DNA from: a virus
Lineage: Duplodnaviria; Heunggongvirae; Uroviricota; Caudoviricetes
Reading direction: 5' to 3' (one strand)
Virus record (IMG/VR): IMGVR_UViG_2563366820_000006
Span: 1-38,853 of that record
Length of the DNA stretch: 38,853 nucleotides
Made by a program: the position numbers and the translations under genes. Positions 1-38,853 of the stretch are shown here, piece after piece; position 1 is the first letter of the stretch, and every line of letters begins with the position of its first letter. The notes beneath the pieces were generated by a model. That model did not search any database. It was not told the DNA's origin and saw nothing but the letters and a program-made list of their open reading frames with translations.

Positions 1-483
1 ATGACGAAGAAAAAAGCACATAAACCTGGTTCAGCGACCATCGCGCTTAACAAGCGCGCCCGTCACGAATACTTTATCGAAGAAGAGTTCGAGGCGGGAC
101 TTGCCCTGCAAGGCTGGGAGGTTAAATCCCTGCGCGCAGGAAAAGCCAATATCAGCGACAGCTACGTCCTTCTGCGTGACGGAGAGGCATTTCTGTTTGG
201 CGCTAACATCACGCCAATGGCCGTGGCCTCCACGCATGTGGTGTGCGATCCTACCCGTACCCGCAAGTTACTTCTCAACCAGCGCGAACTGGACTCATTG
301 TACGGTCGCGTCAATCGAGAAGGCTATACCGTAGTGGCGCTCTCCCTGTACTGGAAAAATGCCTGGTGCAAAGTGAAAATCGGCGTCGCCAAAGGTAAGA
401 AACAGCATGATAAACGTTCAGATATCAAAGAACGCGAATGGCAGGTGGATAAAGCGCGTATCATGAAAAACGCCCACCGTTAA
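1..483 (+). CDS. smpB: SsrA-binding protein SmpB
   Basis: Complete 160-aa ORF recognisable as SmpB over its whole length, with the basic C-terminal tail; lies immediately upstream of tmRNA as in enterobacterial chromosomes. Confidence 0.95.
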
Positions 484-697
484 ACCTGCACTGCAATTAT
501 TGACCAGCTCCTCACCGCGCCTCCCTCTCCGGCGGCGCGAATGCACATCTTATTGGCTATCACATCCGACACAAATGTTGCCATCCCATTGCTTAATCGA
601 ATAAAAATCAGGCTACATGGGTGCTAAATCTTTAACGATAACGCCATTGAGGCTGGTCATGGCACTCATGAATCTGGTATACTTACCGTTACACATT

Positions 698-1060
698 GGG
701 GCTGATTCTGGATTCGACGGGATTTGCGAAACCCAAGGTGCATGCCGAGGGGCGGTTGGCCTCGTAAAAAGCCGCAAAAAATAGTCGCAAACGACGAAAA
801 CTACGCTTTAGCAGCTTAATAACCTGCTTAGAGCCCTCTCTCCCTAGCCTCCGCTCTTAGGACGGGGATCAAGAGAGGTCAAACCCAAAAGAGATCGCGT
901 GGAAGCCCTGCCTGGGGTTGAAGCGTTAAAACTTAATCAGGCTAGTTTGTTAGTGGCGTGTCCGTCCGCAGCTGGCAAGCGAATGTAAAGACTGACTAAG
1001 CATGTAGTACCGAGGATGTAGGAATTTCGGACGCGGGTTCAACTCCCGCCAGCTCCACCA
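698..1060 (+). ncRNA. ssrA: tmRNA (transfer-messenger RNA, SsrA), 363 nt
   Basis: 5' end GGGGCTGATTCTGGATTCGACGGG; internal tag-peptide reading frame region (GCAAACGACGAAAACTACGCTTTAGCAGCTTAA); 3' tRNA-like end GGTTCAACTCCCGCCAGCTCCACCA. Length and sequence match enterobacterial ssrA. Confidence 0.95.
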
Positions 1061-1188
1061 ATCATGATTGGACGGTGTAAGGACAACACCAACAAAAACA
1101 GGAAGTTAGCAGTCTCAGCAGGACACCGACCAGACGGTGAGGAGACAAAAAAGGATACGCAAAGGAGCCGCGGCTCTCAAGTGTGAAA

Positions 1189-1218
1189 GAAGCCCGCAAA
1201 TTGCGGGCTTTTTTATTG
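1189..1218 (+). terminator. Rho-independent terminator-like hairpin downstream of ssrA
   Basis: AGCCCGCAA-tt-TTGCGGGCT stem followed by TTTTTTATT. Confidence 0.6.
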
Positions 1219-1269
1219 ATCAGTCAACAATAAACAGTAACCGAATGAGAATTTAATAAGGATATTCAT

Positions 1270-1767
1270 ATGGAAGCTACTGTGGATTCGATTGATTTTC
1301 TGATCCGTAGTGAAGATGATTTTCTAAACTTTCTGGAAGAAATGAAAGCCCGAGAGGGGCTTGATTCTAAAGAGTTTATTTTCCCTAACGTAAAGTTTGC
1401 AGGCTGGCCATCCTTAGACATAAATGTTAAAGGAGAGCGGTATCATTCATCAATTACATCAGCAATGTTGTTTGGTATGTCAATGCTCAACGAGGAGATA
1501 CAGCGGGCGTTTGCAACCATACGATACGGATCGCAGAATCTTCAACGCTTGACTAATGAAGACAAGCAACGACTTGATATAAATTTTAAAATTAGCGAAG
1601 GTTCTAGTGATGCGGAAGGCACCACTGACAAGATCATCAACGCAGTAACTGATTTTTTGCGAGATACTATGTCTGGACTGAACGGCTGGCAGAAAATGCT
1701 TGTTATAATCACAATGGTTGGCGCGCCAGCACATGTGGTTATCACTACATTTCAGAAAATGCCGTAA
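1270..1767 (+). CDS. Hypothetical protein (AT-rich cargo; possibly the N-terminal part of a frameshifted longer gene)
   Basis: 165-aa ORF with AAGGA Shine-Dalgarno about 9 nt upstream of ATG; low GC relative to flanking chromosomal and phage structural genes; no domain recognised. Confidence 0.6.
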   Translation: MEATVDSIDFLIRSEDDFLNFLEEMKAREGLDSKEFIFPNVKFAGWPSLDINVKGERYHSSITSAMLFGMSMLNEEIQRAFATIRYGSQNLQRLTNEDKQRLDINFKISEGSSDAEGTTDKIINAVTDFLRDTMSGLNGWQKMLVIITMVGAPAHVVITTFQKMP

Positions 1768-1925
1768 CAGAAAGACATGCAACTGATCGGCAGGTTGAAA
1801 TTGCGAAAACCACATCCGATGGCATAAACAAAGCCATAGAAGCAACATTAGATTATAAAATCTATGGGAAATCAGCGATTAGCGATAAAGTTACTAGTCA
1901 CGGACAAGCAGGTAAAAGTGCTTTA

Positions 1926-2300
1926 GTGAAGCAATTAGCTGCTGATCCTACTGTCGAAACCGTGACTTTAGGAAATGAGAAACTAACACGACAAGACCTA
2001 AATACCTACAACAGCCGACAATCTGTAGATAGAGAACGTAAAGAACGAACTGATATATTTTCCATCAAAGGTGTAACCAGAACAGGGCCAACAAATCAGG
2101 ATATTAATATTAACGTTGTTAGGGTCTCTAATGACGAATGCTTCACAATCAAAGCTTCAGCTGATGTTATCACCCAAGATGAGTTGACAGCTATTGTTGA
2201 CGCTTTGTCAAACAACTCTCATATTAAAATCAGTTACTTAGAGGTAATTGAAAAGGGTGCTGTTTCTATAGGTCAGTTCAACACTATTGTTTCAGAATAA
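1926..2300 (+). CDS. Hypothetical protein (frame is open upstream to about 1653 with no ATG; may be the C-terminal part of the 1270..1767 gene via a -1 shift)
   Basis: 124-aa ORF as tracked starts at GTG; the same frame runs stop-free and protein-like from 1653, overlapping the previous ORF by about 110 nt. Confidence 0.5.
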   Translation: MKQLAADPTVETVTLGNEKLTRQDLNTYNSRQSVDRERKERTDIFSIKGVTRTGPTNQDININVVRVSNDECFTIKASADVITQDELTAIVDALSNNSHIKISYLEVIEKGAVSIGQFNTIVSE

Positions 2301-2351
2301 TCACTTAACCCCATTTATGTAGGTTGAGGTTATAAGTCACGGAGACCAGAT

Positions 2352-2696
2352 ATGTCCTTAAAGTATGCACATGAAAAATTTCATACTGCAGTACTTACTC
2401 TTGCGGGCCATGGAAGTATTCAAGAACGCTTGATTAATTCGTATGTTTTTAGCCTTGGGCATCTTAAAACAGCCGATGATATTCCAAATGCCTTACAAAG
2501 CAGGTTCGATGAATTATGTAAGGAACTGACTAAGTTTGATGCCACTGGCGATGAGGGGCGAGTTCAAGCAACAGTATCAAAACTTAACGATTTCGAGATC
2601 AATAAACTGATCGAAGATATTGTCAGTCTTAACGAAGATATTTGCATGAAATTGGCTCTGACGGATGAGACTTACCAAGACATACACCAAAGTTAA
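2352..2696 (+). CDS. Hypothetical protein
   Basis: 114-aa ORF with GGAG Shine-Dalgarno 8 nt upstream; AT-rich; followed by a terminator. Confidence 0.6.
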   Translation: MSLKYAHEKFHTAVLTLAGHGSIQERLINSYVFSLGHLKTADDIPNALQSRFDELCKELTKFDATGDEGRVQATVSKLNDFEINKLIEDIVSLNEDICMKLALTDETYQDIHQS

Positions 2697-2723
2697 TTGA
2701 TTAAATTCAAAAAGTTAACGTTC

Positions 2724-2752
2724 AACCAGCCAGTTTTTGGCTGGTTTATTGT
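2724..2752 (+). terminator. Rho-independent terminator
   Basis: CCAGCC-agttttt-GGCTGG hairpin followed by TTTATTGTCTTAT. Confidence 0.6.
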
Positions 2753-2780
2753 CTTATAATATTCTTGCTCGAATGATGCA

Positions 2781-2993
2781 CTATTTATGATGTAATCCGG
2801 ACATCAGTTCATGGACAAGATTATCTCTTTCATTGTGTTGCAACCGTAAATGCATAGCAAAAAGGTGAGCACTATCCTCATTCCTCTTCAAGCCATGCTG
2901 TTCAAGATACCCGAAAAAACGGCTTCTCTTATCCGCTATTTCCTGAGTCTGACGTGCAACATTTACCAAATTTTCTAGCGTTTTTCTTGGCAT
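2781..2993 (-). CDS. Hypothetical small protein downstream of the invertase
   Basis: 70-aa ORF preceded by a near-consensus AGGAGG Shine-Dalgarno 8 nt upstream of ATG; function not recognised. Confidence 0.55.
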   Translation of the reverse strand: MPRKTLENLVNVARQTQEIADKRSRFFGYLEQHGLKRNEDSAHLFAMHLRLQHNERDNLVHELMSGLHHK

Positions 2994-3191
2994 ACTATTT
3001 CCTCCTGAAATTGTTGTAATTCACTAGGATATTCATTTTAATTTGTATCATTTAGTACCAAAACCGCTATCAATTAACAAAGCCATCGTTGTGGTTTACC
3101 TTGCAGCCGTTTTTTGTCATTGACTCTATGTGAAAATAATGAATCATCATGAGATTGGCTCACACGTTCTTGAATTCGACGAGCTGTGTCT

Positions 3192-3746
3192 TTATTTATC
3201 TCCTGCCGGAAACCTCTGATACAAAGTCGATACGCCAACATCATAGATAATCGCAACTTTCTGGCGCGGAACTCCTGATGCAATTAATCGTCCGGCTTGT
3301 GCCCATTGTTCTGGTGTAAGTTTGGGACGACGTCCACCAATTCGTCCCTGTGCGCGAGCAGCTTCCAGTCCAGCTTTTGTTCGTTCAACAATCAGTTCTC
3401 GTTCCATTTCAGCCAGGGCCCCCATCACATGAAAGAAAAAGCGCCCCATTGGGGTACTGGTATCAATTGAATCCGTCAGACTACGAAAGTTGATGCCTCG
3501 TTCGCGCAACTCCTCCACCAGCACGACAAGATGCCGCATACTGCGCCCCAGCCGGTCCAGTTTCCAGACCACCAGCGTGTCACCTGCCGATAATGTCCTG
3601 AGCAGTTTTTTCAGTCCCGGCCTTTCGGACTTTGTACCGCTTATCTTGTCTTCAAAAATCAGCTCGCATCCTGCACAGTTCAGCGCATTACGTTGTAGAT
3701 CTGTGTTCTGGTCATTTGTTGATACGCGTACATAGCCAATAAGCAT
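3192..3746 (-). CDS. Site-specific DNA invertase, serine recombinase (Hin/Gin/Cin/Pin family)
   Basis: 184 aa starting MLIGYVRVSTNDQ (catalytic Ser region), resolvase core and C-terminal HTH; GGGGGA Shine-Dalgarno before the ATG at 3746; adjacent to tail-fibre cassettes. Confidence 0.92.
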   Translation of the reverse strand: MLIGYVRVSTNDQNTDLQRNALNCAGCELIFEDKISGTKSERPGLKKLLRTLSAGDTLVVWKLDRLGRSMRHLVVLVEELRERGINFRSLTDSIDTSTPMGRFFFHVMGALAEMERELIVERTKAGLEAARAQGRIGGRRPKLTPEQWAQAGRLIASGVPRQKVAIIYDVGVSTLYQRFPAGDK

Positions 3747-3789
3747 GGTAGATCCCCCTGACAAAAGCAGGAATGATGCCATTTGCTCG

Positions 3790-4146
3790 TTATTTCTGCA
3801 TTTTCATAAACGTTCTGTAAGCAGAATTAAAGCCGGTTAACGTTGGGCCTTCTGCAGTCATCACGAACCCTCGCCCAGCGCCTAAAGGCGCACCGCCATC
3901 ACCAGAATGAGTAAGCATGGCGCAGTCCGCTTTTTTGGGGAAAGGGATGCTAAATGTAATTCTCATTGTTTGCGTCGATAATGTCGGCGTAACCGCACCA
4001 CGACCATATTGCAGGATTTTCCCGTTGGGTAATTTCATCCATCCATCACCACTGGCAAAAGAGGCCATGTCCGGTATCTGATTTTCCCCTGTCCCTACAT
4101 CCCGTTTTGCCGCTTCTCCCAAACCAACGTCATCAACCAGCGACAC
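3790..4146 (-). pseudogene. Promoterless tail-fibre C-terminal variable cassette (S'v-like), lacking an N-terminal constant region
   Basis: 118-aa frame beginning ..VDDVGLGEAAKRDVGTGENQIPDM.., a motif typical of tail-fibre variable domains; in-frame stop a few codons upstream; overlaps a crossover-site-like sequence. Confidence 0.55.
4113..4139. repeat. Invertase crossover-site-like sequence (good left half-site only): cTTCTCCCAAACCAA
   Basis: 15 nt identical to the left half of the site at 5692..5717; matches the left half of the Hin/Gin-type consensus; the right half is degenerate. Confidence 0.5.
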
Positions 4147-4206
4147 GGTATCGATGAATTACAGTTGGTGGGCTGTTGGTGAGTAATTTTATTCAGGGTG
4201 ATTTAT

Positions 4207-4650
4207 ATGAACGAATATGTTTATAGCGCAAGGCATAATGCTTTTTTCCCTGTGGATATGATTGATAAATATAAATCAGAGGGATGGGATTTATCAGACG
4301 CTAAGGAAGTAAATCAAAATATTATCAGTGAGTTTATGGCTGAACTGCCACAAGGAAAAATCCGTATTGCCGGAGATGATGGGCTGCCTGCGTGGGCAGA
4401 GATTCCTCCACCCACGCATGAAGAACTTATTGAAATTACTGAATCAGAAAGACAGCTACTAATTAACCAAGCCAACGAATACATGAACAGTAAGCAATGG
4501 CCCGGTAAAGCCGCTATTGGTCGTCTGAAAGATGATGAACTGGCGCAATATAATTTGTGGCTGGATTATCTGGACGCACTGGAACTGGTTGATTCCTCCA
4601 GTGCGCCAGATATTGAATGGCCTGCGCCTCCGGCAGTTCAGGCCAGATGA
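4207..4650 (+). CDS. Tail fibre assembly protein (alternate, opposite-strand cassette)
   Basis: C-terminus LDYLDALELVDSSSAPDIEWPAPP is the conserved Tfa C-terminal motif; convergent and overlapping with the other tfa gene. Confidence 0.7.
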   Translation: MNEYVYSARHNAFFPVDMIDKYKSEGWDLSDAKEVNQNIISEFMAELPQGKIRIAGDDGLPAWAEIPPPTHEELIEITESERQLLINQANEYMNSKQWPGKAAIGRLKDDELAQYNLWLDYLDALELVDSSSAPDIEWPAPPAVQAR

Positions 4651-5224
4651 CATCCGGCGCGGTGCTGGTATCTGTTGCCGTCACCGCGTCAATGTAATCC
4701 AGCACAGCGTTAAGTCTGGTTGTTTCTGCCTGCGTCAGTTTACGTCCGGCCTGCAATTTCAGTTGAATCAGACTGATGGAAGCCATTGCTGCATCAATCA
4801 GTGACTGGCGCTGTGCTTCTGCCGCTTCTACTGCGGCACCGTGTTGTGCCTCAGTATCTGTCAACCATTTTTCACCATCCCATTTATCGTATGGCGTTAA
4901 CGGGGCGATAGTGGTTGTATTTTCGGGATAGTCGCCTAGTGCTGTGATTTCTTTGGCATCTCCCGTTTCGGTGTTATAGACGATTTCACCGCGATGGTCT
5001 GACACATATTCCCATGATTTTAAATCCACAGAACGGCAAATTGTATAACCAGCCTTAGATGTACCAGGAGCGTCTAAACAGGAATATGCTGGAATACCGA
5101 CACCCACTGCAAGATATTCAGTTGATGCAGAAATATATTCCCGCGTCTCACCATCATAGTTATAGACGGTAATATTCCCCGCCTTCGTGGTAATAAGCTC
5201 GCTATTTAATACGGCGTTATCCAT
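4514..5224 (-). CDS. Tail fibre assembly protein (Tfa)
   Basis: 236 aa with the conserved Tfa motif ..DYIDAVTATDTSTAPDVIWPELP; start codon overlaps the stop of the upstream tail-fibre gene. Confidence 0.8.
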   Translation of the reverse strand: MDNAVLNSELITTKAGNITVYNYDGETREYISASTEYLAVGVGIPAYSCLDAPGTSKAGYTICRSVDLKSWEYVSDHRGEIVYNTETGDAKEITALGDYPENTTTIAPLTPYDKWDGEKWLTDTEAQHGAAVEAAEAQRQSLIDAAMASISLIQLKLQAGRKLTQAETTRLNAVLDYIDAVTATDTSTAPDVIWPELPEAQAIQYLAHWRNQPVPVRPDNPATNYIAPVHHLSDDQ

Positions 5225-5994
5225 TATGCAGCCCTCACGATATAGTTAAATGCAATATTTCGTGGACGGGTTTCACTCCCGCCAGTATTACCGATACTCC
5301 CTCGTGAATGAAGTGTCGGTGATGGGATCAGACTCCCTCCGGCAGCGGCAGCATCAAGCCCCCTGCCTTGCGTATATGCTCTTCTGAAGATTGTCGCCAG
5401 TTCCCATTCCTCTTTTGAGTCATACCCATCGTTGGCGACAACAGGATGACGGTGCTTTTCCAGCATTCCGGCCTGAATACTCAATAAAACACGTCCTGCA
5501 TCAATACCGCGCCCGTCATCCCAGCCACGAATAAACTCACCGCGTAAATCAGGTAATTTATTTGTTGGATAAGCCTTTGCCAGTTCCGGGTATTCTTCAG
5601 CAGAAAATGCCGCACCGTTGCATTTCAGCCAGCCTGTTGGCGGTGTGGCTGAAGGCCATGGAACAGGCACACCAACAGGTAATGCAGAGCCTTCTCCCAA
5701 ACCAAGGTTTTCGAGAGCCGTTTTCACCGTGCCGTCCGATTTGATATCACCAAACGGATTCTTGCGGCTTAACAGCAACGCACGAAGTGCGGTAAGTAAC
5801 TGGTCGTGCCGCCCCTTCTCCAGGCTGGCACCGGATGCCTCCACCACGATGCAAAGTTCCTCCTGCAACATGTCAAAGTAGTCATCATCCAGATCGGTGG
5901 CAGGAGTGCCGGTCTGGGGGTTACCACGGGTAAAACCGTTCTTACCCGCGCCGAACTTATCCTTCTGCGCGGTTTTCGTGTCTATACGATGCAT
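5224..5994 (-). CDS. Tail fibre protein with C-terminal tail-collar domain
   Basis: N-terminus [26 protein letters not shown] typical of Mu/e14-type tail fibres; collar motif [22 protein letters not shown]; crossover site embedded at codons about 93 to 101 ([10 protein letters not shown]). Confidence 0.85.
5692..5717. repeat. 26-bp invertase crossover site (gix/hix/pix-like): TTCTCCCAAACC-AA-GGTTTTCGAGAG
   Basis: Imperfect palindrome with AAACC/GGTTT arms and central AA, matching the Hin/Gin-family recombination-site consensus; lies inside the tail-fibre gene at the constant/variable junction. Confidence 0.7.
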
Positions 5995-5997
5995 GGA

Positions 5998-6582
5998 TTA
6001 CTCCGGATATTTAAAAATTACGTAGGTATGCGACGGGCAGAGTTTATTAAGCACACACTCGACAACGGTGTCGCCCCAGATACGCAGTGCGGAATCACAG
6101 GGATCGCCACATGTCATCCAGGTGGTGTTGGTGGTGGCTGGCATGTTGACCTGCCAGTAATACCGCCATTCCGGCGCATTCACCGCGTCAGTACAGGCCG
6201 ATGAGCAGGTGAACGTGCTTTTGTCGTATCGCGTGATGTTGGCATCTGGTCTGCCCAGGGCAGCAAGCTGTGCAAGATAAAAATTCTCGTTGATGCCGCC
6301 CGCCAGGTTAACCTTCGCATCCAGCCGTTGCTGACGCTGGCGAAGGGTCTGTGTCCCTGCGGGAATACATTCATCCGGCAGACCGCACAGACGCTCCCAG
6401 CGGTTTATCAGTTCAGTGGTGGTGCGCGGATCCAGCTCCCGCATCAGGGCATCCGCACGCTGATGAACGCGGGTTAATGAAGGTGCCGCACCGGCAATCG
6501 CCGGATCGCTGGCTGACCACGCCGGACCGGGCGGCAGCAGTGCCGACAACAGACGGATGTAATCATCGTTTGTCACGTCCAT
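5998..6582 (-). CDS. Phage tail protein (Mu gp48-like / e14 YmfQ-like, DUF2313 family)
   Basis: 194 aa, positioned between the baseplate J gene and the tail fibre as in Mu-like and e14 tail modules. Confidence 0.65.
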
Positions 6583-7631
6583 GAAATCGTCCCCAGAACC
6601 GCCAGTTCATTTTTTGCAATGGAGATATTGTCCGCCGGTGCAAGCAACTGATGGCTGTATTCCCCGTTCGCACCGGAAATCGCCTCACTGATACGCGATA
6701 CCTTCAGTTCTCCCTGCGGATAACCATCACGCAGCAGGAACGAACGCAACTCCGCGGTAATGGCAGCCCGTATTTCTGGTGTGTCCGGCGTCACGCGGAT
6801 ATGAAAATCCACCGTATGTGCCACCGGCCTGAATACATACAAATCAGAGCCTGCCACCGGGGCCAGTGGCCCGATATGTTGTCTTGCTGCCGTTTCCGTT
6901 GATTCTTCCGGAATGGGATTAATCAGGTCACTGCTGGCAATCATCACACCGACAGTTCCCGTTCCCATCCAGTGACGGTATGTCCATGCGCGGGTAATGC
7001 CGGGCACTTCTTTAGCCCAGACGACATAGTCCCCGTCAGCCCCGCCCTGAGGCGTCCAGTAATACCGCTCAATGACGCGGGCGCGCCACGTTTCCAGCTC
7101 TTCAGTATCAAATCCGCCTGTCAGGGTATCTGCCACGCCGGAAGACGGCAGACCATTCACCGGCGTGACCAGGATTAATGCCGTACCGTCGTCAGCGTTA
7201 CCGACCGCGCCTGCATTTGAGCAGGCGATCGGCACGCGCAGGACACCACCGGAGCTGGTTGCATCGGCAGTTGCAGTATACTGAACCAGGTCATCGCGCT
7301 GAATAACACTCCCGGCGGTCACCTTCAGGCCATCGCTGACACCTTCCCAGCGCATATACCCGCTGGCAGCCGTGGCCCCCTTGCGCGGACACCGTTTCAT
7401 CGCAGCATGTCGCGCCAGCCAGGACTCATCGCACAGGTCAGGCAGCATGTTCATTGCCAGATAATCGATGTATCCGTAAACCGTATGCAGCGCCGCCGCA
7501 TACACCTTTGCCCGCACGTCTTCATCCATGCGCCGGAGCGTGTCGCTGACGTCCAGCCTGGCGAATAAATCGTTACGGAGCATACTGATATTTTCTGCCA
7601 GCGTCGGGCGCTGAAATTCACTGTCCGCCAT
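6573..7631 (-). CDS. Baseplate J-like protein (Mu gp47 family)
   Basis: 352 aa; baseplate_J-like sequence features; synteny. Confidence 0.8.
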
Positions 7632-8046
7632 GCGTTATCGCACTCCACAGATCATCAAAAGAAATCATTACCGGTCCGTCACGACGCCAGAGGGTGATAC
7701 TGTTACCCAGTTCATTAATCCCGGGGCGGCGGATATCCAGATCAATACGGGACACCACGCCGTCATCAATCATCCATTGCAGGCATTCGCGGATATACCC
7801 CCTTACCGTCTGCACCAGCTGATTGGTCAGTTTGCAGCGCTGAAGCAGCCACAGTCGGGAGCCGTAACGGTCATTCTGTACCGCAGGCCAGGTATCCCCC
7901 CACCATCCCATCGGGACGTCGGCGTTGTCATCAGGCTCCGCCCGCCGCCAGGTAAACAGGGAAATCACCACGGCGCGGGTCAGCGGATCCAGCGGTGCGC
8001 TGGCACAGGTGCGTTTACCGTTCACCGTCAGCCACAGTTCCATCAT
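7618..8046 (-). CDS. Phage GP46-family baseplate protein
   Basis: 142 aa; synteny between the gpV-like and gpJ-like genes. Confidence 0.75.
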   Translation of the reverse strand: MMELWLTVNGKRTCASAPLDPLTRAVVISLFTWRRAEPDDNADVPMGWWGDTWPAVQNDRYGSRLWLLQRCKLTNQLVQTVRGYIRECLQWMIDDGVVSRIDLDIRRPGINELGNSITLWRRDGPVMISFDDLWSAITHGGQ

Positions 8047-8591
8047 GCCTCCATCGCTTTATCAGGTTTGTCGGTGTTACTGCCCTGACCGTTCTCTCTG
8101 TGACGATGCCCGTTATAGGCAAGCCGCATCGCTGACATGGTGGTGCCGCCGGAGTCGCACAGGTCTTTCACCTGTCCTGTCACTTCCAGGTCCATTTCAA
8201 AACGTGCTTCAGGTGCATTGCGAAACGTGATCGTTTTACCTGCACCGTCCACCACGATCCCCTCCCGGGTCAGCGTCACGGACTGCCCCTGATCGTCATA
8301 GACAGCCACCTCACCCGTCTGCAGCCCTTTCAGGCGGTAACGCCGGTCCGACACCGTAACAACCACCGCATGAGAACGGTCACCATCCGGAAACAACACC
8401 ACCGCTTCCGCACCGCTGTTTGCCCTTGCGGTAAAACCGTAGGGTTCAAGATGTTCAACCCCGGCTTTGGGTTCACCGGCAATCAGGGACACATCCACGG
8501 TCTGACATTTCGTGGCGGCACTGATGCTTTTCACCACCGCCCGCCCAATCAGGCCGAGGAGTTGTCGCTGTATGGTTTCAATCGCCTTCAT
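8043..8591 (-). CDS. Baseplate assembly protein V-like (Mu gp45 family)
   Basis: 182 aa; OB-fold spike-like N-terminal region; synteny. Confidence 0.75.
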   Translation of the reverse strand: MKAIETIQRQLLGLIGRAVVKSISAATKCQTVDVSLIAGEPKAGVEHLEPYGFTARANSGAEAVVLFPDGDRSHAVVVTVSDRRYRLKGLQTGEVAVYDDQGQSVTLTREGIVVDGAGKTITFRNAPEARFEMDLEVTGQVKDLCDSGGTTMSAMRLAYNGHRHRENGQGSNTDKPDKAMEA

Positions 8592-9670
8592 CAGAACGGG
8601 TCCTCCTGTACTCTGGCTTTTTTCTTTTTCCGCGCGCCGGGGGCTTCGGGTTCAGGCAGATAAGCATCAGGTGGGCCGACACGGATTTCCGTCAGGGTGC
8701 CATTCTGGTCCTGAGTAAACGTGACTTCCGAGACAAGCAGTTCGGTATTGTCGAAACCACAGACCGGATCGAAGACAATCACCCGCTGGTTGGGCTGCCA
8801 CAGCGTACCGTTACCCTGTCGCCAGCCCTGCACCACATAGGTGGTTTCATCCGTCCGCGCCGCCCGTTGTCGGGCTTCAAAGTCAGCACGCGCAATACAG
8901 CCTGCCCCCGTAGCCTGCCCTGTCTGCCTGATATACATCGGACGATAACGGGCAATAAATGCATCCTCTGTGCGGGCCCGCAGCGCGGTGGTGGTGGCCT
9001 CACCGAAATCATCGTCGTTTCCGGCACGCTGCCCCGCCACCTGGTAAACTGAAAACCGCTCCCGGATACTCTTCTCCGTATCACAGGAAAGGATGTTTTC
9101 CCCAAGTACCAGCGCGGTATGTGCCCGCGTTGAGCCAATACCACCAATCACCAGCCTGCCGTGCGGGTCGTCATAAGCCAGCGCCTGCTGCTGACCGAGT
9201 ATTTTGTTGATCACCTCGATCACCGTTTCACCGTGATCAGGCTGGACATCCGGAATAACACCCGACGGCGCATTGCTGTTCACCACCTCAATGCCGAAAG
9301 GCGCAGCAAGCGCCTGCGCAATCTGTACCAGCGATCGTCCGTTAAACTGTGTCGGTTCGGCTGCACAGTCAATCAGGTCAGCAGTCAGACTACGTCCGGC
9401 AATACCGGTGCTGACCGAACGGGCATCGTAACGAACGGGGGTCGCCTCCACCCAGCCGGTGATCACCAGCTCATCACCAATCAGCACTTCCACTTTTGAA
9501 CCATTTTTAATGCGCGGCTGAAGCGTGGTGATACCCTCATCACCCGGCCACTGGCGGGTGATCTCCACGCTGAAATCCCGCGCCAGCCGTTCAATACCGG
9601 CACCGATGCGCACCGATGTCCAGCCATTCCACTCCCGGCCATTTACCCGTAGCGTGACATTGTCGTTCAT
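8591..9670 (-). CDS. Baseplate hub / tail protein (Mu gp44, gpD-like)
   Basis: 359 aa; position after the DNA-circulation gene in the Mu-like order. Confidence 0.7.
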   Translation of the reverse strand: MNDNVTLRVNGREWNGWTSVRIGAGIERLARDFSVEITRQWPGDEGITTLQPRIKNGSKVEVLIGDELVITGWVEATPVRYDARSVSTGIAGRSLTADLIDCAAEPTQFNGRSLVQIAQALAAPFGIEVVNSNAPSGVIPDVQPDHGETVIEVINKILGQQQALAYDDPHGRLVIGGIGSTRAHTALVLGENILSCDTEKSIRERFSVYQVAGQRAGNDDDFGEATTTALRARTEDAFIARYRPMYIRQTGQATGAGCIARADFEARQRAARTDETTYVVQGWRQGNGTLWQPNQRVIVFDPVCGFDNTELLVSEVTFTQDQNGTLTEIRVGPPDAYLPEPEAPGARKKKKARVQEDPF

Positions 9671-10995
9671 TGCACTGGCACCTTCAGAGGGATCACCGGC
9701 ACAAAGCCGGGATGCGTAATGGCATTACGCCGGATAATGTCCGCGTCACGCGCCGCGTTATCAAACCAGGTCGCCGCCAGCACCAGCGCGGGTAAAACCT
9801 CATCCGGTGTGCGCTGAATGATCCGTGCAGACTGTTCAAGGCGCGTGTTGATATCCGCATTCAGATCTGCTTTCACCCGGCGCAGCGCCAGAAACAGCGC
9901 ATCGCTGGTTGTACGGGACAACTCCTTATCAATTGCCGTATTCAGTGTGTCGCGAATGTCAGTCAGTTCTTCCCACGTCGGCAGGTCAACCGTGTTTTTC
10001 ACCGCCGGTGCATTGTTCAGTGCCGGATGCGTGACGGAAGGCCAGCCAGTGCTCTGCGCGGGTGTTGTTGCCTGCCCCACTGCGGAATTCTGCATCACCG
10101 CGGAAGTTGTTGGCGCAGGCAATCGGGTGACGGCATACGCCGCTTCGCTGATTGCGGTCGTACGAAGGGTGCTGGCAACCACGTTACGCTGCTGCGTCGC
10201 CGTGGCGGTGGTTTTACTGTCCGTTTTCCAGACGCCGCGCGGTTGCAGATCGCTGCCGAGGCTGACACCGGAAAGCGTTTTGATCATGGTGACCAGGTCG
10301 CTGGCGTTACCATAAAGGCGTTTCCCGGTACGCCACATTTTCTGCACCTGCTCAACGAAATTTTTGCCTGACGATGGCGGCGGCAGAAGTACCGAGATAT
10401 CCCCCTGCAACAGCCTGGCGGCATCCGATACGGCAGAATCCACCACTTTCATCGCATTAGAAACATACCCCAGCATTATGCTGGCATTACCGATAACGTC
10501 GTTCTGCACGAAATCCGCCACACCATCGATACTGAAACCGCTGAAGCTGTCACTGATGCAGTCATCCAGTGCAGAACAGGATGACATCAGCGTCTGCGCC
10601 GTCGCCGCACCTGATGTGGGGTAAGAGAGTTCTCCTGCTTCGACAAACTTCAGGTCAAAGCGGACAATACGCCCTTCACTTTTCGATGTGCTGACCCGAA
10701 CTTCCCCGTCAACACAGACTTTCAGCTCACCGTATGTCGGATGGACAAGCGTGCCGGGACCGGGTTTATTCAGCGCGTCAATCAGGCGATCGCGCTGGTC
10801 AAAGCAGTCATCTCCCACCACATAAGCCGTGATGGACGGGCGGAAAGTGACTTTTCCCAGATCTTCGGTATAGGGTTTGTCGCGGTTCGGGTATTCGTGC
10901 GTTTCCACACGGCGACCTGTTCCCGCACTTTCTTCTTCGACCTTAAACGGCACGCCGCGAAATGACGCGTCCTGAAGCCTGTCTTTCCACGTCAT
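9667..10995 (-). CDS. Mu-like DNA circulation protein (gp43 family)
   Basis: 442 aa; N-terminus MTWKDRLQDASFRGVPFKVEEESAGTGRRVETHEYPNRDKPYTEDLG matches the DNA_circ_N family; GGAG Shine-Dalgarno. Confidence 0.8.
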   Translation of the reverse strand: MTWKDRLQDASFRGVPFKVEEESAGTGRRVETHEYPNRDKPYTEDLGKVTFRPSITAYVVGDDCFDQRDRLIDALNKPGPGTLVHPTYGELKVCVDGEVRVSTSKSEGRIVRFDLKFVEAGELSYPTSGAATAQTLMSSCSALDDCISDSFSGFSIDGVADFVQNDVIGNASIMLGYVSNAMKVVDSAVSDAARLLQGDISVLLPPPSSGKNFVEQVQKMWRTGKRLYGNASDLVTMIKTLSGVSLGSDLQPRGVWKTDSKTTATATQQRNVVASTLRTTAISEAAYAVTRLPAPTTSAVMQNSAVGQATTPAQSTGWPSVTHPALNNAPAVKNTVDLPTWEELTDIRDTLNTAIDKELSRTTSDALFLALRRVKADLNADINTRLEQSARIIQRTPDEVLPALVLAATWFDNAARDADIIRRNAITHPGFVPVIPLKVPVQ

Positions 10996-11007
10996 ATATA
11001 CTCCGAA

Positions 11008-11038
11008 AATTAAAAAGCCACCTATTAGAAGGTGGCCT
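11008..11038 (-). terminator. Rho-independent terminator of the moron gene
   Basis: On the minus strand: GCCACC-loop-GGTGGC hairpin followed by TTTTTAATTTT, immediately after the stop of the 176-aa ORF. Confidence 0.6.
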
Positions 11039-11056
11039 TGTAATGAATTTTATTAA

Positions 11057-11587
11057 TTAGCGAGTCAGAAACAACGAATCTTTATACTTTTGCTGTTGTT
11101 CATTTAAATACTTAGCTGTTTCATCGCTGGCAAATGGAAATATTACCGTATTTTTAGGCATGGTAATTTCTTTTTTGTCCAGCGTCAGAGTAAACATAGG
11201 AACATACTGAGCAGAGTAACGCACCGCAGAAACGAGCTCTAGTTTAGACTCTTCAATAACACTTAAATTATCCAGGCTAACTTTCTCTTCATCTTTTTTC
11301 TTTGACGCATTTAAAGTTTTTATTACTTTATTTAATTTCTCCTGAAAATCCTCCTTAAAGTTTTCAGGATTGCCGTCGACAACAAGAATCTGTTCACCCT
11401 GATTATCTGGAAAAATAATCTTTGCACTTATCAATTTATTTTCTTTATAAACATCACCAAGTTTTATGGCTCCTCCAGATAACTGAATAATATGTTCATC
11501 TTTAAAGGAGATGTTGCCAGAGATTATGAGAGATGAAAAAACAGCCGCTGCTCCAAGAATTACACTTGCTGTGATATAGCCTTTCAT
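11057..11587 (-). CDS. Secreted protein of unknown function (moron inserted in the tail operon)
   Basis: 176 aa; N-terminal signal-peptide-like hydrophobic segment MKGYITASVILGAAAVFSSLIISG; strongly AT-rich versus flanking tail genes; own upstream intergenic region and own terminator. Confidence 0.7.
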   Translation of the reverse strand: MKGYITASVILGAAAVFSSLIISGNISFKDEHIIQLSGGAIKLGDVYKENKLISAKIIFPDNQGEQILVVDGNPENFKEDFQEKLNKVIKTLNASKKKDEEKVSLDNLSVIEESKLELVSAVRYSAQYVPMFTLTLDKKEITMPKNTVIFPFASDETAKYLNEQQQKYKDSLFLTR

Positions 11588-11678
11588 TTTTCGCCTATTA
11601 ACATTTTTCTAAATGTGCATTAATTCTATCACTCTATTTATGACTTACAACCAGCAATACCTGTGAGGGGAATCCTGG

Positions 11679-13511
11679 CTACCAAAATCGGGTATAGCCA
11701 ACATCGTGATTTATATCAATGCCACTGGAGCGTGTTTCCGTAACCCGCATACCTGGTGGCATATTTATAAATGATACCTTGATCTCACCATCAACTTTTG
11801 GCGCAGAAGCTTTGTTAATCATGAAGGGATTCGGGCCTGTGGCATCGGAGGCGTTGTTTGACTGAGCCGGATCTACCGCCTGATAAGGTGTGTATCCCCG
11901 TGCCGGTATTCCCGTCCCATAAGCATCATAAGCACCCGCGCCCCACTGCGCCGAGTTAATGGTATCGACCGTGTCACAGGAACTGTCGGTAAACCATTCA
12001 ATAATCGGCTTCAGCTTATCCCACATATCCTGAAACCACTTAACAACCGGTCCCCAGTTATTGATCACCATCCCCAGCGGCGACCAGGCAAAAACCTTCT
12101 TCAGAAGTTCCCGGCCAGCCTCAAAATAAGGACCAATGGTTTCCCAGAGCTTCTTGAAATAAGGTCCGACAACATCCCAGTTAGTGATAATTAATCCCGC
12201 AGCCAGAGCAATCGCCGTCGCAATCATGCCAATCGGCGTCATCGACATGATCCTGCTGACAATACTGATGGCACTGCCCACGCCCATCAATCCCAGTTTC
12301 AGAATCGCAAGACCGGCAGCAAGCCCGACGACGCCGCGAATAACCCGGGGATTTTCATCCGCAAACTTCGTGAATTTCTCCCCCAACTCCCCCAGCCATT
12401 GTGTGATATTTTTAGCGTCACCAGAAAATGCGCCGCCAATAGCCGCAAGGCCGTTAGTTGCGGTCCCTGTCATTGCCTCCCACAGGTTGGACAGCGTACC
12501 AAGCTGTGCCTGAACACGTTTATTCAGGCTGGCCTGTTTATTCATCTTCTGCTGGATCTGATCGTAGCCATCCTTTCCTTTATCGATCAGTGCATTGACC
12601 ACCTGAAGGGTTTCGGCATCATCACCAAATATTGCCTTAAGTACACCTGTTCGCTTAACGTCGGTCAGTTTTCGCAGCTTTGCCAGTTGCCTGAACATGT
12701 TATCAAGACCGCCAAAACTTCCTTTGCCGTCAGTAAAATCGAGCTGTACCCCGAGTTTCTGGCGGGCCATAACTTTATTAACGTCCCTGATTTTCTTAAC
12801 GCTTAATCCGGACTGGATAACTTTTCGCAGGGCATTACCTGCCGACTCCCCGTTCATCCCCATCTGATCCATCATGACGCTGATGGGGGCAAGGCTCTGT
12901 GCAGCCTGAAGACCATCCTTGTTCACCATCTTCAGAACAGAACTGGTTTTAGTGAAGAAGGACAACATGTTGGTATCGTCAACGCCCAGATAAAACGCCT
13001 TCTGGATAGTGTCGAACAGCCCCATCATGTCTTCTGACGCCGTTCCGGTAGCATCCTGCATCTTTGCAGCAAACTCAGCAGCCGCTTCCGGTGTTTTTTT
13101 CAGTTGTACCGCAAGATAAGCTGTCGCTTTACCCACACCGCCAAGAATGTTTTCTGCCGGGATCCCCTGACGCACCAGCATCTGCATCATGTTCTGGAAA
13201 TCAGCCGTTGTACCGGGTAGCTGGTTACCCAGACCAATAGCCAGTTTATTGATGTCCTGAAAGCGCTTTCCGACCTCACCGTTCGCATCCATCATGGCAA
13301 CTTTCAGCCCGGTGGCGGCGTTTTCCTGATCGGCATAAGATTTCAGGGAAAGCGTCAGACCCGCAGCCAGTCCGCCACCAAGCGCCAGCCCACCCTGTGA
13401 CGCTTCTTCCGCCTGGCGTTTAAATCCCCGGATTTTCTTTTGTATTTTCGACAGCGCGGGAGAAAGCCTGTCGACACCGGTGATCAACGCCTTAAGCTCA
13501 AATTCAGCCAT
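11679..13511 (-). CDS. Tail tape measure protein
   Basis: 610 aa, Ala/Gly-rich with a hydrophobic central segment, located downstream of the tail-chaperone frameshift pair. Confidence 0.85.
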   Translation of the reverse strand: MAEFELKALITGVDRLSPALSKIQKKIRGFKRQAEEASQGGLALGGGLAAGLTLSLKSYADQENAATGLKVAMMDANGEVGKRFQDINKLAIGLGNQLPGTTADFQNMMQMLVRQGIPAENILGGVGKATAYLAVQLKKTPEAAAEFAAKMQDATGTASEDMMGLFDTIQKAFYLGVDDTNMLSFFTKTSSVLKMVNKDGLQAAQSLAPISVMMDQMGMNGESAGNALRKVIQSGLSVKKIRDVNKVMARQKLGVQLDFTDGKGSFGGLDNMFRQLAKLRKLTDVKRTGVLKAIFGDDAETLQVVNALIDKGKDGYDQIQQKMNKQASLNKRVQAQLGTLSNLWEAMTGTATNGLAAIGGAFSGDAKNITQWLGELGEKFTKFADENPRVIRGVVGLAAGLAILKLGLMGVGSAISIVSRIMSMTPIGMIATAIALAAGLIITNWDVVGPYFKKLWETIGPYFEAGRELLKKVFAWSPLGMVINNWGPVVKWFQDMWDKLKPIIEWFTDSSCDTVDTINSAQWGAGAYDAYGTGIPARGYTPYQAVDPAQSNNASDATGPNPFMINKASAPKVDGEIKVSFINMPPGMRVTETRSSGIDINHDVGYTRFW

Positions 13512-13671
13512 GTGTGCGTTTCTCCTGCTCTATCCTGTTTGCCTGACTGACCAGCAAGGGAATTTCACTGATCGGCATATTCAGCAATTCGAAAGGATTA
13601 ATGCGCCAGTAGCTGGCGCAGTCAAAGAAGCGATCAGTGAGGTATTCAGCCGTCAGGCCTGGAGGAAAAAA
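13504..13671 (-). CDS. Tail assembly chaperone -1 frameshift extension (GT-like product)
   Basis: Overlapping -1 frame ORF entered at slippery T_TTT_TTC (plus-strand 13665..13671); extension FPPGLTAEYLTDRFFDCASYW.. ends just before the tape measure start. Confidence 0.6.
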   Translation of the reverse strand, partial: FFPPGLTAEYLTDRFFDCASYWRINPFELLNMPISEIPLLVSQANRIEQEKRTHG

Positions 13672-13922
13672 CCAGCCACAAGCCACGCCGCTGCATTCAG
13701 GTCTGCCGGAGACATCTGGTCGACAGAGCTTTGCGGCACTTTCGCCAGCCGCACAATGTATTTCGACACCACATGCGCCAGAAGTCTGACTGACTCATCC
13801 TGATTCATCTGGTAGGGATACCCCAGCTCGCGGACATCCTTCCCGGTGGGCTCATCAAACTCCAGTACGGAGAGTGTCTCGCCATGAGCAGTAATCGGTT
13901 TCTTTAACTCAAGCTCTTTCAT
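13653..13922 (-). CDS. Tail assembly chaperone (G-like)
   Basis: 89 aa between the tail tube and tape measure genes; ends ..GFFLQA with a TTTTTTC slippery heptamer near the stop. Confidence 0.7.
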   Translation of the reverse strand: MKELELKKPITAHGETLSVLEFDEPTGKDVRELGYPYQMNQDESVRLLAHVVSKYIVRLAKVPQSSVDQMSPADLNAAAWLVAGFFLQA

Positions 13923-14278
13923 TACTGGTAATCCCCTTCTTCACCGTGGAACTCAAGATCAACCGTGCCTTCTTCGGCATTATGGTTCGCTTCGCCGTGC
14001 AGCCAGGCAGACGACAGTACATAGACCTGACCGTTCGCCAGCTCGGCAGTGATTGTCATCTCATCAGACGAGGTGATTTTGTTCACCGGAAAATTCTTCG
14101 GCACCTTGAAGGTCCCTTTGACATAAGGCGCACGGTGAGTTTCCTTGCGGTCCACTGAACCGTCCAGGCCGATGATGTCATCATTGACCGTCCTGTTCAT
14201 GGGCACCTCAATGCCGCCGGTCAGCGATAGCTGCTGACCGTCAATTTTGAAATAACAGGTTCCCCCGATACGGGCCAT
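13922..14278 (-). CDS. Tail tube protein (contractile tail)
   Basis: 118 aa immediately downstream of the sheath gene. Confidence 0.8.
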   Translation of the reverse strand: MARIGGTCYFKIDGQQLSLTGGIEVPMNRTVNDDIIGLDGSVDRKETHRAPYVKGTFKVPKNFPVNKITSSDEMTITAELANGQVYVLSSAWLHGEANHNAEEGTVDLEFHGEEGDYQ

Positions 14279-15774
14279 TATGCAGACTCCTCTGAATACT
14301 GAAGACGGAACTGGTTAACCACGGCAAAAACACGCAACTGGTTAACATAGTCAGGCGGGAACAGCGTGTTCAGGCGGTTCGGATCGCTGGCATCACGCTC
14401 CACAACCAGGTACTGCTTAAACAGTTCGTAGTTTTCCACGATCCCCGCACGCTCGAGCTGACGGTAGGTTGCCAGCAGTTCCCCTTTGATTACCGCCGGG
14501 GTGACAATCGCCTGACCGGGACCAAAGCGGGTACCGTCGCTGGCAAGCTTGTGACGCCCGTACTTACTGGTAATGACGGATTTCAGTATGCGCAGTACAT
14601 ACGCGCTGGTATGCAGCGTCTCGCTGTCGAGGTAGCTGTTATCCGCAACCCCGTAAGCATTTTTCCTGTACGTGGTGACATCACGCTGAATGCGCAGCAC
14701 CCCGCTTTCGACATACGCCGTTGCCACGCCATGAGACAGCAGGGTCTGCTGCTCGGTCATCGTGAACCGTTTCCCCTTCGGCGCAGGCAGCATACCCACC
14801 AGCTCACCGGTCTGCGTGGGACGTGCCGGATCGTTGCGGATAAACACCGCTGCGCGGGCGGTACGGCTTGCCGCCAGCTCGTCGGCAGGCGTCTGGGTCT
14901 CTTTTTCGTACCCCGCCAGGGTGATGTGCTGCTGGTTAAACTGGTCACCTGCGTTCACCAGTTCTGACAGTGTGCCGGTCTTTGCCGTATACACATGACC
15001 ATACAGCTGACGCGCATAGCTCCAGCGACCGCTGGTATCGTTCATCTCGGTCACCAGCGTGTTAACGGAGGCCGTGTCGTTGAACGGCAGACCGATATAA
15101 TCAAACGGCTCATCCGCCATTGCAGCCACCGCGCCGGTGAGAACCGGAGCGCCCGTTCCGGCGGTCCCCGTCGCCACGGCAATCTGTACGCCCGCTGGCA
15201 GCACTTCGCCCCCACCGAAGCCGTAGTAATTGAGGCTGACAGGAATTTCATTCCCGCAAAGCCCCTTATGACGCGCGGTCAGTGTGACCACGCCTGCCGA
15301 AGATGAGGCCGTAAACGGCAGGGTCGGAACGGCATTGATGGCATCCTGGATACTGCTGGCAATCGTCGCGACGTTATCGCCATTGGTCACCGGTGCCTGC
15401 ACGCGGGTACGTCCCACATAAACATTCACCGTGCCGGTTTCGGTTGCCGCCCCTGTCACCGTCAGCGTAACCGTTGCCGCCGCGCCCGTGGATTCAGGAA
15501 CGGCAATCACATACAACTCGCCAAACGGGTCGGTCTGGCGATAAGCCTCAACCATACGCGCCAGCTGACTTCCCGCACCACAAATCTGGCGTGCATAGTC
15601 TGCCGACGGCATCAGCACCAGACTGTTGGCAACAATCTCTGCACCGTTATTGGCATGACCAATCAGCAGCGACGCTCCGCTGTCCTGTGCAGTATTCGCC
15701 GCCGAGTTATCCATTTCCGCATAAAACAACGGAACCAGCGTATTCGACGGAATGGTGTTAAAGCTTATCGTCAT
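14278..15774 (-). CDS. Tail sheath protein
   Basis: 498 aa; N-terminus MTISFNTIPSNTLVPLFYAE typical of myovirus sheath proteins. Confidence 0.9.
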   Translation of the reverse strand: MTISFNTIPSNTLVPLFYAEMDNSAANTAQDSGASLLIGHANNGAEIVANSLVLMPSADYARQICGAGSQLARMVEAYRQTDPFGELYVIAVPESTGAAATVTLTVTGAATETGTVNVYVGRTRVQAPVTNGDNVATIASSIQDAINAVPTLPFTASSSAGVVTLTARHKGLCGNEIPVSLNYYGFGGGEVLPAGVQIAVATGTAGTGAPVLTGAVAAMADEPFDYIGLPFNDTASVNTLVTEMNDTSGRWSYARQLYGHVYTAKTGTLSELVNAGDQFNQQHITLAGYEKETQTPADELAASRTARAAVFIRNDPARPTQTGELVGMLPAPKGKRFTMTEQQTLLSHGVATAYVESGVLRIQRDVTTYRKNAYGVADNSYLDSETLHTSAYVLRILKSVITSKYGRHKLASDGTRFGPGQAIVTPAVIKGELLATYRQLERAGIVENYELFKQYLVVERDASDPNRLNTLFPPDYVNQLRVFAVVNQFRLQYSEESA

Positions 15775-15928
15775 CGGTATTCACCTTTTTATTCACGCGC
15801 CGGATATCACCCGCTGCTTCACGGCGCAGCCAGTAGTTGTTCTCGTCAACATTTCGCCCTTCGGCGGGCAAAAGGTCGCCGCGGGCAGGGTCAGGAACTG
15901 ACCGCCCTTTAACAGGTTTGACAAACAT
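15758..15928 (-). CDS. Small phage protein (DUF2635-like), below the ORF-track size cutoff
   Basis: 56-codon ORF found by manual translation (MFVKPVKGRSVPDPARGDLLPAEG..); overlaps the sheath start, consistent with translational coupling. Confidence 0.4.
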   Translation of the reverse strand: MFVKPVKGRSVPDPARGDLLPAEGRNVDENNYWLRREAAGDIRRVNKKVNTDDDKL

Positions 15929-15936
15929 GAGGATCC

Positions 15937-16497
15937 TCAGGAAGGAAGGGTTATTTCGGTGTGATGTTCGATATCGCCGTCAGGCCCGTTACCGGGCTCG
16001 AGATAATCAACATCAATCGCCAGCGTTTGCAGTTCATCCAGACTGTTCAGGTCATCCTGCTGGCGGGTATCGTCTTCGGTAAGCTCGCTGATGACCGAAA
16101 AATCGAACTGATAAATCAGCTCATGACGATTCAGATCCAGCAGCGTGCCGCCGTCATAGGTAATCGGGTTACCGCACGCTTCCGGATTCCAGCCCAGCAG
16201 GGCCTTAAAGAGCATCTGCCGGACATCGTCCACCACATCATACGAGGCAAACTGACCGCGCTCATCACGCCCGTTACTCAGTATGACAACCACGGAGAAG
16301 CCCTCTTTCAGCTCCTGCCAGTAGTCGGTCTGGCTTTTGTTTTCTCCCGGAGAATCATCCCCCGGTACCACATATGCCGCCGGGAGTTTCAGCTTTCCGA
16401 CCTCCGGCAGATTTTTGAACTGGGCCGCGCCTGCAACCCGGTTTTCAAAATACTGACAGCGGGCACGCAGTGCAGCAATAACAGGCGTCAGTTTCAT
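15937..16497 (-). CDS. Putative tail completion / neck protein
   Basis: 186 aa; position between the HK97-gp10-like gene and the sheath gene. Confidence 0.55.
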   Translation of the reverse strand: MKLTPVIAALRARCQYFENRVAGAAQFKNLPEVGKLKLPAAYVVPGDDSPGENKSQTDYWQELKEGFSVVVILSNGRDERGQFASYDVVDDVRQMLFKALLGWNPEACGNPITYDGGTLLDLNRHELIYQFDFSVISELTEDDTRQQDDLNSLDELQTLAIDVDYLEPGNGPDGDIEHHTEITLPS

Positions 16498-17000
16498 CTG
16501 TGTCGTCGCTCCGGCTTCAGTGATTTACTCAATTCCCGCGCCAGAAAATAGCGTGTCCAGCTGCGGTTCTTTTCAAGCGTTTCCACCATGAAGTTATTAC
16601 GTGGAGCCAGTCGCCAGCCGCTGCCACCGGATGCACCACGATGATGGCTGCGACGACGCTTTGCCCCTCGCCTCACGCCATAGAACAAAAAAGCCGGATA
16701 AAAATCACCGGTGATACGGCGGTTTCCCTCTCCATTACGCTGGTTAGGGGCTATACGTGCCATAAAACCGGGGCGATGTTTACTGGCTCTGGGTACCATA
16801 TACCCAATCGAACGAGCCAGGCGTCCGGTCTGATAACCGGGGTTTTCACCCGGTGCCGACCGTGAACGGCGCATCACCAGCCGACGGGCATCACGCATAT
16901 GACGCTGACCAATCGTGACAAACGCCCGCCGGACACGGGCGCGGTTAAAGCGCATCTCCGCGAGCTGCTGAAAATCAACGTGCAAAAAGGAAGTCGCCAT
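16494..17000 (-). CDS. HK97 gp10-family virion morphogenesis (tail/neck) protein
   Basis: Basic protein starting MATSFLHVDFQQLAEMRF; internal ATG at 17000 chosen over the longer tracked ORF; synteny. Confidence 0.55.
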   Translation of the reverse strand: MATSFLHVDFQQLAEMRFNRARVRRAFVTIGQRHMRDARRLVMRRSRSAPGENPGYQTGRLARSIGYMVPRASKHRPGFMARIAPNQRNGEGNRRITGDFYPAFLFYGVRRGAKRRRSHHRGASGGSGWRLAPRNNFMVETLEKNRSWTRYFLARELSKSLKPERRHR

Positions 17001-17385
17001 TGTTGCCTCCGTGACTCTGCGTAAATTCGCCCAGCTCCGTACACTCCAGCAGCAGAAAGCGCCGCGCACCGTTCAGATCGCGCTGACGTTTCACCCGATA
17101 CACACTGTCACCGCAGACCACCTCATAATCAGCGGTGATCCCCCGGCGGTAGCGAATGGTGATGTAATGGGTGATGGCGTCTCCGGTCTGCGCGGTTTCC
17201 TGCCAGGTGGTGGCACTGGTCTGGACAACCTTCGCCCATGCCCGGAACGCAACCGGGTATTGAGGCTCCACGCCAAAGTTATCCGCGGGCATATCCACCC
17301 GCTGGCGGATCAGGACGCGTTTATTCAGTTCGCCGGGGTCCGGCAGAATGTAGGTTGCGCTGGTCTGCGCCTGACGAATTTTCAT
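16975..17385 (-). CDS. Head-tail adaptor / head closure protein
   Basis: 136 aa; synteny downstream of the gp6-like connector. Confidence 0.55.
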   Translation of the reverse strand: MKIRQAQTSATYILPDPGELNKRVLIRQRVDMPADNFGVEPQYPVAFRAWAKVVQTSATTWQETAQTGDAITHYITIRYRRGITADYEVVCGDSVYRVKRQRDLNGARRFLLLECTELGEFTQSHGGNNGDFLFAR

Positions 17386-17705
17386 TGCGGAAAGTACCTG
17401 TACGGGCCGACAAGCCAGCCAAAACTCTGCGGCATGTCGAGTTTCTCCACTTCCGTAACCGACGAGCGGTTTTCGTAAAAATGGCTGATAAGCATCAGCA
17501 TCCCCAGACGAATATCATCCGGCAGGTGCAGCCCGTCCGGATCGCTGTCCGGAATGGTTTCATCCGGTGCATAGAGCTTCCGGTTCAGATACGTTTCCGT
17601 CCGCTTTTGTGCCGCACAGGCCAGCAGTTGCAGATGGCGGTCATCAGCATCGAAATCCTCATCCAGCCGGAGTTGGGCTTTAATCTCTTCCATTGTCAGA
17701 AGCAT
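17382..17705 (-). CDS. Head-tail connector protein (gp6-like)
   Basis: 107 aa; synteny after the major capsid gene. Confidence 0.55.
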   Translation of the reverse strand: MLLTMEEIKAQLRLDEDFDADDRHLQLLACAAQKRTETYLNRKLYAPDETIPDSDPDGLHLPDDIRLGMLMLISHFYENRSSVTEVEKLDMPQSFGWLVGPYRYFPQ

Positions 17706-17707
17706 AC

Positions 17708-17908
17708 TCAGCCCTCTTTACTGGTCGTGGCTTTTTTCTCTTTTGTCGCTTTACTGCTTTTTGCACTGGTTCCGCGCTCTGCTAACCCGGCCTGAAGTGC
17801 AACCTCCTGCACCCGGGCAGGAAGCGCCCCGTCGTCATACTCACCGGCCCGAATGACCTCAACACGCATACCGTCCGGTGACCATTTCAGATCTTGTTTC
17901 AGGATCAT
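17708..17908 (-). CDS. Small hypothetical protein with Lys/Ala-rich C-terminus
   Basis: 66-aa ORF between the capsid and connector genes. Confidence 0.4.
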   Translation of the reverse strand: MILKQDLKWSPDGMRVEVIRAGEYDDGALPARVQEVALQAGLAERGTSAKSSKATKEKKATTSKEG

Positions 17909-17956
17909 GATTCTTCACCCATCAGAACAGGGGCGCGGTTCCGCGCCCCTGAGTGA

Positions 17957-19162
17957 TTACGCCACTGCAATCTTCAACAGTTTGATGGCCTGCGAATCGA
18001 CCAGCATGCCGCCGGTGCGTTTGGTGGTATAAAAACCGACAAACGGTTTATTGGTGTACGGGTCACGCAGAATGCGGGTGCCGATACGGTCAACGATGGT
18101 GTAACCCCGTTTGAAGTTACCAAATGCAATGGCTTTCGCATCAGCGGCGATATCCGGCATCTGTTCGTTTTCAGCGATACCGTAACCCGCCAGAGAGGAC
18201 GGCTGCCCCAGTTCCAGCCCCGGACGCCACAGATAGTTACCCTCGGTGTCTTTCAGCAGACGGATGGCAAACAGGCTGTTGTTGTTCATCATGAACTTCG
18301 CGCCAGTGCGGTGTGCCTTTCGCAGCGTGTAAATCAGTTTGATAATGGCGTCTGCGGTCACCGCAGTCGCGTCGCCGGATACAATATGCTGAAGTTTGCC
18401 GAACGCCCGGACCTTATCGGTTTCATCCGTGGATTCATACGCCAGGAACCCTTTCGGCTTCTTGGTACCATCGCCGGTGGTAAAGGCAATTTCTTCCTGT
18501 TCGGCAAATTCGGTTGCCAGCTCGCTGTTGATCCAGGCCTCCACGTTGAAAAAGGCATCATCCAGCATTTTCTGGGTGGCCTGCGGGTTACCGTAGATTT
18601 CCCCCATGAAAGGTTCAATCAGCCCCAGTTTTGAGGTGGCAGTCTGGGAGCGCGCGTCAGTCTCGCCAACCCATCCGGAAGCCGTGCCGCCCAGATTCAC
18701 CAGTTTTTTGTAGTCGGAACCACCAACGGTGATCACCGTGGCTTCCTGACGCATCACCACTTCATCTTTCAGCAGGTTAAGAATGTTGCGATCCAGTTCT
18801 TCCGGCACGGCGTAGCCACCGTCTTCATCGGTGCCCACCTGCAATGCCTTACGCTCCAGATCGCGCAGACCGTCTTCACGGCCTTTACGCAGGAAGCCCA
18901 CAAACGCCTCTTTATGCTCGGTGGCCAGTTTATTTTGCGCACCACCTGCCGGACGTTTCAGCTCAAGCAGCTCTTTTTCAAGATCGCTTTTGAGGTTTTC
19001 CAGCTCGCTGAGTTTCCCGTTCAGGGTTTCCACCTGCCCGGCAAGTTTGCCTTTTTCCTGCTCAATCGCATCCACGCGCTTGTCGTTCTTTGCTTTGAAG
19101 TCGTCAAACTTCTGCTGCAGCTCCTGCGCGACCTGTTCGACATCTTTAATATCAACCGCCAT
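17957..19162 (-). CDS. Major capsid protein, HK97 fold with N-terminal delta (scaffold) domain
   Basis: 401 aa; coiled-coil-like N-terminal about 100 aa followed by an HK97-type capsid region; follows the protease gene. Confidence 0.9.
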   Translation of the reverse strand: MAVDIKDVEQVAQELQQKFDDFKAKNDKRVDAIEQEKGKLAGQVETLNGKLSELENLKSDLEKELLELKRPAGGAQNKLATEHKEAFVGFLRKGREDGLRDLERKALQVGTDEDGGYAVPEELDRNILNLLKDEVVMRQEATVITVGGSDYKKLVNLGGTASGWVGETDARSQTATSKLGLIEPFMGEIYGNPQATQKMLDDAFFNVEAWINSELATEFAEQEEIAFTTGDGTKKPKGFLAYESTDETDKVRAFGKLQHIVSGDATAVTADAIIKLIYTLRKAHRTGAKFMMNNNSLFAIRLLKDTEGNYLWRPGLELGQPSSLAGYGIAENEQMPDIAADAKAIAFGNFKRGYTIVDRIGTRILRDPYTNKPFVGFYTTKRTGGMLVDSQAIKLLKIAVA

Positions 19163-19176
19163 CGTATTTCTCCTGA

Positions 19177-19863
19177 TTAGAAGTTCAGATTTTTCAGTGC
19201 ATTCAGTGCAGAGCCCACATCCTCAGCGTCGCGCAGGGACAGTGCGCCATAGCCCCCGGCCATGAATGCTTTGGCCTGGGTACGGGAGAGTCCGACATCA
19301 CGCAGGACTCTTTCGATTTTTTTCTGTTCGGGGATTTCCCCGCGGGCCAGCGCGTTCTTGACGTCGCTGATCCGCGCCTCGTCGTTAGACGGAAACGTCA
19401 CCAGACTGACTTCCCAGAGGTCGATTTCTTTCAGCAGAAAGGCTTCTTTCGTCTGGTCGTATTCCCAGTCCTTCAGGACGTACCCAATAGAAAGGCCGGT
19501 TAACGAACCGGCCTTCATGTGTGCATGTGCGCGTTTTGCCAGAGGATCATCATCAATGAGCAACCGCCCCCTGACGTAAAGCCCGACATCGTCTTCCTTC
19601 ATTTCGGTGTAAACACCGATGGGCTCATCCATGCGGTGCTGCCAGAGCAGCGCAGGTAACGCTTTTCTGTCACTCCACGCCCGCAGGGAAGCAGCAAATG
19701 CCCCGGACATCACCACATCATCGTGGCTGTCCTTTACACCAAAGACGGAGCCATACCCTTCAAACTCACCGGAGTCACTGACAGATTTCAGACTCAGCGG
19801 TACATCAAGACGTTGTTTCGTCTGCATTGGCGTTATCCTTCTGCTTACCGGCTTTACTGCCAT
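19177..19863 (-). CDS. Prohead maturation protease (HK97 family)
   Basis: 228 aa with HK97 protease-like features; true start probably the internal MQTKQRL; sits between portal and capsid genes. Confidence 0.8.
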   Translation of the reverse strand: MAVKPVSRRITPMQTKQRLDVPLSLKSVSDSGEFEGYGSVFGVKDSHDDVVMSGAFAASLRAWSDRKALPALLWQHRMDEPIGVYTEMKEDDVGLYVRGRLLIDDDPLAKRAHAHMKAGSLTGLSIGYVLKDWEYDQTKEAFLLKEIDLWEVSLVTFPSNDEARISDVKNALARGEIPEQKKIERVLRDVGLSRTQAKAFMAGGYGALSLRDAEDVGSALNALKNLNF

Positions 19864-21046
19864 CGGAGGGTTTCGTGGTCATGTTCATCGGTGTGAGATA
19901 GACATCCCCACCGGGACGCGGATTCATATCTTCCAGGTCGCGGCAGTCATTGGGAGAGTAAATTCCCCAGTTGATCCCGGTGGCGTAGGCTTCAAAACGG
20001 GACTTCATATCCCCGCGCAGTAACGCCCCGGCGTTAAATTTGGCGTAATAAACGCCCTGCTTACTTTTTCGTACCAGTCCGGTGTTGATCCGCTGTTCGA
20101 TGCGGGTCAGATACGGCACCAGTGAATAGTTGATAAATCCCAGCCCCAGCTCTTCGATATTGTTGAAGGTGGCGCGATCGGTGTTCTGCACCATGTGCAA
20201 CGGCACCCGGAACAGACGACAGATTTCTTCAAGCTGAAACTTGCGGGTTTCCAGGAACTGGCTGTCCTCGGCGTTCAGCGCCATCGACTTCCAGTCCAGC
20301 CCCATCTCAAGGATCATCGGGCGGTGAGCATTGCCAAGCCCGGTGTGACGCTCCTCAAAATCTTTCTTCAGGCGCTCATAAGCCTGATCTGACAGCGTCT
20401 GCTCTGTACGCAACACACCCGACGTCACCGCGCCATTGCTGAACAGTCTGGCCCCGTGCTCTTCGGTCGCTGCCGCCAGCGATATTGCCTCGCGGGCATA
20501 GGCGATGGGATTCAGCCCCACCAGTCCGTCCAGCGTCAGCGTGCGCACATGCCAGATATCCTCCTGGCTCAGTACATCCGTGGAGCCATCCGGGAATGTG
20601 ACCTGATAGACCGGCTCCCAGCTACTGTTAAGCTTCGGTACCACACAGCCGGGATCGACGGGCAGCAGTTCAGCCACTTCGCCAAATGCTTTCACTTTGT
20701 AGGCGTAAAAGTTTCCCCGCAGGCACAGACAGGTGACCACCAGCTCCCAGAACTCCTGCGGCGTCATATAGCCATTGGGATGCGTGGAGATCAGCTTATG
20801 CAGACGTTCGCCAGTGGCTCTCCGCTTCAGGCTGCCGTTCAGGTGATACAGGTTGCAGGGCAACATCCCGACCGACTCCGCCAGCACCCTGACACAGGAA
20901 AAAACCGCCGTCAGTCGCATGGCCCGCTGGCTGCTGATCTGCTTTCCGGTATAGGTGTCGTAGGACAACCCGATAGCATCCGCCAGCTCTGCTGGCGTGG
21001 TCACCGGTGCGTCACTTTTTCGTTGAAATAATCCCGAAAAGAACAC
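19805..21046 (-). CDS. Portal protein (HK97 family)
   Basis: 413 aa; classic portal position between terminase and protease. Confidence 0.9.
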   Translation of the reverse strand: MFFSGLFQRKSDAPVTTPAELADAIGLSYDTYTGKQISSQRAMRLTAVFSCVRVLAESVGMLPCNLYHLNGSLKRRATGERLHKLISTHPNGYMTPQEFWELVVTCLCLRGNFYAYKVKAFGEVAELLPVDPGCVVPKLNSSWEPVYQVTFPDGSTDVLSQEDIWHVRTLTLDGLVGLNPIAYAREAISLAAATEEHGARLFSNGAVTSGVLRTEQTLSDQAYERLKKDFEERHTGLGNAHRPMILEMGLDWKSMALNAEDSQFLETRKFQLEEICRLFRVPLHMVQNTDRATFNNIEELGLGFINYSLVPYLTRIEQRINTGLVRKSKQGVYYAKFNAGALLRGDMKSRFEAYATGINWGIYSPNDCRDLEDMNPRPGGDVYLTPMNMTTKPSDGSKAGKQKDNANADETTS

Positions 21047-21228
21047 TATTTACCTCCGCCGACAGACGACTGTGTACGGTCGAGATATCGCGCCACCAGC
21101 CACGACCAGAACAGGCACAACGCCCCGGCAACAACAAACCCCGCCGGGGGATAAATCAGCCAGGCACCATACGCCAGCAAAAGCGCCCCCAGCACGCCCA
21201 CCAGAGGCGCGAGAATCAGCATGATCAT
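21046..21228 (-). CDS. Small hydrophobic protein (two predicted transmembrane segments)
   Basis: 60-aa ORF between the terminase large subunit and portal genes. Confidence 0.35.
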
Positions 21229-21239
21229 AATTACCTCAG

Positions 21240-22973
21240 TTAAAGCGAGCGGATCCCATAGGACTCAATGTGGTCAGACAGCGTGTCTTCTTTCTCGTAC
21301 AGCATGGCTCTGCCAACCGCCATAATCAGCGCAACTGCACCATCGATTTTGTTTTCCGCCTGCTCTTTGACGGGCTTCACCACATCATCGTTACCCGGAA
21401 TGGTTTTGCCGACCACGTTACCGATACACCAGGTCATGATGGGATTGCCATCATGATGAAAGCGCCCCGATTCAATTGCCGCTTCCAGCTCTTTCATCGG
21501 GTCGGACATGTTGGTGTAGTTCTGAATGATAGTGATGGGGTTCAGGTCTTCATCAGCAAGGTCATGTGACAACCCGGTCGCCCCGAAGGGATCGATGGGT
21601 GACTCACTGACCGGGCTGATTTTGTTCGCCGCTTTGGCCTCCTCGAGGATGTAGCGATAATCCACCTCCGCACCATCGGTAACGGTCAGAACGCCCATTT
21701 CCACCCATTTCTGAAAGCGTTCGGCTGTCCGTCGATCTTCATTTTTCTCGACGCTGTACACCGTGTCATACGGTACCCAGAAACGCGGGGCCACACTGTA
21801 GTAATGCGTTTTACCGTCAATCTCGCGGGTATAAAGTCGCGCCATGCTGTTCATATCCAGCTTACGCGCCAGGTCAAAGGCCAGAATGCACGGCTGCCCC
21901 TCGAACTGCTCAAGGGTCAGTGATTTATCCTCGCAGCTCTGCCAGCTCACCAGGTTGAAATACGCCGAACGCGCCGACACCCAGATATTGAGGTGTTTTG
22001 TTTTAAAGACGTTTGCCAGACGGGCGTTATTTTTCGCACGCTGCTGCTGACTTAACAAAAATTCGCGATAAATCGACACGCCAATATTTGGATTGGCTTT
22101 TTCCAGCACCTGCGGGTCGGTCCAGTCGTCACCTTCATCAACGGTATAGATGATCCCGAACAGTTCATCGTTAGGCACCGAGCCGTTGAGCATCTCGATG
22201 ACTTCCCGCCGTTTGTCGTAGCACGGCCCCTCAATGTTGTACCCGGCGGTAGTGATAGCCCACATCAGTGGCTGACGTCGCGCCCCCATCCCGGTAAGCA
22301 TCGTGGTGTAAAGCGCATCTGTGGCGTGCTCGTGATATTCATCCACCACCGCACAGTGGGGTGATGAACCATCACCGGGGTTACCGATCAGCGGTTCAAA
22401 ACGCGCACCATCCTCCGGACGGTTCATGTTTGAGGCGTTAACCTCAATCCCGAACGCTTCCGTCAGCATGGGTGTGCGTTTACACATCAGTCTTGCCGGA
22501 CGAAAGACTTCCCATGCCTGTTTCTCCGTCGTGGCACCGGAATACACTTCCGCGCCGAACTCGTTATCACAGGCAAAACAATACAGGGCGACACCGGCAG
22601 AGATTGCCGATTTGCCGTTCTTACGGGGGATTTCGGTATACACCTCACGGAAGCGGCGCAGCCGGGAGCCTTTATTGACCCAGCCAAACGCGCAGCAGAT
22701 CACAAAGAGCTGCCACGGCTCCAGCGTGATGGGCATCCTCTTAAATGCCCACTCACCCTTGGTGTGCGGCAACAGCTGAATAAATTTGGCGGCCCGTTCA
22801 GCCAGGTCCTTGTCGAAGCGGTAACGAAACGACTTACTTTTTTCCGCCATCAGGTCATCAAGATGGCGCTGGCAGGCCTGAATCACAAACTGGCAGGCAA
22901 CAATCTTTCCGCGCACGACATCCCGGGCATACTGATTTGCAGCATTTACGTTGGGGTAAGATTTCCGGCTCAT
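21240..22973 (-). CDS. Terminase large subunit
   Basis: 577 aa with an ATPase N-terminal domain and nuclease C-terminal domain; overlaps the small subunit stop. Confidence 0.92.
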
Positions 22974-23473
22974 GATTCGATGATTTTCAGAAACGGGTTA
23001 GTGGCTTTCTTCTGCCCCGCCAGGCCAATCAGACGCTGGCGGCTGCTGGGGTCGAGTCCGAGCATTGCCCCCGTACTGCTCATCTCGGACTCCTGTTCTT
23101 TTTTGGCGGTCAGCTCCGGATTTTTGACCATACCGCCCATTGCACCGGTGATGGTGTTGCCCTGTATGGCAATATTTTTCACGGCACGTCGCCAGAACTC
23201 ATAGGCCACGCACCACCGCTCAAGTACCGCCAGGTCAGTCACGCACAGCAGGCCCTGACCGCAGAGTTCTTTGGTTGTCAGTTGCCACATGATCGTGGCG
23301 AGAGGGAGCTCTTCTTCAGCGAACCACTCCGGTGGCTCAACACCTTTGATGGGCGTAAAAACAGGTTCATCTTTGTTCAGGGCTCGCTTGCCGGGGTTTC
23401 CGGCCAGCGCCTTGCGCGCCGTTGGCTTGGGGCGACGCCCGGAACGCCCCGCCGTTCCAGCCATATGCGGCAC
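22970..23473 (-). CDS. Terminase small subunit (P27 family)
   Basis: 167 aa; basic N-terminus; immediately upstream of and overlapping the large subunit gene. Confidence 0.8.
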
Positions 23474-23589
23474 TCCTGGTTAAATTTCATTTTTCGCGGG
23501 TATAAAAAAACGATGGGGCGGGCAGTCCGGAAGACGTCAGGTCACAGGGATTTGACCCGCCCCTCCCCTCAGACAGTTGAGAATTATTA

Positions 23590-23940
23590 TCACTTTAGCC
23601 GTTCACGGGTCGTCTTCGTCTTATGGCACGGCCAGCACAGGCTCTGCAGATTACTGTCTGCATCGGTGCCGCCATGCGCTTTAGGGATGATGTGGTCAAC
23701 GGTTTTCGCCTCACGCACCACACCAGCACGCAGACATAACTGACACAGGCCTTTGTCACGCTTCAATATGCGCGCGCGGATACTGTCCCACTTCGAACCG
23801 TAGCCGCGCTGATGACGGGATTGTCCAGGTTTGTATTGCTTCCAGCCTTCGCTTTTGTGCCTTTCGCAATAGCCTGACGAGTCAGTGGTGGTATGGGGGC
23901 AGCCGCGAACGCGGCAGGCTTTTGGGGTTCGAGGAGGCAT
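23590..23940 (-). CDS. HNH endonuclease (terminase-associated)
   Basis: 116 aa with C-x2-C ... H ... N ... H ... C-x2-C spacing (CRVRGC .. DHIIPKAHGG .. CWPCH); classic position upstream of the small terminase. Confidence 0.85.
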   Translation of the reverse strand: MPPRTPKACRVRGCPHTTTDSSGYCERHKSEGWKQYKPGQSRHQRGYGSKWDSIRARILKRDKGLCQLCLRAGVVREAKTVDHIIPKAHGGTDADSNLQSLCWPCHKTKTTRERLK

Positions 23941-23966
23941 AAATATATTCCTGTTCTTTGTCCAGA

Positions 23967-24239
23967 CTATTTGCCTGCTGCCAGCAAAGCGTTACGGCGC
24001 ATCTCGATACTTCTAATCCCCGCTTTGTCAATATTGCATTGTCCCAACGCCGAAAGCAGGCTCACATTCAGATCCAGACTGGCCCCATAGGTCAGCGGAT
24101 CGGGAATAACTGGCTGGGGAGTTTCAGTAGTCAGGCTTGCTGGCAACGGTACCGCCGGAATAGGCACGTAAACTGTTCGCGTACTTCCGCAACCGGTCAG
24201 CAGCGGCAGCAGGCACAGGACGTGAAGCACAATCATCAT
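23967..24239 (-). CDS. o-spanin (Rz1-like outer-membrane lipoprotein), embedded in the i-spanin gene
   Basis: MMIVLHVLCLLPLLTGC: signal peptide plus lipobox LTGC; Pro-rich mature part; sits in a different frame inside the Rz-like gene. Confidence 0.6.
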   Translation of the reverse strand: MMIVLHVLCLLPLLTGCGSTRTVYVPIPAVPLPASLTTETPQPVIPDPLTYGASLDLNVSLLSALGQCNIDKAGIRSIEMRRNALLAAGK

Positions 24240-24516
24240 CCGCAACAGCCACTTTGATATCTTCCTGGGTTCTCTGTGACTCCAGTGCGATCTGCTGTTT
24301 TGCATGCTGGTTAGCCTCCAGAACTGTATTTACGATTTGTATTGATTGCAGGATGTTACGGGTAATAGCTGTTGCTGATTCAGCATTTCGTACAGCCTCA
24401 TCAGCACGCTCCTTTTCGTGCTGATATTTGCTGTAGTAATGCCCGGCAGACCAGATGAAGGAACCAATGACGGTAACAAAGAAAGCAACAATAACCAGCT
24501 TATATCTCAGCTTCAT
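24124..24516 (-). CDS. i-spanin (Rz-like)
   Basis: 130 aa; N-terminal transmembrane helix then coiled-coil-like periplasmic domain; follows the endolysin. Confidence 0.7.
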   Translation of the reverse strand: MKLRYKLVIVAFFVTVIGSFIWSAGHYYSKYQHEKERADEAVRNAESATAITRNILQSIQIVNTVLEANQHAKQQIALESQRTQEDIKVAVADDDCASRPVPAAAADRLRKYANSLRAYSGGTVASKPDY

Positions 24517-24976
24517 TTACTACCCCACCAGCTTCTTTAAATCGGGCAATCAGGTCACCGATTTTATGTTCATACTGACCGTAACCTGCACCAGGTAACG
24601 ACGCCCAGATATTGCTGCAACGGTCGATTGCCTGACGAATATTGCCGCGGTCAATCATCGGTAAAGCGCCACGCTCTTTAATCTGCTGCAGAGCTACAGC
24701 GTCCTGGCTTTTCGGAGAGAAGTCTCTCAGGCCAAGCTGCTTGCGGTAGGCATCCCACCAACGGGAAAGAAGCTGGTAACGTCCAGCTGCGGTTGATTTA
24801 AGTTGCGGGTTTAGCATGACAAGTTTGCGAGGGTGATCGGAGTAATCAGTGAACAGTTCACCACCAACAATAACATCATAACCGTGGTTACGTGTCGGTT
24901 GTCGCCCGTTATCCGTTCCTTCTGACCATGCCACCATATCGAGGAAAGCTTTACGCTGGGAATTTAGTACCTGCAT
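24500..24976 (-). CDS. Endolysin, lambda R-type lytic transglycosylase
   Basis: 158 aa near-colinear with lambda R (NSQRKAFLDMVAWSEGTDNGRQPTRNHGYDVIVGGELFTDYSDHPRK..). Confidence 0.92.
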   Translation of the reverse strand: MQVLNSQRKAFLDMVAWSEGTDNGRQPTRNHGYDVIVGGELFTDYSDHPRKLVMLNPQLKSTAAGRYQLLSRWWDAYRKQLGLRDFSPKSQDAVALQQIKERGALPMIDRGNIRQAIDRCSNIWASLPGAGYGQYEHKIGDLIARFKEAGGVVNEAEI

Positions 24977-24979
24977 AAA

Positions 24980-25306
24980 TTACTCCTTAGAGCCACCAAA
25001 CTTATTACCGATTACTCTCATTGCAGCCCCACGAATAGCATCGACACCGATCAACCCAACGCCACCACCAATGGCAACAGAAAGCGATTTAGGCCATCCG
25101 ACATACTCAAGAGCGGATGCAAAAGTCAGCGTCAGAGCACCACAGAGTAGAATTTCGAGTGTTTTTCGCTTCCAGCCACCACCACCGCCAAAATAGGCAA
25201 TGCGCAAACCAGCCATAACAATCGACATAATCACTGCGCCCAGCGGTGTGTCTCCACGCCACCAGCTCTGGACCAACTCCAGCCAGGTATTTGGGTTATG
25301 AGGCAT
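24980..25306 (-). CDS. Holin
   Basis: 108 aa with transmembrane segments and a charged C-terminus; immediately upstream of the endolysin; GAGGTGAGAG Shine-Dalgarno. Confidence 0.75.
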   Translation of the reverse strand: MPHNPNTWLELVQSWWRGDTPLGAVIMSIVMAGLRIAYFGGGGGWKRKTLEILLCGALTLTFASALEYVGWPKSLSVAIGGGVGLIGVDAIRGAAMRVIGNKFGGSKE

Positions 25307-25448
25307 TTGTAGTTATCTCTCACCTCGCCGATACAAGAGGTGCAAATTGAGGGAGTACCACGAACCGCAAATCAGAAGCGGAAACGTAAAAGAAGCCGAG
25401 CCAATGGATAAGAGCTAGATAGACCAAGCCCAACGAATACCAAAGCCC

Positions 25449-25480
25449 AGAAACGACAAAAACCCGCTCGACGGCGGGTT
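25449..25480 (-). terminator. tR'-like intrinsic terminator upstream of the lysis genes
   Basis: Minus strand: CCCGC-cgtcga-GCGGG hairpin followed by TTTTTGTCGTTT; lies between the AT-rich putative late promoter region and the holin. Confidence 0.45.
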
Positions 25481-25761
25481 TAAGCTGTGTGGCGAAGTAA
25501 CCACTCTTAACACAATACAATTATTTTTGCGTACGCGTTAGCAATTTTATTAAATTATATGGAGTAGTTATACAATATACGTAAATCGATGCTTGCAAAT
25601 AGTTTACTCACATTACCATTAACAATTAACATCAATAACCAAAAACCACAACAAATAGTGATCAACATCACAACAAACGCATCTAAAAGCCTTTTGTGCA
25701 ATACAAATTTGAAACATATGGTTAATATACATTATCTAAAAAATATTGGTATATTTTAACA

Positions 25762-26778
25762 ATGTACAATTTGGATGTATCAAAAAAAGAAATCGGTAGA
25801 GTCGGTGATCGGCTCGCATCATTAGCAGAGAGTAATCAAACCCTCCCAGAGAGCGATCTTAATATTTTGCACTCGTGGAGAATGCTACATCTATATCCTT
25901 TAACTAAGCTCACTGAATATTTAACTAGAGAAGCAAATTCAATAAATCAAAATTGTTTAATATCATCAAGAATTAAACGACTCCCATCTATAATATCAAA
26001 ACTTCAACGTTTTGAAGATATGAAGCTAAACAAAATGCAGGATTTGGGGGGGTGTAGAGCTATACTTAGCAATCTTGATGAAGTATATAATACATATGAT
26101 AATATTAAAAAATTAAAATTTAAGCATCAAATAGTCAGAACAGATGATTACATTAAACAAGTAAAAGACTCTGGATATAGAAGTTTACATTTAGTTTATT
26201 CTTTTCAGAATGAGAAGCATGTTAATTTAAATGGGTTAAAAATCGAAATTCAACTCAGAACAGCTATACAACACAGTTGGGCTACTGCGGTTGAAATGGT
26301 TGGCCTTTTTAGGAAAGAATCTCTAAAATCTAGTTTTGGAGATCCTGATTGGTTACGTTTCTTTGAGCTAGTGTCAGAGTTATTTTATGGCATAGAATCA
26401 GGGAAATCCGTTGGTCATTATATGAAAACATCCAGTGACCTAAAAATATTAACAGAAAAACTCAACGTATTCACAATACTTGAAGCCTACAACAAAGTAG
26501 CAAGCCACATTGATTCCTCTGATACATACACCTCGGGTTTTTGCGTTATAATAGTCGATACAGAAAAGCGCAAAATGAATATAAAAAGTTTTCCTGTCCA
26601 TAGCCATAAAGCAGCATCTGATTTTTATATAAAAGAAGAAAAAAATTGTGAAGGGATAAAAGGATATGAGGTAGCCATGGTATCAGTTGATGATATATCA
26701 AATTTAAAAAATGCGTACCCTGCATTCTTCCTAGACACAAAAACATTCTTAAATAACCTGAGTAGATTTATTTTCTAA
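25762..26778 (+). CDS. RelA/SpoT-homologue (RSH) synthetase-domain protein; CapRel-like fused toxSAS toxin-antitoxin candidate
   Basis: 338 aa with the ordered RelA/SpoT synthetase motifs SRIKRLPSIISKL, DLGGCRAIL, GYRSLHLVY and EIQLRTAIQHSWA; about 150 aa C-terminal extension; no adjacent small ORF; AT-rich; opposite strand to the flanking Q and lysis genes. Confidence 0.8.
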   Translation: MYNLDVSKKEIGRVGDRLASLAESNQTLPESDLNILHSWRMLHLYPLTKLTEYLTREANSINQNCLISSRIKRLPSIISKLQRFEDMKLNKMQDLGGCRAILSNLDEVYNTYDNIKKLKFKHQIVRTDDYIKQVKDSGYRSLHLVYSFQNEKHVNLNGLKIEIQLRTAIQHSWATAVEMVGLFRKESLKSSFGDPDWLRFFELVSELFYGIESGKSVGHYMKTSSDLKILTEKLNVFTILEAYNKVASHIDSSDTYTSGFCVIIVDTEKRKMNIKSFPVHSHKAASDFYIKEEKNCEGIKGYEVAMVSVDDISNLKNAYPAFFLDTKTFLNNLSRFIF

Positions 26779-26787
26779 ATCACTATA

Positions 26788-26819
26788 AATGGTAAGGTAA
26801 GTTACTCCCCTTACCATTT
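26788..26819. terminator. Strong hairpin between the convergent RSH and Q genes (possible bidirectional terminator)
   Basis: 11-bp perfect stem AAATGGTAAGG / CCTTACCATTT with about 11-nt loop. Confidence 0.45.
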
Positions 26820-26833
26820 AAACAATGTAACTT

Positions 26834-27187
26834 TCACACTGCGTGAATTATTGATAAAACACCCTCAACAAATCCCATTGCAGTTTGCAGTTCCTTCCTA
26901 ATTGTGCCATCTGAACATTTCCGCTTCCTTGCGATTGTACGGAGTGAAATACCGATAACAAAGTGAGCGATGATCAGCTCATACTCTTCTGGTTTATATT
27001 TACGCAACCGAGCCACACAACTGTCTATCATAATGCCTTCGTCATCATCACACTGAATCCGGGACTTTTTGCCATGAGGTAAAAGCCCCTTGAAGCCAGC
27101 GGCTACCGGTTGCCAATCCACACCACTGTTCTCTGCCGCAGCCCACGCTCCCCAACGGTCTAATACTTCATACATATCACGCATCAA
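26834..27187 (-). CDS. Late-gene antiterminator Q (QuuD/YbcQ-like)
   Basis: 117 aa; MRDMYEVLDRWGAWAA .. AAGFKGL .. CDDDEGIMID .. ARLRKYKPEE closely follows the DLP12 QuuD pattern. Confidence 0.8.
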   Translation of the reverse strand: MMRDMYEVLDRWGAWAAAENSGVDWQPVAAGFKGLLPHGKKSRIQCDDDEGIMIDSCVARLRKYKPEEYELIIAHFVIGISLRTIARKRKCSDGTIRKELQTAMGFVEGVLSIIHAV

Positions 27188-27201
27188 CTTTCTCCACCAA
27201 A

Positions 27202-28197
27202 TCAGGCCAGCACGCCAATTGCCAACGCACGGTCGATAAAACGAAATATCAGCTCCAGCTGGGAGCCATACTTCTCTTCAAATGCCACGGTATCCGCATG
27301 CAGCTCGTCGTGATGCTTTCTGCACAAAGGCAACACAAAGAGGTCATGCGCTTTTGTACCCATTCCACCCTGACCGTGGCCTATCAGGTGGTGGGGATCA
27401 TCAGCAGGCTTTCCACAACATGCACACGGCTGTGTCTTAACCCAGCGCGTGTACTTTTCATTAACCCAGCGGCGACGTTTTGGGCGTAACATAAAAGACT
27501 CCGGCGACTCTGGATCCACTTTCAGCGCCAGCACCTTTTTCGCTTTATCCTGGATAATGCTGGTGGCAGGAACCGAAGGAACAAGGTCACTCTCCCGGGT
27601 GACAGACGGCACAACAGGCTTAGGTAATCTCAGTGCCTTACGGGCTGCACTTTCCGGTAAGGCATCCGCCAGGTCATTACGAATCAGCCACCAGCACAGT
27701 TCCGGCATTGTCACAACGTGACTGTCATCAAAACCGAGATCCCGACGCACAACAGACAACACCCAGCGGGCACAGTTATCCGTTGCCATTGATTCCAGCC
27801 GTTCCGTGAACTGATCGCGCAGCTGGTTATCGCAGTGCCAGCACAGACGGATTGCGCCCGGAGCGTGTCGCATTGTGGTCATGTTCTCGCTGTGCCAGTC
27901 GGAATGAGGCCACTGGCAGCCATTTTCACGAAGTAACCAGCTTTCAAGACATTCCACGCCACCAGCACGACGGATCACTGCCTCATTGCGGAACACTGCC
28001 CGAACGGCAGGATCATCCGCCAGCGGTTGTGATGCCGCCGGAACGGCACCACTGGCGAAAGATGAATAACGTTCCGGCTCAGGCTCCAGCAGGACACGCC
28101 CCTGCATAAACAAGGGCATCAGCTCTGAACCAGGTCTGAACAATACGATCCCCATACGCGGGGCAATTTCAGGGGTCAGTAGTGCTCTCACGGTCAC
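27202..28197 (-). CDS. DUF968-like phage protein with C-terminal HNH/zinc-finger-like motif
   Basis: 331 aa; C-terminal CACCGKP .. HHLIGHGQGG .. CRKHHDELH; nin-region position upstream of Q. Confidence 0.5.
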   Translation of the reverse strand: MTVRALLTPEIAPRMGIVLFRPGSELMPLFMQGRVLLEPEPERYSSFASGAVPAASQPLADDPAVRAVFRNEAVIRRAGGVECLESWLLRENGCQWPHSDWHSENMTTMRHAPGAIRLCWHCDNQLRDQFTERLESMATDNCARWVLSVVRRDLGFDDSHVVTMPELCWWLIRNDLADALPESAARKALRLPKPVVPSVTRESDLVPSVPATSIIQDKAKKVLALKVDPESPESFMLRPKRRRWVNEKYTRWVKTQPCACCGKPADDPHHLIGHGQGGMGTKAHDLFVLPLCRKHHDELHADTVAFEEKYGSQLELIFRFIDRALAIGVLA

Positions 28198-28198
28198 C

Positions 28199-28996
28199 TC
28201 AATGAACGGTATCGAGCAGCTTTAACAGCTCAGGGAATCGGGATTCGAAGAAATGCGGCTGCGTCTCGCGCGGATTTGCGGGACTGGTGATGTTCTTGCC
28301 GAACATGCAGCCTTTCGCCGTTAGCGACCAGAATTTTTTGATGTTGTTAATCGCGGTACGGCTGTATCGTTCGCGCTGTTCGACGATCCCCAGTTTCACC
28401 ATCTGGTGATATGCCTGATTAGCTGTCAGGCGGATACCATACTGCTTCAGCAGTGCACTCAGTGACAGCGTGGGGCGGCTTGAGCCATCAGGCGCGTCAG
28501 CAGGAGCATCAATGGCATAGCGCGGTGCCAGATTCGGTAAGCCAACAGCCTCCTGGAGTTTCTGACAGGCACCAAGCACTGAAGAGTTAGACAGGTTTAA
28601 CTCCCTGCGCATAAAGTCCAGCAGAATCACACCAGCCTGCATCTTGTCAGCAGCCTGCCCGGATAATTTTTCCGGTGCGCTGGTTACCATATCGAAAGTA
28701 CGGATCACCTTCAGATGGAATGACGGGCTGATCCACATTGCATAGGCATACACCAGTTCTTTGCAGACATACGTCCCCTGGTTATTTCCGCCACGAATAA
28801 CGTTAACTGGCTCTATATTGACCGAGTTGCAAATCTGCAACTCGCTTATTAAACGTTCAGTTTGCTCATTGCGGAGCCAGAATGCAGGCTTATGCTTATC
28901 CAGAGAACCGGCAGCCCTGTGCAGATCGTTCAGGCTGTAACGACCATAAGCATCACGACGAACTTCAATACCATCAATGACCATCAGATTATTCAT
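28199..28996 (-). CDS. KilA-N domain protein (antirepressor-like)
   Basis: 265 aa; N-terminal KilA-N/APSES-like region (YGRYSLNDLHRAAG .. KELVYAYAMWISPSFHLKVI). Confidence 0.7.
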   Translation of the reverse strand: MNNLMVIDGIEVRRDAYGRYSLNDLHRAAGSLDKHKPAFWLRNEQTERLISELQICNSVNIEPVNVIRGGNNQGTYVCKELVYAYAMWISPSFHLKVIRTFDMVTSAPEKLSGQAADKMQAGVILLDFMRRELNLSNSSVLGACQKLQEAVGLPNLAPRYAIDAPADAPDGSSRPTLSLSALLKQYGIRLTANQAYHQMVKLGIVEQRERYSRTAINNIKKFWSLTAKGCMFGKNITSPANPRETQPHFFESRFPELLKLLDTVH

Positions 28997-29015
28997 ACTT
29001 CGTTTCTCCTCTTAA

Positions 29016-29405
29016 TCAGGCGGCTGCACCCGCCGTTTTCTCGTACTTACTGATAGTGATCTCGACCTTCCCTTCCGGGATAACCGGTCCCCACTCCACC
29101 AGCATTCTTTTCACCTGACTGTCGTCTTCCCACACACCCGCGTGGGTCAGGGCGTCAAACAGCGCCTTGTTATAGTTGTCCAGATCGCGGATCCGGTTAT
29201 CCGGTGGAAACAACACGATCTCCACTGCAGCAGGTGCCGACGTTGGTTTCGGCAGACGACGTAACTGCTCAACTATTGCTGCGCACGCCGCGCTCTGGAA
29301 TTTTCGCCCCGCCGTGCTTATCAGGCTCTTACCAGCAAACGCCCCTTTGTTGGGGTGTCGCCAGTACGTGTTCACGCTGGGCGGAAAAGGCAGAATAAGC
29401 TTCAT
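29016..29405 (-). CDS. rusA: Holliday junction resolvase RusA
   Basis: 129 aa; RusA family pattern (.. PPSVNTYWRH .. RDLDNYNKALFDALTHAGVWEDDSQV ..). Confidence 0.85.
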   Translation of the reverse strand: MKLILPFPPSVNTYWRHPNKGAFAGKSLISTAGRKFQSAACAAIVEQLRRLPKPTSAPAAVEIVLFPPDNRIRDLDNYNKALFDALTHAGVWEDDSQVKRMLVEWGPVIPEGKVEITISKYEKTAGAAA

Positions 29406-29761
29406 ACTTTCAGGCCCCTCTCATGTAACCAGTGGGCTGCACGCAGCCTGGCGTTTTCCTCACCGGCAAGCAGTGAGCGGATAATCCCGACCGCCTCGCT
29501 GTCGTCGTCCTTCACCGCGGTATGAAGCGTTATCCCCCGGGCCACGCCACGCTTTATCGTGATGACGCCTTTTTTCTCCAGAGCACGAAGATGCTCCACC
29601 GCTGCATTCACCGAACGGTATCCCAGCATGGTTGCCACCTCCTGATTGGTTGGTGGGAAGCCACGTTCTTTCTGATAAGAAATCAGCATATCCAGCACCT
29701 GCTGCTGGCATTGAGTTAACGTCGTCATTAAGCCCCCACGTAATTCCCTGACAGATACCAC
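29402..29761 (-). CDS. LexA-N-terminal-domain-like DNA-binding protein (no peptidase domain)
   Basis: Resembles the LexA winged-HTH (TLTQCQQQVLDMLISYQKERGFPPTNQEVATMLGYRSVNAAVEHLRALEKKGVI); real start probably the internal MTTLTQ. Confidence 0.55.
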   Translation of the reverse strand: MVSVRELRGGLMTTLTQCQQQVLDMLISYQKERGFPPTNQEVATMLGYRSVNAAVEHLRALEKKGVITIKRGVARGITLHTAVKDDDSEAVGIIRSLLAGEENARLRAAHWLHERGLKV

Positions 29762-30222
29762 TCTTCACCCGATGCAGCGCGCTTGCTGCTTTTCCGTAAG
29801 CACCGCTCACGACGCGCCAGAAAATTGTTTCGTTCTGGCTGGGAGTGGCTTTCACGGAATGCCGCCATCCACACGGTTGCAGCACGACGAAATAAGCCCC
29901 TGGACTCCAGTTGTTCCGCCTGGCGGGCCAGGCACAAAATCACCCGCGGGTCGTTAGTGCCAACATAGAAATTGCGCACAGGTCTGGTTTCACGAACTGG
30001 TTGTGGTTCCGGTTCCTGCGCTCTCTCAGTCAGGCGCGGGAAATGTCTGCGTGTATCTCCTTCACAACGGTGAGCCACACGCCCACTCTGACGTAACTTG
30101 CTTGCTGACTGCAGAACGCGCTGCCGTGAGTAACCAGCAAAAGCATCCGCAATGTCTCCGGAAGTACACCCCGGATGGGCTTCAATGAATTTCTGAACGT
30201 CATTTAACAGACTCATGATCAC
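29728..30222 (-). CDS. Hypothetical regulator with PerC-like motif
   Basis: 164 aa; central ARQAEQLESRGLFRRAATVWM resembles the PerC/Pch family signature; family assignment tentative. Confidence 0.4.
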   Translation of the reverse strand: MIMSLLNDVQKFIEAHPGCTSGDIADAFAGYSRQRVLQSASKLRQSGRVAHRCEGDTRRHFPRLTERAQEPEPQPVRETRPVRNFYVGTNDPRVILCLARQAEQLESRGLFRRAATVWMAAFRESHSQPERNNFLARRERCLRKSSKRAASGEEWYLSGNYVGA

Positions 30223-31130
30223 CCCCTGAATCCTGCCGGGATCTGGCTGTAGTCCACGTTGTCGTAACTGGCTTTGAAGTACGGGTCTTCACGTTTTTCT
30301 GTGTGCGTGCTGACGGACGGCGATAAGCGCAGGGAAAGCTCATCCCATTTTTCCCGCAACTTCGACGGGCTGAGCACGTTACGGCACCAGAACGGATCGC
30401 GGCTGACGCGGCTGTACATCTCGCAGATTTGTTTGTGAGTACGACCATCCTGCACACACATCAGGCGAATTTCGTTTGCCCAGGCTGTCCAGTTAGGTTC
30501 TTTGGGACGAACCACCTCGCCGTCACATTCGGCGGCCTGCTCGTACAGGGCGATGATTTTTTTCCAGAGCCACTGTGCGCAGGTCAAATCATCCTGCGTT
30601 CCCCACTGGCGCTTTTTAGGGCTGAATACAACCGCATCAGGATGGCGAGTTAAAAAATCCTGTTCAGCCGTCTGCGTGTCCGGTTGCGAAGCGTCCGGAC
30701 GAGAAGGTTTTTTATCTGACGGATCATGTTTTGATTTTACTGACGGATCCCCGCCAGATTCTGACGGGTGAAAACCCGCTTTTTTGCCAGATTTCGACGC
30801 ATCAAATTTTGACGGGTCAGAATCTGACAGTTGAGAAAATGCCGCTGCCTGAAGCTTCGCAACGTTAAGCTGATAAACATTCGACGCATTGCGGTTACCC
30901 TGGCGACGCGCCTTACGCGTTAACCAGCCTTCTGCTTCCAGCCGTGCGATAGCCGTTCTGACGGTACTCATCCCCGCGCCAATCTGACGGGCAATGGTTT
31001 CAATTGATGGCCAGCACACACCTTCGTCATTACTGAAATCAGCCAGGCGGGCCATAATTGCCACGCTGGATAACTTCATGCCTGATGCAGCGCAACCATC
31101 CCATACATAGCCGGTTAATTTAGTGCTCAT
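30219..31130 (-). CDS. Phage replication initiation protein (N-terminal winged HTH)
   Basis: 303 aa; N-terminal HTH-like region (SSVAIMARLADFSNDEGVCWPSIETIARQIGAGMSTVRTAIARLEAEGWL); low-complexity linker; positioned after the cro/cII-like genes. Confidence 0.6.
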   Translation of the reverse strand: MSTKLTGYVWDGCAASGMKLSSVAIMARLADFSNDEGVCWPSIETIARQIGAGMSTVRTAIARLEAEGWLTRKARRQGNRNASNVYQLNVAKLQAAAFSQLSDSDPSKFDASKSGKKAGFHPSESGGDPSVKSKHDPSDKKPSRPDASQPDTQTAEQDFLTRHPDAVVFSPKKRQWGTQDDLTCAQWLWKKIIALYEQAAECDGEVVRPKEPNWTAWANEIRLMCVQDGRTHKQICEMYSRVSRDPFWCRNVLSPSKLREKWDELSLRLSPSVSTHTEKREDPYFKASYDNVDYSQIPAGFRG

Positions 31131-31478
31131 GACCGACCTCTATTTCCCTGAATTTACGACGAAACTGTTCGAGCGGACTGAAGCATTCATGCTCATAACC
31201 TTCGCGGAGGTAAATAACCCGTTGTGTTTCCGGCTCCCAACGAATGACTCTGACGGGCACTCCGTAGTGATCTTTGAACCAGCGGTTAACTTGTCGCAAA
31301 GGACTGTCTCCTTCTGCCGGTTGAAATCACCCACAGCCCACTCTGCAAAGCTGTGGGTTACAATTTCCCTGTCACCTGGTACATTCACTGCATAGCAATA
31401 TTCCACCTTCGCTTTTCCACCCGGTACAGGAAGCGCAATCAGTTGCGAGCGACGGTAGTGTGTTGTTAAACTGTTCAT
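31120..31478 (-). pseudogene. Hypothetical gene with apparent internal frameshift
   Basis: N-terminal 112-aa frame ([18 protein letters not shown]..) is followed by a second protein-like frame (..[66 protein letters not shown]) with no start codon of its own, ending in overlap with the replication gene ATG. Confidence 0.45.
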
Positions 31479-32044
31479 GCGTTAGTTTCTCCACAACCAG
31501 AAGCAATCGACGCCACGACGCCCGGAGCTGCACACTCGCGGGCGTCATTACTTTCTGAAATGCAAAAAATTTTGTAGACAAGTGCTGCATGCTCCTGCAG
31601 CTTCGAAATTGAGAGATACAGCTCGTCGTTAATTGCTGTCTTCTCATGCGGTTCCACTACACCGTCTTCGATTGCTGAACGAATCTGTTTTGAATAACTG
31701 CCGATCTGTTCAATGACTTCCAGCAGACGCTGGTTAATATCGGCGTTGTCCACATCCTCGACGTCAGGAAGAGACACAAAGACGCCATTTGCAGACTGCG
31801 CCACAGCATCAGCAATGAAGTGAGTGCCACCAGCACGCTGTAAAACCATTGCCCATCCCAGCGGGAAAATCTGATCGCCATCTGCACGAAGGCGGTTGAA
31901 TAAAGCGTTTTCTGTTACATCGAGCCAGTCAGCCGCTTCAGCGTAACCACCCGGCAACGCCGCGATAGTTTTTCTGACAGCTTTCACGTACCACTCAGGC
32001 TGTTTTTCTATTTTCCAGTGATGCTTACCCACGATTAGCCTCAT
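31475..32044 (-). CDS. YdaT-like / CII-like phage regulatory protein (putative)
   Basis: 189 aa directly downstream of the cro-like gene, the same arrangement as ydaS-ydaT-type pairs; assignment by position and weak similarity. Confidence 0.4.
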
Positions 32045-32075
32045 CGTTCTGTGGTTAAAAATTGAAAGTGTTCTG

Positions 32076-32276
32076 CTAATCTTTCGGATAGATATCCGGT
32101 CTTAAGTCAGATTTCGTAATTGCACCTGACGTGCATTGCTCAAGTTTTTTAGCCAGCACAAAACTGGCTTTTTTATAGCCATTGAAAACCAGCCGTAAGT
32201 AGCCAGGTGTTGAGCCAACTTTTCCGGCCAACTCGCCCTGCTGTTCTTTGGTTAAAGAGTCCCAATACGCTTTCAT
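32076..32276 (-). CDS. Cro-like HTH regulator (YdaS/Cro family)
   Basis: 66 aa from the ATG at 32276 with GGAGGT Shine-Dalgarno; HTH segment and C-terminal ..SDLRPDIYPKD typical of the family; divergent from the repressor gene. Confidence 0.7.
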   Translation of the reverse strand: MKAYWDSLTKEQQGELAGKVGSTPGYLRLVFNGYKKASFVLAKKLEQCTSGAITKSDLRPDIYPKD

Positions 32277-32366
32277 ACAATATGTACCTCCGGTGTACAT
32301 ATTACATGATTGAAATGAACCTTCAAGATACTTGTACCTTAACGGTACAAGGGTTTTAATTTCGTT
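32277..32366. promoter_or_regulatory. Immunity-region operator/promoter segment (OR-like) between divergent cro-like and cI-like genes
   Basis: Inverted repeats built from TGTACC / GGTACA half-sites: TGTACCTCCGGTGTACA and TTGTACCTTAACGGTACAA. Confidence 0.55.
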
Positions 32367-33041
32367 ATGAAAACAATCCATGACATCCGGCGGTCTAACG
32401 CCAGAAAACTGAGAGATGGTGTTGGCGGGAATTCTTCCTTTGCCACTATGATTGATCGCGAGCCAACCCAGACCAGCAGGTTTATGGGAGATGGTGCTAC
32501 TAAAAATATCGGTGACAGCATGGCACGACACATCGAAAAATGTTTCGACCTGCCTGTCGGATGGCTCGATCAAGAACACCAGACAACGAACATCACAAAA
32601 AAACCTGATGTTTCAATCACTAATAAACAAATCACATTAGTCCCTGTCATATCATGGGTACAGGCCGGAGCATGGAAAGAAGTTGGATATTCTGAGGTTG
32701 ATTTGAGCACAGCAGAAACGTATCCCTGCCCTGTACCCTGTGGGGAAATGACTTATATCTTGCGGGTGATAGGTGATTCAATGATTGATGAGTACCGCCC
32801 GGGAGACATGATTTTTGTCGATCCTGAAGTACCTGCCTGCCACGGTGACGACGTTATTGCATTGATGCACGATACAGGTGAAACTACCTTCAAAAGGTTG
32901 ATAGAAGATGGGACACAGCGTTATCTCAAAGCGTTAAACCCAAACTGGCCTGAGCCTTACATTAAGATCAACGGTAATTGCTCTATAATTGGTACAGTGA
33001 TTTTCTCAGGAAAACCAAGAAGATACAAAATCAAAGCCTAA
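32367..33041 (+). CDS. CI-like prophage repressor with S24 (LexA-type) peptidase domain
   Basis: 224 aa; N-terminal HTH-like region; C-terminal S24 features (VIGDSM .. GDMIFVDP .. KRL); no Shine-Dalgarno before the ATG at 32367, possibly leaderless like lambda cI from pRM. Confidence 0.85.
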   Translation: MKTIHDIRRSNARKLRDGVGGNSSFATMIDREPTQTSRFMGDGATKNIGDSMARHIEKCFDLPVGWLDQEHQTTNITKKPDVSITNKQITLVPVISWVQAGAWKEVGYSEVDLSTAETYPCPVPCGEMTYILRVIGDSMIDEYRPGDMIFVDPEVPACHGDDVIALMHDTGETTFKRLIEDGTQRYLKALNPNWPEPYIKINGNCSIIGTVIFSGKPRRYKIKA

Positions 33042-33051
33042 TCAATGTTTA

Positions 33052-33078
33052 TGAACCTGCTTCGGCAGGTTTTTTTAT
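33052..33078 (+). terminator. Rho-independent terminator after the repressor gene
   Basis: AACCTGC-ttcg-GCAGGTT hairpin followed by TTTTTTT. Confidence 0.65.
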
Positions 33079-33080
33079 AC

Positions 33081-33108
33081 TTGACAATGTACCTTTGAGA
33101 TACATAAT
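33081..33108 (+). promoter_or_regulatory. pL-like sigma70 promoter with overlapping operator half-sites
   Basis: TTGACA (33081..33086), 16-nt spacer, CATAAT (33103..33108); TGTACC motifs inside and just after the promoter; faces the xis/int-proximal operon. Confidence 0.55.
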
Positions 33109-33217
33109 GTACCCAAGCGAAACAACGAACAGGCAGGACGCCCACGAAGTAGCCGCCTGGGGCATATGAAGTCCAGGATGATTCGTTAGCAACAAAAAAG
33201 CGCCCTATAGGACGCTT

Positions 33218-33231
33218 CGCTCTTTAACAAT
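33218..33231 (+). promoter_or_regulatory. boxA-like antitermination element (rrn/nut type)
   Basis: CGCTCTTTAACAAT about 110 nt downstream of the pL-like promoter; core GCTCTTTAACAA matches the E. coli rrn boxA core. Confidence 0.5.
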
Positions 33232-33448
33232 CTGGAGATCCCCAACACTTAACGGGATTTTGGCTTCGGTTCTGGCGGTGAAGGACGAGGTTTTAAGGGT
33301 ATATGATCCTCTTTCCATGTATATATAAATGCATTCATTTGGTCATCTCAATATAGAATCCATTATTAATTCATACTCATAAAGCCTGTGTGACTTTGGT
33401 GATGGTGGTCTGGGCTTTGGAGGTACATGGTTAGGGATTATGGGAATT

Positions 33449-33928
33449 CTATTTGTCATTATTACACCTTTTTGACCGAGGCAAATCTCCAGCAAACCAT
33501 GCGATAACGCTATGCATGAATGATATTTCTGACTCATCAACACGTCCCAGCGCAATACAGGTCCGTTTGAACGCAGCATCTTGTAAAGATCTCCATGGAT
33601 TACTATCAGCGTCTTGAACCTTTAAAAACCGAGTGCGTAGTTCGTCATCAGAAAGGGAGGAAAACTCAACAATCAACCTTTTATACTGTCGCATCTGTTC
33701 CTTTGATAAGCCAGCTTCCTGCCCAAATTGGTATACCAATTGAAGCACCGACAAAATAGCTACAGATGCGCCAAAAATAAACATATTGCTATATGGCGCA
33801 AAAACAGAAAAGCCCAAGACAATGAGAACAAGAGTTATGCTCTTGTCTATCCGATTTAAAAGGGTGTAATTCATTTTCTCAAGAAAGAAAGAATAATGAA
33901 TATCGAATGCTAGATCGTCTCGAGTCAT
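33449..33928 (-). CDS. SieB-like superinfection exclusion membrane protein (putative)
   Basis: 159 aa; two adjacent transmembrane helices then a soluble C-terminal domain; AT-rich; located in the early-left region next to pL as sieB is in lambdoid phages. Confidence 0.4.
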   Translation of the reverse strand: MTRDDLAFDIHYSFFLEKMNYTLLNRIDKSITLVLIVLGFSVFAPYSNMFIFGASVAILSVLQLVYQFGQEAGLSKEQMRQYKRLIVEFSSLSDDELRTRFLKVQDADSNPWRSLQDAAFKRTCIALGRVDESEISFMHSVIAWFAGDLPRSKRCNNDK

Positions 33929-34308
33929 CTCTATTCCCTTACATTTCAGGTTTCGGCTCAGGGATCGGTGCTGGTCTCTGATTTACCGGAACATGAAATT
34001 TTTCATTGCTATCTACGTACATATTTCCTTCCTACCTGTTGTTGGGATATCCAGATTATACCGAATCCTTGTTGTTGGGGAATAACCAGGTCCACCTCGC
34101 CTGATGTGGCTAAAAGCAGGCACATAACAGCTAAGTATTTTCAACCAGAGAGAATCCTTAGCGTTGTGGTGAATGCGGCTCAGCGCACGCGGGTTAAGGT
34201 TGAGGCTGACAGTCGACCTTCTGTGGATACCCACCCGTCTGGTGTACAACCTTCGCCAGGCACCGGGAGGCACCCGGCACCACAACTTTATGCTGTGTGT
34301 TGTCTTGG

Positions 34309-34355
34309 CGGTACCAGCTTGTACCCTTGCTTCCGGCTGGTACCGTCCTTTTTAC
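34309..34355 (+). terminator. tL-like intrinsic terminator in the early-left transcript
   Basis: 10-bp stem CGGTACCAGC / GCTGGTACCG with 17-nt loop (containing TTGTACCC), followed by TCCTTTTTAC. Confidence 0.4.
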
Positions 34356-34566
34356 AAAACAGAGAAGAGCATCATCGGACGACGGGCTCATAACCCAATC
34401 CATCCGGGCGGCTGCCACCACAGGTGTTCTTCTCTGTTTTGTGGAGAAACTAACCCCCCCTACGGGGGCATTTATGGAAATGTAATTGACTCAATAATCG
34501 CCGGACGGTGAGGGCTTCCTTTTACCCGAATTCAGCGCGGTGCAGCGCATATACGTGGAGAACAAA

Positions 34567-35103
34567 ATGTCATTTATTAAAACTTTTTCCGGGAAGCATT
34601 TTTATTATGACAGGATAAATAAAGACGACATCGTTATTAACGATATCGCGGTTTCCCTTTCAAATATCTGTCGCTTTGCAGGACATCTTTCACACTTCTA
34701 CAGCGTCGCCCAACATGCGGTGCTTTGCAGCCAGCTGGTACCGCAGGAATTTGCTTTTGAAGCGTTAATGCATGATGCAACAGAAGCGTATTGCCAGGAC
34801 ATCCCGGCTCCACTGAAACGCCTTCTTCCTGACTATAAACGGATGGAAGAAAAAATAGACGCCGTAATCCGTGAGAAATACGGGTTACCCCCGGTTATGA
34901 GCACGCCTGTGAAATATGCCGATCTCATCATGCTGGCAACCGAACGCCGCGATCTCGGGCTTGATGATGGCTCTTTCTGGCCTGTACTGGAAGGCATCCC
35001 GGCAACAGAGATGTTCAACGTGATTCCACTGGCACCGGGCCAGGCCTACGGGATGTTTATGGAACGTTTTAACGAGTTATCGGAGTTACGCAAATGCGCA
35101 TGA
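34567..35103 (+). CDS. HD-domain phosphohydrolase (YfbR-like 5'-deoxynucleotidase family)
   Basis: Start chosen at the ATG with GGAG Shine-Dalgarno; H .. HD signature (VAQHAVL .. LMHDATEAY) and DIPAPLKRLL region parallel YfbR. Confidence 0.7.
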   Translation: MSFIKTFSGKHFYYDRINKDDIVINDIAVSLSNICRFAGHLSHFYSVAQHAVLCSQLVPQEFAFEALMHDATEAYCQDIPAPLKRLLPDYKRMEEKIDAVIREKYGLPPVMSTPVKYADLIMLATERRDLGLDDGSFWPVLEGIPATEMFNVIPLAPGQAYGMFMERFNELSELRKCA

Positions 35104-35456
35104 ATGTTTTCGAAATGGAAGGGTTTCTTCGCGGGAAATGTGTACCGCGAGATCTGAAAGTGAACGAAACAAATGCTGAGTACCTAGTTCGTAAATTCAA
35201 CGCGCTTGAAGCTAAATGTGCGGCACTGGAAAACAAAATAATACCAGTGTCAGCTGAACTGCCACCAGCAAATGAAAGTGTTCTGTTATTTGATGCTAGT
35301 GGAGAAGGCTGGCTGATTGGCTGGCGTTCTCTCTGGTACACATGGGGGCAAAAAGAAACCGGAGAATGGCAGTGGACATTTCAGGTCGGGGACCTTGAAA
35401 AGGTCAATATTACCCACTGGGCAGTAATGCCGAAAGCACCGGAGAATAAAAAATGA
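35094..35456 (+). CDS. DUF551-like phage protein
   Basis: 120 aa; Trp-rich C-terminal region (GWLIGWRSLWYTWGQ .. THWAVMP); GGAG Shine-Dalgarno. Confidence 0.5.
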   Translation: MRMNVFEMEGFLRGKCVPRDLKVNETNAEYLVRKFNALEAKCAALENKIIPVSAELPPANESVLLFDASGEGWLIGWRSLWYTWGQKETGEWQWTFQVGDLEKVNITHWAVMPKAPENKK

Positions 35457-35668
35457 GCGTGATAAAAACTCATACAGGAATTGTTATCACCCGAGACGGT
35501 GAAAAGCGGATGAAATTACATTCCACTGAAACCTCCTGGGTTGTCGGACGTTGTGAATCCTACGACAAAAAGACTGGTTACCGTTGGGGCGCGCCAAACA
35601 TGCGCCGCCGTCTGCTCCTGGACAGCATCAGGCCAATAAAACAAGTAGCAACCAGAGAACAAAATTAA
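35453..35668 (+). CDS. Hypothetical small protein
   Basis: 71-aa ORF with GGAG Shine-Dalgarno, within the xis/int-proximal operon. Confidence 0.45.
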   Translation: MSVIKTHTGIVITRDGEKRMKLHSTETSWVVGRCESYDKKTGYRWGAPNMRRRLLLDSIRPIKQVATREQN

Positions 35669-35727
35669 TTATCAGGACTGGAATTTAATATTACTGCCCA
35701 TGTGCAGCGGGCTAAGTGGAGAAACAT

Positions 35728-35934
35728 ATGCTGAACCTCGATTGTGTTCCTATCTCAACTTATTGCAAAGAAACTGGCGAAACTCCTGAAGCAATAAACA
35801 AACGTGTACAGCGCGGTGTTTGGCGTGAAGGTGTTCAGGTTTTAAAGGTTGAAGGCGTTAAGGAGAGGTGGATTGATCTTAGTGAGGTTGCAAAATGGGC
35901 CAGACAAAACTGCTCAAACTACCGCGCGGCGTAA
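35728..35934 (+). CDS. Excisionase-like DNA-binding protein (Xis)
   Basis: 68 aa from the ATG with GGAG Shine-Dalgarno; basic winged-helix-like sequence with conserved Trp residues; immediately upstream of and overlapping int. Confidence 0.6.
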   Translation: MLNLDCVPISTYCKETGETPEAINKRVQRGVWREGVQVLKVEGVKERWIDLSEVAKWARQNCSNYRAA

Positions 35935-37061
35935 CAATCAGGAAACACCGCCAGGGCGAAACGATCAATATAACTTTCACCTACAAAGGCGTTAAATGTC
36001 GTGAGCCTCTTTCCAATCTGGAAGTAACACCAAAGAACATTAAATACGCCGAGCGCACACTCGGCGAAATTCATAATAAGATCGAAAGGGGAACATTCAT
36101 TTATGCGGAATATTTTCCCCGTTCTGCTCGTTTGAAAATTTTTGGTAATGCTGCTGCAGGCAAAACGGTAAAAATGTACCTGGACGAATACCTTGAAATC
36201 TGCGAAACGAGAAAACTTTCACCATCTACGATTGGTGGTTATAAAAAATGCCGTAGTGCGTTAGCCTCACTCCACATTTGCCCTGCAAGTGAATTAACAC
36301 CAGCAATCCTGAAAGCGTGGATTCAAAGCCAGAAAACGACCTTAAAAACAATTCGCAACCAGTTATCTTTCCTGCGGTCAGCACTTGATGAAGCCGTAAC
36401 CGATGGGGTACTTCAAATTAACCCCGTATCGTTGGTAACTGCTTCGCGCTACCAAAGTGATAAGTCAGAAGCAGAAAGCAGCTATGTGGTTGATCCGCTA
36501 TCACCAGCAGAAGTTGATGCATTACTAGCAGCAGCCGGAAACAAACAATGGGAAAATCTGTTCCGGTTCGCCATACATACAGGCCTGCGTAGTTCTGAAT
36601 TATGTGCCCTACGATGGCATGATATCGACTTTGTTGGAAAAACAGCCCATGTTCAGAGCGCAAGTGTTGTCGGAGTTATCAAAGGAACAAAGACAAAAGC
36701 CGGTACCCGTAAAGTTGAACTGACTGAAGAAGCAATGTTGGCGTTGATAAACCAGAAGCCATTTACATTCATGAAGGATGCTACTGTCTTTGAAGATCCA
36801 AAGACCAATAAACCCTGGGCAAGTGCTGATGCAATTAGGAAAAAAGCATGGGTGCCAACATTGCGAAAAGCAGGTATTCGTTACAGAAACCCATATCAAA
36901 CCAGGCATACATTCGCCACCAGACATATCAGCCGGGGAGCAAACCTGTTTTGGCTTGCAGCTCAAATGGGGCATAAAGGGCCTGAGATGCTTTTCAGGCA
37001 CTATGGCTCATATCTGAAGGAATATGATGGACAAACAAGCTTGAAGAAGATAACAATATAA
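35895..37061 (+). CDS. Tyrosine integrase (phage integrase family)
   Basis: 388 aa; N-terminal arm-binding-type domain; C-terminal catalytic region with conserved R .. H-x-x-R .. Y pattern (..TRHTFATRH .. LFRHYGSY). Confidence 0.92.
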   Translation: MGQTKLLKLPRGVTIRKHRQGETINITFTYKGVKCREPLSNLEVTPKNIKYAERTLGEIHNKIERGTFIYAEYFPRSARLKIFGNAAAGKTVKMYLDEYLEICETRKLSPSTIGGYKKCRSALASLHICPASELTPAILKAWIQSQKTTLKTIRNQLSFLRSALDEAVTDGVLQINPVSLVTASRYQSDKSEAESSYVVDPLSPAEVDALLAAAGNKQWENLFRFAIHTGLRSSELCALRWHDIDFVGKTAHVQSASVVGVIKGTKTKAGTRKVELTEEAMLALINQKPFTFMKDATVFEDPKTNKPWASADAIRKKAWVPTLRKAGIRYRNPYQTRHTFATRHISRGANLFWLAAQMGHKGPEMLFRHYGSYLKEYDGQTSLKKITI

Positions 37062-37079
37062 TCCAAGCATGAAACTATT

Positions 37080-37103
37080 GGCCACAATTTGTGGCCATTT
37101 TAC
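37080..37103 (+). terminator. Hairpin / terminator-like element after int
   Basis: Perfect palindrome GGCCACAA-t-TTGTGGCC followed by ATTTTAC. Confidence 0.45.
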
Positions 37104-37119
37104 GGAGCAAGATAGAAAC

Positions 37120-38853
37120 ATGGCAAATCAAATTACCAAACTAAAAAATATAAATGTTGTGAAGTTTCGCGGACTGAAAAATATAAACATCGAGTTTGGT
37201 TCTCGCCTAACTGTTATTTGTGGTAAAAATGGCACATCTAAATCCACAATTCTTGGCATTATCGCCCAAATATTTAGCTTTACAAAGGACTTTACCAAAA
37301 ACCCTGAGACTGATTTAACACAATATAAAACATTAACAAATGGCAGCTTCAAGTCAGCTTTCAGCGAACATTTTAGGCTTTCAGAACAATTTGATGTTCC
37401 TGGTTCAATGGACGTCAAAATTAGTGTCTATGATGGTGCATCGAACAAACATCTTGAAAAACTAACATTAGGTTTATACAGCTACAGTGACAGAGATAAA
37501 TCAAGGCCTGTAGTCAGGGGAAATGATTCAATACCGGAAAAAAACCAAAGTAGAAACGTTACTCATCCTGTTATTTTTTTAAGCTTAGCACGACTTCTTC
37601 CTATTACATTAAGGACTGATTACTCAACACGGGATGTTCAGTACATCAATGAAAATTCTGATGAAATCAGAATGATGAGTAACCAACTCTTACTAAAAAA
37701 CAATGGAAGCTCAGTAACAGCAACAAAAGGTACTATCGATTCAATGGTTGTCCATGGTGACAATTATGATCACCAATCAGTATCTGTTGGTGAAGATAAT
37801 GTTGGACAATTAATCCAAGCAATTTTTTCATTTAAAAGATTGAAGGAAACTTATTCTGATTATCATGGCGGAATATTGTTAATTGATGAAGCCGATGCAG
37901 GTCTTTTCCCTGCTGCACAGTTAGAGCTAATTAATATTCTAACTAAAGCAGCAAAACAATACGATCTGCAAATAATCATGACCTCGCACTCTCCATTAAT
38001 AATAGAGGATATCTATAATCGTTCAAAACAAGATAGTGATAGCTTTAAAACAATATATCTTACAGACACATATGGAGATATTAAAACAAAGAATAATCTT
38101 TCATGGACAGATATCCACGCTGATTTACATGTTGAAACTGTAAAAATTAATGATGACATTTGTCTTCCAAAGGCAAATGTATATTTTGAAGACAAAGAAG
38201 GTTTCGACTTTTTCAAACAATTGATAACAGATCGTAAAATAAATAAAATATTAAATCCATTAGGGAATATAAATATTAGCTGCTCTGCCATGCTTGACTT
38301 AATGGCAAGAAAAATACCAGAATTTACAGCTAAAAGCTTGATCGTCTTAGACGGTGATGTTGTTCACGACAATAGTGCTAATGCAAAAAAAGCCAAAAAA
38401 GAAAAAAACTTATGTTTGCTTCCAAGCACCTTACCTCCAGACCAAATGATTTTTGAGTTTTTATATAATTTACCACCTGATGATGCATATTGGGAAAATA
38501 AAAATAAATTTACAAAAGCTGTTTTTATGAAAACAGCTAAAGACATAATTGCAACGCTAAAGATTGGTAACGCTCCGATTGATTTAAAAATCCTTATAGA
38601 TAATTATAAAAAAGTTAACAAAAACCATGGCGGGATAGTTAGAAAACTGTTTAAAGATTTTGCACATACGACTCAATTTCAGGCCCAAGTAAAAGGGCGA
38701 GTTAAAGATAACCCATATCGATATTGGGTCGAGAAAAATCCTGTGCAATCGGATAGCTTCAAGAATGAACTAATAAAGAGTCTTAAAGTTATTATGACAA
38801 GTGGACATGGTGTCGATTCTGCTACCATCTCATCATATCTGTCAGATAACTAA
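37120..38853 (+). CDS. ABC-type ATPase fused to a C-terminal TOPRIM-like domain (OLD-family-like; P2 Old / PARIS-like defence candidate)
   Basis: Start taken at MANQITKLKNINVVKF (tracked ORF starts at 37069). Walker A GKNGTSKST; Walker B ILLIDEADAGL; H-loop-like MTSHSP; C-terminal acidic motifs YFEDKEG and LIVLDGD about 45 aa apart. AT-rich; ends at the window edge. Confidence 0.75.
   Translation: MANQITKLKNINVVKFRGLKNINIEFGSRLTVICGKNGTSKSTILGIIAQIFSFTKDFTKNPETDLTQYKTLTNGSFKSAFSEHFRLSEQFDVPGSMDVKISVYDGASNKHLEKLTLGLYSYSDRDKSRPVVRGNDSIPEKNQSRNVTHPVIFLSLARLLPITLRTDYSTRDVQYINENSDEIRMMSNQLLLKNNGSSVTATKGTIDSMVVHGDNYDHQSVSVGEDNVGQLIQAIFSFKRLKETYSDYHGGILLIDEADAGLFPAAQLELINILTKAAKQYDLQIIMTSHSPLIIEDIYNRSKQDSDSFKTIYLTDTYGDIKTKNNLSWTDIHADLHVETVKINDDICLPKANVYFEDKEGFDFFKQLITDRKINKILNPLGNINISCSAMLDLMARKIPEFTAKSLIVLDGDVVHDNSANAKKAKKEKNLCLLPSTLPPDQMIFEFLYNLPPDDAYWENKNKFTKAVFMKTAKDIIATLKIGNAPIDLKILIDNYKKVNKNHGGIVRKLFKDFAHTTQFQAQVKGRVKDNPYRYWVEKNPVQSDSFKNELIKSLKVIMTSGHGVDSATISSYLSDN

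What the first reader, a model, noticed from the sequence alone, without database searches (positions are those of the whole stretch)
37069..38853. OLD-like ATPase plus TOPRIM-like protein directly after int
A 577 to 594-aa protein combines an ABC/SMC-type ATPase (Walker A GKNGTSKST, Walker B ILLIDEADAGL, H-loop-like TSHSP, about 200-aa insertion between A and B) with a C-terminal region bearing acidic motifs spaced like a TOPRIM (YFEDKEG then LIVLDGD). This is the architecture of class 1 OLD nucleases (phage P2 Old) and of fused PARIS AriA-AriB or Gabija GajA-like proteins. The gene is AT-rich, is separated from int by a palindromic hairpin, and occupies the int-to-att position where temperate phages often carry defence cargo. 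The window ends at its stop codon, so a downstream partner gene cannot be excluded.
Basis: partly seen in the sequence, partly recalled or inferred. Interest (0 to 1): 0.7.

Follow-up and report, generated by a model that had tools for sequence, protein, structure and literature searches.

The report
Prophage ATPase-nuclease paired with a methylase
The gene is real and encodes an OLD-like ATPase fused to a probable metal-dependent nuclease, and just past the window's end it has a dedicated DNA adenine methylase partner, so the pair looks like an undescribed restriction-modification-style anti-phage cassette at the end of an E. coli prophage.

Summary
The true start is probably ATG 37120 (577 aa). 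The N-terminal ~315 residues are an OLD/PtuA/AriA-type ABC ATPase. In the C-terminal half, YxED, DxD and LPxxLPPDQ are invariant across ~50% divergence. They sit on a confidently modelled beta-alpha unit with E after strand 1 and DxD after strand 3. E-to-DxD spacing is 54 residues (55 in P2 Old, 56 in HEC-04). No TOPRIM or DUF4435 model detects it, and fold matches to OLD/AriB TOPRIM regions are only marginal. The window stops one gene short: 80 nt downstream lies a 299-aa D12-class adenine methylase, then attR (a repeat of the ssrA 3' end). This pairing holds in 65 of 76 informative viral loci, in all 85 carrier E. coli genomes, in three different prophage slots and in rearranged gene orders. 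The two proteins have co-diverged (r 0.79). No helicase, retron or separate AriB partner is present. Best reading: a methylase-linked variant of the ABC-ATPase/TOPRIM defence theme that works like a restriction-modification system. One subclade lacks the methylase, so the coupling is not obligatory. Function is untested.

The parts
37120..38853 (+). Coding sequence of the ABC-ATPase / TOPRIM-like protein (577 aa plus stop). This is the probable true gene.
   Evidence: RefSeq start; homologue N-termini; phrog_3940 full-length match at 1.9e-200, function unknown; AF2 model with mean pLDDT 88.4.
37069..37119 (+). In-frame 17-codon upstream extension of the ORF, probably not translated.
   Evidence: Some database entries for homologues do use the longer form of 594-595 aa.
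37079..37097 (.). Perfect 9+9 nt palindrome TGGCCACAA-T-TTGTGGCCA between int and the ATPase start.
   Evidence: It is imperfect in phiNP and absent in other genomic contexts of the module. Its role is unknown; it could be an int terminator or an operator.
37120..38064 (+). ABC ATPase domain (residues ~1-315).
37222..37248 (+). Walker A motif GKNGTSKST (G35-T43).
   Evidence: Read from the sequence. G35, K36, N37, G38, T39, K41 and S42 are invariant.
37777..37809 (+). ABC signature-like motif SVSVGEDNVGQ (S220-Q230).
   Evidence: S222, G224, E225, D226, N227, G229 and Q230 are invariant. The assignment as the signature motif is an inference from its position.
37873..37905 (+). Walker B plus D-loop, ILLIDEADAGL (I252-L262).
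   Evidence: It aligns to the PtuA and P2 Old Walker B.
37981..37995 (+). H-loop TSHSP (T288-P292).
   Evidence: T288, H290, S291 and P292 are invariant; aligned to PtuA 'TTHSP'.
38167..38469 (+). TOPRIM-like alpha/beta core (residues ~350-450): strand-helix-strand-helix-strand-helix-strand.
38182..38193 (+). YFED motif (Y355-D358). E357 is the candidate TOPRIM glutamate, at the end of strand 1.
   Evidence: Invariant in near and distant relatives. In a low-confidence hhalign extension it pairs with the E of P2 Old 'LLVEG'.
38350..38358 (+). DGD motif (D411-D413), the candidate TOPRIM DxD, directly after strand 3.
   Evidence: Invariant. It is the only local seed that hhalign finds against the P2 Old 'ADCD'. 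It lies 54 residues after E357, versus 55 in P2 Old (sequence) and 56 in HEC-04.
38419..38445 (+). LPxxLPPDQ motif (L434-Q442), following strand 4.
   Evidence: L434, P435, P440 and Q442 are invariant. Retained in the methylase-less subclade. Role unknown.
38515..38850 (+). All-helical C-terminal domain (residues ~466-577), with invariant R508, F511 and K512.
   Evidence: Distant relatives match only the first ~150 positions of the C-terminal profile, so this domain differs in them.
35895..37061 (+). Tyrosine integrase immediately upstream.
   Evidence: Pfam Arm-DNA-bind_2 and Phage_integrase.
1034..1061 (+). attL core: the 3' end of ssrA (the tmRNA gene is at 698-1060).
   Evidence: The same 28 nt recur 79 nt after the methylase stop in three E. 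coli genomes and at both ends of the phiNP record. This places the off-window methylase inside the prophage.

Best explanation
The ORF is the effector half of a two-gene prophage defence cassette whose second gene lies just beyond the window. Gene 1 (window 37120-38853) encodes an OLD-clade ABC ATPase fused to a highly divergent TOPRIM-like, metal-dependent nuclease core and a helical domain. Gene 2 starts 80 nt downstream and encodes a divergent D12-class N6-adenine DNA methyltransferase. It is followed by a terminator-like hairpin and attR. Proposed mechanism, all of it inferred: the methylase marks host and prophage DNA at its own, unknown target sequence. The ATPase-nuclease, probably as an oligomer like other OLD-type ABC proteins, uses ATP binding or hydrolysis to engage DNA, and it is licensed to cut when it meets DNA lacking that mark, such as incoming phage DNA. 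The E357 / D411xD413 site then cleaves nucleic acid. The substrate would be DNA in a restriction-like reading, or possibly tRNA as reported for P2 Old and AriB. Shown here: the domain composition, the conserved acidic residues, the physical linkage and co-divergence with the methylase, and the prophage-cargo location. Not shown: any enzymatic activity, methylation sensitivity, the substrate, or anti-phage activity.
For: ATPase class.
Nuclease-like C-terminus: ED, DxD and the LP..PPDQ motif are invariant. In the confident AF2 models (pLDDT 88-89) E follows strand 1 and DxD follows strand 3. OLD, AriB and retron-Eco2 TOPRIM regions rank at or near the top in two fold-search methods and give the longest alignments. 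A transitive link exists: the query C-terminal profile matches P0217 at 1.2e-18, and P0217's ATPase-free C-terminus matches HEC-04 profile positions 311-406 at 5e-4. HEC-04's E319/D375/D377 are experimentally required for defence.
Methylase linkage: the methylase is adjacent in E. coli, phiNP, Pseudomonas, Yersinia, Halomonas (order swapped) and Enterovibrio (convergent). It is adjacent in 65 of 76 informative viral loci. All 85 carrier E. coli genomes have both genes. Distant ~500-530 aa relatives also sit beside D12 methylases, in both orders. In the reciprocal test, 47 of 69 informative methylase loci carry the family ATPase. The two proteins co-diverge, r 0.79, Mantel p 0.001, and share GC content of 0.332 and 0.333.
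Cargo position: the cassette occupies three different prophage slots: int-att, next to the CI repressor, and between holin and Q.
Against: No TOPRIM, OLD or DUF4435 sequence model recognises the C-terminal domain. Profile-profile comparison with P2 Old TOPRIM is null. Fold matches are marginal, and generic CheY-like folds score as high. A whole subclade of 11 viral loci at ~40% identity keeps the motifs but has no adjacent methylase, and one distant relative is solo. HEC-04 defends without a cognate methylase. So the nuclease does not strictly need methylase protection. 22-24 methylase loci lack this ATPase. Co-divergence demonstrates linkage, not functional coupling. The methylase target and its expression in lysogens are unknown; prophage methylases examined in ST131 strain EC958 were transcriptionally silent.
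Confidence: 0.5

Rival explanations
1. The protein is a stand-alone OLD/HEC-04/IbfA-like abortive-infection effector. The ABC domain senses a phage cue such as a DNA structure or a phage protein, and the TOPRIM-like domain then cuts tRNA or DNA and arrests the cell. The neighbouring methylase is a separate prophage moron, an orphan or anti-restriction methylase, that merely travels in the same cassette.
For: The methylase-less subclade keeps all catalytic motifs, and relative P0187 is solo. HEC-04 and IbfA are single-gene ATPase-TOPRIM defences. P2 Old is a DNA-sensing abortive tRNase. Prophage methylases are common and often silent.
Against: Adjacency persists at 35-50% protein identity, across different phage backbones and slots, and through changes of order and orientation. 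The two proteins co-diverge without partner swapping among near relatives. No E. coli genome carries one gene without the other.
Confidence: 0.27
2. The C-terminal domain is not a nuclease. The protein would be an ATP-driven DNA-binding partner of the methylase, for example a loader, specificity factor or non-nucleolytic exclusion factor as in BREX- or Hma-type systems. The conserved acidic residues would bind metal or nucleotide for another purpose.
For: No nuclease model detects the domain. Fold scores are no better than for generic CheY-like domains, which also carry an acidic metal site. Methylase-containing ABC-ATPase systems without clear nucleases do exist.
Against: The E...DxD pattern, its placement after strands 1 and 3, and its 54-residue spacing match TOPRIM nucleases. 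OLD C-terminal regions are the top Foldseek hits. There is a weak link to the mutationally validated HEC-04 TOPRIM. The ATPase clade is the one that regularly carries nuclease effectors.
Confidence: 0.12
3. One reading: a class 1 OLD nuclease, or a fused PARIS AriAB or Gabija GajA-type protein, in the strict family sense.
For: The overall architecture and length are the same (577 vs 586 aa for P2 Old). ATPase homology holds. PADLOC AriA, AriAB and GajA models hit the ATPase.
Against: All P2 Old relatives carry PF20469, and none of this family do. The C-termini show no detectable profile similarity. There is no DUF4435. No helicase, retron RT or AriB is adjacent. The gene is not solitary.
Confidence: 0.08
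4. A housekeeping ABC or RecF-like protein with conserved chromosomal synteny.
For: Weak RecF, SMC and Rad50 N-terminal hits.
Against: Present in only 85 of 5,426 E. coli genomes. Always in prophages or mobile contexts, at varying positions. Low-GC cargo.
Confidence: 0.01

Closest known systems
HEC-04 (Hma-embedded candidate 04; Payne et al., bioRxiv 10.1101/2024.01.29.577857) and its reported homologue IbfA of plasmid pUA1135 (PMC12111858)
   Same: A single polypeptide with an ABC ATPase fused to a TOPRIM-type domain. E-to-DxD spacing is 56 versus 54 here. The PADLOC HEC-04 model hits the query at 2e-16 and 48 of 52 distant relatives. One relative's ATPase-free C-terminus matches the HEC-04 catalytic stretch. 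HEC-04 is itself found inside methylase-containing (Hma) loci.
   Different: The HEC-04 model does not detect the query's own C-terminal domain. The query is ~80 residues longer, with a distinct helical tail. HEC-04 and IbfA act as single genes, whereas this family is mostly paired with its own D12 methylase.
P2 Old / class 1 OLD nucleases
   Same: Prophage-encoded lysogenic-conversion cargo of ~580 aa, with an N-terminal OLD-type ABC ATPase (hhalign Prob 92%), a C-terminal acidic E...DxD pattern with 55- vs 54-residue spacing, and weak fold similarity.
   Different: No PF20469 domain and no profile similarity in the C-terminus. Class 1 OLD genes are solitary, while this one has a methylase partner.
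PARIS (AriA/AriB, or fused AriAB) and Gabija (GajA/GajB)
   Different: No DUF4435, no separate AriB and no GajB helicase. The partner is a DNA methylase.
Type II restriction-modification systems
   Same: A two-gene cassette of a methylase plus a putative nuclease. The pair is mobile, has variable gene order including convergent, and shows strict co-occurrence in E. coli. Methylase-only loci exist. REBASE-style naming of a JJ1886 putative type II methylase may refer to this gene, but that is unverified.
   Different: The putative nuclease is an ATP-binding ABC/TOPRIM-like protein, not a PD-(D/E)XK, HNH or GIY-YIG endonuclease. A methylase-less subclade exists. No sequence specificity or methylation sensitivity is known.
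PrrC / RloC and other ABC-ATPase effectors attached to R-M loci
   Same: An ABC ATPase-regulated nuclease genetically coupled to a DNA-modification module.
   Different: Those partners are complete type I or III R-M systems, and the effector is an anticodon nuclease of a different fold. Here the only partner is a lone methylase.

Membership tests
OLD family nucleases (any class) | N-terminal OLD-type ABC ATPase | tested here: met
OLD family nucleases (any class) | C-terminal domain recognised as OLD-type TOPRIM (PF20469) by sequence | tested here: not met
   No Pfam hit for the full-length protein, the C-terminus alone, or 52 distant relatives. All P2 Old relatives do carry PF20469. hhalign of C-terminus against C-terminus gives Prob 0.1-0.5%.
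OLD family nucleases (any class) | TOPRIM fold with a conserved Glu after strand 1 and DxD after strand 3 | tested here: inconclusive
Class 1 OLD | Solitary gene with no conserved partner | tested here: not met
   A D12 methylase is adjacent in 65 of 76 informative viral loci and in all 85 carrier E. coli genomes.
Class 2 OLD / Gabija | Adjacent UvrD/PcrA-like helicase (GajB) | tested here: not met
   No helicase next to the gene in any context inspected.
Class 3 OLD / retron I-B | Adjacent reverse transcriptase and ncRNA | tested here: not met
   No RT gene in the neighbourhoods. The PADLOC ATPase-Toprim_I-B hit at 1.3e-13 spans residues 258-452, but it disappears when the ATPase part is removed. 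No ncRNA search was run.
PARIS (AriA/AriB or AriAB) | DUF4435-type TOPRIM effector, separate or fused | tested here: not met
   No DUF4435 hit in Pfam or PADLOC for the C-terminus. The AriA and AriAB hits cover only the ATPase.
Septu (PtuA/PtuB) | HNH nuclease partner PtuB | tested here: not met
   The top PADLOC and NCBIfam hits are PtuA, but at 65 bits against a 500-bit cut-off. No HNH gene is adjacent.
HEC-04 | Match to the HEC-04 model across the ATPase and the TOPRIM with its catalytic E/DxD | tested here: inconclusive
   The query scores 2e-16 in three stretches, the best of them N-terminal, and its C-terminus alone gives no hit. Distant relatives match 48 of 52 times, including through the catalytic stretch.
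Type II restriction-modification system | Cognate methyltransferase with catalytic motifs encoded next to the nuclease | tested here: met
   PF02086 at 2e-19 with the DPPY motif; 299 aa; starts 80 nt downstream.
Type II restriction-modification system | Sequence-specific cleavage blocked by the cognate methylation | not testable with these tools
   Requires methylome data and nuclease assays. No recognition motif is known.

The most novel reading that the evidence does not exclude
This family is a methylation-gated branch of the OLD-like ABC/TOPRIM immune sensors. The dedicated D12 methylase supplies a 'self' mark, and the ABC domain reads that mark on DNA. Unmarked replicating phage DNA releases the TOPRIM-like effector, which then acts abortively, for example by cutting tRNA as P2 Old and AriB do, rather than by restricting the invader's DNA. 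That would merge epigenetic self/non-self discrimination with abortive infection in a two-gene system and would define a new context class of OLD-like proteins.
Probability: 0.15. Interest if true: 0.85.

Novelty: new variant of a known kind. Interest (0 to 1): 0.62.

Why it matters
ABC-ATPase/TOPRIM proteins (Old, Gabija, PARIS, retron effectors, HEC-04) are among the most common anti-phage modules, and how they avoid attacking their own cell is an open question. A widespread branch that travels with its own adenine methylase suggests a simple, testable answer for that branch: an epigenetic self mark. In the sources I could search, neither the OLD class scheme (classes 1-4), PADLOC-DB 2.0.0, PHROGs (phrog_3940, unknown function) nor the literature describes this pairing. 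The cassette occurs in pathogenic E. coli lineages (EAEC 042, ST131 JJ1886/JJ1887), in Citrobacter phage phiNP, and in Pseudomonas and Yersinia prophages, so it could affect phage-therapy host range and methylome interpretation. It also exposes a practical artefact: prophage callers repeatedly cut the element between the two genes, which hides the partner.

Tried and rejected
1. Pfam, PADLOC and PDB sequence searches with the C-terminal half alone or as a profile found nothing.
2. hhalign of the C-terminal profile, both the near set and a 79-sequence diverse set, against the P2 Old TOPRIM profile was null. Only the DxD seed paired.
4. AFDB50 Foldseek was unavailable.
5. I tried to obtain the IbfA sequence (pUA1135 MW590592, R64 AP005147) for a direct comparison. 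Neither record is in the collections, and tblastn with the distant relatives P0217 and P0201 did not reach IncI1 plasmids.
6. I tried to place the window's left end in strain NWU_3 by coordinate arithmetic, but that prophage is not colinear with the window. att was found instead from the ssrA repeat.
7. The palindrome was rejected as part of the module because it is not conserved outside the int context.
8. The second recurrent methylase partner looked ParB-like from an EGNRR motif, but PDB sequence and profile searches gave no support, so it is left unidentified.
9. The phiNP paper lists the gene only as 'ATPase, fitness'. The OLD reviews, the BREX and Menshen comparative papers and the ST131 methylome paper do not describe this pair.
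10. The P0116 (Lysinibacillus) context was not on record.
Full report
OBSERVATION. The ORF at 37069-38853 (+) is present, is 594 aa long and ends on the last base of the window. All quoted motifs are present. RefSeq annotates the identical gene in E. coli genomes from the second ATG (window 37120, 577 aa). Aligned homologues start at the equivalent 'MA(N)..TKLK', so I use 577-aa numbering. GC content is 0.332, against 0.443 for int and 0.499 for the window. The 'hairpin' is a perfect 9+9 nt palindrome at 37079-37097. It lies upstream of the probable start. It has one mismatch in phage phiNP and is absent upstream of the homologous gene in the Pseudomonas, Yersinia and Enterovibrio contexts. 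It therefore belongs to the int region and not to the gene module.

N-TERMINAL HALF. Residues ~1-315 are an ABC ATPase of the OLD/PtuA/AriA/GajA clade.
- Pfam gives AAA_15 at 3.8e-15 and AAA_21 at 4e-12, both above their cut-offs.
- PADLOC gives PtuA, AriA, GajA, HEC-04, NsnB and ATPase-Toprim_I-B at 1e-13 to 4e-20.
- PDB sequence hits to PtuA, OLD and AriA cover only the Walker regions.
- hhalign against a P2 Old family profile aligns residues 6-297 with 3-339 at Prob 92%.
The NCBIfam PtuA equivalog scores 65 bits against a 500-bit cut-off, so the protein is not PtuA.

C-TERMINAL HALF. In 59 full-length homologues at ~50% identity, drawn from Enterobacterales, Pseudomonas, Halomonas, Enterovibrio and Lysinibacillus, the invariant residues include Y355, E357, D358, D411, D413, L434, P435, P440, Q442, R508, F511 and K512. 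A profile of this half finds 497 representative proteins. In 52 of the most distant ones, mostly ~500-530 aa at 24% mean column identity, ED, DxD and a downstream P remain invariant, with E-to-DxD spacing of 50-58 residues. AF2 models (pLDDT 88-89) show a strand-helix-strand-helix-strand-helix-strand unit. E357 directly follows strand 1 and D411-G-D413 directly follows strand 3. That is the placement described for TOPRIM domains (as quoted). An all-helical domain follows. The spacing is 54 residues here, 55 in P2 Old (counted from the sequence) and 56 in HEC-04 (E319, D375/D377).

The evidence against a clean TOPRIM assignment is substantial.
- No Pfam, PADLOC or PDB sequence model detects the domain in the query or its distant relatives.
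- Every P2 Old relative carries PF20469, while no member of this family does.
- hhalign against the P2 Old TOPRIM gives Prob below 1%. The only local seed is IVLDGD against ILADCD, and a low-confidence extension pairs E357 with the Old 'VEG' glutamate.

THE MISSING PARTNER. The window is cut one gene short. In E. coli NWU_3, 042 and JJ1886, a 299-aa 'DNA adenine methylase' starts 80 nt after the stop codon. In Citrobacter phage phiNP an unannotated 293-aa ORF occupies the same place and is 89% identical. Both are PF02086 D12-class methylases with RYPGGK and DPPY motifs. They are divergent from Dam. They score 54 bits against the 115-bit subfamily cut-off. Their only PDB sequence relative is 7m6b. 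E. coli Dam, T4 Dam and DpnM are not found. GATC specificity therefore cannot be assumed.

The window begins with smpB and the tmRNA gene. The last 28 nt of ssrA (window 1034-1061) recur 79 nt downstream of the methylase stop in all three E. coli genomes and at both ends of the phiNP record. In JJ1886 core genes (glaH, lhgO, gabD) follow directly. The prophage is thus attL(ssrA) ... xis-int-ATPase-methylase-attR. The ATPase and methylase share the same GC content (0.332 and 0.333). Four IMG/VR contigs are also trimmed exactly at the ATPase stop, so this truncation is a recurrent prophage-calling artefact.

HOW TIGHT IS THE LINK?
- Pseudomonas aeruginosa prophages carry ATPase then methylase next to the S24 repressor. 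Yersinia prophages carry it between the holin and antiterminator Q. Halomonas has the reverse order with an 8-nt gap. Enterovibrio has the two genes convergent.
- Of 80 viral loci encoding a relative of the ATPase, 4 are uninformative. Of the other 76, 65 have a D12 methylase: 62 immediately downstream on the same strand, 2 downstream on the opposite strand and 1 upstream.
- All 85 carrier genomes among 5,426 complete E. coli genomes have both genes.
- Pairwise identities of the two proteins across 65 unique pairs correlate (Pearson 0.79, Mantel p 0.001). No pair combines near-identical ATPases with dissimilar methylases.
- Among five informative distant relatives, three have an adjacent D12 methylase (both orders), one has a D12 methylase 2 kb away and one has none.
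- Reciprocally, of 69 informative viral loci encoding a relative of the methylase, 47 have a family ATPase adjacent.
- In 19 of the remaining 24 loci, a different homologous ~390-560-aa protein lies directly upstream. The Enterovibrio locus has that protein as well. I could not identify it.

COUNTER-EVIDENCE TO OBLIGATE COUPLING. Eleven viral loci forming one ~40%-identity subclade, placed directly after a CI-type repressor, keep YxED, LDGD and LPxxLPPDQ but have no adjacent methylase. An N6_N4 methylase lies 2.6-3.3 kb away in only two of them. HEC-04 and IbfA defend as single genes.

MECHANISM. The paired genes, their co-divergence, the variable gene order, the existence of methylase-only loci and the methylase's second recurrent partner (function unidentified) fit restriction-modification logic. 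In that reading the methylase marks self DNA and the ATP-dependent ABC/TOPRIM-like protein acts on unmarked DNA. Recent work shows that in this superfamily the ABC domain senses DNA states. The TOPRIM effector may cut tRNA (P2 Old, AriB) or DNA (GajA), so the substrate is open. I give 0.5 to methylation-gated defence by the pair, 0.27 to a stand-alone OLD/HEC-04-like abortive effector with a hitch-hiking methylase, 0.12 to a non-nuclease ATPase partner of the methylase and 0.08 to strict membership of OLD class 1, PARIS or Gabija. A housekeeping role is essentially excluded.

COMPARISON AND NOVELTY. The protein works like the OLD/HEC-04 group. It fails the membership tests for OLD classes 1-3, PARIS, Gabija and Septu, because the defining partner or domain was tested and not found. 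The published OLD classification lists solitary, helicase-linked, retron-linked and PARIS contexts. None is methylase-linked. PHROGs files the protein as function unknown, PADLOC-DB 2.0.0 has no specific model, and I found no paper describing the pair. The ST131 methylome study mentions a putative type II methylase, M.Eco1886ORF14565P, that may be this gene, with no motif assigned. I could not verify the identity. My literature access is limited to open-access text, so prior description elsewhere cannot be excluded. I classify the finding as a new variant of a known kind.

Noticed in passing
window 25762-26778 (+): A low-GC 338-aa ORF between the lysis genes (24124-25306, minus strand) and an ORF at 26834-27187 (minus strand) in the position of an antiterminator Q gene (not scanned against any family library). 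It matches the PDB 'RelA/SpoT family protein' entries 7ztb and 9erv over its full length (E 2e-37). From memory, 7ztb is CapRel(SJ46), a fused toxin-antitoxin anti-phage sensor, so this is probably a second defence gene in the prophage. In a Yersinia prophage (L009) the slot between the holin and an antiterminator-Q gene holds the ATPase-methylase cassette.
   Followed up: partly
window 1-1061: The window starts in host DNA: smpB (1-483) and the tmRNA gene ssrA (698-1060). The prophage is integrated at the ssrA 3' end, with the attL core at 1034-1061. So the window overshoots the prophage on the left and falls ~1.1 kb short on the right.
   Followed up: yes
L001 11039-11938 and 12017-12044; L002 8038-8919: The D12 adenine methylase and attR lie just beyond the window's end. 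In the phiNP GenBank record (OR565852) the methylase ORF is not annotated at all.
   Followed up: yes
L021, L024, L027, L030 (IMG/VR contigs): Four independent viral contigs end exactly 3 nt after the ATPase match, as the window does. Prophage-boundary callers appear to cut systematically between the ATPase and the methylase, which hides the partner gene.
   Followed up: partly
L076-L085, L087 (e.g. L078 3815-5659): One ~40%-identity subclade of the ATPase sits directly after a CI-type (HTH + Peptidase_S24) repressor with no adjacent methylase, yet it keeps the YxED, LDGD and LPxxLPPDQ motifs. Its hosts are unknown, and there was no match in the phage collection.
   Followed up: partly
L139 2372-3928, L120 481-1959, L155 1326-2780, L177 2217-3938; L012 8689-10209 (-): Relatives of the methylase that lack the ATPase have, in 19 of 24 loci, a different conserved ~390-560-aa protein directly upstream. 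Its invariant residues include E-G-N-R-R and a KH.GQ.GG-like stretch. The Enterovibrio locus has this protein, the methylase and the ATPase together. Its identity is unresolved: a ParB-like guess was not supported by PDB sequence or profile searches.
   Followed up: partly
L001 12249-13490; L003 12210-13439: Directly after attR, strains NWU_3 and 042 carry a second, different integrase followed by variable cargo. In 042 the cargo includes a recombinase and two ParB-like genes; a type I R-M subunit M gene follows further downstream. This indicates tandem elements at the ssrA site. JJ1886 lacks it.
   Followed up: no
window 1270-2696 and 3192-3782: Three low-GC ORFs of unknown function (165, 124 and 114 aa) lie between ssrA/attL and a Hin/Gin-type serine invertase (3192-3782, minus strand). 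They may be further cargo at the other prophage end.
   Followed up: no
window 11001-12000: Another GC dip (0.394, against ~0.56 in the flanks) inside the structural-gene region. Not examined.
   Followed up: no
L001 10984-11012 and 12104-12118: There is a promoter-like site with a TG-extended -10 element (TGGCCA ... TATACT) in the 80-nt gap between the ATPase and the methylase. There is also a terminator-like hairpin (AAGCCCTGCGGGCTT followed by a T-run) ~170 nt after the methylase stop. These are consensus matches only, and the overall counts were not above the shuffled expectation.
   Followed up: no
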